Shown: in pieces, positions 1-64,000 of the stretch
How the letters are laid out: each line of letters opens with the position of its first letter
How positions within the stretch are numbered: the first letter of the stretch is position 1
DNA from: Eledone cirrhosa
Lineage: Eukaryota
DNA: 64,000 bases
Reading direction: 5' to 3'
NCBI GenBank assembly: GCA_964016885.1
Contig: OZ024741.1
Location: 58,776,001-58,840,000 of the forward strand
The notes under the pieces: model-generated
What the model saw: only the letters and a program-made list of their open reading frames with translations
Database searches by the model: none
Told to the model about the DNA's origin: nothing
Translations under genes and position numbers: made by a program

Positions 1-2162
1 TTTGCTTGACCCAGGATTGCAGCTCGGTGAGTGAGACGAGTCTGGGAAAGGCTCGCCTCACAAATGGGGCCCACACCGGTTGACCGGAGAGGAATACCTG
101 AAGGTGCCGTAGCCTTAATGCGTGTTTACGTATCATTAGCCACGGCATCCCCAGCCCTCCTTTCGAAGGGTGTTGACAGCAGATGGATCTCCTCACCATA
201 GGAGCCCGCTTCTTCCAAAGGAATTGGAAGAGTGCGTGCTCCATTTTGGCGAGCGTTTCCATTGGGCAAGGCACCACGGTCAGGCGGTAGTAGATGACGG
301 ACGCTATATAAGTGTTCGCCACCTCCGCCTGACCTTTCAGGGATAGTTTGCACTCGGCCCACTTCTGGGTCAGTGCAAACACCCTGCTCGTCACCTCACC
401 CCAGTTCTTCTCCACCTGGAGGTCTGGTTCGTCCAGCGCCCGACGACGCCATCGGAGGGCATCGATCTGCCCCTCCACGTGCCGAGTTGCAGACCGATCG
501 ACTTGTCCTGGTTCAGCTTAGCCCCTGTAAACCTTTCGTACTCCTCCAGTAAGATGCCGATCGCCCCGATTTCCGAGGCCGTCGACACCATTACTGTTAC
601 GTCATCGGCGTAGGCTGACACCGCTTTCCGCAATCCCGGTTCCAACGGGATGCCCTGCAACAACTCCAACTTCCGCAGCAGTGGCTTTAGAGTCACTACA
701 TACAGAAGGGAGGAGAGAGGGCACCCCTGTCGGATGGACCGCGCGATTTCGAACGGCTCCGAGAGGTAGCCGTTCACCTTGACCCTAGAGCAGATGCGGC
801 TGCTGTGCATGGCATTTATCCAGCCCCTGAAAACGGGTTCGAAGCCTGCCGCCGCTAGCACCGCATCCAGGTAACCATGGTCGACCCTATCGAATGCCTT
901 AGATTGATCCAAGTTGATCAGGGCCCCACCAAAGCCGGGTTCGTTCCCAACCCTCTCTATGATGTATCGCATGAGGTGGAGGTTATCGTGGATGGAACTG
1001 GACGGGATAGTACATGTCTGCGCATCTCCCACCAGGTTGCCCACGACAAGCGCCAACCTCTTTGCTAGCACCTTGGCCAAAATCTGTAACTCTGTATTTA
1101 GCAGAGTTATGGGCCTGAAATTATTTATATCGTCTCCCTTGTTCTCATCCTTCCTCACTAGCGTGACTACGCCCTTGGTCACAGCACAGGGAATTCTCCC
1201 GTTCTGTTGCCAGTTGCAGTAGACCGCCTCGAGGAGTTCGGGGAACAAGTCCGGCATAGCTAGATATAGTTCGTATGGAAGACCATCGAGACCCGGGGAT
1301 TTGCGTTTGCCGCATTGGCTCAGCACGTCCTCTATCTCAGCGGCTGAAATCGGCTCCTCGCAGGACTTCGCCTCCCTGTCCGAGAGACGCGGCAGGCCGT
1401 CGAGGTATGGACCAAAGTCCACGTCCCCAACCGGCCCCCCGCCCCTTCTGAACAATTCGGCAAAGTGCTTTTGAAAAGCCTCGCACATCTGCTTAGGTTC
1501 AAGGATCACCCGTCCATCCTGGTCTCGCAAAGACCGGATAGTGGATCTGCTCCCTCTTTTGGCTTCTGTCACGCGGGCCCAGCTAACAGCTTTGGTCCCC
1601 TCGTTTCCCAGAGCACATATTTTGCTTCGGACGATGCAGCCTTCGTGTTTCGCGTCGAAGAACTGGCCCAGGGCCGTTCTCGACGCTAGCACTCTGTCCA
1701 CGTCGCGGCTTCTAATTGCCTCTTCTACACTATCTACCAACTCCCTTTCCTTCCTATTTCTATTGGAGGCTAACTCCTTACTAAATTCTATAGAGACTAC
1801 TCTAATCTCTCTTTTGAGAGATCCCCACCACCTGCTGTTGACGATGGCGCCCGTCAACCGCTCCGTAACTAAAATGCTAATCCGGTTCCTGTAAGCCTTA
1901 CTTGCCGGTAAGGACAAGTTGAGCTTCCAGTAACCGGGTCCCTGTCTATGAGTTCTGTCAAGGTTGACCATGCAGGTCACTAATTTGTGGTCTGAATAGC
2001 CAACCATGCGCATTTTTGGACAACTTAAAAAGTCCTTATCCTTAATTCTAACTAAGAACCTATCTAGGTACGACCTAGATGTTCCGCTACGATTTGCCCA
2101 AGTCCAGGTTGGCGCAGTCGGAAAAGATAGTCGATATCTATCGGCCAGGTCAAATCGACCGA
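1..2162 (-). mobile_element. L1/Tx1-type non-LTR retrotransposon fragment (APE C-terminus + RT), 5' truncated, frameshifted near 420, runs off window start
   Basis: ORF 391-2013 has SDHKLV..GPGYWKLN, KSPGLDGLPYE, NFRPITLLN, DQSKAFDRVDH, RQGCPLS, AYADDV; upstream in-frame WTWANR..SYLDRFLV is the APE end; GC-rich relative to flanks. Confidence 0.9.
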
Positions 2163-2174
2163 TTTAGATAATGG

Positions 2175-2332
2175 ATGATTGTGTGCTTAAGGAGTTTGAT
2201 TTGCAGCCATGTAGTTCTGGGATTGGCCCCACTGCATGACACCTTAGGCATTGTGTCTACTATTATAGCTTCATGTTACCCAATGCCTTGTGAGTGAAAT
2301 TTGGTTTACAGAAATTATATGAAAGCTCATCA
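2175..2332 (+). mobile_element. degenerate tRNA-derived SINE (family B) ending in a TA tail
   Basis: Similar to 8320-8480 and 21075-21220 (shared GCCTTGTGAGTGAAATT-like block and CYTTRRGCA core). Confidence 0.6.
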
Positions 2333-2340
2333 TATATATA

Positions 2341-2530
2341 TAACAAAGGAATTGTGGTAAGGAACCAGATGGACCATAACGCACCAGAGTACTCAATACT
2401 TAGGGTAGTAGAGTGGGAAATAGGAAAAAGTATGACCCCGACAGCAGAGCTCAAGCCGTTTCGACGGCTATTTCAGTCCAGAAGTAGCCGTCGAAACGGC
2501 TTGAGCTCTGCCGTCGGGGTCATACTTTTT

Positions 2531-2535
<5 letters not shown>
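2341..2535. mobile_element. Penelope/retrozyme-like remnant: hammerhead 3' half converted into a 116-bp fold-back palindrome
   Basis: Arms 2420-2470 and 2485-2535 are reverse complements with one mismatch; right arm reads stem II-GAAA-CGGC..GCCG-TC-GGGGTCATAC; TA repeats on both sides. Confidence 0.65.
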
Positions 2536-2587
<52 letters not shown>

Positions 2588-2589
<2 letters not shown>

Positions 2590-4213
2590 TCATCATCATC
2601 ATCATCATCAACGTTTAACGTCCGTGTTCCACGCTTGCATGGGTTTGGACGGGGGTAGTCCCACTTGAGGCAAGAGTGATTGTCTTGCTCGCATAGGACT
2701 GTCTGGCAGGTTTTCTACAGTTGGATGCCCTTCCTAACACCAACCACATTTACAGTGTGGGTCTGGGAGGTTTTTACCGTGTTGCCTACACGGCCACATT
2801 ACAGCGTGGACTGTGTGTTTTTTTGTCGTGACACCTACACGATCTCATTTGTTTCGGCCTGGATGGTGTGGCACCAACACAACTTTACATAGAACGGGGT
2901 GGCGTGGATGGGGGTATTTTGTTAGAGATGCCTACTGGCTGTAGTAGGTTTTACTATGTATTTAGGTAAGGCGGGTCTTCTCTGTTACTGAGTACCGCCA
3001 AAGGTCTCGGTCCAGTGACATTGTCTTGGAGAGGTGTAAGTGTGTGAGGTCGGAGTTTATCAGCTCGTCCCAGGTTTTTCTAGGTCTGCCTATTCCGTGG
3101 CTACCGTCTATCTTTATTGCCCTGCACTTTGTTATACAGCTATCGACTTTCATGCGCATCATGTGTCCATACCAACGTAGCCTTCTCTCGAGTAAACAAC
3201 ATCTGATCCCTCTTATTTCTAATTTTTTCCTTAGTTCGTTTATGCTTTGCCGTTCACGTATATTACTGTTACACATCCAGCGGAGCATGCAAGCTTCGTT
3301 CCTCTCTAGTCTGCGTATATCCTCTGCACACAATGCCCAGGTCTCACTGCCATGCAACATTGCTGTTCGTATGTAGGCATCGTACAACCTGCCTTTCATT
3401 TTTAGGGAGAACCCTTTAGCAGCTAATAGTGGTATAAGCTCTCTGAACTTTTTCCAACCAGTTCTGACTCTAGCTACTGTACTTTCAGAGCACCCTCCCC
3501 CACTGCTGATTTTATCACCCAGGTAATGGAAACTGTCCACTATTTCTATAGAACCCTCTGCGCAATTGAAAGAGCTAGTATTTTGTGGGCACTTGCTGCT
3601 ACTTATTGCACCAGAGCACCGGCCACATGTAAAATCTATGTTCTTAGTTAGCTTACCTGTGATCCCACTACATCTTTTATGCACCCATACTTTGCATTTA
3701 GGACATAAAATGGAGTTTCTACCTACGCCTTTCCTACACACCGAGCACGACCATTTCCCAGAAGGGACCGCCGCCTTATTTTCTTTCCTACAAACTAGAA
3801 CTTTAGTCTTAGCCAGGTTAATTTTAAGGCCTTTTGATTCTAGGCCGTGCTTCCATGTTTGGAATTTCTTCTCTAGCTCGGCCATTGATTCCGCTATGAG
3901 TGTCAGGTCGTCTGCGTATAGGAGTTCCCATGGGCAGCCGGTCTTGAACTCCTCTGTTATAGCCTGAAGGGCAATAATAAATAGTAGGGGGCTGAGAACA
4001 GAGCCCTGATGGACGCCAACTTTTACGCTAAACTCTTCACTATATTCGTTGTTAATTCTAACCTTGCTGACTGTTTCTTTATACATGGCTTGTATAGCTC
4101 TCACAAGCCATTTGTCAACGCCTAGTTTTCTAAGAGCCCACCAGATAATGGAGCGGGGGACTCTGTCGAAGGCTTTCTCCAAGTCGACAAAAGCTAAGTA
4201 GAGGGGTTTACCT
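2588..4213 (-). mobile_element. 5'-truncated RTE-clade LINE, near-identical to 42351-44003
   Basis: Uninterrupted ORF 2962-4182 ([23 protein letters not shown]) almost identical to the C-terminal part of ORF 40488-43604; same 3' UTR and (GAT)n tail; TA repeats at both ends. Confidence 0.95.
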
Positions 4214-4261
4214 ATATATGATGGTCTTTAAATATATATATATATATATCATAATAATAAT

Positions 4262-5300
4262 AATGTCTGCTTTCCTTGCTAGCAAGGGTTGGATGGTTCT
4301 ACATAGTACTGAAGAGGGTCTACTGACCTCTCAGACAGGCCAGAGGTCAGCATCTCACTTACATACAGTCTCACATTCTACCAAATGCACAGAAGTTGTT
4401 ATGTCTTTGACACATTGAAGGGTCCTCCCAACCCTTGTTTGAAAAGCTTTCTATGGCTGGATGCCCTTCTTATCACCAACTAATTTACAGCATGTAGATC
4501 ACCAACACTAGAGAGATTGCTGTATTGTGACATGACTGAAGTCTTGACCGTTTTTTCATGGAGACAAAAACATTGAGGTTGTGGGGTGGCACTCACCAGT
4601 GTTGAAAACAGGAGGTGTAGTGATGGATAGAATAGCTAAGGAGTCATAGTGGAGGGGCATGGTTAGGGTGCAGAGAGTAGCTGCTAAGGTGTGATAGTGA
4701 AGGCATCTAAAAATTTTAAGTGGGGGGAAGATAGTAGCTTGTCATTCCACCATCACATCACACTCCATCTTGGTGGGACCTTGCTCCATCCACAGACTTG
4801 GCTCATGGCTTCCAGCTGGTTGTCCTGGAGAAATTCTCAATTTTTCTCTATCTTAAGTGTCCCTAACTCCTCTTCCTTACTGTAATAGGCATCAAGAAGG
4901 ATTTCTCTAAATTTGTTACCTACAGATGACTCTCTCAGCTTTCATGAAAGCTGAGAGAGTCATCTGTAGGTAACAAATTTAGAGAAATCCTTCTCCGGAC
5001 TGGCTTTTGTCTCTTGATCCACCTAGACCTTACTCTAAGGTCACTGACAACTAATATATGTTGGAGGGTACATTCCTCCCCAGGAAAGGATTTGGCATTT
5101 GCAACTGTTTGCCTGTCTTGTTTCATGGTGAGAAAGAAGTCTATTTGGTTTGTGGGTTGATTTGCCAGCCCAGCTTGTGGAGCATATATGGATTGTGTAT
5201 TGCCCAAGTTTAACTATTCTATCACACAATCTGACTACCACAATTACCTGATCTGTCCATCTCTCAACTAGGAGTATACCTACCCCATCCCATTTTTGCT
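4262..5300 (-). mobile_element. degenerate RTE fragments (APE piece plus 3' UTR piece)
   Basis: ORF 4935-5207 NQIDFFLT..NAKSFPGEECTLQHILVVSDL parallels the intact RTE; 3' UTR motif GGCTGGATGCCCTT near 4455. Confidence 0.7.
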
Positions 5301-5324
5301 ACCCACCTAGAAGAATTTGTACCA

Positions 5325-5359
<35 letters not shown>

Positions 5360-5361
<2 letters not shown>

Positions 5362-5434
5362 GGGTGTCCCCCCAAAATGCACACTTTGATTACAATGCTG
5401 TTGAAGTGTGTATATATTTTGGGGCGACACCCAG
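5360..5434. mobile_element. 75-bp Tc1/mariner-type mini-MITE
   Basis: CAGGGTGTCCCCCCAAAAT ... ATTTTGGGGCGACACCCAG imperfect terminal inverted repeats embedded in TA repeats. Confidence 0.55.
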
Positions 5435-5779
5435 TATATATATGTGTGTGTGTGTGAGCATGCACATGTGTATGTATTCTGTAATCTAGTGGTGCAACAA
5501 AAAGAGACTGAAAATGTTAGTACTGAGGTCAATATGATCAATAAAATTCCTTGAAGGTGGTGCCCCAGCATGGTCGTATTCCAATGACTCAAACCAGTAA
5601 ATCAGTAAACCAGTAAAAGAGTAATCCATGAACAAGACAAACAGTAAATTGGCTTGGCTATGATTTTAAGTATTGTATGAAGTAAACATGGAAATCTCTT
5701 ATCAAGTCATGTGGGAGTTATAAAACCAGGTTTCATGGTTTACTTGGAAATAATTTATATTAATGTCTTTCTCTTGTAG

Positions 5780-5815
5780 AATATTGAAAGAACTTTCACA
5801 GGAAGATAAGTTTAC
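5780..5815 (+). CDS. candidate 36-nt host-gene exon (ILKELSQEDKFT)
   Basis: Acceptor tctttctcttgtAG ending 5779, donor GTAAGT at 5816; only one frame open; phase 2/2. Confidence 0.4.
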
Positions 5816-5831
5816 GTAAGTGATTCACTTG

Positions 5832-6150
5832 ACATAAACTGTCCACTGGTGCTGAACATCAGCTCACCACTAGTGATTCACTCTGGACACAAGCTGATCA
5901 CTGATGACTCACTTAAGACATAAACTGACCTCATGTGCAGGACATAAACTGACCACTAGTGACTTGCTCTGGATATAAACTGACCACTAATGACATAAGC
6001 TAACCACTGGTGATTCACTTTGGATATAAGCTAACCACTCATGCTGAGCATAAGATGACCACTACTCACTGACTCTGGACTTAAGCTGACCACTAGTGCT
6101 GGGCATAAACTGACCATTAGTAACTCATTCTGGACATAAACTGTCCTCTG
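5832..6150. repeat. degenerate minisatellite, core GACATAAACTGACCACTAGTGA
   Basis: About ten diverged copies spaced 25-35 bp apart. Confidence 0.75.
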
Positions 6151-6884
6151 TACTATTACAATTTATAGTCATTGGATTTCTTTATATCAAATAATAGAGT
6201 TAAAATACAGGATAAATGATGAGACTACACTTTTACTTGTTTCAGTCATTGGACTACAGCCATGCTAGAGCACCACCTTGATTTATTGACTCAATCATAT
6301 TGACTTGAGTACTTATTGTTTTCAGGTCTGCTACTAATTTTATCGATCTCTTTTTTGTCAAACTGCTAAGTTATGGGACATGAGCACAGCTTAAAACAAT
6401 GAGTTGTACCTATAATTCAAAAAGACAGCTTTGTTACACATGTGTTATGCTGAATCTCCCTGAGAACTTGTTAAGAGTACAGGTGTCTGTGGAATACTCA
6501 GCAATTTTAGTGGGAGGAGAAACTTTATTATATCAACCCTGTACTTTATTGGTCCTTAAATAATATTAGGTTGTTGTTACAGTCAAGAAAAGGGTTTTTA
6601 GGCATTAACGTAATTTTATTTTTATAGCCAGAACATGTTAAAGCGTCATTGTAAAAACTGTATTTTAAAATATTGATAAAATCAGTTAACTATTTCCTTT
6701 AACAAAAAGCAAACATCAAGTTCTAGAAAATCAAACTTTCCAGTTGTTGCATAACCCCAGAAGAATGAAAAGCAAAGTTGACCTTGATGGGATTTAAACT
6801 CAGAACATAAAGGGCTGTACCTAAATAATGCAAACCTTTTTGTGAGATGCTCTAATGATTCTGCTTAAACCTGTACTTTTAACT

Positions 6885-7105
6885 TAATGGTTTCTGATTT
6901 AGGCACAAGGCCAATAATTTAGGGGGAGGGGAAGTCGATTAAATTTATCCCAGTATGTTACTGATACTTTGTTTTATCGACCATGTAAGGATGAAAGGCA
7001 AAACTAACCTTAGTGGGATTCAAACTCAGAGTGTAAAGGGTCATAACTATATGCTGCAAAGCATGTTGTCTGATGCTCTACTGATACTTCCAGCCCACCA
7101 TCCTT
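6885..7105 (-). mobile_element. tRNA-derived SINE (family A)
   Basis: B-box-like segment, CTTTCATCCTT..GGTCGATAAA central domain, GGCCTTGTGCC 3' end on the minus strand. Confidence 0.75.
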
Positions 7106-7162
7106 TTAACTTAATAATAAAAGACATATTTAACTTGTGAAATCTAATATTATCCACCGTAT

Positions 7163-7355
7163 AATAATTGTTTCTACTTTTGGCACAAGGCCAGCAATTA
7201 TCCCAGTGCATTACTGGTGCTTTATTTTATCGACCTCATAAGGATAAAAGGCAAAGCTAACCTCAGCGGGATTTGAACTCAGAATGTAAAGGGCCATAAC
7301 TCTATGATGCAAATCATGGTGTCTGACGCTCTACCGATACTGCCAATTCACCGCC
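7163..7355 (-). mobile_element. tRNA-derived SINE (family A), full length
   Basis: Minus strand GGCGGTGAATTGGCAGTATCGG (A box), GAGTTCAAATCC (B box), central domain resembling the Meta/Sauria SINE domain, (ATT)n tail. Confidence 0.9.
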
Positions 7356-8149
7356 CTCCATATAATAATGGTATTTCATTCCACAATTTGAATTTAAATT
7401 TAAATACTTTAACAGAGGTAGTGAAAGTGAGTGAACTAATGGTTAAAGTGATTGACTCACGATCATAACGTTATGGATTTGACTCTTGGATTGGGTGTTG
7501 AGTTCTTGTGCAAGTTCCTTTCTTTCACATTGTTTTTCATGGTACGTCCTCCACATTAAAACACCACAGAAACCTCACATGAGGCCCTCTAAACCTACAT
7601 AGGTATGAGCTGTAACATATTTTATGGTAGCTTCAGGCAGATTTGTATTAAAAAGGTTAATTTATGTTATCATGCTTGTCATGCTAGCTTCTACTTTATG
7701 TCTGAAAAATTAATAGTTTGAGGCATTTAAACTTAAATTTTTATCACAATGTTTATAATAGAATATCTCAAATGTATTAAAAAATAACAATATTACCAAA
7801 AGAAAAACAAAAATAATTGGATATAAATATATAAGTATTAACTTTTAAGTGAACAATATTATCATGTTGAAACTTATCTGGTATTTTAGTGAAATTATTT
7901 ATTTATTTGAGCACCAATAAAAATTATATAAATTAGGTCAACCAATAAACTGTATATGTAAGTGTATGTATTGTATGTTGTATTGTATATGAGTATGGTC
8001 CCATAACTCCTGATAGAGTCGTAGGGGTGCGATATTGACAGAACCTGACAGAACCCATCCCTCTCCAGGCCTGTACAGCATATTTCTTCCAGAGAAAGAT
8101 AGGAAGTGAGAGAGAGGAAATGAGAAAAGAGGTATAGAGGAAGATTCGA

Positions 8150-8305
8150 CCCCAGTACTACACTGGTACATTTTTTTATCAACCTTGAAAGGATGAAAGG
8201 CAAAGTTGACCATGGTGGGATTTGAACTCAGAGAGCAGAGAGTCAGAACGAGTACCATAAAGCATTCTATCTGACATTCTAATGACTCTGCCAATTCACT
8301 GCCTT
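8150..8305 (-). mobile_element. tRNA-derived SINE (family A), diverged
   Basis: GAAAGGCAAAGTTGACC..GGATTTGAACTCAGA..CTGCCAATTCACTGCC on plus strand. Confidence 0.8.
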
Positions 8306-8319
8306 TATATGTAAGTGTA

Positions 8320-8665
8320 TGTATGGCTAAACGGTTAAGGAATTCACTTCATAATCATTAGGTCCCAAGTTCAATTGCACAGCATGGTGTCTTGAGAAAG
8401 TGTCAGTTACTGTAACCTTGGCTTGATTCAAGCCTTGTGAGTGAAATTGGGTATAAATTATTTGGACGTCCATCAGGTGGAGTGTACCTGTAATTCAAAA
8501 GGTGAGCTTTATCTCACCTTGTGTCAAGATGAATCTCCTTCCGAATTATGTAAAGGGTACTAATGTCTGGATAATGCTCAGGCACTTGTGTGTTAATTTC
8601 ATGATCAGACTGAACCATTGATTAAACAACTGGAACACACATCCTTAAAACTGATGGAGATCCAT
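8320..8665 (+). mobile_element. tRNA-derived SINE (family B) with extended 3' part
   Basis: TGGCTAAACGG A box, AGTTCAATTGC degenerate B box; downstream part similar to 6410-6505 and to 29990-30100 (inverted). Confidence 0.6.
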
Positions 8666-8789
8666 TCTATTTGTTAGCAATAAAAAATAGCAACTCCTTT
8701 GAGTATTTTACACACACACACACCTATTCTATATCACTTAAACACTTATACTATACTATACAATACTATACACACATATAGACACACAC

Positions 8790-8844
<55 letters not shown>

Positions 8845-8960
8845 CATACATATATATATATATAAATACATATATATATATATAAATACATATATGTGTG
8901 TGTATCATCATCATCATTTTACGTCCGCTTTTCCCTGCTTGCAAAATACATATATATGTG

Positions 8961-8993
<33 letters not shown>

Positions 8994-9217
8994 TTATATA
9001 TATGTATGTATATATAAGAGGTTGGTGTTAGGAAGGGCATCCAGCTGTAGAAATCAAGCCAGAACTAGTTCCCGTCCCTCCCTTGCAAGCAGGGAAAAGC
9101 AGACGTAAAATGAAATGATAAAATGAATGAAATGATACACACACACCATAGATAAAATGTTTTACCTTCCCATTATTTGTTAGCAATAAAAATAGCTATT
9201 CTCTTGAGTATTTTCAG

Positions 9218-9281
9218 TTTGGATGACACAAAACAGAGGAAGGAAATTTATAGTCTCAACATTTTATTTAGACTTTATTGA
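9218..9281 (+). CDS. candidate host-gene exon (LDDTKQRKEIYSLNI..stop), phase-compatible with 5780-5815
   Basis: Acceptor tattttcAG ending 9217; continues the frame of the upstream exon; QRKEIYSLN resembles the QRAEIYALN motif of SVBP/CCDC23 (from memory, unverified). Confidence 0.35.
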
Positions 9282-9404
9282 AAAGTGAAAAGGTCAAACA
9301 GAAACCTAACCATTTCTATTTAGAACAGAGGAATTGGTAAATGTGAAGTTTCTGACAAATAACAACTGCAGACAATCTCTAAACTGAAATGAAATTTACA
9401 GCGT

Positions 9405-9790
9405 GCACCTATGTATGTTTAAATGGTTTCCTTAGAAGTCCTATCTCATTGGATGTTTCTTGGGTGTTTTAATGATAAGGGTCTTAGTCTTATGTTACAG
9501 CTCGCACACATGTAGATTTGCTGGCCTCCTAAGAAGTCCTATCTCATTGGAAGATTCTTGGTTGTTTTAATGATAAGAGCCTTAGTCTTATGTTACAGCT
9601 CACTCATATGTAGGTTTAGATGGCTTTCAATGGGATTGTATTTTATAGGAAGTTTCTTGGATGTTTTAATGACAGTGGGGCTCTAGTCTTATCATGGTGT
9701 TACATCTCACACCAATGTAAGTTTAGGTGGCCTCCTATGAGGTTGTATCTCAAATGAGGTTTCTTGTATTTTAATGATATAGGCCCTGTT
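9405..9790. repeat. about 4 diverged copies of a ~97-bp tandem repeat
   Basis: Recurring TTCTTGG.TGTTTTAATGATAAG..CTTAGTCTTATGTTACAGCTC. Confidence 0.8.
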
Positions 9791-10265
9791 CCTAATATGG
9801 AAAGCAATGTGAAATCAATCATCTTGTTCAACAACAAAAGACACTGCCAGCAAACTGCCTCTGGTTCTATGAAACAAAACCAGAATTCCTATTTAACCCT
9901 TTTGATACCAACCCTGTAACATAGCACCAGCTCTACCATTTTACAGAGTGTACTGAATGCTTTGTATCATCACATAACATACCATTTATTATAACCACTA
10001 GAAGCCATTTAATAAATATAGAACTTTGCAAAACAAAACAACACAAACAAAATTAAATTTAAAAAATAAGGTAAACAAAATATGTACAAAATGATCACTA
10101 TCATCTTCACCACAGTCATCATCATCATCATTAGCTTCATCACCATCACCATCCCCACTACCACCATCAACACCATCATCAGCATCATCAATAATCATCA
10201 TTGAAAAATAAAATAAGACAAAAAGTAAACTAGAAGACAAAGGAGAAACTCTAATAATAATAACA

Positions 10266-12717
10266 GGGAAAATATAACAGTTGAACAGTTGCATTTGGCT
10301 CTTAGAAAAACCAGCAAATGGAAATCCCCAGGAAAAGACAAAATACAAAATTTTTGAATAAATGCCTTCACAGAGTCTCATGAGCTGTTAACCCAACTTT
10401 ACAATGAAATAGTTAAGGAGCCAGAAAAGATACCATCATGGCTAGTTAACGGCATTACATTCCTGCTTCTGAAGAATGATGAGACAAACAATCCCAAAAA
10501 TTACAGACCGATAACTTGCTTGACCACAATGTATAAAATTTTAACATCAGTCCTAACTGAATATACATATGACCACCTGATAACAAATGACCTATTTCCC
10601 ATTGAGCAGAAAGGGTGTAAACGAGGCTCATATGGCTGTAAGGATCAGCTTTTGGTTAACAAAATGATACTGGAAGATTGTCATAATAGACACAAAAATC
10701 TATCAATTGCTTGGATAGATTATAAAAAAGCATTTGATAGTTTGCTACACAGTTGGATTAAAAAATGTTTAGAGATTTTCAAAATATCTCCCGTTGTCAG
10801 GAGGTTTTTGTCATTCAGTATGAAGACATGGAAAACGACACTCCTTTTGAATAGTGAAACAAAATCACTGGAAGCTGGAGAAATTAATATTAATTGTGGA
10901 ATTTTTCAGGGTGACTCTTTATCACCGCTTTTATTCTGCATCGCACTTATACCATTAAGTAAAATGCTCAATGAAACAAAACATGGATATAAAGTCTATG
11001 ACAAAACCATTGATCACTTGTTCTACATGGATGACCTGAAACTATTTGCAAAAAATGATGAACAACTGCAAGGCCTATTATCCACTGTGGAGCAGTTCAG
11101 TGATGACATTAAAATGGAGTTTGGACTAGATAAATACGCCAAAGCAACGTTCACCAGAAGAAAGCTGCTGAAAAGTTCAGACATTAATCTTGATCGAGGG
11201 AATGTGATAAGAGAACTTGATCAAGAGGAAACTTACAAATATCTAGGTGTTTGTGAAGGAGACGGAATCAAGCACTCGACAATGAGGGAAAGGATAAGGA
11301 AGGAATGTTACCGCAGAGTAAGAGCAATCTTAAGAACAGAATTGAATGCAAGGAATAGGATCGATGCCATAAACACGCTTGCCACACCGGTAGTAACCTA
11401 CAGTTACAATGTCATCAACTGGTCACGCACAGAGATCCGTAGGCTCGATACAAAAATTCGAAAATTCTTAACCATGCACAGAATGCATCATCCTAAGGCA
11501 GATACAGATAGAATATATCTCCCTTGGAAAGAAGGAGGACATTAGGTTAATCCAGTTTGACATTGCATTGAAAACTGCAACAATTGGATTATCTACATAT
11601 CTAAGGGAATCACATGATTGGATGATCAAACTCGTTTTGAAACACGAAAGCATCAAAAGATCATATTCCATTACAAAAGATGCACAAAGATACAGTAATG
11701 GACTACAAATTTCAGAAGTCCCATTTACTGCTGAAATGGAAAACACAGAAAAAGCAGAGCAGGTAAAAGTAACTGCAAAGAAAGAACTGCTACAGAAACT
11801 GGCTAAGAAATGGCAAGAAAAGCCTCTGTATGGAAAATACCCAGAACGAGCTAACAATCCTGATGTTGACAAAACTTTAACCCATCAGTGGTTGGCATCC
11901 TCTGGACTGAAATCGGAGACTGAAGGACTGATTATATCAGCACAAGATAAGTGTCTGCCAACAAAAAATTACCAAGCCAACATAATAAAAAATGGATGCA
12001 GCCCATTATGCCGTGTATGTAAAAAACAACCAGAGACCATTGACCATATAATTTCAATGTGCAGTCTTATAGCTCCAACCGAATACCTAAACAGGCATGA
12101 CAGAGCTGCACAATACATACATTGGATAATGTGTAAGCATTTTGACCTGCCCCATCAAAAGAATTGGTGGGAGCATCAACCACCTCCCATACTTGAAAAA
12201 GATCACATCTCAATCTTGTGGAACTTAGCATCCAAACAGACCGAAACATAGATGCAAATAGACCTGATATAATACTGAAGGACTTTAAAAAGAGGGTATG
12301 CCTGCTAATTGATATGTCCGTTCCAATAGACAAGAATGTATCTATAAAAACATTTGAAAAATTGAGCAAGTATAAGGACCTGGAGATAGAAATTGGAAAA
12401 ATGTGGAAATTGAGAACTAAAACAATACCAGTGGTTGTAGGCGCTCTAGGAATGATACCTAAGGGGTCTAATGATTACTTATCGCAAATCCCAGGAAACC
12501 CGCATATAGGAGAAATACAAAAGATAGTACTAATGGGAACTGCCCATATACTAAGGAAGATTCTGTCAATATAAGTACATCACAAGTCTAAACACCTAAA
12601 GATGCATGTGTGAGTATGTATGTTCTTTCTTGAACATGGCGGACCTTGTTGTCTCTTGAGGTCACTGGTTGTGACTTGGTGATAACTCTTATGAACATAA
12701 AGCAAGATAAATGCAGC

Positions 12718-12718
<1 letters not shown>
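10266..12718 (+). mobile_element. R4/Dong-clade RLE retrotransposon, 5' truncated, frameshifted (copy 1)
   Basis: ORFs 10520-11545, 11568-12251 and 12218-12574 are frameshifted pieces of ORF 13063-15564; preceded and followed by (TAA)n. Confidence 0.93.
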
Positions 12719-12769
<51 letters not shown>

Positions 12770-12771
<2 letters not shown>

Positions 12772-15708
12772 TTATGTGGAGTGAAGATGAAAAAACAAAG
12801 GAATTCCCACAAGAAATCTACTTGGCAAGAGAACATCAATCGCCAAATAAACCTTCTCCGATCTGACATAGAAATTTTAACAAACTATAAAGTAGGTGAA
12901 CATGTTAAACAAACTAAACTTAGAAAATTGAAAAAAAAGTACAGTATAAAATCAACATGTGACATAGACATGCTGATAGAAATAATCAAGCAAAAAGTGT
13001 CGGCCAAAGCTGCTTGTATAAGGCGCTTTTAAAAACGATCTAGATTCTACAAGGACAATAATATGTTCAAAAACAACCAAAGAAACTTCTACAGAAAAAT
13101 TGGTAAGTCAACAATAACTGCTAAATCAATACCACCCAAGGAGGAAGTGCAAGAATTCTGGGAAAAGATCTGGGCCGAAGAAAAAGTTCATAACATACAT
13201 GCCCCATGGATAGACAGACAAATGAAAGATACAGCTCACCTTGAGGAACAAACATGGGAAAATATAACAGTTGAACAGTTGCGCTTGGCTCTAAGAAAAA
13301 CCAGCAAATGGAAATCCCCAGGAAAAGACAAAATACAAAACTTTTGGATAAATGCCTTCACAGAGTCTCATGAGCTGTTAGCCCAACTTTACAATGAAAT
13401 AGTTAAGGAGCCAGAAAAGATACCTTCATGGCTAGTTAACGGCATTACATTCCTGCTTCCGAAGAATGATGAGACAAACAATCCCAAAAATTACAGACCG
13501 ATAACTTGCTTGACCACAATGTATAAAATTTTAACATCAGTCCTAACTGAATACACATATGACCACCTGATAACAAATGACCTATTTCCCATTGAGCAGA
13601 AAGGGTGTAAACGAGGCTCATATGGCTGTAAGGATCAGCTTCTGGTTAACAAAATGATACTGGAAGATTGCCATAATAGACACAAAAATCTATCGATTGC
13701 TTGGATAGATTATAAAAAAGCATTTGATAGTTTGCCACACAGTTGGATTGAAAAATGTTTAGAGATTTTCAAAGTATCCCCCGTTGTCAGGAGGTTTTTG
13801 TCATTCAGTATGAAGACATGGAAAACGACACTCCTTTTGAATAGTGAAACAAAATCACTGGAAGCTGGAGAAGTTAATATTAATTGTGGAATTTTTCAGG
13901 GTGACTCTTTATCACCGCTTTTATTCTGCATCGCACTTATACCATTAAGTAAAAGGCTCAATGAAACAAAACATGGATATAAAGTCTATGACAAAACCAT
14001 TAATCACTTGTTCTACATGGATGACCTGAAACTATTTGCAAAAAATGATGAACAATTGCAAGGGCTATTATCCACTGTGAAGCAGTTCAGTGATGACATT
14101 AAAATGGAGTTTGGACTAGATAAATGCGCCAAAGCAACGTTCACCAGAGGAAAGCTGCTGAAGAGTTCAGACATTAATCTTGATCGGGGGAACGTGATAA
14201 GAGAACTTGATCAAGAAAAAACTTACAAATATCTAGGTGTTTGTGAAGGAGACGGAATCAAGCACTCGACAATGAGGGAAAGGATAAGGAAGGAATGTTA
14301 CCGCAGAGTGAGAGCAATCTTAAGAACGGAATTGAATGCAAGGAATAGGATCGATGCCATAAACACGCTTGCCATACCAGTAGTAACCTACAGTTACAAT
14401 GTCATCAACTGGTCAAGCACAGAGATCCGTAGGCTCGATACAAAAATTCGAAAATTCTTAACCATGCACAGAATGCATCACCCTAAAGCAGATATAGATA
14501 GAATATATCTCCCTAGGAAAGAAGGAGGACGTGGGTTAATCCAGTTAGACATTGCGTTGAAAACTGCAACAATTGGATTATCTACATATCTAAGGGAATC
14601 ACATGATTGGATGATCAAACTCGTTTTGAAACACGAAAGCATCAAAAGATCATATTCCATTACAAAAGATGCACAAAGATACAGTAATGGACTACAAATT
14701 TCAGAAGTCCCATTTACTGCTGAAATGGAAAACACAGAAAAAGCAGAGCAGGTAAAAGTAACTGCAAAGAAAGAACTGCTACAGAAACTGGCTAAGAAAT
14801 GGCAAGAAAAGCCTCTGTATGGAAAATACCCAGAGCGAGCTAACAATCCTGATGTTGACAAAACTTTAACCCATCAGTGGTTGGCATCCTCTGGACTGAA
14901 ATCGGAGACTGAAGGACTGATTATATCGGCACAAGATCAGTGTCTGCCAACAAAAAATTACCAAGCCAACATAATAAAAAATGGGTGCAGCCCATTATGC
15001 CGTGTATGCAAAAAACAACCAGAGACCATTGACCATATAATTTCAATGTGCAGTCCTATAGCTCCAACCGAATACCTAAACAGGCATGACAGAGCTGCAC
15101 AATACATACATTGGATAATGTGTAAGCATTTTGACCTGCCCCATCAAAAGAATTGGTGGGAGCATCAACCACCTCCCATACTTGAAAAAGATCACATCTC
15201 AATCTTGTGGAACTTTAGCATCCAAACAGACCGAAAAATAGATGCAAACAGACCTGATATAATATTGAAAGACTTTCAAAAGAGGGTATGCCTGCTAATT
15301 GATATGTCTGTTCCAATAGACAAGAATGTATCTATAAAAACATTTGAAAAATTGAGCAAGTATAAGGACCTGGAGATAGAAATTGGAAAAATGTGGAAAT
15401 TGAGAACTAAAACAATACCAGTGGTTGTAGGCGCTCTGGGAATGATACCTAAGGGGTCTAATGATTACATATCGCAAATCCCAGGAAACCCGCGTATAGG
15501 AGAAATACAAAAGATAGTACTAATGGGAACTGCCCATATACTAAGGAAGATTCTGTCAATATAAGTACATCACAAGTCTAAACACTAAAGATGCATGTGT
15601 GAATATGTATGTTCTTTCTTGAACATGGCGGACCTTGTTGTCTCTTGAGGTCACTGGTTATGACTTGGTGATAACTCTTATGAACATAAAGCAAGATAAA
15701 TGCAACTG
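12770..15708 (+). mobile_element. R4/Dong-clade RLE retrotransposon (copy 2), 5' truncated
   Basis: RT + CCHC + RLE ORF; one stop at 13030-13032 separates the upstream in-frame part; ~145-bp 3' UTR near-identical to copy 1; (TAA)n both sides. Confidence 0.95.
13063..15564 (+). CDS. reverse transcriptase + CCHC zinc knuckle + restriction-like endonuclease (R4/Dong type), 833 aa
   Basis: NYRPITCL, DYKKAFDSLPH, GIFQGDSLSP, FYMDDLK, YKYLG; CRVCKKQPETIDHIISMC; RHD; RPDIILKD..IDMSVP..KLSKYKDL; PVVVGALG. Confidence 0.93.
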   Translation: MFKNNQRNFYRKIGKSTITAKSIPPKEEVQEFWEKIWAEEKVHNIHAPWIDRQMKDTAHLEEQTWENITVEQLRLALRKTSKWKSPGKDKIQNFWINAFTESHELLAQLYNEIVKEPEKIPSWLVNGITFLLPKNDETNNPKNYRPITCLTTMYKILTSVLTEYTYDHLITNDLFPIEQKGCKRGSYGCKDQLLVNKMILEDCHNRHKNLSIAWIDYKKAFDSLPHSWIEKCLEIFKVSPVVRRFLSFSMKTWKTTLLLNSETKSLEAGEVNINCGIFQGDSLSPLLFCIALIPLSKRLNETKHGYKVYDKTINHLFYMDDLKLFAKNDEQLQGLLSTVKQFSDDIKMEFGLDKCAKATFTRGKLLKSSDINLDRGNVIRELDQEKTYKYLGVCEGDGIKHSTMRERIRKECYRRVRAILRTELNARNRIDAINTLAIPVVTYSYNVINWSSTEIRRLDTKIRKFLTMHRMHHPKADIDRIYLPRKEGGRGLIQLDIALKTATIGLSTYLRESHDWMIKLVLKHESIKRSYSITKDAQRYSNGLQISEVPFTAEMENTEKAEQVKVTAKKELLQKLAKKWQEKPLYGKYPERANNPDVDKTLTHQWLASSGLKSETEGLIISAQDQCLPTKNYQANIIKNGCSPLCRVCKKQPETIDHIISMCSPIAPTEYLNRHDRAAQYIHWIMCKHFDLPHQKNWWEHQPPPILEKDHISILWNFSIQTDRKIDANRPDIILKDFQKRVCLLIDMSVPIDKNVSIKTFEKLSKYKDLEIEIGKMWKLRTKTIPVVVGALGMIPKGSNDYISQIPGNPRIGEIQKIVLMGTAHILRKILSI

Positions 15709-15730
15709 TAATAATAATAATAATAATAAT

Positions 15731-16097
15731 GGGCCTGACCTGGTGGTTTTTGACAAGGAAAAAAAGATTGTGTCTGATTGTAGATGTAGTCTGCCCCTTT
15801 GACACAAGAGTGCAAGAAAAGAAGAAGAAAATTAACCGATACCAGGATTTAAAGTGGGAATTAAAAAGGATTTGGGACTGTCATGAGATCAAGGTCGTCC
15901 CGATTGTCATAGGAGCACTAGATACTATCTGAAGAGTTTTCAAGGATGGTTAAAGAACATTAGTCCAACCCCTTTTTTTGGAACATTTCAAAAGACATGC
16001 TTGCTGGTATGTCCTGAATATCTGAGGCTGCAGGTAGTGGCTTGATATTCATTCCAACAAACTTTCCAGTTAAATAACATCAATGACTGAGACTCCA
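15731..16097 (+). mobile_element. 3' fragment of a second R4/Dong-type family
   Basis: PDLVVFDK (frameshift) CLIVDVVCPFD..KINRYQDLKWELKRIW..VPIVIGALDTI; different 3' UTR; between two (TAA)n tracts. Confidence 0.8.
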
Positions 16098-16157
16098 ATA
16101 ATAATAATAATAATAATAATGGTGATGATGATGATGATCATCATCATAATGAGGATA

Positions 16158-16196
<39 letters not shown>

Positions 16197-16700
16197 GTGA
16201 TGGTGGTGATGGTGATGATGATGGTGATGATAATGGTGATGGTGATGATAACAGTGAAGCAGACACAACATAGTAAAACATAGCATGTAATTGCAGGTTG
16301 TATTGAACAGATTTTTTACACTAAGTTCCACCTTGAAATGTGTTGTAGTTATTATTGGTTTTGTTGTTGTTGTTGTTGTCTTTCAGAGCGTGTACTGAAT
16401 GGAATGTATACAAATCAATCATGACAATCACCATCAGCAGTATCAGCATCATCATCATCACCATAAATACCCTCATCATCAATATCATCGCCACCACCAA
16501 TACTATTATCATCACATCACCAATAACATCACCACCATCACCATCACCATCAATATTATCATCACCTCCACTGCCATCACCAACATCATCATCACCATCA
16601 ATATCATCTGCATCTTCATCACCCCACCATCAATATCCTCATCACTTCCACAATCAATATTATCATCATCATCATCATGACATCATCACATTATCATTAA
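16098..16700. repeat. compound trinucleotide microsatellites (TAA, GAT/GGT, TTG, CAT/CAC)
   Basis: Visible low-complexity tracts. Confidence 0.9.
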
Positions 16701-17749
16701 CCTATACCAATAATTGTCAAATAATTGTGTAAGCAATCAAGGATTTAGATGGATTTAGTAATATAACTATGTTTTTATTATCAAGCTGATGTTTGGAACA
16801 TAACTTATCAAAGGTTCTTAGATAAAAATATGTAAGAATATAAATATAAACACCTTGAAACAAGCAGCTTTGTACTGTAGAAACAGAGTTGGTTCCAGGC
16901 AGTTTCATATCAAAAGGATTATTTACTATCACAGTATTCAATATAAGAATGGTGGTTGTGGTGGTAGTAGTGGTGTAATTCTGTGTCTAACAATAGCTCA
17001 TTAGTTGCTATGGAAAGGAAGGGATACTATATTTAGAACAATAGGAATTAAAGTCTTTGACTATTAATGTCTTTTACCACAGGAAATCAGATTAAGAAGA
17101 CATGTGAAAAGTAGAAAACAACACTATGACTACATCGCAGTAAATTTTCACAATAATTTATCCACTAGTAAAACAAAGCTTGCCAAACAAGAGGTTGGGA
17201 GGACTCTTCAGCTTGTTTCAAAAGACATGACAACCTCTCCTGTGCACTTGATAGAATTTATGATCATACGTAAACGAGACACAGATCCCGCAGCCTGTCT
17301 GGGAAGTCAGTAACCCCACATCAGTACTGACTTGGTCTATGTAAACCTGTTCAACTCTTGTTAGAAAAAGCAAACATTAAACGATGATGATATATATATA
17401 TATATATAAAAACACATGCATACATACATACATATATGTATATGTGTGAGTGTTTAAGTGTGTGCTTGTGTCTTTGTATCTGTGTTTGCATTTATGTTTT
17501 TGTTTTATAACAAAAAAGGGATTGATAAAATAAGAATCAAAGTTGAAAAAGTAAATACTATGATCAATATGATCAATTAAATCAAGGCGATGTCCAAGCA
17601 GTCAAATGGCTGAAATCAATAAAAGAATAACAGAATATATGTATATATAGTAGCCTTGCTCGATATATAGAAAAGGCTTAGGTAGAAACTCTGTACAATA
17701 TACTCAAAGTAGATTGTAAGTAGGCGTGTAGTGGGATAGCAGTCAGACT

Positions 17750-18445
17750 AACATAAAGAGTAGACTTTATATGTGGCAGATGCACAAGGATAGTTGGGAG
17801 TAAAATCATCAGTTAAATAAACTTTTTCCAATCCCAGGCATGATGGCTCCATAGAAATGGTTGATAGCTTCTTCTACTTAAGTGATCTGATTAGCAGTGG
17901 AGGTTGCTCTGAGAGCATAGTAGATAGAATAAGAACAAGAAGTTCAGAGAGTTCCTACCTCTGTGGACAACAAAACATTTCTCTCTATGAATGAAATGCC
18001 TGTGTATGATGTACAATGTTGCATGGTAGTGAGACATGGGCAGTGAATGCAATGGAAAAGGGAAGGCTCATGAGAAATAAAGCAAGCATGCTTCGATGGA
18101 TATGCAATGTTAATCTGCATGAATAACAAAGCATGGATGAGCTGAGAGAAAAGCTAGGTATATGAGGAATCAGATGTAGTGTGCAGGAGAGATGACTGCA
18201 CTGGTATAGACATGTAATGTATATTAATGTTGATCATTGGGTGAATAAGTACCAAGAAATTCCAGTGGAAGGAAACTGTAGAAGTGGGAAACCAAAGAAG
18301 ACTTTGGCAAAGATTGTGAGAGCTGTTCCCAAATTTCTGAACATTACAAAGGAGATGGCATATCAAGTGGAGGGATGCTGTGCTGGAAAAGACATGTCCA
18401 ACCCATGCAAACATGGAAGAGTGGACGTAAAATGGTGATGATGAT
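17750..18445 (+). mobile_element. degenerate RTE 3' part
   Basis: Parallels 42850-43980 (ATAGAAATGGTTGATAGCTTC..AGCAGTGGAGGTTGCTCTGAG); ends AACCCATGCAAACATGGAAGAGTGGACGTAAAATGGTGATGAT. Confidence 0.8.
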
Positions 18446-18479
<34 letters not shown>

Positions 18480-18830
18480 GTTTACAAGGTAAACAGAAAT
18501 AACAAAAATAACAAAACTAATGGCACAGTACATGGAAGAAATATATTAATTTAACGCTTGAAATAGCAGGAAGAGAGTTTAACAATTCGGACACTAGTCC
18601 TTCATCAGAAGATAGAGTTAGAAATAGAAGATAAATAGAAAGTAAAGAGTGATGAGAGGACGAACAGGGAAAATGAAGAAAATTGGGGAGAAATAAATCA
18701 CACGTGTATTCAGTCGGCCATATTGCTTCCTTTGGTTTTTGCTGAAATTAAGGATGTGTGATGGATGTCACAACCTTGAAAATATTCATAGGGAAGGCTG
18801 TCAAACCCTCTATTGTTCTCGACCTCTAGT
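18480..18830 (-). mobile_element. possible Penelope-like terminal-repeat remnant with a decayed minimal hammerhead core
   Basis: Minus strand CTGATGA-A-GGAC tagt GTCC-GAAT at 18608-18585; adjoins a CA/TA tract. Confidence 0.4.
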
Positions 18831-18911
18831 GAGGCTTATACCTAGTAGACAGGACCTTCCTCAACCTGCTATCCCCTCTCATTCACCTCCCTTAGCAGTA
18901 ACCATACCTCC

Positions 18912-20018
18912 TCTCGTGTAGCACCCATCCACCATCTGAGTGAGTTTCTTGGTCAGCGTCCAAGTCTCAGACCCGTACAGCAGCACAGACTCCACTACAG
19001 CAATGAAGAGGCGGATCTTCAGGTCTTTACGAAGGTCCGACTTCCACACCAATCTCAATGTGGCACGCTGCCCAGGCTTTGCTCTTCCTCTCAACCACAT
19101 CATCTTCCGTATTCCCAATCTTTGCTCCCAAATACAGGAAGCCCTCAACCAATTCTAGCGGCTTCCCACCTACATTAGTGATCCCCTCTGGCTTCTCAAC
19201 ATCTCTACCAGATGGTGGATGGGTGCTACACGAGAATGTTGAGGATGGCTCTGAACATTAATCAGTATACACTGAGGATGAAAAACTCAGAGCTGTATGG
19301 GAGCCTCCCAAAAGTCAGCTCAAAAGTGACACAGAGGAGACTGAGGTTAGCTGGACATGCTCACCAACATCCAGAGTTGACATTGCACTCAGTGCTCCTG
19401 TGGGAGCCCCTACATGGACACACTGGAAGAGGAAGACCAAGGTTAACGTATGTTGATGCCCTAAGGACAGACACTGGTTTGTTGGAGATGCAGGACATGG
19501 CAGCAATAATGAGGGACAGAGACCGCTGGAGAGAACTCGTCCATGGATCTCAGGAATTTTACCTGCCCTAGATACCTCCTTTACTACCCTGTCCACATCT
19601 TTTTTCCCCCAAGCTCTTCCATCCTCCCTAGTCCCCACTGTTTTGTGTTGGTAACACAACAAAGGTGCCCAGTCCACACTGTAAAGTGATCGTGTAGGTG
19701 TCACGACAAAAAGTACCCAGCACACACTATAAATGTGGTTGGCATTAGGAAGGGCATCCAGCCATAGAAAACCAGCCCCAAAACACCCAGCCCACACTGT
19801 AAAGTGGACGTGCAAAAGACACGGCAAAAAGCACCCAGCACACACTATCAATGTGGTTAGCGTTAGGAAGGGCATCCAGCCGTAGAAAACCAGCCAGAAA
19901 CTCTACTATATGAGCGAGACACGGTCACCTGACCCAACTTGCCTCTAATTGGGACAAACCCGTCTAACCCATGCTAGAGTGGAAGATGGACTTTAATCCA
20001 CGATGATGATGATGATGT
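18912..20018 (+). mobile_element. RTE-type LINE 3' part with an inverted 5' segment (18912-19208)
   Basis: Minus ORF ..VESVLLYGSETWTLTKKLTQMVDGCYTR and plus ORF MVDGCYTRMLR..RRLRLAGH..GRGRPRLTYVD share 27 bp; 3' UTR ends in (GAT)n. Confidence 0.85.
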
Positions 20019-21222
20019 ATACAACACATGCATATGTGTATAATGCTATGTTGGAGCATCTATAATAAATGTTTTTATTTAAGCCTGGCCGGCCACTTCT
20101 CTGTATGCAAATGAGCTTCGTCAGCTCATATACCTAGGCAAAAAATCTCTAAGATTCTAGCTTATTTTGGGCTCAGCAAAAATTAGGTAGATATACAGTT
20201 TTGACAAGCACTAACAAGTGAGAAACAACGTTGTCAGTTGCTTCCCTTGGTTTTTGTTGAGACTAAAGATCTGTGACAGCAGTCGCAACCTTTAAAAGAT
20301 TCATAGCAGAAGGCTATCAAATGTCTTTCATAAACATCCTGTATACATGTATATATATGTGTATAATACTATGTCAGAGTACCTATACTAAATTGTATAT
20401 ATATATATCATCATCATTGTCATTTTAACAGTGTGGGGAGGGAGCTTCCCATACATCATTGTCTGTGGTTGGATCAATATTTAGTTGTTATATCAATGTG
20501 TCCCATGTCTGTTTTAGGTGGAGTTTAAACTTAAAACAGACATTCTTTCACACCTTCCCACTTTCTCTCTCCTTCTCACCTCTGACTCTTTCTTTCTCTC
20601 CCTTCCCACTTTCTCTCTACTTCTCACCTCTGACTCTTTCTTTCTCTCCCTTCCCATTTTCTCTTTACTTCTCACCTCTTTTTTTTTCTCTACCTCTGTT
20701 CCCTCCTAGCCTCTCTCTCTCATATCTTCTATCTCCCCTTTCTCTCTCATACCTTTCTCAACTCTTATATCTTCTATCTCACCTCTTTCTCTCTTTCTTA
20801 GCATCTATCACCCTCCCCACCTCTCTATCCTTCTTCTCATACCAACACCATACCAATTCTGTTTAGAATTACTTATATCTCCAAGGCAGCTCTGTGATGA
20901 TGCAACTCAGTAAAAACAACACCAAGTTATATAATACACGCTCCAACAATTCCTGCAAATGTCTGAATTTCTAGGAAAGCACGCAACCGACAAATTTATG
21001 TAAGCATAAGGAAAAATATACATATAACATAAAGTTCAGAAGAAAACAAAACTGAAAAAAAATTTAAATGTGGATGTAGGTGTTGGCCTAGCTGTGTGGT
21101 CTTGGGTTCAGTCTTGCTGTGAAGCATCTTGAGCAAGTGTTTTCTTCTTCAGACTTGGGTTGACCAATGTCTTGTGTGTGGAATTTGGAAGGCACAAACT
21201 GCAGAAGATCATTGGGTATATA

Positions 21223-21567
21223 CGAGGGTCAGCTGATTATGAAGAAGTGATGCTAGAGCTGTGAAATCTTGCATGCATTAATTTTAAATTCATATTAATA
21301 ACTGAATTGTTTCTTTCCAGGAATTATGTTGAAAAATAAACCTTATTTGGTAATTCCATGAGAGTATCTTGGTCAGCCTATGAACTTTTCATAGGCTAAC
21401 TATGAAGGAGTGATGTTAGAGCAGTGAAATCTTGCATGCATTAATTTCAACTCTTCTTATTAATAATTGCATTGTTTCTTTCCAGGGACTATGTTGAAAA
21501 ATAGACCTCATTTCGTCATTGCATGAGAGTATCTTGGTCAACCTATGAACTTGTTAGCCGACCTTCA
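21223..21567. mobile_element. mariner-type MITE with internal ~160-bp duplication
   Basis: TA-CGAGGGTCAGCTGA ... TTAGCCGACCTTCA-TA termini; block ATGAAG.AGTGATG.TAGAGC.GTGAAATCTTGCATGCATTAATTT occurs twice. Confidence 0.7.
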
Positions 21568-21673
21568 TATATATATATATATGTGTCTGTCTGTCTTTGT
21601 TTATGTCCTGCGACCCAACGAAACTTAAATACCTGTTTATGTCATTGTTGTAATTATATATATATATATATTT

Positions 21674-21704
<31 letters not shown>

Positions 21705-21718
21705 CATATGTGTGTGTA

Positions 21719-21763
<45 letters not shown>

Positions 21764-22050
21764 AAGGTATATATTGAGTTAAGAACTCAAAATAGTCTCT
21801 TACAATAAAATAACTCTAAGAAAGAGATATTTCTGAGCCGTATATTATAATAGAATATAAAAGTAAAATGAACACAGACATATATATATGTGTTTTCAAA
21901 TCGTAAGGGACCTGATTCGCTAAGGTGAAAAGAATACCAACTATAGACAATAGGGTTCGCTTGTCTCAATTTAAGAAAAAATTAAGAAAATAAATACAAA
22001 CCGGAATTGTGGTAACTACCAATCACCCAGACAACTTGTTGTTTCGCAAA

Positions 22051-22910
22051 GTTAATTGTGAATAGAAACTCCAATCCAAAGTTAATTGTGAATAGAAACA
22101 CCAATCCAAAGTTAATTGTGAATAGAAACTCCAATCCAAAGTTAATTGTGAATAGAAACTCCAATCCAAAGTTAATTGTGAATAGAAACTCCAATCCAAA
22201 GTTAATTGTGAATAGAAACACCAATCCAAAGTTAATTGTGAATAGAAACTCCAATCCAAAGTTAATTGTGAATAGAAACACCAATCCAAAGTTAATTGTG
22301 AATAGAAACACCAATCCAAAGTTAATTGTGAATAGAAACTCCAATCCAAAGTTAATTGTGAATAGAAACACCAATCCAAAGTTAATTGTGAATAGAAACA
22401 CCAATCCAAAGTTAATTGTGAATAGAAACACCAATCCAAAGTTAATTGTGAATAGAAACACCAATCCAAAGTTAATTGTGAATAGAAACTCCAATCCAAA
22501 GTTAATTGTGAATAGAAACTCCAATCCAAAGTTAATTGTGAATAGAAACACCAATCCAAAGTTAATTGTGAATAGAAACTCCAATCCAAAGTTAATTGTG
22601 AATAGAAACTCCAATCCAAAGTTAATTGTGAATAGAAACTCCAATCCAAAGTTAATTGTGAATAGAAACACCAATCCAAAGTTAATTGTGAATAGAAACT
22701 CCAATCCAAAGTTAATTGTGAATAGAAACACCAATCCAAAGTTAATTGTGAATAGAAACACCAATCCAAAGTTAATTGTGAATAGAAACTCCAATCCAAA
22801 GTTAATTGTGAATAGAAACACCAATCCAAAGTTAATTGTGAATAGAAACACCAATCCAAAGTTAATTGTGAATAGAAACACCAATCCAAAGTTAATTGTG
22901 AATAGAAACA
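22051..22910. repeat. 30-bp tandem array GTTAATTGTGAATAGAAACWCCAATCCAAA x28.7
   Basis: Units identical except T/A at position 20; unit matches the reverse complement of 23182-23213. Confidence 0.99.
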
Positions 22911-23164
22911 CGTATATTATAATATACGGCTCAGAAATATCTCTTTCTTAGAGCTATTTTGTTGTAAGAGACTATTTTGAGTTCTTAACTCAATATATAC
23001 CTTTGATATGTTCGGCTCCGTTAATTTGTTGAGCTATTTCAAATGTCGAGTAAACCTGGCTGCTATTTTTAGTGGTGTGGGTTTATGAGACACGCTAGGA
23101 TGCCATGTGCACTATTTTATGTATTTTTATATAGCATACTTAGATGTGTCTAGGATACTAATTC

Positions 23165-23239
23165 ATCACCCACTGATGAGCTTGGATTGGAGTTTCTATT
23201 CACAATTAACTTTGCGAAACACCAAGTTGTCTGGGTGAT
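23165..23239 (+). ncRNA. type I hammerhead ribozyme
   Basis: Stem I ATCACCCA (23165-23172) / TGGGTGAT (23232-23239); CTGATGA 23173-23179; stem II closed by GC 23180-23181 / GC 23214-23215; GAAA 23216-23219; short stem III CA..TG; GTC triplet 23229-23231, cleavage predicted after 23231. Confidence 0.88.
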
Positions 23240-24224
23240 TGGTAGTTACCACAATTCCGGGTTGTATTTATTTTCTTAATTTTTTCTTAAATTGAGACAA
23301 GCGAACCCTATTGTCTATAGTTAGTATTCTTTTCACCTTAGCGAATCTGGTCCCTTACGATTTGAACACATATATATATGTCTATATTCTATTATAATAT
23401 ATATATATATATACACATATATGTGTGTTAAATATATACATTTTTCTCTCTCTTGTATGTGTGTGTAAATATATATATATGCATTTGTATGTGTGTGTAA
23501 ATATATATATATGCATTTGTATGTGTGTGTAAATATATATATATATGCATTTTTCTCTCTCTTGTATAGACATTCGTTATTAATTCCCTCTCCAATCCAA
23601 CTTACTTCTCTACACAAAAGAAAGCAAGCAAAATTTAGTGCTGCTGTTGTATCAGTAAAAATTTTAAATCAATCTTCAAGTCCTGTGTGTTCACATTACT
23701 CTAGAATATTATTGCAGAAACATGGCATTCTATAGAAAAAGATAAGTGGCATTATTTAAAATCTGTTGAAATCTTCAATTCACTATTATTGTGATGACTG
23801 TGTGTCTAACATACTTACTTAAATAGCACGTCATATTAACAAACAGTACAACTTATAATCAGCTTACACTATCAAACCAAAGCACGCAAGAACACACAAA
23901 AAAGGTAAGCTACTGACACGCCAAGTGTGTAGGCTGGATTTTCAATTCTTGGTTGAATCTAATACACTTCGTTTATGATGTTCATATTGTTATTGTTTAC
24001 GTGTGTATTGTGTACTTGGTCAGTTTCATCTGATGAAATTTAGCAAATACACTGTTTACTAAAACACAATGACCATGCTGAAAGAATATTAATATAAATC
24101 TATATATACAATACTCTGTTTTTAACATTTTTTTCTTACTCGTGCGAAACTACAATTGCCAGATTTGAACATAATATTAAGGTAGAAATGATTCTTTAGT
24201 TTAGTCAAGTTTATGACAACCTTT

Positions 24225-24435
24225 CTAATGCTAGTGCCACGATAAAATGCACCCAGTACATTATGTAAAGTGGTTGGTGATCGACAAAAAACTATATTGG
24301 GTAGGGAGGACTCTTCAGTGCTGTTTCCACGATAAAATGCACCCAGTACATTATGTAAAGTGGTTGTCAATCGACGAGAAACAATATAGGGTAGGGAGGA
24401 CATTTTAGTGCTATTGCCACGATAAAATGCACAGT
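24225..24435. repeat. about 2.3 copies of a ~90-bp tandem repeat
   Basis: CCACGATAAAATGCAC starts at 24237, 24327 and 24417. Confidence 0.85.
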
Positions 24436-24756
24436 CAAATTCCAGCAGATACGTGGAAAATAGATAATTTAATATACATGCCTGTTGCAATATTCCCTTT
24501 CTATTTCCTAATAAATCGATGACGTATTTCGTGTAAAAGTCAGCCCTAGTTCTCTACAGACAACAGATCAGCAATTGCGAATCAATGTATTATCCTAAAC
24601 ATAGATAATTCGATTAAGAAATTAATTTTTCTACTTCATTATGTTCTGATGTACTCAAGTAAAAACCTTTATAAGAGCTATATGGTCTTATGTGTTTTGG
24701 TAGTAGGAAGTATGTTTGATGTGGAGAAACATCGGTACTTTTACTGTAATATTGAT

Positions 24757-24935
24757 AGTACCGGTAGAGCGTCAGACACCATGCTGTGCAGCATTGAGTT
24801 ATGGCCCTTTACGTTCTGAGTTCAAATCCAGCAGAGGTTTGCTTTACCTTTCATCCTTACGGGTTCGATCAAATAAAGTACCAGTAATACACTGAGGTAA
24901 TTGCTGGCCTTGTACCAAAGGTAGAAACAATTATT
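24757..24935 (+). mobile_element. SINE family A with TSD TTACTGTAAT
   Basis: B box GAGTTCAAATCC, 3' end GGCCTTGTACCAAAGGTAGAAACAATTA. Confidence 0.85.
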
Positions 24936-25169
24936 ACTGTAATCCCATGTTTTGTTATTTGTTCAAAGTCCATGAGCTTCTACTTAATTATGCAGTATTT
25001 TGGATTACAGCATGAATTTCATCCCCTTGAAAGTAGTGTCCATGTGATAGTAGACCCCACAAATTTTAGCTAAAAAGAATAATTTTTAAAATGCGACTTT
25101 TACAGTGATTAAAATAAAATGTAAATTTTTACAGTTTAACCCGTTTCGCATTGGATGTGAAATTTGTTT

Positions 25170-25680
25170 TTTTTATGACTTTTGATGTTTCGAACAAAGC
25201 TGACCTTCAAAAATGTCGGAAATTATTCGTGTTGTTGACTGCTGGAAAGGAAGGTATTTTTATTTTATTATTATCATTTTTTCTTTTCTGCAATTACACC
25301 CGTCTCACTTTGAAAGTGAAACTTATGTTTTTCGTATTGTTTTTCAAAGAATATGGTCTCTAAAACCGTTGGAAATTATAAGTTTTTTTTTAGTTAACTG
25401 AGAGAGAAGTCACTTCCCACCCACACAGTTTTCGGTGGTTTGAAAGCTAAATTCGTTCAAAACACATCAAAAACTATAGGGAAAATATGAAGTTCACTTC
25501 TAAAGTGAGACGGGTGTGATATTCACATCTAACTCCGAGGGTGCCCATCTCTAACCTAATTAACTAAAAAAACGAATAATTTCCTATAATTTTGAAGGGT
25601 AGATTTGTTCAAAGCGCACCAAAAATTATAGGACAAGTAAATTTCACTTCCAAACGTCAGACGGATGTAATTTAAACATT
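25170..25680. repeat. fold-back region of nested imperfect inverted repeats, probably a non-autonomous DNA element
   Basis: ACACCCGTCTCACTTTGAAAGTGAA (~25296) vs TTCACTTCTAAAGTGAGACGGGTGT (~25493); TTTTGATGTTTCGAACAAA (~25180) vs TTCGTTCAAAACACATCAAAA (~25452) and ATTTGTTCAAAGCGCACCAAAA (~25603). Confidence 0.5.
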
Positions 25681-26464
25681 GACGAGATAAAATCATTTTT
25701 AGAGTAAAAACGCTGAAAAGAAAATTCCTGGGAAGCGTGCCAGGGTCGTCAAAGGAGGTCCTTTTTTTTTTTGTAAATTTCAACATCAAATTCGCAGAAG
25801 TATGGGATCTCGCCCGAGATCGAACAGCGTGGAACATCATGGTTCATCAAACACTGATAGTGATGGTACAAGAGAGAGAAGTTTGAGTGAACAGTTAGGA
25901 AGAACTGAATGAAGAGAGATACATCGCAGAGAATTATATTTAGTTTTGGGTTGAATCAAAATGCATGAAAGTTGCTTTAAAAATTGACGATGAAAGCTTG
26001 GTTTTAATGAAAGTGTATTAGCATTCAAATATTGTAGATTGTTCTTTGTATTTTAAATCGAAGACATACATCGCTGAACTATTCATTTCATTGATATAGT
26101 ATCAAAGATTCTTAAAGTAGTTGACATAAACCTTTAGAAGTTAACAGGAGTGGGGGTTAAATTTATTAGTTTGTATTTAACAAAAAATCGCTGGATCATG
26201 TAGACAAGCTGCCATGGTTTTTAGCCATTACCTGTATTATTTATTTTTAAAATCAGAGAAGCGCTTTGAACATAAATTGAGGTGATTCGCAGATCAAACT
26301 CATAAACGTAATCTCCGTGCCTACTAAACACACCCTTCCATTTAAAAATAATTCAAGCACTAAAGGTATGTTTGCATTAGAGTCGACAAGCACTGCCACC
26401 AAACTAAATGCTCTAATTTTCAGCTAACACTTATATATAAACAGGAACATGGAATTGATAAATG

Positions 26465-27990
26465 TGTCCGAACACGGAAGAGCCGAACTCCCACTGCCTC
26501 CATCTCTTTCACCCTCCCCATCTCTCTGTATTATGAACAAATGGGGTCCCACGTGCTGGCCGCATCACGGTCCCGGCAGACAGAATGGAGAAGGTGTTTC
26601 TCCGGAGGAAACGAATCTCACACTTGCGGTTAGCCAGCTCAGCAGGGAGGCAGCCCTGGACCAAGGACACCAGAAGTCTCCACTGCTAGGGGCACGACCG
26701 CAAACCTGACGGATCGATACTTGGAGAGTTTGCCCTCCTCAGCCGGAAATGCAGCAGAACCTGGGTTAGTCACAGACTGCACCAGTTCGCGGCTAGAGAA
26801 AGTGTTGCCTCAAGTGGCATCACAGATGAGGGGGTTTACCACCGTGGAACGGGAAGATGGTCATACGGTCTGGCCTTTTGCCGTCCCCTCGGTCCAGCCC
26901 CACCGGCTCGAGCGGGGAGGGGAAGTCTGCAGCACCCAAGCTGTGCTTTATAACCTCGTTGAGGGTGGCATGGCATGAAAGGCGGCCGGCACTGTAGCGA
27001 CAAGAGAGCGGGTGGAAGCTGAAAGAGTCCACGGTGAATCCGCAGCGACATTTGTGTGGCTCGCAGATCCGGAGGCCAAGCCTCAGGGAAACCCTGATGC
27101 GCAGGCTATCGTTGTCCAGCTGCGTGCCAGTGGAGAAGGAGGGTAAGGCATGGAGCCAGGCAGCTGTGGAGCTGTGAGGCGAAAACATGCAAGGCAGTAC
27201 TGGTCGAGCTGGCGCGCAAGCCTGTCTGAAGCCAGGCTGCACTGGATGGCATCCCAAATACTCTGGGGGGACTTGACGTCAGCAAACGGAGAAGGAGGAG
27301 GGACGTCTACTGGGCTAAGTCTAAGCCGGTTTCACGTCTCGCAAGCGGCCTCACGTTCCTCGATCACAGTGGGTTTCAATGTGTTTAGGAGCACCCTGTT
27401 GACGAGGATGCAGCATGAGGTTACCGACGAAAGAAACGCCAACAAAGCCAGCGAGATCGGGGACCGGAGGCCAAGGTCACCATATCTAACAGGTAAGGTA
27501 GCCTGTTGCTATCGAATGTCGTCAAACCTGACGTTGCATATCTTCTCAGCTGCTGCTCGGATACAAGTGTCGAAATCAGCAAGGCGAGATGCGTGGCACG
27601 GAGCGCTGCGAAGGGTATAGCGGAGCTTCGGCATGGCGAAGCAGTTCCTCAACAGGAAGAGGGCTGGGTGGGCGTCAATCATGCCCAGTCGGATCGTGAG
27701 GGTTTGAGTTGCTGGAGCCTGGACCTGATGGGGGAGTGGATGGCCGGCGGGTGGATCGGTGACCCGAGGATGAGGACATCCTCTTTGGAGGTCACCTGTA
27801 CTTGAAGGAAAATAGACCACACGTCCGAAACGCAGGTTGCAAAGCTCTCAGCATCGTGGTTGACATTCACCACCTCCGAGTTGGACGAGTTGACCTGGAG
27901 GTTGATTGTCACCAGAGCAGGAACTATCGATTGTAGGTCGTGGCAGACAGTCTCTACGGGCCCGCTCAACGTAGCACCATCCAGGTCTTA
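26465..27990 (-). mobile_element. CRE-clade RLE retrotransposon, degenerate and 5' truncated
   Basis: Decayed RT DLDGATLSG, ILGSPI, LLRNCFAMPKLRYTLRSAP, AWLHALP..LRLG..CRCG..HPLSC, LEPVGLDRGDGKRPD; GC-rich. Confidence 0.8.
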
Positions 27991-28129
27991 AACACTTGTA
28001 AATTAGTTGTTTTGTAATTTTATATTGCATTTATAGTTTACTAATCCTTTTCGCATGTAGGTTGTATTAAACACTGGGAAATCAGTTTTGTTTAATAATT
28101 TATAGTTTAGTAATTTCTTTCATGCCGCT

Positions 28130-28330
28130 CTGATATCATGAAGAGGAACCATGACGTAGGCGGCTTCCAGTCACAACTGGAGCCGGCCGTGTGCCGAGGT
28201 GTCTGTTGCAGCGGGTGTTGCTGGCCATTCTCCATGGCAATGCCTTCGCCATTCTGTCTGCAGAGCACGGCTGAATCCCCACTTAGACTGGAATATAGAG
28301 TCTGTCCCTCCTTCCCTTACCTTCGTTGCT
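28130..28330 (+). mobile_element. 3'-end fragment of a CRE-like element
   Basis: Translates LLQRVLLAILHGNAFAILSA, the xxGNA end motif of RLE elements; TCGCCATTCTGTCTGC resembles the minus strand at 26576-26600. Confidence 0.55.
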
Positions 28331-28364
28331 TCATTATCTTTTTTTCCTTTTTTATATTAATGTT

Positions 28365-28545
28365 ATAATTGTTTCTACTTTTCGCACACGGCCAGCAAAT
28401 ACCCAGTACATTACTGGTACTTTATTTTATCGACCCCGTAAGGATGAAAGGCAAAGTTAACCTCAGCGGGATTTGAACTCAGATCATAAAGGGAGGTAAC
28501 TCTATGCTTCAAAACATGGCGCCCGACCCTCTACCAATCCACCGT
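28365..28545 (-). mobile_element. SINE family A
   Basis: Same body; flanking repeat TTATAAT. Confidence 0.85.
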
Positions 28546-30147
28546 TATAATGTTATCTTATGGCATACACTTTGGTAACATTTATTTAATTAAAGTAATT
28601 AATTCCTTTCTCAAGTAAGTTGTATTAAACTCTGAGAAATTAGTTACGCTTCGTAATGTTATATCCTATTAATTTGTTTGGAGGTGAATAGAAATTAAAT
28701 TTTGCTACAAAAGGTCATTAATCTAGTAAAAAGTTTGAGGAACCCTGTTCTATATCGTTACACTTATTATAAGGATATACAGGTACAGCACCGGTTTACC
28801 GGCTGTTGGGCTAGGGTGCTGGAAGCGAGGGAACAGTGATGTCACATCAGGGTTCGCGTGCCTGTCGCTTGCTCTTTCGTTGGGAGGTGGTTCGGTCTAG
28901 ATGTGATATGATTGTGTGTGAGAGACGGTCTCTATTTTCTTGGCCGGGTATAAGATACGTGGACATCTACACAGAAACATTCAGTCCCGACTCAAGTGGA
29001 GACGCAGGGGTATATCTGTTCATTTCGTCACTACAGCGGTAAAGGGTGGTCCAGACATATTTCGCGCAAGCACTTGAAATTCCCACAGCTGCGAGACTAT
29101 CATCCATATATGGTGTTGTATGTAGTTAACGCTTATAGTATGTGCGTTATACTCAGCGGTTGATGATAGCTCATATTTGGGAGATTCTTAACTTATTTTG
29201 ACCCAAGCTATAACTTCTAGATACGAGTGTTTGTGGCAGCGTCAAACTTAAACGTCAGTTCATATCAATTCAAGTGAACGTTGAATTGTTAGAAAGAAAC
29301 TAATCCATGGAATTCCAGTGTGTAAATTTTATAAAATTTACAGTTTTGGTTCACCAATTGTTTATAATATAAAGAAGGTAAGGGAAAAACTACTGAAATT
29401 CCATTACAGGTGTGGGGAACCATTTAATGCTGGAATGCAGCATTGAAATTAATTGACACTGAGTCTGCATTTTGAAAAAAATAGTTTAGTTAAACCTCAA
29501 TTATTTTACGATATATAATTACAAATGCATATATAAGTGGATTTTTCTACGTATTATAATTAGTTGAAAAGTCAGGCGTTAAATAAAACGAAATCAACAA
29601 AAATATACTCCAATACGAAGAGTTCGTCTACGAGTTACAATTAGTTAAAAAGTTAAATGAAATAGAATAATCAAAACTATATTCCAGTATGAAAGTTACA
29701 GTGTGGCTTTTAGGTTGCCGTTTTTCCACAACCAAATTAACATTAGGAAAAACAAATGCATGATGGTAAAAGTCCTGAACACGATTGAGAAATTATGTGG
29801 TTCTAACACAATGTCGAAGTTATGGAGTAGAATTGGAGCTGACGCAGTTTAATTGTACTGGTTTGAATGATTTTCAAACGTATGAAGTGATATGATAGTC
29901 AAGCATTCATATTTCTTTCTTTTAAACTGGTGGTCTGGTATCAAAAGGGTTAAATTGTAGGCTGTGTTGAACTTCCGTCAGACACAATGATGAGTGTTCC
30001 AGCTAATTTGATCTATGGAATTATCTGCTCATGAAATTAACGTGCAAATGGCTGAAATGTGCACCTTTATTGTAGTTCTCATGGAGATTCGGAGTGACAA
30101 GATTATTGCAACCACTGTATACCTATTGACGCAGGTACATTACTCCT

Positions 30148-31062
30148 ATATTCGGTGAGGATTAAACTTTTTCTTCCACAACTTAGTAAACTGCTAGTCA
30201 TACAGTTACATTGTCCGGAGTATTTTGTACCAGTTAAGGGGGAGCTTCTATGTGGTCACTCGAATCGTTCGAAATAGCAGTCAAAACTCTCATAACTTAC
30301 ATCATACTGTAAACGACACGGCAGAGCTGTTTCTCTTTGTCTCAGGATGCCACCAGTGGTCTGGAAAGACTGGCCAACTTGAGGTTAAATAAGAGAAGTT
30401 TTTCTCTAATCATTCTACTCTGGTTTCTCGGAAGAGAAGGCTAACTTTGAGTTACAGAGAGGATTTCAAGCAGTTAAGATGTAGTTCACTGTCTCACACA
30501 GACCCTGTGGGTCTCTCTCCCAGACAAACGACCATCATCTCATTACAAAAACGGTAAATACCATATCTTAAACCATTGCACACACGCATATATCGCAACT
30601 TAAACCTTGTTTTCATTACATTGTCTATGATAACTTCGTAGCAGACTATTAACTTAATAGATATATTTCAGTAGCGACTATGCTTTTACTTTTTTCATTT
30701 CTCGGCATTTTATATTTGGCTTATTTGAGACAATTTTTACCTACTTCAATTTTTACCTACCCAGCAAGCCAACAATAATCACTACTACAACCTCTGCCAC
30801 GCTCAAATGAACAACAACAAATACAAACCGATTCATCCATCGCTACATCGACACAACAAACATTCAACTTCACTCTATTTCCTTTTCCCTACATATTGTT
30901 CGATGAGGATTGAACTTTTTCTTCCACGACGTAGTAAACTGCTAAGTCATACAATTACATTGTTCTGAGTATTTTGTACTAGTGAAGGAGGAGATTCTAT
31001 GTGGTCACGGGAATCGTTCGAAATAGCAGTCAGAACACTCATAACTTACACCATACTGTAAA
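30148..31062. repeat. two diverged ~165-bp direct repeats (30148-30313 and 30897-31063)
   Basis: TGAGGATT.AACTTTTTCTTCCAC..TTCTATGTGGTCAC..GAATCGTTCGAAATAGCAGTCA..CATACTGTAAA occurs twice. Confidence 0.85.
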
Positions 31063-31082
31063 ACCCTCATATCTCTTCATTA

Positions 31083-31292
31083 ATTAATTGAAATAAAAAA
31101 AGGGCTGTGGATTGGCAATATCGGTAGAGCGTTAGTTACCATGCTTTGCAGCATAGTTATGACCCTTTGCGTTCTGAGTTCAAATCCCACCGAGGTTAAC
31201 TTTGCCTTTCATCCTTACGGGGTCGATAAAATAAAGCACCAGTAATGTACTGATGTAATTGCTGGCCTTGTGCCAAAAGTAAAAACAATTAA
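31083..31292 (+). mobile_element. SINE family A
   Basis: TGGCAATATCGG A box, GAGTTCAAATCC B box, flanking AATTAATTGA repeat. Confidence 0.88.
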
Positions 31293-31814
31293 TTGATTGA
31301 AGTAGAATTTATTTCATCAGAAATATAGTTACGAAAGGATAATTCCAGATTAGCCATGATCCAACAGACCTATGATCAAATACATTCCAGTCAATGCACC
31401 GTAGGCGACTGTCTAGTTCGCCTTAACGGTAGCGCCAGCCGTGTGTTTACAATAGAGAACAGAGATAGGTCGTTGGACTGGAAAGGAACCACTAAAAATT
31501 AAAACGGTTTGTTTTTAACATAACATACATTTTGTTATGTTACAGTGATGACACTAGAATGTTTATTATAGTGGAGTGGACTGGAGTAAGGTGTAGGGAG
31601 GAGGAGGGTGGCCATGAGGGGGCGGCAGAAAACAGGGAAGTGATACCCTTAAAAAACACTGACACAAAACAATGTTCTGTATAAGAGAATATTTCTAGAA
31701 ATAGGTGACTGATTTATTTTTTCTGGCTGTTTACTTTGGTGAAGTAGGAAAGAAGGAACTGATGGAATTTCAAAGTTAAAGGAAGATTCTTTTAGGCCTA
31801 CTTAGCCACCCACA

Positions 31815-31866
<52 letters not shown>

Positions 31867-32409
31867 GCTTGTGAATATGTATGTATATATGCTTGTGAAT
31901 GTGTATGTATGTATATATATGTATATATGCTTGTGAATATGTATGCTTTCACAAGCACGCACACACAACCTACAAACATACCTAAACATCCTATACGTGC
32001 ACATGTACATACACTTGTGCACGTTCATACATATAACCATACATTCATACTAAGTCAACTCCCCCTACCTACCTACCTGCTCACCGGTTCTGTAGAATTA
32101 GGAGGAACAGTCAGTCAAACATCCTCCAGTCCACCCACCATTCTTAACAAAAAGCATTCCAATGCTACCCAGGTAATAGTAGGTCTTCGCCCCTCCTCCT
32201 CTTTCCCCCTTCCCCACTCTCACCCTCCTTCTCCAAAATAGATTTCTTTCACTGAAGTGAACTCAGCCATAAACAATGACAACCAATTTGTAAAGTTGTA
32301 AAATGATATTTTTTCCCCTTTAGTTAATACTGTCAGTAGGTGTCAACAGAGTTGAGAGGCAGATGTGGTAATGGTAGTCCCACACCTTTTCCCTGACCTC
32401 TAGGGTCCC

Positions 32410-32985
32410 AGTGCTACCATTAGATCAGCAAAGCAACAGAGCTTGTGTTTGTTCCAGCTCTCCAAGGTCAACTAGATAGCAGAGTTAGTGGTATTTGTTT
32501 GGGCTCTTCAGGGCTGGTGCTACCACAAGGTCAACTAGGCAGCAGAGCTAGTGGTATTTGTTTGGGCTCTTCAGGGCTGGTGCTACCATTAGGTCAACTA
32601 GGCGGCAGAGCTGGTGGTGTTTGATCAGGCTCTCCAGGGCTGGCTCTACCATTGGGATAACTTGGCAACAGAGCTAGTGGTGTTTGATCTGGCTCTCCAG
32701 AGCTGGTTCTACCTTAAGGTTAACTAGACAACAGCTAGTGGTGTTTGTTTGGACTCTACAGGGCTAGCTCACCATCAGGTTAACTAGGCGACAACTAGTG
32801 GTGTTTGTTTGGGCTCTCCAGGGCTGGTGCAATCATTGGTATAACTTGGCAACAGAGTTTGTGGTGTTTAATCAGGCTCTCCAGGGCTGGTTCTACCATT
32901 AGGTCAACTAGGCAATAGAGCAAGTCGTGTTTCAACTGGTTCTCTAGGGCTGGCTCTACCATTAAGTTAACTAGGCAGCAGAGAT
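32410..32985. repeat. ~60-bp minisatellite, about 10 diverged copies
   Basis: CTACCATTAGGTCAACTAGGCAGCAGAGCTAGTGGTGTTTG..GGCTCTCCAGGGCTGG. Confidence 0.9.
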
Positions 32986-33274
32986 GGAAAACTAAGCATT
33001 ACATTATTTAAGGCAGTACTTCTCAACCTTTTTTTTTCTACCTATGGCGTCCTTTGATTCCATAGATATTGGATATTTAAAAAAAATTATTTCTTTCTAC
33101 CCAATGCCAACCAAAGTCCCCAATTCACATCCTGTTGCGAAAATATACTGGAAACAATATTCTTGTGTGTGTGTGTGTCTGTATTTCTAATGCAATACAC
33201 TCTTGATAAAAGGACAGACTTTTGTAAGAGCAACATCGACTACAAGCCCGTCCTCTTATCAATAACCTGTATTA

Positions 33275-35025
33275 TTCTTCGCCTACTTATTCCTAAGAGG
33301 ATTGTGGAGGCAGAGTCCTCAAACACACCATCCAGCAAGTCCTGTCAAAAGCAACTGTTTCCAATTGATCTGGCTGGATCCCCAAGTAAGACCAACCGAG
33401 CACATGGATGTTCTCCAACCATCTTGCTCAGTGTCTACCTCTGGGTCACTTGCCGGTTGGTTTTGCCTGTAAAATCTGTCCAGCGATTCTTTCCTGATAC
33501 ATTCTAACCATATGCCTGTAATATCGGAGCTGTGATCTCTCAATTTGATGAAGTAGCGACTCTACCTGGAGCAACTCTCTGATCCCCAAGCTCTGCACTC
33601 TATTGAGTAACATTATTTAGAAGAATCCCTTTACAGTCTGAGTTCAAATCCCGCCGAGGTTAACTTTGCCTTTCATCCTTACGGGGTCGATAAAATAAAG
33701 TACCAGTAATGTACTGGGTAATTGCTGGCCTTGTGCCTAAAGTAGAAACAATTATTTAGAAGAATCCCATTTCAGCCACTTGTATTCATGATCATATTCA
33801 ATCGATCATTACCTAAGATTCATGACCATAGGAAAGGGTTGACATAAAACAGAATTGAAGAAAGCAAGTTTGGCTTTTACACCTACTTCCCTTCAGACAA
33901 CTGAGTGCTACAGCTGGCACATTACTACACCAGCTGCTGCAATTCTTGCACTTAATTCAGCCTCCTGTTTTCCATCAGTTATGAAAACGTCCCCTAGATA
34001 CTTGAACTTCTCAAGCTGCTTCCATGGAACTCCATTCACATGTAGAGTGCACTGTGCAGGCTTTCTTGAGAGGATAAGTGGGTCAGTCTTTGCAGCACTG
34101 ATTTCCATTCTTCCCATGCAGCACTCAGCATCAAACGTATCAAGTGCATGTCGGAGGTCATCTTCTGATGAGTTAAGTAATACCATGTCATCTGCAAATT
34201 CTAGCCTACTAATCCTACACTCACCAATCTTGATACTACTTTCAAATGGCTGCATGTGTCAATCCTGTTCATGAAGATTAGGAACAGGAGAGGTGACAGA
34301 CCTTTGGAAGAATCTGAATCCCAGATTGAATGGCTTCAATTTAGCATCATTTATCCGAATGCAAATACCAATGCATTCATATAGAAACATCAGGGCAACA
34401 AGAAGCTGTTCACTCCTTGTACCACAAGTGCTAGAAGGAGGACTTTTTTTCAAGCCAAGCTTTGTAGGCCTCTTTCTTTGCTCAGATGGCATCTTTGACG
34501 TCTTGATTGAACCAAGGGGTTCACCTGCCACCTGGTGCCACACCAAGTTGCTTTTGCCTGCAGCAATTAACAGCTGAAGCAGAAACTGTTAAGCTGAGCT
34601 AAAGAGTCTCCACTCTGTTTCAATGCCTCAGTTTGCTCAGGGAGTTCTCTGAATATGGATGCATTAGTATCCGTATACCTAGTCCTGATTTCCTTATCCA
34701 CCAACGCTTTCCACTTCATCCTGTTGGTCAACCTGGACCAGCCAGTTTTGTGAGCTTCTTTGGCTTTATGTCGCCGCAAGTTGCAAATAACTAAATGATG
34801 ATCAGTTGACAGCTCAGCCCCTCTCTTAACACGAACGTCCAGCACAGAATCAAAGAGATCAGAGACAATAACAAAATTAATTATTCTTTGTCCCTGATTC
34901 CCCTTACACTATGTATGTTTATGGATGTCTCTGTGCTGGAAGCTGTTCATAATAGAGAGTTCATTGCTAGAACAGAAGTCTAATAAGCTCTCTCCATCTG
35001 TATTTAGATTGGGATCGCTATTCCT
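33275..35025 (-). mobile_element. degenerate, internally deleted RTE-clade LINE interrupted by a SINE at ~33630-33752
   Basis: LDVRVKRGAELSTDHHLV (APE end), LEFADDMVLL..EKFKYLG (RT); the SINE has TSD ATTATTTAGAAGAATCCC. Confidence 0.8.
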
Positions 35026-35214
35026 TCTAGTCAGCAGAGGTGTTCTGCTAAAGAATGGGTTGCAGGTACTGGATAGCAATACAACCACTAGATATGATTA
35101 GTTGCAATATAAGCTGGCACCTGCCAGATGAATAAGCAGCCCCAGACCAACAGTGGTAAACTACTAGGGAAAATGGATCAATGGGTAACAGTTTTAGCAC
35201 CTGAGAAAACTCTC

Positions 35215-35895
35215 ACAACCCAGAAGGTGTGCATAGGTAATCAACAGGAAGAGAGTCAGTGATATAAATCTTTTCCAATCACATGAAAGATCCATAGAAG
35301 TGGTTATAGCTTCTGCTATCTAGATGACATAATTTGCAGTGGAGGAGAGTGATCCAAGAGCATAATAGCTGGAATAAGGATAGAATGGTAGGATGGAAGA
35401 AATTTAGAGCTACACCTTCTATTGACAAAATGTTTCTCTTTGCAATTGAAAGGATGACTGTATGATGCCTGTGTGCAAAGTGTGATGCTGCATGATAGTG
35501 AAACATGAGCAGTAGCTCCAGATGATTATTTGTCAGGTGGAGAGTAATGAATATGCAATGTAAACGTGAAAGAAAGGCAGAGCTTGGATCAACTAAGAGA
35601 GAAATTGGGTTTAAGAGGAACCAGAAATGGTGCGCAAGAGAGAAGACTGTGTTGGTATGGAGATGTGATGCTCATGTATGATGGTAAGTGGGTAAAGAAT
35701 GCCAGGAAATCCCAGTGGAAGGAAGCTGCAGTAGAGGTAGACCAAGAAAAATGTGAGCGGAGGTGGTTAGAGCTGATCTCAAATTTCTTAAATTCACAGA
35801 GGAGATGCAGGAAGATGATCAGTGGAGAGATGCTATGTTAAAAATGTCCCATTTAGCCCATGAAAGTATGGGAAAAAGTGGACGTAAAAGTGACA
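35215..35895 (+). mobile_element. degenerate RTE 3' part
   Basis: ERQSLDQLREKLGLRG..ERRLCWYG; 3' end GCCCATGAAAGTATGGGAAAAAGTGGACGTAAAA. Confidence 0.75.
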
Positions 35896-35930
35896 AGGGT
35901 ATAAATATTTACATACACACACATGCACAC

Positions 35931-36338
35931 ATGGTGGCTGCCAACTCGTTTTCGAGTACGGCCACTACTTTATATCCATGTAGGAGAACCCCTACTGATG
36001 CGCTGAACGAGTGTGACTTTTTAGTCCAGCCAGCGACTTGAAAACTCTGGTACAAACACTACACTTGTGACAATTACTGACACATAGTGCTGGGCCCATT
36101 GTACCCTGTGATGACAAGTGCAGAGAGATCTCCAGATATAAAGCAATGCCTGTGCCGTGAAGCTTTTATAGTGAGCAAAGGCACTGCACAAAGCCAGTCC
36201 CACTCTCTTAACCAAGATGATATTTACCAAAAAGAAGAAGTCGTCAACATCATTGGATACCATCAGGGTTGCAGGTGTTATATCAGAGTTATCCTAGAAT
36301 TCTGCCTTGACAAAGGCTAAGGGGTCATCTCTCCTGGA

Positions 36339-36340
<2 letters not shown>
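35931..36340 (-). mobile_element. 3' fragment of a zinc-finger RTE related to 36860-40258
   Basis: Minus strand CSVCTRVFKSLAGLKSHTRSAHQ-stop and terminal TGGCCGTA-CTCG AAAA CGAG-TTGGCAGCCA. Confidence 0.7.
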
Positions 36341-36859
<519 letters not shown>

Positions 36860-36860
<1 letters not shown>

Positions 36861-36948
36861 GATGGCTGCCCCCTCGTTATCGAGTATGGCCATTGCACGA
36901 GGAGAAAAAAAAAAAATTAATAAATAAATAAAAAATAAAATAAAAAAA

Positions 36949-36989
<41 letters not shown>

Positions 36990-39900
36990 TACACATATAC
37001 ATATATACACACACACATATATACACACACACATACATTAATAACAATAATAATAATAATAGTAACAACAATAATAATAACGACAACAACAATAATAATA
37101 TACATATACATATATATATACACATACACGCACACACACAAACATATCTATAGACACACACAAACACACGATAGCAACTAACAGCGCTGCGATCGAATGT
37201 GGCTTTTTAGCCCAGCCAATGATCTAAAATGTCTTGCACAGAGTCGGCAATCAAAACATTCACTGGGAATAGTCGGCTGTGGTTGGAGTTTGTGTACTTT
37301 TGCATGTCACTTGAGCCCTCCTGCTGATTTACATTCTCTACCACATGCTTGGCAAGCATTATGAGTAGCATCTCCAACAGCAGCCTGGTAGTCAACCACT
37401 GGTCTTACTTTATGACTCCGAAGATGACTTTCGAGTCCAGCTTTGCTTAGGCAGAGTCTCGCACAGACGCTGCATGTCAGCACCATAGGAGGACCCTCGC
37501 CGTCTGGAAGTGCAACAGCAATGCCCTTCCTCACATCCCGCTTTACTTTCTCGTATGCGATTCGAGATGCCTCAAAGGCAACTTTTCCCTCATATACAGT
37601 CTTTCTCCATTTATTACGATCAACAGCAATATTTTCCCATGTATCAGCAGAGATGTTAGCATCTTTCAGAGAGGCTTTCAAGAAATCCTCATACCTCTTT
37701 TTGGGTTTATGTGGCGGTCGTTTTCCTTTAACCAACTCTCCATAAAAGAGTTGTTTTGGTATTCTAGAATCCTTCATCTTGGCAAGGTGACCATTCCAAC
37801 GGAATCGTTGCTTAAGCACAAGAGCTTCTATACTGTCACACATAGAGCTTTCCAAAATCTCGACATCACTGACGTGGTCCCTCCAGTGAATCCCATGGAT
37901 CCGTTTGAGACACATCTGATGGAAACGCTCCAATTGCTAAAGGTGGTGTCGATATGTGACCCAGGTCTCGCAGGCATAAAGAAGACAAGAGAGCACACAT
38001 GCCCTGTACACCTTTACCTTTGTCCTCCTGCATATGTCTCGCCGACCCCAGAGTCGCCTTTCTAGCTTTCCGAAAGCATCACTTGCTTTCCTAATCCTAA
38101 GTGAGATTTCACTGTCAAGGTTGCTGTATCGATTGACAGTGCTTCCCAGGTAGACAAACTGATCAGCCACTGCAAGTTGTTTACCATACACATAGATGTT
38201 TGGTTCAGTGTACTGCTTACCAGGGGCAGGTTGGTACATGACGACGGTTTTCTTGAGACTGACAGTCAATCCTAGGGCATTGCAAGCGTCAGATAATGCA
38301 TTCAAAATGTGCTGCATATCACTCTCTGTGTGCGCTACAAGATCGCAATCATCTGCATACAAGAGGTCTCTTATGATTGATGTAAATACTTTTGTCTTTG
38401 CAGCAAAGCGTCTGATGTTAAATATGCTGCCTGAGGTTCGATATCGGATGTAAACACCATGCTCGCAATTCCTGAATGCAATACAGAAAACCATTGCAAA
38501 GTATATAGCAAACAGGGTCGGTGCTGGAATATCCCCCTGTTTCACTTCATTTCCGACATGTTACCTCTGACATTAACCCAAGCCTTCATGTCGTCATGGA
38601 AAGACCTAACTAAAGCAAGGAACTTATTAGGGCAACCAAGTTTCTGGAGAACCTTCCATAATGCATTTCTGTTAACAGTATCGAAAGCTTTTGTCAGATC
38701 GACAAAAACCTGATACAGATCCAAGCCTTGTTCCATGCACTTCTCCTGGAGCTGTCTAGCTGAGAAGTTCATATCAGTAGTGCCGCGTCCAGCACGAAAA
38801 CCAGATTGACTTTCAGGAAGAACACAATCTGCAATGTGTGTCAGCAGACGGTCCAGAAGCACCCTACATAAAACTTTCCCTACGACAGAAAGCAATGATA
38901 TACCACTGCAGTTGCCACAATCATTCATGTTACCCTTTCCCTTGTACAAGACCACCATTACTGCATCTCTCCAGTCCTCAGGTACGGATTCATTAGCCCA
39001 TATCCTGCCAAACAAAGAGTGAAGATGTTGCAGGAGTCTCTCACCACCATATTGTAGGAGCTCAGCATGTATGCCATCCATACCTGGAGATCTTCCACTG
39101 TTCAGCTTCGAAATAGCCACTGCAACCTCCACAAGCGTCGGAGGTTCTGCAAGAGCTACTTTCACAGGACTTTCTGGAATGAGATTGAAGAAATCTTCAC
39201 TGACGACAGACGGTTGATTCAAAAGATCATCAAAGTGCTCTCGCCACCTTCGTAGAATTCCTTGTGAGTCACGTAGAAGTTCTTTGCCATCCTTGCTGCG
39301 AAGTGGTGTCACCAGGGAAGAAGACGGTCCATAAACCTCACGCAAGAGACTGTACAACAGCTTTGTGTTATTGGAATCTGACGCAGTTTGTATCTCACCA
39401 GCCTTCTCACTCCACCACTGATCCTTCATCTGAGAAAGACTCCGCCTGACACGTGATTTTACATCCTTGAGTTCCTCATGCAACGTATTCCTCTCCTGTG
39501 GTTTTCCCGTCAAGTAGCGTGACAGAGCACGCCTCTTATCAGCCAACAAGTCTTCTATATGTACATCATTCTCATTAAACCAGTCCTGATGTTTTCTCTG
39601 CACCAATCCCAGAACACGCCTGCCTACATCATAAACCGACTTTTTAAGGGTCGGCCAATCCTCACCAAGATCTGCAGCCGGCATCTCTTCTTCCAATGTC
39701 CTCTTCACATTTTTATCCTTAAGACGAGCAGCATTCAATCTTTTGGGCAGGGCAACACCAGGAGCCCGGATTTTACGTTTAGTGATTAGTTTTACTTTTG
39801 CGCGTACAGGCGGTGGTCCATCCAGCACTCAGCTCCACGAAGAGCACGAACACACTGCACATCCTGTCTGTCACGCATCCTGACTAGGACGTAGTCCAAA

Positions 39901-40258
39901 AGATGCCATTCCTTAGATGCAGGATGCATCCATGTGGTCTTGAATTTGTTCTTTTGTTGGAACATGGTGTTGGTAACACACAGATCCAGCTCCTCACACA
40001 TCTGCAGCAGGAGCATACCATTGTTGTTACACTTTCCCACCCCATGCCTTCCGATTACATTCCATATGTTAAAATCCCTACCCACTCTAGCATTAAAGTC
40101 ACCAAGCACGATGACTTTGTCTGCCTGACGGATATTTCTTAAAACACCTTTCAAGGCATGGTAAAAGGACACTTTTTCTTCATCGACAGAATTCATAGTT
40201 GGAGCATACACACTCACCAGGGTCGCATATCTTCCTTTGTCCAGTGGAATTCTCATGG
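36860..40258 (-). mobile_element. BovB-like RTE LINE, 5' truncated, frameshifted, with three C-terminal zinc fingers
   Basis: [36 protein letters not shown] (APE); LPESQSGFR, FVDLTKAFDTV, LLYADD, FVYLG (RT); fingers to stop at 37178; microsatellite-rich 3' UTR; terminal hairpin TGGCCATA-CTCG ATAA CGAG-GGGGCAGCCA. Confidence 0.92.
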
Positions 40259-40286
40259 ACATATATATACATATATATACATACAT

Positions 40287-40345
<59 letters not shown>

Positions 40346-40426
40346 CACATACACACATATATATACATATACATATATATATACATATACATACATATAT
40401 ACATACATACATATATACATATATAC

Positions 40427-40459
<33 letters not shown>

Positions 40460-40463
40460 CATA
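40259..40463. repeat. (TA/TACA)n tract shared by two head-to-head RTE elements
   Basis: Direct inspection. Confidence 0.95.
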
Positions 40464-43400
40464 TGACGAGAATGCGAGCACTCCTCATTGTTTCGACCGC
40501 GGACGGCTAACATAACCCCATCGCCCCCCGCCCCTCACCGCCCCCAACCCCCAAACGCAATCCAAAACTTCAGAGTTGGTACCATAAATGTAGGCACCCT
40601 AAAGGGTCGCGCTAACGAGGTTGTAGAAATGCTTGAACGTAAGGAGGTCGATGTTTGTTGTATTCAAGAGACCAGGTGGAGGGGTGGGTCTGCTAGGTTC
40701 ATTGAGGGTAAAAAACGATGTTATAAGCTTTTCTGGGTGGGAAACGACGATGGGCTGGGTGGAGTAGGAATCATGGTAGCAGAAAAGTGGGCAGATAAGA
40801 TAATAGACGTAAATAGAGTGAACGACAGAATAATTAAAATACGACTTGTCCTCAATAGAACTACGGTGACAGTAATATCTGCGTACGCACCCCAATCCGG
40901 ACTGCCCGGCACTATAAAAGACAGATTCTATGAGACACTGATGCTAACTACCTCCCAAATATCCGACAGTGACTATATAATTATCGCAGGCGACCTAAAT
41001 GGTCACGTTGGACAACATTGTGACGGCTACGACGAAATCCATGGAGGCTATGGGTTTGGTACTAGAAATGAGGAAGGCGCCAGAATCCTGGAATTCTGTG
41101 ATGCAAATAACCTAACTATCTGTAACACTAACTTCAAAAAACGTGACAATCACCTGATCACCTATAGATCCGGGGAACACACAAGCCAGGTAGATTATAT
41201 CCTTACCAGAAGACGTGACAGAGTGTCTGTTGTTAACACTAAATCCCTCCCCCATGAAGAATGCACCTCCCAACATAGACTGATAATTAGCGACCTCATA
41301 GTCAGGACGAGACGTACTCGACAACAGAAGAGGACTATCCTCAGGAGGAAAATATGGAAGCTAAAGGACCCCACAGCCAGGAATAAATTTCAAAGCATAT
41401 TACTTGATGCTTTCGACAGTAAGGAAGAACACTTAGAGTCGGACAATATAGAGGGAGAGTGGGAATTTCTGAAAGCAAACCTGCTGTTGGCGACAGACGA
41501 GGTCTGTGGCTGGAGCAGGCCTGTAGGCAGGAGGAGAGTAACATGGTGGTGGAACAGTAAGGTGGAGGGGTCAATTAAGGCCAAAAAGCAGGCTTGGAAA
41601 GTATGGCGGGATGGGGGAAGTAGAGAGGACTATCAAGTGGCCAGGAGGGAGGCTAGGAGACAAGTGTACTTAGCAAGAAGGGAAGCTGAGGAAAGAAAGT
41701 TCAAGCATGTTCTACAACGCGATGACCAAAAACGTGAGGTGTTCAGGATTGCTAGGCAATGCGTCAAGGAAAACCGTGATATTGTCGGGGAGAAGTGTGT
41801 ACTAAACGACGATGGCACACTTGCCATCACCGACGCTGATAAGAAGGTAGCTTGGAAGTGTTACTATGAAAGGCTACTAAATGAGGAGAATAATTGGGAG
41901 AAAGGCAGTCTCCCCCATATCGACCCAATAGAGGGACCAGCAGTGTTAGTCGAGGGGAGTATAATAAGTAAGGCAATCAAGGATTTGAAGACTGGTAAGG
42001 CGGCTGGGCCTTCGGAAATAGTTGCTGAGATGCTGAAGGCATCTGGCACGGTGGGACACACCATGGTCACCCGCATAGTTAACCAAGTCGTACAGAATGG
42101 GGTTGTTCCGAAGGACTGGCATAGCAGCATCATCGTTAACTGTTATAAGGGTAAAGGAGACGCCCTAGATAGGAGTAACTATAGAGGCATTAAATTAATC
42201 GACCAGGTCATGAAGGTCACGGAAAAAGTAATAGCGCAACTAATCAGAGAGAGAATTGACCTAGATGAAATGCAGTTCGGGTTTGTGTCAGGCAAAAGTA
42301 CCACAGACGCTCTTTTCATAGTACGACAACTACAGGAGAAGTACCTAGCTAAAGGTAAACCCCTCTACTTAGCTTTTGTCGACTTGGAGAAAGCCTTCGA
42401 CAGAGTCCCCCGCTCCATTATCTGGTGGGCTCTTAGAAAACTAGGCGTTGACGAATGGCTTGTGAGGGCTATACAAGCCATGTATAAAGAAACAGTCAGC
42501 AAGGTTAGAATTAACAACGAATATAGTGAAGAGTTTAGCGTAAAAGTTGGCGTCCATCAGGGCTCTGTTCTCAGTCCACTACTATTTATTATTGCCCTTC
42601 AGGCTATAACAGAGGAGTTCAAGACAGGCTGCCCATGGGAACTCCTATACGCAGACGACCTGACACTCATAGCGGAATCAATGGCCGAGCTAGAGAAGAA
42701 ATTCCAAACATGGAAGCACGGCCTAGAGTCAAAAGGACTTAAAATTAACCTGGCTAAGACCAAAGTACTAGTTTGTAGGAAAGAAAACAAGGCGGCGGTC
42801 CCTTCTGGGAAATGGTCGTGCTCGGTGTGTAGGAAAGGCGTAGGTAGAAACTCCATTTTATGTCCTAAATGCAAAGTATGGGTGCATAAAAGATGTAGTG
42901 GGATCACAGGTAAGCTAACTAAGAACATAGATTTTACATGTGGCCGGTGCTCTGGTGCAATAAGTAGCAGCAAGTGCCCACAAACTACTAGCTCTTTCAA
43001 TTGCGCAGAGGGTTCTATAGAAATAGTGGACAGCTTCCGTTACCTGGGCGATAAAATCAGCAGTGGGGGAGGGTGCTCTGAAAGTACTGTAGCTAGAGTC
43101 AGAACTGGTTGGAAAAAGTTCAGAGAGCTTATACCACTATTAGCTGCTAAAGGGTTCTCACTAAAAATGAAAGGCAGGTTGTACGATGCCTGCATACGAA
43201 CAGCAATGCTGCATGGCAGTGAGACCTGGGCATTGTGTGCAGAGGATATACGCAGACTAGAGAGGAACGAAGCTTGCATGCTCCGCTGGATGTGTAACAG
43301 TAATATACGTGAACGGCAAAGCATAAACGAACTAAGGAAAAAATTAGAGATAAGAGGGATCAGATGTTGTTTACTCGAGAGAAGGCTACGTTGGTATGGA

Positions 43401-44003
43401 CACGTGATGCGCATGAAAGTCGATAGCTGTATAACAAAGTGCAGGGCAATAAAGATAGACGGTAGTCACGGAATAGGCAGACCTAGAAAAACCTGGGACG
43501 AGCTGATAAACTCCGACATCACACACTTACACCTCTCCAAGACAATGTCACTGGACCGAGACCTTTGGCGGTACTCAGTAACAGAGAAGACCTGCCTTAC
43601 CTAAATATATAGTAAAACCTACTCCAGCCAGTAGGCATCTCTAACAAAATACACCCCGTCCCACCACCACCACCCCCACCCGATCCACACCACCCCGTTC
43701 TATGTAAAGTTATGTTGGTGCCGCGCCATCGAGGCCGAAACAAATGAGATCGTGTAGGTGTCACGACAAAAAAACACACAGTCCACGCTGTAATGTGGCC
43801 GTGTAGGCAACACGGTAAAAACCTCCCAGACCCACACTGTAAATGTGGTTGGTGTTAGGAAGGGCATCCAACTGTAGAAAACCTGCCAGACAGTCCTATG
43901 CGAGCAAGACAATCACTCTTGCCTCAAGTGGGACTACCCCCGTCCAAACCCATGCAAGCGTGGAACACGGACGTTAAACGTTGATGATGATGATGATGAT
44001 GAT
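40464..44003 (+). mobile_element. near full-length RTE-clade LINE with intact ORF, 3' UTR and (GAT)n tail
   Basis: Single 1038-codon frame; ~380-bp 3' UTR ending AACCCATGCAAGCGTGGAACACGGACGTTAAACGTT(GAT)n; TA repeats on both sides. Confidence 0.96.
40488..43604 (+). CDS. APE endonuclease + reverse transcriptase with PHD-like C4HC3 insert
   Basis: [41 protein letters not shown]; [36 protein letters not shown]; true start codon uncertain (TTG). Confidence 0.93.
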
Positions 44004-44214
44004 ATATATACATATATATACACGTACATACATACATACATACATACATATTGTCTATAGCAACTAACTTTATCATGTCATTGTATTTTCACAGAGAAGT
44101 AGCTACATGACAAATAAATCTGTTTTACTGTCGCATGCACCAAGACACACAGACACAGATTTACTGCCTCATGCACACACGCACACTGCTTTACTGTATT
44201 ATTCAAATACACAC

Positions 44215-44580
44215 ACACACTGTACTACTGTCACATACATAGACATACACACTGTCTCATACATACACATACACACTGTACTACTGTCACATACATACAC
44301 ATACACACTGTACTACTGTCACATACATACACATACACACTGTACTACTGTCACATACATACACATACACACTGTACTACTATTTCATACATACACACAC
44401 ACACTGTACTACTGTCTCATACATACACAGTGCATTACTGCCTCATACATACACACACACTGTACTACTGTCACATACATACACATAGTACTACTGTCTC
44501 ATACATACACATACACACTGTACTACTGTCTCATACATACACACACACACTGCATTACTGTCTCACACACACACACACAC
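44215..44580. repeat. ~30-bp minisatellite CACTGTACTACTGTCACATACATACACATACA
   Basis: About 12 diverged units grading into the adjacent satellite. Confidence 0.9.
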
Positions 44581-47500
44581 ACAGTCTGACTGTCACATAC
44601 ACACACAGACTGACTGTCACATACACACACAGTCTGACTGTCACACACACACACTGTCTGACTGTCACATACATACACACAGTCTCACTGTCAGGTACAC
44701 ACACAGTCTGACTGTCACACACACACACAGTCTGACTGTCACACACACACACAGTCTGACTGTCACATACACACACATAGTCTGACTGTCACACACACAC
44801 AGTCTGACTGTCACACACACACACAATCTGACTGTCACATACACACACACAGTCTGACTGTCACACACACACCCAGTCTGACTGTCACACACACACCCAG
44901 TCTGACTGTCACACACACACCCAGTCTGACTGTCACACACACACACAGTCTGACTCTCACACACACAGTCTGACTGTCACACACACACAGTCTGACTGTC
45001 ACACACACACAGTCTGACTGTCACACACACACACAGTCTGTCACGCACACACACAGACTGACTGTCAGGTACACACACAGTCTGACTGTCACACACACAG
45101 TCTGACTGTCACACACACACACAGTCTGACTGTCACACACACACAGTCTGACTGTCAGACACACACAGTCTAACTGTCACACACACAGTCTGACTGTCAC
45201 ACACACAGTCTGACTGTCACACACACAGTCTGACTGTCACACACACACACAGTCTGACTGTCACACACACACACACACAGTCTGACTGTCACACACACAC
45301 AGTCTGACTGTCACATACACACACAGTCTGACTGTCACACACACACAGTCTGACTGTCACACACACACACAGTCTGACTGTCACACACACACACACAGTC
45401 TGACTGTCACACACACACACACAGTCTGACTGTCACATACACACACACAGTCTGACTGTCACATACACACACACAGTCTGACTGTCACACACACACAGTC
45501 TGACTGTCACACACACACAGTCTGACTGTCAGGTACACACACAGTCTGACTGTCACACACACAGTCTGACTGTCACACACACACACAGTCTGACTGTCAC
45601 ACACACACAGTCTGACTGTCACACACACACACACAGTCTGACTCAGGTACACACACAGTCTGTCACACACACACACAGTCTGACTGTCACACACACACCC
45701 AGTCTGACTGTCACACACACACACAGTCTGACTGTCACACACACACAGTCTGACTGTCACACACACACAGTCTGACTGTCACACACACACACAGTCTGAC
45801 TGTCAGGTACACACACAGTCTGACTGACACACACACACACAGTCTGACTGTCACATACACACACAGTCTGACTGTCACACACACACACTCTGACTGTCAC
45901 ACACACACAGTCTGACTGTCACACACACAGTCTGACTGTCACACACACACACACAATCTGACTGTTACACACACACACACACACAGTCTGACTGTCACAT
46001 ACACACACACAGTCTGACTGTCAAGTACACACACAGTCTGACTGTCACATACACACACAGTCTGACTGTCACATACACACACAGTCTGACTGTCACACAC
46101 ACAGTCTGACTGTCACACACACACAGTCTGACTGTCACACACACACAGTCTGACTGTCACACACATAGTCTGACTGTCACATACACTCACAGTCTGACTG
46201 TCACACACACACACAGTCTGACTGTCACACACACACAGTCTGACTGTCACATACACACACAGTCTGACTGTCACACACACACAGTCTGCCAGTCACACAC
46301 ACAGTCTGACTGTCACACACACACAGTCTGACTGTCACACACACACAGTCTGACTGTCACACACATAGTCTGACTGTCACATACACACACAGTCTGACTG
46401 TCACACACACACACAGTCTGACTGTCACATACACACAGTCTGACTGTCACATACACACACAGTCTGACTGTCACACACACACAGTCTGACTGTCACAGAC
46501 ACACACAGTCTGACTGTCACACACACACACACAGTCTGACTGTCACACACACACACAATCTGACTGTCACACACACACAGTCTGACTGTCACACACACAC
46601 AGTCTGACTGTCACACACACACAGACTGACTGTCACACACACACAGACTGACTGTCACACACACACAGTCTGACTGTCACACACACACACAGTCTGACTG
46701 TCACACACACACACACAGTCTGTCACACACACACAGTCTGACTGTCACACACATAGTCTGTCACACACACAGTCTGACTGTCACACACACACAGTCTGAC
46801 TGTCACACACACAGTCTGACTGTCACACACACACAGTCTGACTGTCACATACACACAGAGTCTGACTGTCACATACACACAGTCTGACTGTCACATACAC
46901 ACACACTCTGACTGTCACACACACAGTCTGACTGTCACACACACAGTCTGACTGTCACACACACACAGTTTGACTGTCACACACACAGTCTGACTGTCAC
47001 ACACACACAGTCTGACTGTCACATACACACAGAGTCTGACTGTCACATACACACACAGTCTGACTGTCACACACACACACACTCTGACTGTCACACACAC
47101 AGTCTGACTGTCACACACACACACACACACAATCTGACTGGCACACACACACACAGTCTGACTGTCACATACACACACACAGTCTGACTGTCACACACAC
47201 ACAGTCTGACTGTCACACACACACACAGTCTGACTGTCACACACACACACAGTCTGACTGTCACACACACACACACTCTGACTGTCACACACACAGTCTG
47301 ACTGTCACACACACACACACACAGTCTGACTGTCACATACACACACAGTCTGACTGTCACACACACACACTGTCTGACTGTCACATACATACACACAGTC
47401 TCACTGTCAGGTACACACACAGTCTGACTGTCACACACACACACAGTCTGACTGTCACACACACACACAGTCTGACTGTCACATACACACACATAGTCTG

Positions 47501-50500
47501 ACTGTCACACACACACAGTCTGACTGTCACACACACACACAATCTGACTGTCACATACACACACACAGTCTGACTGTCACACACACACACAGTCTGACTG
47601 TCACACACACACAGTCTGACTGTCACACACACACACACAGTCTGACTCAGGTACACACACAGTCTGTCACACACACACACAGTCTGACTGTCACACACAC
47701 ACCCAGTCTGACTGTCACACACACACACAGTCTGACTGTCACACACACACAGTCTGACTGTCACACACACACAGTCTGACTGTCACACACACACACAGTC
47801 TGACTGTCAGGTACACACACAGTCTGACTGACACACACACACACAGTCTGACTGTCACATACACACACAGTCTGACTGTCACACACACACACTCTGACTG
47901 TCACACACACACAGTCTGACTGTCACACACACAGTCTGACTGTCACACACACACACACAATCTGACTGTTACACACACACACACACACAGTCTGACTGTC
48001 ACATACACACACACAGTCTGACTGTCAAGTACACACACAGTCTGACTGTCACATACACACACAGTCTGACTGTCACATACACACACAGTCTGACTGTCAC
48101 ACACACAGTCTGACTGTCACACACACACAGTCTGACTGTCACACACACACAGTCTGACTGTCACACACATAGTCTGACTGTCACATACACTCACAGTCTG
48201 ACTGTCACACACACACACAGTCTGACTGTCACACACACACAGTCTGACTGTCACATACACACACAGTCTGACTGTCACACACACACAGTCTGCCAGTCAC
48301 ACACACAGTCTGACTGTCACACACACACAGTCTGACTGTCACACACACACAGTCTGACTGTCACACACATAGTCTGACTGTCACATACACACACAGTCTG
48401 ACTGTCACACACACACACAGTCTGACTGTCACATACACACAGTCTGACTGTCACATACACACACAGTCTGACTGTCACACACACACAGTCTGACTGTCAC
48501 AGACACACACAGTCTGACTGTCACACACACACACACAGTCTGACTGTCACACACACACACAATCTGACTGTCACACACACACAGTCTGACTGTCACACAC
48601 ACACAGTCTGACTGTCACACACACACAGACTGACTGTCACACACACACAGACTGACTGTCACACACACACAGTCTGACTGTCACACACACACACAGTCTG
48701 ACTGTCACACACACACACACAGTCTGTCACACACACACAGTCTGACTGTCACACACATAGTCTGTCACACACACAGTCTGACTGTCACACACACACAGTC
48801 TGACTGTCACACACACAGTCTGACTGTCACACACACACAGTCTGACTGTCACATACACACAGAGTCTGACTGTCACATACACACAGTCTGACTGTCACAT
48901 ACACACACACTCTGACTGTCACACACACAGTCTGACTGTCACACACACAGTCTGACTGTCACACACACACAGTTTGACTGTCACACACACAGTCTGACTG
49001 TCACACACACACAGTCTGACTGTCACATACACACAGAGTCTGACTGTCACATACACACACAGTCTGACTGTCACACACACACACACTCTGACTGTCACAC
49101 ACACAGTCTGACTGTCACACACACACACACACACAATCTGACTGGCACACACACACACAGTCTGACTGTCACATACACACACACAGTCTGACTGTCACAC
49201 ACACACAGTCTGACTGTCACACACACACACAGTCTGACTGTCACACACACACACAGTCTGACTGTCACACACACACACACTCTGACTGTCACACACACAG
49301 TCTGACTGTCACACACACACACACACAGTCTGACTGTCACATACACACACAGTCTGACTGTCACACACACACACTGTCTGACTGTCACATACATACACAC
49401 AGTCTCACTGTCAGGTACACACACAGTCTGACTGTCACACACACACACAGTCTGACTGTCACACACACACACAGTCTGACTGTCACATACACACACATAG
49501 TCTGACTGTCACACACACACAGTCTGACTGTCACACACACACACAATCTGACTGTCACATACACACACACAGTCTGACTGTCACACACACACACAGTCTG
49601 ACTGTCACACACACACCCAGTCTGACTGTCACACACACACCCAGTCTGACTGTCACACACACACACAGTCTGACTCTCACACACACAGTCTGACTGTCAC
49701 ACACACACAGTCTGACTGTCACACACACACAGTCTGACTGTCACACACACACACAGTCTGTCACGCACACACACAGTCTGACTGTCAGGTACACACACAG
49801 TCTGACTGTCACACACACAGTCTGACTGTCACACACACACACAGTCTGACTGTCACACACACACAGTCTGACTGTCAGACACACACAGTCTGACTGTCAC
49901 ACACACAGTCTGACTGTCACACACACAGTCTGACTGTCACACACACAGTCTGACTGTCACACACACACACAGTCTGACTGTCACACACACACACACACAG
50001 TCTGACTGTCACACACACACAGTCTGACTGTCACATACACACACAGTCTGACTGTCACACACACACAGTCTGACTGTCACACACACACACAGTCTGACTG
50101 TCACACACACACACACACAGTCTGACTGTCACACACACACACACAGTCTGACTGTCACATACACACACACAGTCTGACTGTCACATACACACACACAGTC
50201 TGACTGTCACACACACACAGTCTGACTGTCACACACACACAGTCTGACTGTCAGGTACACACACAGTCTGACTGTCACACACAGTCTGACTGTCACACAC
50301 ACAGTCTGACTGTCACACACACACACAGTCTGACTGTCACACACACACAGTCTGACTGTCACACACACACACACAGTCTGACTCAGGTACACACACAGTC
50401 TGTCACACACACACACAGTCTGACTGTCACACACACACCCAGTCTGACTGTCACACACACACACAGTCTGACTGTCACACACACACAGTCTGACTGTCAC

Positions 50501-52483
50501 ACACACACAGTCTGACTGTCACACACACACACAGTCTGACTGTCAGGTACACACACAGTCTGACTGTCACATACACACACAGTCTGACTGTCACACACAC
50601 ACACTCTGACTGTCACACACACACAGTCTGACTGTCACACACACAGTCTGACTGTCACACACACACACACAATCTGACTGTCACACACACACACACACAC
50701 AGTCTGACTGTCACATACACACACACAGTCTGACTGTCAAGTACACACACAGTCTGACTATCACACACATACAGTCTGACTGTCACATACACACACAGTC
50801 TGACTGTCACATACACACACAGTCTGACTGTCACACACACAGTCTGACTGTCACACACACACAGTCTGACTGTCACACACACACAGTCTGACTGTCACAC
50901 ACATAGTCTGACTGTCACATACACTCACAGTCTGACTGTCACACACACACACAGTCTGACTGTCACACACACACAGTCTGACTGTCACATACACACACAG
51001 TCTGACTGTCACACACACACAGTCTGCCAGTCACACACACAGTCTGACTGTCACACACACACACACAGTCTGACTGTCACACACACACAGTCTGACTGTC
51101 ACACACACACAGTCTGACTGTCACACACATAGTCTGACTGTCACACACACACACAGTCTGACTGTCACACACACACACAGTCTGACTGTCACATACACAC
51201 AGTCTGACTGTCACATACACACACAGTCTGACTGTCACACACACACAGTCTGACTGTCACAGACACACACAGTCTGACTGCCACACACACACACACAGTC
51301 TGACTGTCACACACACACACAATCTGACTGTCACACACACACAGTCTGACTGTCACACACACACAGACTGACTGTCACACACACACAGACTGACTGTCAC
51401 ACACACACAGTCTGACTGTCACACACACACACAGTCTGACTGTCACACACACACACACAGTCTGTCACACACACACAGTCTGACTGTCACACACATAGTC
51501 TGACTGTCACACACACAGTCTGACTGTCACACACACACAGTCTGACTGTCACACACACAGTCTGACTGTCACACACACACAGTCTGACTGTCACATACAC
51601 ACAGAGTCTGACTGTCACATACACACAGAGTCTGACTGTCACATACACACACACTCTGACTGTCACACACACAGTCTGACTGTCACACACACAGTCTGAC
51701 TGTCACACACACACAGTTTGACTGTCACACACACAGTCTGACTGTCACACACACACAGTCTGACTGTCACATACACACAGAGTCTGACTGTCACATACAC
51801 ACACAGTCTGACTGTCACACACACACACACTCTGACTGTCACACACACAGTCTGACTGTCACACACACACACACACACAATCTGACTGGCACACACACAC
51901 ACAGTCTGACTGTCACATACACACACACAGTCTGACTGTCACACACACACAGTCTGACTGTCACACACACACACAGTCTGACTGTCACACACACACACAC
52001 TCTGACTGTCACACACACAGTCTGACTGTCACACACACACACACACAGTCTGACTGTCACACACACACACAGTCTGACTGTCACACACACACAGTCTGAC
52101 TGTCACACACACACACAGTCTGACTGTCACACACACACACAGTCTGACTGTCACACACACACAGTCTGACTGTCACACACACACACAGTCTGACTGTCAC
52201 ACACACACAGTCTGACTGTCACACACATACACAGTCTGACTGTCACACACACACACACAGTCTGACTGTCACACACACACAGTCTGACTGGCACACACAC
52301 ACACAGTCTGACTGTCACACACACACAGTCTGACTGTCACACACACACACAGTCTGACTGTCACACACACACACAGTCTGACTGTCACACACACACAGTC
52401 TGACTGTCACACACACACAGTCTGACTGTCACACACACACAGTCTGATTGTCACACACACAGTCTGACTGTCACACACACACA
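44581..52483. repeat. 7.9-kb satellite: ACAGTCTGACTGT core + variable (CA)n, unit ~18-28 bp, with higher-order repeats
   Basis: Hundreds of cores; rare variant AGTCTCACTGTCAGGTAC recurs at 44681, 47397 and 49401. Confidence 0.98.
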
Positions 52484-52594
52484 CCTGATAAATGACCCTC
52501 CTACCATGAATGATAATTGTCTTTAGTGGCTAAATTTGAGACCATTACTATTATTATCAGCCCTGGTGGCTGTTAAAGAAACTATTATAGCAAG

Positions 52595-53105
52595 GGCAGT
52601 GGATTGGCAGAATCGGTAGAGCGTCAAACAACATTTAGCAACATAGGGATACGGCCCTTTATGTTCTGAGTTAGAATTGGTAGTATAGGTAGAGCATCAG
52701 ACGCCATGCTTTGTAGCATAGAGTTATGGCCCTTTATGTTCTGAGTTCAAATCCCGCCAAGGTTAGCTTTGCCTTTCATCCTTATGGGATTAATAAAATA
52801 ATGTACCAGTAATGCACTGGTGTCGATTTAATCAACTTTCCCCTCCCCCTTCACATTACTGGCCTTGTGCCTAAAGTAGAAACAATTATTATTATTGATA
52901 GATTGGTTGAATTATTATTAGAGCATAGGACATTTGTTCTGGCTCATTAGGTTCTGAGTTCAAATCCTGCTGAGGTTAGCTTTGACTTATATCCTTATGG
53001 GGTTGATAAAATAAAGTACCAGTAAATCACTGGGGTTGATTTAATCGACCTTCCTCTCCCCTTCAAATTACTGGCCTTGTGCCTAAAGTAGAAACAATTA
53101 TTATT
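52595..53105 (+). mobile_element. cluster of three tandem SINE family A copies (first one partial)
   Basis: Heads near 52595, 52677 and 52900; two GGCCTTGTGCCTAAAGTAGAAACAATTATT tails. Confidence 0.88.
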
Positions 53106-53424
53106 GTTTATTTATTTTTTGTACCAGCAAATATGAAGCCAGTATGATAAAAACTATTGTCCCTACTTAAGGTATTTGTACACTTGTCATGTTTTATGTT
53201 CAAATTAAAGAGATTACTGATATCACCTTCTCTGTTGTGTAGAAAGAAGCCAAACTGACTTGTATGTTTAACAGTATTAATAGCTAATTCTTCAAAATCC
53301 ACTGCATCTTTACCTCTTTCTCTCTCCCTTCTTCTCTCTCTCATTCTCTTTCTCTCTCCATTTATCTATCTATCTCCATATGTATTAACTGTTAACATCC
53401 TATATTGATTTGGTAGAAAACATT

Positions 53425-53740
53425 TTAAAATGGGTTTGTTAATTCAAATGTTTATAGTATATTTACTAGTGGACAGATCATTGCAAACCCTTGTAGTATT
53501 AAATACTTTAATTTTTAATGTGATGCAGTCATAGTGTTGTTTCATACTTTTCAAGAGTGACTTAATCATATGGTTTCATGTGGTTTGTTATTTTAAATGT
53601 TTGTAATATTTTTATTATTGGACAGATTGTTGTGAAAATTTGCAGTATTAGGGTAAAAACTTTAATTGTTAATGTGATACAGTCATAGTGCTGTTTTGTA
53701 TGGTGCAAGAATGTCTTGCTAATGTGGTCACATGCAGTCT
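53425..53740. repeat. diverged ~150-bp tandem duplication
   Basis: GGTTTGTTA.T..AAATGTTT..TGGACAGAT..TTAATGTGAT.CAGTCATAGTG occurs twice. Confidence 0.75.
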
Positions 53741-54560
53741 CATGTAGTACAGAATGTTAAATGTTAATCAATCTATATTTTCATTTCAAAGCCTGTAATT
53801 TTAGAATTGGACCTGTATCAAAACAAACTAGCCAAATTCTTCAAGCAAAAGAAAAATAGTGCTAGGGGTTTAGTTGAAATCAGGATGGAGCTTGATAGAT
53901 GAAAGGCAGAAATAAAAGACCACTTCAAGAAAGAAATCTTTTGTTACTAAGTTTGAATCCTAAACAGAATACTTCCTGTTGTTTTTAAAAGCAGTTTTGA
54001 ATAAAAGAAGATTCTGTGATATTTCTATAACAATAACTTTGGACTTTGGTCATTTCAACCAGTCAACAATCAAACAGTAGATACAGAATGTATTGATCCT
54101 AAATTTCCTGTTTAGTTGTATATATTTACGAACAGGAGAGAAAAAAGGGAAGAAGAAAGAAACATTTAAAAAGAAAGGGGCAATGAAGAGGGGACAAATT
54201 TTACACCCTTGGCCTGGTGGTAGATCTCAGCTATACCCCATGGTGAACAAAATTGTAAAAGCATTGACATGGAGAACAGTCAGCGATACCTGCAGCATCA
54301 GCCATTCCACATCATAGTGCTCCTTCCTCAGGTAAGATGCGCACCTGCCAATTTAGCAGAGAAAAAAATTAGGATACACTTATTAATGTAGTTTTAAACA
54401 CCTTGGAAAAGATGGAATGAGTATGGCTGGATTTTTGAATCCAAGAACAAAAATTAACAGGAATAAAGTCACAATGCACACACGCTACACAGACACAGAA
54501 TACACACACATGTGTGTATATATATATATCATTTCATCATCATCATCATATATATATATG

Positions 54561-54792
54561 AGCGCGCTCTCTGGAGTATTTTCCTTTTGAGTGTGAAGGG
54601 GTGGAGTTCCTCTTGAGGTCCCAGATGTAGGCAGCTAGTGTCGTTTGGTTGGATTTGTATGGGCATACCACTGAGTCTTAAAATTGTTAGATGTCATTCC
54701 AATATGTTTTTTTGTTGTCATTGCCTGAGATAACATCGCATTTATATACGATGTCATTCATCAGGCATTTGTTTTCGAGTGGACATGTTTCC

Positions 54793-54794
<2 letters not shown>
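54561..54794 (-). pseudogene. Penelope-like element GIY-YIG endonuclease fragment
   Basis: Manual minus-strand translation with frameshifts: KETCPLENKCLMNDIVYKCDVISGNDN / KHIGMTSNNFKTQWYAH / KSNQTTLAAYIWDLKRNSTP / FTLKRKILQRAR; TA repeats on both sides. Confidence 0.75.
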
Positions 54795-54835
<41 letters not shown>

Positions 54836-55954
54836 CATTTATTGATCTGATAATACAGAATGTAGTTGTTGCACTGAGAAACTTCTTTAATTTGGTATCA
54901 TTCCAATATTTTTCTTTTTTCTTTCTTAAACCTTTCTTCTTTTACTTTACTTTGAAATATCAGATCCTTTTCTTTGTCACCTCTTGTTTACCTTGGTTTA
55001 ACCTCTCACACTGTTCAACTGTCTTCCATCTTTTTTCTTGTGGAAGCCAAATAAAATGTGACTTTTTTTTCTCTAACTTTTTTTTGTCCATTCACTGGAT
55101 TATTCCCTTCAATTAGAATTGACCTGGGGCTAAACAGGCACCACAACAACAACAACACTGCTACCATAACACCTCCAGTTTAACAAAACTCTCACCATCA
55201 CCATAACATCTTTGCTGCAATGCCACCTCTACTACTACTACCATCACCACTACTGCCACCACTATCACTACCACCACACCATCACCACCAGCACCACTAC
55301 CACCACCACCACTACTACTACTACTGTTACCATGACCACCACCATTACCACTCCTCTCCATCATATTAGCAACAAAATTGAAAACAAACATGTCCGAGGT
55401 TGTCACTATATACTGCTATAAAGATCAAAGTTACTACCCCACACCACAACATTCCATATTTAATTAATTTTAATTAAGATTTCTTGGCTTACTACAACCA
55501 TCCATCAAATATGCTATCGCCCACACAGGGCAATAGATTAGTGGAGTGTCACATAAAATACTTTGCTCCATTTACTCCAGCTCTTTACTTTCTGAGTTTG
55601 AATCCTTCTGAGGTCAGCTTTGCCTTTTCTCCTCCTGGGGTTGCTAAAATAAATTATCAGTAAAGTACTGATATAATCAACTTTCCCCTTCCCACAAATT
55701 GCTGGCCTAGAACAAAAATAAGTGGACAGACGTGCCTTTGAGAAATCAAACCCCACATCTCTTGGATGCTGGACAAGTGTATCCTTACTACAAATTGCTG
55801 ACCTGGTACAAAAATAAGTTGACAGAGGTGCCTTTGAGAAATCAAACCCACATCTCTTGGATGCTGGGCAAGTATGTTAACCACTACACTAAGAAGCTGC
55901 TGATCACTATTTCTCTCTCTTTAGAAAGATCAACTATTATTATTAGGGTCCTTT

Positions 55955-56135
55955 GGCAGTATTGGTAGCAGGTCGGATGCCAAGCTTTCCAGCATAGTTA
56001 CGTCCCTTTACAGTCTGAGTTCAAATCCCGCCGAGGTTATCTTTGCCTTGCATCCTGACGGGTTTGATAAAATAAAGTACCAGTAATGCACTGATAATAA
56101 TTACTGGCCTTGTGCCAAAAGTACAAACAATTATT
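55955..56135 (+). mobile_element. SINE family A with TSD ATTATTAGGGTCCTTTG
   Basis: A/B boxes and duplicated flank. Confidence 0.88.
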
Positions 56136-56306
56136 AGGGTCCTTTGCATTGAAATGATTATATTTTAAATGTAATAATTGTAAAATAAGGTTATAAATTG
56201 CAAGAATAAATAGAAAGAAAACATTTACTTTCAATTTATCATGTAAATGACCCTGAGTGACTTTTCATAACCTTTGCATTTATTTCATTATTTTTGTATA
56301 GAAATT

Positions 56307-56495
56307 GGCGGTGAAGTGGCAGTATCGGTAGAGGGTTGGACGCCATGCTTTCTAGCATAGTTACGTCCCTTTACAGTCTGAGTTCAAATCCCGCCGAGGT
56401 TAACTTTGCTTTTCATCCTTACGGGGTCAATAAAATAAAGTACCAGTAATGTACTGGGTAATTGCTGGCCTTGTGCCTAAAGTAGAAATAATTAT
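56307..56495 (+). mobile_element. full-length SINE family A with TSD ATTATTTTTGTATAGAAATT
   Basis: GGCGGTGAAGTGGCAGTATCGG..GAGTTCAAATCC; flank duplicated at 56288-56306 and 56491-56510. Confidence 0.92.
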
Positions 56496-57144
56496 TTTTG
56501 TATAGAAATTATTCATTAACATGATTTTATTTGTTACAAATTAATCGAAAACTATTCATTACCAAAGGGCTCACTGCATCTGGAAAAAAACTCCCATGGG
56601 AAACATTCTTGAAGCTCTAAGCACGCTGTGTTTCATCATTGTTTTTTCTTCCACTTTTCCATGCAGGCATGGATTAGATGGGATGTTTTCAGACAATGAT
56701 TTACAATCAGGTATCGTTCCTGACTCCAGCACTTTTAGTTGCTTCTTATGTACTTATTTGAAAAACTGAGAAACACATGGAAAGTATACACACAGCCAGG
56801 ATACACACAACAAACAATACACATGGTAATGTATTTATTTTTTTTAATGGTTAACCAAGGACTGAACATCCATCAAATATGCTGCTATCACCCACATTAA
56901 TTACTAAATAAGAATAAAATCTGTGTTTTTGTCATCTGCAATAATGTTTTTTTTAAAGTTTGGCACAAAGCCAGCAGTTTTAGGGAAGAGGAAAGTCAAT
57001 TACATCAACCCAGTACTTGGTTGGGGTTTTATTTTATTTTAGTGTTTTATTTAGGATGAAAGGTAAAGTTGGTTTTAGTGGGATTTGAACTCAGAACATA
57101 AATAGCCATAACTAAGTACTATGAAGCATTGTCCAACACTAACA

Positions 57145-57740
57145 ATTCTGCAGGAGTATGGAATCAATGGACAGCTTTTTGTTGCCTTGAAGTCCCTATA
57201 TGAACCATTGGTACCAAGTTGAAACCATTCCATATGGGTGTCAGACTCTGATAAAGGTGTATACAGTTATCTCTCCTGTTCTTAATCTTCATGAACAAGA
57301 TTGACATGCACAGCCAGGTTTGAAGTGGTATTAGAACTGGTTGTTGTAGGATCAGTCAGCTGGAATTTGCAGATAGCATGGTATTACTTAATTCGTTAGA
57401 AGGTTTATTGACATGCACTTGATAGGTTTGATGCTGAGTACTGTATGGCTGGAATGAAAATCAGTGCTACAAAGACTGAGACCCTTGTCATCTCAAGAAT
57501 GCCTACACAGTGCACTCTACATGTGGAGTTCCACTGAATTAGGTGGAGAAGTTCAAGTATCTCAGGGCAGTTTTCATGAGTTATGGATGGTAGGAGGCTG
57601 AAATAGATGCAAGAATTGCTGGAGTTGGTGCAGTAATGCACCAACTGCAGCACTCAGTCGTCAGAAGAAGGGAAGTAGGTGTAAAAGCCAAATTCACTAT
57701 CTTCAATTTGGTGTTCATCTCGCCATTGACCTATGATTAA
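57145..57740 (+). mobile_element. degenerate RTE RT fragment, same family as 33780-34420
   Basis: Reverse-complement similarity, e.g. CACAGTGCACTCTACATGTG and GAGAAGTTCAAGTATCT. Confidence 0.75.
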
Positions 57741-58185
57741 TCCACCACCTTAATAATAATAATTATAATAGTTTTGAATCTAAGCACAAGGCCAACAATT
57801 TGCTGAAGAGGAGAATGTTGATGACATCAAGCCTAGTACATAACTGGTACTTTATTTTATCAACTTTGGAAGATTAGAAAGCAATGTTAACTTCAGCGAG
57901 ATTTGAACTCAGAACAAATGCTTCAAGGAATTATGTCCAAAGTCTGCCAAACACCAATTCTCTATTATTCACATTTCTAGTGGTGACGGGTGTTCCAGTT
58001 GATTCACTAAACCTGCTCATGAAATTAACGTGTAAGTGACTGAGCATTCTTCAGGCACATGTGACATGTGGGTCCCTAGTTGTTTCTGATAAGTGTACCA
58101 GTTGATCGAACAAAACAGCCTGCTCATGAGATCAATATGTTAGTAGCTGAGCATTCCACCTGCACATGTACCCTTTAGAATTTAA

Positions 58186-58396
58186 CCCTTTAATGTTCAA
58201 AACCGGCCAGAATTCTCTACTTTTTTCTTTTGAAACTGGCTGTAACCAGCCACTCATACAGATGTTAAGGTATTGTTCCCAAAATAAATACTTTCAAAAT
58301 CTCATAGATTCGATATTATGTGAGATAATTATGCAAGGTAAAGCCTTTACCATGAAAATATAATAGTATATATAGAGTAATGTGAATGCTAAAGGG
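58186..58396. mobile_element. piggyBac-type MITE
   Basis: TTAA-CCCTTTAATGTTCA ... TGAATGCTAAAGGG-TTAA; second copy starts near 63820. Confidence 0.8.
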
Positions 58397-59049
58397 TTAA
58401 AGTAGTTCTTATGGGTGTGGTGTGCGGTGGCCGGAGGCTGGGGAGTGCTCGACTGGAAGAGTGCTTGTCCGGAAGGGTGCTTGACCGGAAGGGTGCTCGA
58501 CCGGAAGGGCCAGCAGGTCTGCCTCTCTAGGGTGGTCAGCGAACGTGGTGGACGTCAGTTTTGGAGCCCCAGGTTAACGAGTTGGATTGTACGCACGTGG
58601 GAGAGGAGAAACCAGCCATTAGATTAGCGGTGCCAGCGATAAGCGGTAAGTGAAGTAGCTTTTTCTAACCACAGTTCTCAGCAAGATTCAGCTTGATGCA
58701 AGTGTAACAAGGCTGGCCCTTTAAATTACAGGTACAACTCAATTTTGTCAGCTGTATAGACCAGAACAAGATGAAATAAGTATTTTACTGAAGGAATCAA
58801 ATTTACGATTTTGTGATCATGAGTGGAACAACCTAATCACTAAGCCATTCATCTTCACACATTCCTGGAATTACATGAGACTTACTCCCACACAATTCTA
58901 TATAGCCAGCCATCCATATAAAATATTCATTTGACCTCTGTCTGACCTCACAACTGTCATCAAGTACTTTGACACTTTTTATCATATTCTTCATCACTAT
59001 ACATTTGTCAGCTCTCTCTTCTTTCTCTCTTCCCTGCTCTCTCTCTCTT

Positions 59050-59580
59050 TCTCTCTCTTCCTCTCCTCCACACTCTACTTATCTCTCTCTCTCCTCCACA
59101 CTCTACTTATATCTTTCTCTCCTCCACACTCTACATATATCTTTCTCTCCTCCACACTCTATCTCTCTCTCCTCCACACTCTACTTATATCTTTCTCTCT
59201 TTCCCTCTTCCACACTCTATCTCTCTCTCTTTCTCTCCTCCACACTCTACTTATCTTTTTCTCTTTCTCTCCTCCACACACTCTCTCTCTCCTCTACACT
59301 ACTTATCTCTCTCTCTCTCCTCCACACTACTTATCTCTCTCTCTCCTCCACACTCTACTTATCTCTCTCTCTCCTCCACACTCTACTTATCTCTCCCTCT
59401 CTCCACACTCTATCTTTCTCTTTCTCTCCTACACACTCTACTTATCTCTCCCTCTCTCCTCCCCTCCACACTATCTCTCTCTTTCTTTCCTTCACACTCT
59501 CTCTCTCTCTCTTTCTCTCCTTCACACTCTATCTTTCTCTCCTCTACACTACCCATCTCTCTCCCTTACTACTCCACCTG
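59050..59580. repeat. CT-rich minisatellite CTCTCCTCCACACTCTACTTAT
   Basis: Direct inspection. Confidence 0.9.
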
Positions 59581-59614
59581 TTGTTCTCTCTTTCTCCAAC
59601 ACATTCTTTGATTT

Positions 59615-61289
59615 CACATATTTTTTGTTCCCCAGTTCTAAGTGTCATTTCATGGTTTGTTATATCCTATTATTTAATCAGAAGTTTGGGTTTGTGGTCA
59701 GGAGTTTGATATTTCGAAATTTTCATATTTTTCAAGAAAAAACACATTTAAAAAAAATTTAATCAACAGAGTATATATCTATTTTATTACACAAGCTTAT
59801 CAAAAGCAAACAAGTAAAAACAAATAACACTTATAAAGCAACTTATACACGTCAGAAATGACTGGATTTCCTGGATTTGCGGTTGTAGTCCAGGTCGCAT
59901 TCCCGCACTAGCCCCCAGATATAGTCCCCCATCATTTTTGCATTGTAGTGGCTCTGGTACCTCCGCTCTATCTCTTTCACATCTTGGTGGAATCGTTCGC
60001 CTTGTTCTTCTGAGTAGGCGCCCATATTGTCCTTGAATTTTTCCAGGTGAGCATCCAGCATATGGAGTTTAAGCGACATCCTGCATCCCATGGCGCCAAC
60101 AGCCTTTATCAGATCCTGCACCAGTTGCTGGTAGTTTTCAGCTCTGTAGTTGCCCAGGAAGCCTTTAACAATTCCATGCTGTTCTCTCAATCCTATTGAG
60201 CTTATTGGAGAACTCGGTAGACTCAAACATCTTCTTTATCTGAGGTCCAACAAAAATTCCACCTTTGATTTTGGCCTCAGATATAACTTGGGGAAGAACT
60301 CAAGAAGGTACTTAAAAGCGGCTGATTCTTGGTTGAGAGCCTTCACAAACTGCTTCATCAACCCCTCCTTAATGTGCAGTGGCGGCATGAGCACAATCCT
60401 GGGATCAACCAGTGGCTCCCACATGACGTTCCGGGTCCCAACGACAAATTCTGTTCACTGCTCCCAGTTCTTTCTTTTGTAATGGTCAGAGGTGGCTCTG
60501 CTGTCCCAAAGGCAGAGGAAGCATTGGAATTTGATAAAGCCTCCTTGGAGTCCAAGCAGGAAAGCCACCATCTTGAAGTCTCCAATGATTTCCCAATTGT
60601 ACTGGTTGTATTGCAGAGCTTCCAAGACGACTTTCACACTAGTAATCTTCCTTCACGCAGACTGAATGAGCTAGGGGCAGTGTCGGGAACTTGTTTCCAT
60701 TGTGGAGGAGGACAGCCTTCAAACTTGTGGTGGAGCTGTCTATAAATAGCTGCCACTCCTTGGGCACAAATGGCACCCAATAATGTCAAACAGTCCAGGC
60801 ACGTCATGGCAGAAGCAGAGGCCATCCCTAAGAGTGTAAAAGCCTGAGAAAGGTTTGTGTCGACTTCTCTGACTTGTCACCTGTACTTCCTCCTTGACCA
60901 AGTTCCACTGCTTCATCCTGGAGACAAATGCTTAAAACACAACTTACCCTTTATTCAGGGTGCGAAAATCCAGTATCAATAAATCTCTTTAATCCACAAT
61001 TTTATACTTTATTGCACTTTTATAATTTTCTTCAGGTATTACTCTTTATTTTATAATTTTAATTTAACCTGAAACATATATAAAAAAAATCATTTAGCAT
61101 AAGCAAATTAAACTTACATACAACGTAAAATCCAGCATACAAATAATTCTAGTGAATAGCTTAGAATTTTTACAAACCCAAACTTTTAACTGTTTAATAG
61201 CACTTTTTTTAATTTATTTGGGACCTAAGCAACACAAAAAAAGTGATTACAAGCCAGGAACAGAGAAAACATTTTTTTTTTACACAGTG
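59615..61289 (-). mobile_element. DNA transposon relic, Chapaev3-like transposase, frameshifted and internally deleted
   Basis: WEIIGDFKMVAFLLGLQGGFIKFQCFLCLWDSRA, MPPLHIKEGLMKQFVKAL, MSLKLHMLDAHL..SEEQGERFHQD..MMGDYIW; terminus CACTGTGTAA on minus strand at 61289; superfamily assigned from memory. Confidence 0.7.
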
Positions 61290-61769
61290 ATATTAATTGA
61301 AACATTAACCCACTACAAACAATAGAGTATATTATGTTTTAACACATTCTCCTCTTTCTCTCTCCCTGCTCTGCTTCTTTCTCTTTGTCTCTTTCTCTGT
61401 CTTACCCACACTACCAATCTCTCTTTCTCTCCTTCACACTCTAAAGCATTGTCCTCTTTCTCTCATCCCTGGTCTGTTTCTCTTTCTCACTCTCTCTCTC
61501 TGTCTCTTTCTCTCTTCCTCTTATCAACACTACATATCTCTTTCTCTCCCTCACACTCTAAAGCTCTAAACCTCTCTCTCCAAAGTCTCTCTCTCTCTCT
61601 CTCATGTAAGCCTCAGTAACCCACCACTCTATTGTTGTACACAGTAACCCATCTCTTGTTCTTGTACTCAGTAACCCATCTTGTTGTACCTAGCTTTAAC
61701 CTGAAGCTAGAAAATCAGATAAGAGATCTTTTGAGTTGACAATTATTTCAAACATAAAATTCAAATAAT

Positions 61770-62375
61770 AATAATTGTTTCTACTTTTGGCACAAGGCCA
61801 GCAATTACCCAGTGTATTACTGGTACTTTATTTCATCGACCCCGTAAGGATAAAAGGCAAAGTTAACTTCGGCAGGATTTGAACTCAGAATGGCAAGGGC
61901 CGTAACTCTGCGTCAAAGCATGTCCGACCCTCTACCGATACTGCCAATTCACCGCCCTAATTCAAATAATAATAATAATAACTGCTTCTACTTTAGGGGA
62001 GTAGAAAGTCGTTTAAATTGACCCCAGTCCATTATTGGTGCTTTATTTTAACCTTGTAAGGCTGAAAGGAAAAGCTAATCTCAGCAGGATTTGAACTTAG
62101 AACGTAAATGACTGTAACTCTATGCCACAAAGCATGGTGTCTGACACTCTAATGATACTGCCAATCCACTGCCCTATAATAATAATAATAATAATAATTG
62201 TTTCTACTTTTTGGCACAAGGCCAGCAATTATCCCAGTGTATTACTGGTACTTTATTTTATCGACCCCGTTAGGATGAAAGGCAAAGTTAACCTTGGCGG
62301 GATTTGAACTCAGACCGTAAAGGGACGTAACTGTGCTGCAAAGCATGGCGTCCGACCCTCTACCAATATTGCCAA
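61770..62375 (-). mobile_element. cluster of three SINE family A copies separated by (AAT)n
   Basis: Copies at ~61770-61956, 61980-62174 and 62195-62375; first has TSD AATTCAAATAATAAT. Confidence 0.88.
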
Positions 62376-63107
62376 TAATAATAATAATATGGATTTCTAC
62401 TTTAGGCACAATTTGGGGAGGGGAAGTTGATTAAGATGCTCTACCGATACTGCCAATCCACCTCCCATAATGATAATAATAACTTCTTTATTGACCACAA
62501 AGGGTTTACAAAAAAATACATTAAGGACAGCACAGAACGGTACAATGTGGGTTTCTGATGTAAAATAACCTTCTTAGAAATTATTACTATTGTTGTGTTG
62601 GAGATGAACAAAACAAAATTATACAAAAATGAGGAGTGAGAAGACATTGAAAACAATTTGGCAATGCTGTCAGTAGAATTTCCATGTTAGCATTCTAATA
62701 AAGGAGTAGTTATAGGTAGTAGTGAGGATGTTCTCGGGGAAGTTCTAAGGTTTGTGCAGAATTAACTGACTAGTTTGTTGTGGAGGACTTTTGGCCTGTG
62801 GACTATGAACCCTGTTTTGGCAGTCCTACCAAAGAGCACTTTTGGTTCAAGACAAATCCTACAGGCATTTCTGTCAGACGGGTCTGTCTGAGATGCAGCC
62901 CAAGAGATGAAACCATTCTGCATGCACACATCCAGTGTCTGTGCATTGCTGACTTGTAGAATTTTGTTGAACAGCTGTTATAATGGAAAGGGCAGGCAGT
63001 TTTCTTGTCTGTTGGCTATGACTAAGGAGGTGCATACTAAGAGTGGTCAGTGGCAGATATATACCGTACTGTGATTGCTGACTGCTATATGTAAGCCTAT
63101 ACTAAAT

Positions 63108-63297
63108 AATTGTTTCTACTTTTGGCACAAGGCCAGCAATTATCCCAGCGCATTACTGGTACTTTATTTTATCGACCCCGTAAGGATGAAAGGCAAAGTT
63201 AACCTCGGCGAGATTTGAACTCAGAATGGCAAGGGGCGTAACTCCATGCATCAAAGCATGGTGTCCAACCCTCTACTGATACTGCCAATCCACCGCC
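63108..63297 (-). mobile_element. full-length SINE family A with TSD TATACTAAATAAT
   Basis: A/B boxes and duplicated flank. Confidence 0.92.
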
Positions 63298-63409
63298 TAT
63301 ACTAAATAATATTTTATAATACATACAGGAATTGCAAACACAAGGTTCTAAAAACTTTCGCTAAGTAGAAACCACTACCTTCCTACGGACAACTGACTCT
63401 GCACACCAG

Positions 63410-63560
63410 GTTCGAACATGGAAGAGCCGAACGCCCACCGTCACCACCTCCATCTCTCTCGCCCTCCCCATCTCTGTATTATGAGCAAATGGGGTCCCAC
63501 ATGCTGGCTGCCCCATGGTCCTGGTGGACAGAATGGAGAAGGCATTTCTCTGGAGGATGG
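63410..63560 (-). mobile_element. 3'-end fragment of the CRE-like family
   Basis: High similarity to 26468-26610 (CAAATGGGGTCCCAC.TGCTGGC..GACAGAATGGAGAAGG). Confidence 0.75.
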
Positions 63561-63819
63561 TAATGAGACTGAAATGACTGAAACAGATACATTCCTCTTT
63601 GGCTAAACTGTAATTGACTTTTTCAAATTACTCTTGGAAAGGAAGGTGAGAGTAGAAAATGAAAAGCTGCCTTCCTGTATATTTGTTAAAAGTGGAAGAG
63701 GGGATGTCGTGAGAGTGATCCAAACAAGTGGTCTACTCTAGGCTGGGGAGAATAGAGGAGAGAGTGGCACTTGCTTATCAAGGTGATCAAGGTGATCTTG
63801 GAACTGTGGGGTTCCTTAA

Positions 63820-64000
63820 CCTTATAGCATTTAAATCGGCCTATATGTGGCCAGAATTCTCTCACCTCTTCCTGTTCAAACTGGCTGTAACTGGTAGCTC
63901 ATACTGATGTTAAGGTATTGTTCTCAAAATAAATATCAAAATCTCATAGACTTGATATTATGTGAGATAATTATGTGAAGTAAAGCCGTTACCATGAAAA
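63820..64000. mobile_element. piggyBac-type MITE, second copy, runs off window end
   Basis: TTAA-CCTTATAGCATT start; body matches 58205-58360. Confidence 0.75.

Follow-up and report, generated by a model that had tools for sequence, protein, structure and literature searches.

We found that a minisatellite in the genome of Eledone cirrhosa is built from stem II of a predicted hammerhead ribozyme and sits exactly where the two inverted arms of a Penelope-derived insertion meet. The analysis covered a 64,000-nucleotide stretch of contig OZ024741.1 (positions 58,776,001 to 58,840,000; hereafter the window, numbered from its first letter) and 180 loci of the host element across the genome. The observed position of the array, its unit, its restriction to this one locus, the architecture of the element family and the short tandem repeats at other joins lead us to propose, with a probability of about 0.55, that the array was seeded as a stutter of 2–4 copies when two cDNA arms were joined, and was later expanded as DNA into a single-locus minisatellite.

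Structure and age of the array

The minisatellite occupies 22047–22911 on the minus strand. A preliminary description of this DNA had reported about 29 in-place copies of a segment restarting at a CAA microhomology, and this is what is present: 28 full 30-mers and a further 25 nt (28.8 copies, ~865 bp), bounded by TTG/CAA. Open frames that run across the array were rejected as genes, being by-products of the 30-nt unit. The source of the unit is stem II of a complete type I hammerhead motif on the plus strand at 23165–23239, which comprises an 8-bp stem I, CTGATGA, GC...GC, GAAA and GTC, with predicted cleavage after C23231. The two GC arms of stem II lie at 23180–23181 and 23214–23215 and enclose an insert of 32 nt (23182–23213) rather than the 30 nt first given. 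The 30-nt period of the array is dictated by a TTG/CAA direct repeat of 3 nt, with TTG at 23182 and 23212; this pair is one of 31 3-mer direct pairs with a spacing of 10–60 nt within the 75-nt motif.

The array lies between the two arms of the insertion. The left arm (21758–22079, minus strand) is a 5'-truncated copy of the ~495-bp element, running from hammerhead stem II to a long 3' end with an ~85-nt tail, and at its outer end is a (TA)n tract (21722–21761) that is the likely target site. It holds the 3' half of the hammerhead (GC, GAAA, stem III, GTC and the 3' strand of stem I; minus strand), which the preliminary description had correctly placed next to the array, although with a start at 22023: the segment spans 22022–22047, is the reverse complement of 23214–23239 with one mismatch, and is abutted by the array. 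Also as described, the array stands at the 5' end of the arm that lacks CTGATGA. It ends exactly at the central join, in a partial unit, and overlaps by 1 nt a perfect 18-bp palindrome (22911–22928) that is a short fold-back of the right arm's start. The right arm (22915–23410, plus strand) is non-coding and consists of the tail of a preceding unit followed by one unit to a short 3' end, with an (AT)n-rich linker and outer flank at 23370–23422.

Judged from its conservation and pairing, the motif is a predicted type I hammerhead ribozyme. Its folding z was -2.95. Across 39 copies from several subfamilies, the core columns (CUGAUGA, GAAA and UH in order, with stem I open) were invariant or nearly so, and 91% of 857 cells in stems I, II and III paired, compared with 27–40% with slid partners, although kinship among the 39 copies may inflate the former figure. 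Stem III exchanges G-C and A-U in 13 of these copies, and stem I A-U and G-C in 3. Basal stem II pairs in only 81%, and in the window's subfamily it is just 2 bp. The Rfam hammerhead models gave no match in the window (E 1) or at five other loci (E 10). Whereas other subfamilies close stem II with GCAA/TTGC (4 bp), that of the window, which accounts for 90 of the 149 motifs examined, has GCTTG, a form that breaks two stem II pairs and makes the TTG direct repeat. The microhomology thus owes its presence to the loss of two stem II pairs in this subfamily, indicating that the match between the unit and stem II arises through lost pairing. The earlier placement of a hammerhead, of type I as the motif shows, within a Penelope-type element was right. 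Close to the motif, a TATA-like run lies ~30 nt ahead of a TCATCA motif where stem I begins (23120–23170), which may mark a transcription start. By eye, a possible GT...AG intron-like stretch follows the ribozyme at 23240–23342.

The array units are identical save at one variable site, which on the plus strand is T in 13 units and A in 16. The states of this site match at a lag of 15 units in 14 of 14 comparisons, a result equalled by 46 of 20,000 shuffles, indicating that a block of 15 units was duplicated; this duplication was the last growth step. The interspersed 13:16 variant and the lag-15 block argue that the units are not direct copies of one RNA template, evidence that is silent on the first few units. 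We also compared the array with its arms, which carry eight private changes in 739 bp. Four of these are an AG pair common to both arms, and AG in an intact 5' context was seen at the window locus alone. A sibling source of the AG/TG variants was rejected, as two copies on contig C24 have TG but are only 89–92% like the arms. The remaining four arm-specific changes predict 4.5 singletons in the array if it is as old as the insertion; none was seen (P = 0.011), which argues that the array is younger than the arms and that its bulk reflects recent growth at the DNA level. The T/A variants and the 15-unit duplication noted in the preliminary description are real, and its view that at least part of the expansion happened in DNA is right. 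Later turnover erased the size of the seed, for which other loci suggest 2–4 copies.

The host element and the ends of its arms

The host element is Penelope-derived (retrozyme-like), a non-coding unit of ~495 bp with stops in all three sense frames. In the 3.0-Gb genome, where the window lies on contig C2, we counted 109 exact matches to a stem II 22-mer and 731 to a downstream 19-mer, giving at least 731 element arms. The 180 loci examined comprise the 30 best matches, 71 from other searches including that with the stem II 22-mer, 77 that complete the first 100 of the 731 downstream 19-mer matches, and 2 more. Head-to-head pairs with an inverted, 5'-truncated arm were found at 120 of the 180 loci, and 84 of these 120 combined one long and one short 3' end. 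The insertion in the window does likewise, with a long-ended left arm, a short-ended right arm, (TA)n flanks, a join marked by the 18-bp palindrome, and the array lying between the arms. At two loci (L006 and L144), hammerhead motifs lie in same-strand tandem ~497 bp apart. The flanks of the 180 loci yielded no autonomous partner, and GIY-YIG frames were present in 2 of 7 tested ORFs flanking the element. The unit, which is without a single RT and GIY-YIG ORF, was rejected as an autonomous Penelope element. Among these loci, L024, L030 and L169 (C13, 27.3–27.7 Mb) represent one insertion in three copies with an identical join, a segmental duplication, and in L162 the sequence skips, on one strand, from unit position 165 to 43, joining two frequent arm-end zones.

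The behavior of the element fits that of a Penelope pLTR-only insertion: the target is AT-rich, as seen in the (TA)n flanks, a tail is present on one end and the repeat contains a hammerhead. The Penelope pattern consists of an inverted truncated arm, a tail on one end and a junction palindrome (PMC3846280, PMC8557442); work on the Penelope RT in vitro explains it by priming of both strands at two RNA sites (PMC11167929). Penelope and Poseidon pLTR-only insertions (PMC3846280, PMC8557442, PMC11167929, PMC4209133) resemble those studied here in their head-to-head 5'-truncated arms, one-arm tail, join palindrome, AT-rich targets and type I hammerhead. By contrast, the unit studied here has no RT/GIY-YIG frame, its stem II carries the 32-nt insert and its tail is ~85 nt rather than 30–40 nt. 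From its sequence, the element would also fit the non-LTR retrozymes of animals except in size. These are held to be Penelope derivatives and are likewise non-coding tandem units with one type I hammerhead each (PMC7229834; bioRxiv 10.64898/2026.07.22.740005), whereas the unit here is ~495 bp against ~300 bp and occurs mostly in dispersed inverted pairs, not long tandems. A search for expression listed no RNA data set containing the element.

Other repeats are present in the window. An open 1045-aa LINE frame (40467–43604, plus strand) has endonuclease, RT and PHD domains, and a partial copy of this LINE lies at 2962–4227 (minus strand). An 843-aa RT frame (10358–15564, plus strand) lies after a partial, broken tandem copy of its own element, and an ~8-kb satellite (44570–52484) is made of (CA)n and a short spacer with a period of 22–24. 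Finally, a near-perfect G+C-rich hairpin beside a (TA)n tract (2427–2528), similar sequence to which flanks other loci, is likely a small mobile element.

Arm 5' ends were counted by hand after removal of 5 of 101 rows that were duplicates or fragments. The core/stem II zone (positions 162–188 of the unit, 27 nt) contained 22 of 96 ends, whereas the 31 nt lying upstream of it had 2 of 74 (p = 4e-5). In an unbiased set of 100 arms, the stem II zone had 8 of 86 ends (0.27% per nt) and the 14-nt zone around the cut site had 9 of 100 (0.64% per nt), with 2 of 100 arms starting exactly at the predicted cut; in this set the stem II zone is the weaker of the two, and ~19 further arms, also counted by hand, have their ends within the unit's first 60 nt. 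On contig C1, L213, L249 and seven other arms begin at the predicted hammerhead cut or close to it. Arms ending at the predicted cut may be insertions from self-cleaved RNA, and a transcription start near stem I could yield both the arm-end cluster and the scarcity in the 31 nt upstream.

Tandem repeats at other insertions

The preliminary description had set as a test whether independent insertions carry arrays of the same 30-mer in the same register. None was found among the 109 exact and 731 downstream anchors. The exact array junction was absent elsewhere in the genome, with 28 of 28 matches at the window locus, and among the 90 copies with the TTG pair none besides the window locus carries this duplication. 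A search for the 3' stem II anchor repeated at 20–50 nt returned the window locus, a 37-mer x2 at L002 that includes CTGATGA and starts at the stem I/core border, and one unrelated match. The same anchor in its other-subfamily form gave a sole, unrelated match, and a search with the 5' stem II anchor added L161, with a 17-mer x3.9. In any register, ribozyme-region repeats at other loci amount to these 37-mer and 17-mer repeats and an 11-mer x2 at L234. A control anchor in the tail, a region without a ribozyme, was repeated at three element loci; repeats of the ribozyme region are no commoner than at this control. A second control anchor, downstream of the ribozyme, returned an unrelated 39-bp satellite and one further match, its gap limit having missed a 16-nt repeat at L255. 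Most matches in the 5'-anchor, other-subfamily and control searches were unrelated repeats, with one locus checked per place and C19 and C672 left out, and diverged copies were missed because the searches require exact anchors. The array is thus unique to its locus and the expansions of other copies use other units (11–37 nt), both outcomes that the preliminary description had named as telling against its proposal. Its idea that RNA structure delimits the unit survives in a weak form, through a slip-off at the base of stem II that is common to L161 and the arm ends clustered at that site, and is otherwise unsupported: the 3' boundary follows the microhomology and the unit does not recur.

Across the 180 loci we classed by hand 18 short, element-derived tandem repeats. 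Eight of the 18 were at central joins, which hold 0.14 of the element bases (p = 0.0014; 0.016 at a share of 0.20). All four repeats with three or more copies were at joins, and the ten away from joins were all of ~2 copies. Stutters in copies other than that of the window have 2–4 copies and units of 11–37 nt. Four of the eight junction stutters (window, L161, L156 and L242) are colinear with the RNA, and only those of the window and L161 lie inside the ribozyme. The other four could only have come from a DNA template: the unit bridges the two arms at L152 and L190, is inverted at L255 and is scrambled at L147. At L161 (2909–3003; C7, 93.49 Mb), the 17-mer x3.9 and a 6-nt piece lie within stem II at a join; this repeat shares its 5' boundary with the window array and has a different 3' boundary. 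At L255 (953–1000), a 16-mer x3 stands inverted at a 5' end without a partner arm, and is a repeated fold-back copying of cDNA. Collectively, these eight joins in 180 loci resemble polymerase theta templated insertions, with flank-derived direct, inverted or chimeric inserts and microhomology.

Origin of the array and its meaning

We infer the priming, stop, slip-back and expansion steps as follows. A Penelope RT-endonuclease acting in trans would have used the two nicked strands of a (TA)n target as primers on the RNA of the element, from two start sites, and the left cDNA would have halted at the base of stem II, a frequent stop zone. During end joining, a polymerase copying the cDNA end (polymerase theta-like, or the RT on DNA) may have slipped back by 30 nt through the closest TTG repeat. 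One unit would then have gained an A>T change, and slippage or unequal exchange would have built 15 and then ~29 units, recently. The head-to-head pairs (120/180) and the combinations of long and short ends (84/120) agree with two-strand, two-site priming by the Penelope RT (PMC11167929). Polymerase theta scars show reiterated priming with overlapping, error-prone and sometimes inverted inserts that average ~10 bp (PMC5068794). They share with the joins seen here an insert that is flank-derived, microhomology-primed, reiterated and sometimes inverted; our units are longer (11–37 nt) and the enzyme is putative. Against the join-stutter reading, 30-nt inserts are long by the standard of that average, 4 of the 8 junction stutters, the window's included, are colinear with the RNA, and arm ends cluster at the core/stem II zone, with the L161 slip-off at the base of stem II. 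The lack of a partner in the flanks and the erased seed size weigh on the same side. The window locus alone cannot separate an RNA from a DNA template.

It is possible, though we think it unlikely, that the slip-back was made on the RNA, by the Penelope RT, which at the base of stem II would have returned to copy the loop a few more times, with growth at the DNA level afterwards. Such slippage is consistent with an array at the 3' end of the cDNA and colinear with the RNA, with the shared 5' boundary of the L161 17-mer x3.9 and the start of the L002 37-mer at the stem I/core border, with the arm ends in 162–188 and with the relationship of Penelope RTs to telomerase RT (PMC8557442, PMC4209133). 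However, the unit is present at no second locus among the 109 exact and 731 downstream anchors, 3' boundaries differ between loci, stutters are equally common in a region without the ribozyme and half of the junction stutters need DNA. Moreover, the stem II zone yields 0.27% of ends per nt against 0.64% for the cut-site zone in the unbiased set, basal stem II has only 2 bp in this subfamily, and a repeat ladder is absent from the main text of PMC11167929.

We hold it to be improbable that the insertion was clean and that replication slippage at TTG, aided by the inverted arms, made a dimer much later that was then expanded. Against such a history stand the partial unit in which the array stops, right at the join, the confinement of repeats with three or more copies to joins (4/4), and the absence of this duplication from the 90 copies that share the TTG pair. 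Late slippage is favored by the greater age of the arms, by the 10 of 18 repeats away from joins, all of ~2 copies, and by the classic origin of minisatellites from short direct repeats at their flanks, with incomplete units at the ends (PMC3389668).

Markedly less probable is a strong form of RT slippage, in which a stalled Penelope RT realigns on the RNA and carries out processive, structure-bounded, telomerase-like repeat addition, with the window array and the L161 17-mer as its footprints. Telomerase repeat addition yields one fixed unit every time, with realignment on a short terminal repeat. Repeat addition is reported for the bacterial RT DRT10 (PMC12632851); as in both systems, an RNA segment is found here as a tandem DNA repeat with a short terminal repeat for realignment, but the unit differs per locus and long arrays do not recur. 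Regarding the earlier proposal that telomerase-like copying seeded the array during retrotransposition, seeding at integration is likely, whereas the telomerase-like step is improbable. An assembly artefact beside the inverted repeat, affecting the array or its length, is very improbable: the exact 15-unit duplication might have come from a mis-join, assemblers have difficulty with the inverted structures of Penelope elements (PMC8557442) and no read spans the array, but the variant pattern is structured, small versions are found at other loci, and unitigs from two runs of one sample, perhaps the assembly source, cover 22858–22908, at the array's right end only, at a summed depth of 77–379 with no listed difference. 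A RAD-seq run and a small run did not reach the end of the array and are uninformative.

Retroelement-derived minisatellites that were seeded at insertion and grew later have already been described (PMC3389668). As in those cases, for which a seed at insertion and slow later growth are proposed, the unit here comes from a retroelement at short direct repeats and the end unit is incomplete; here the source is a ribozyme stem-loop, the site is an arm-arm join and the microhomology is only 3 nt. Microhomologies and local duplications also mark the 5' junctions of R1 and R2 (PMC2718515). The main texts covered, a part of the literature, held no report of reiterative copying by a Penelope RT or of ribozyme-bounded minisatellite birth. 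The array is a clear case of a minisatellite arising at the join of a retroelement. If it is true that the RT adds repeats on its own RNA, this would be a direct link between Penelope and telomerase, for which genomic support is weak. The several hundred insertions of this family record how Penelope arms are joined, a step left open by the first in vitro work, and their junction stutters, 8 in 180 loci, provide a simple readout of which of the two, host end joining or the RT, completes a Penelope insertion.
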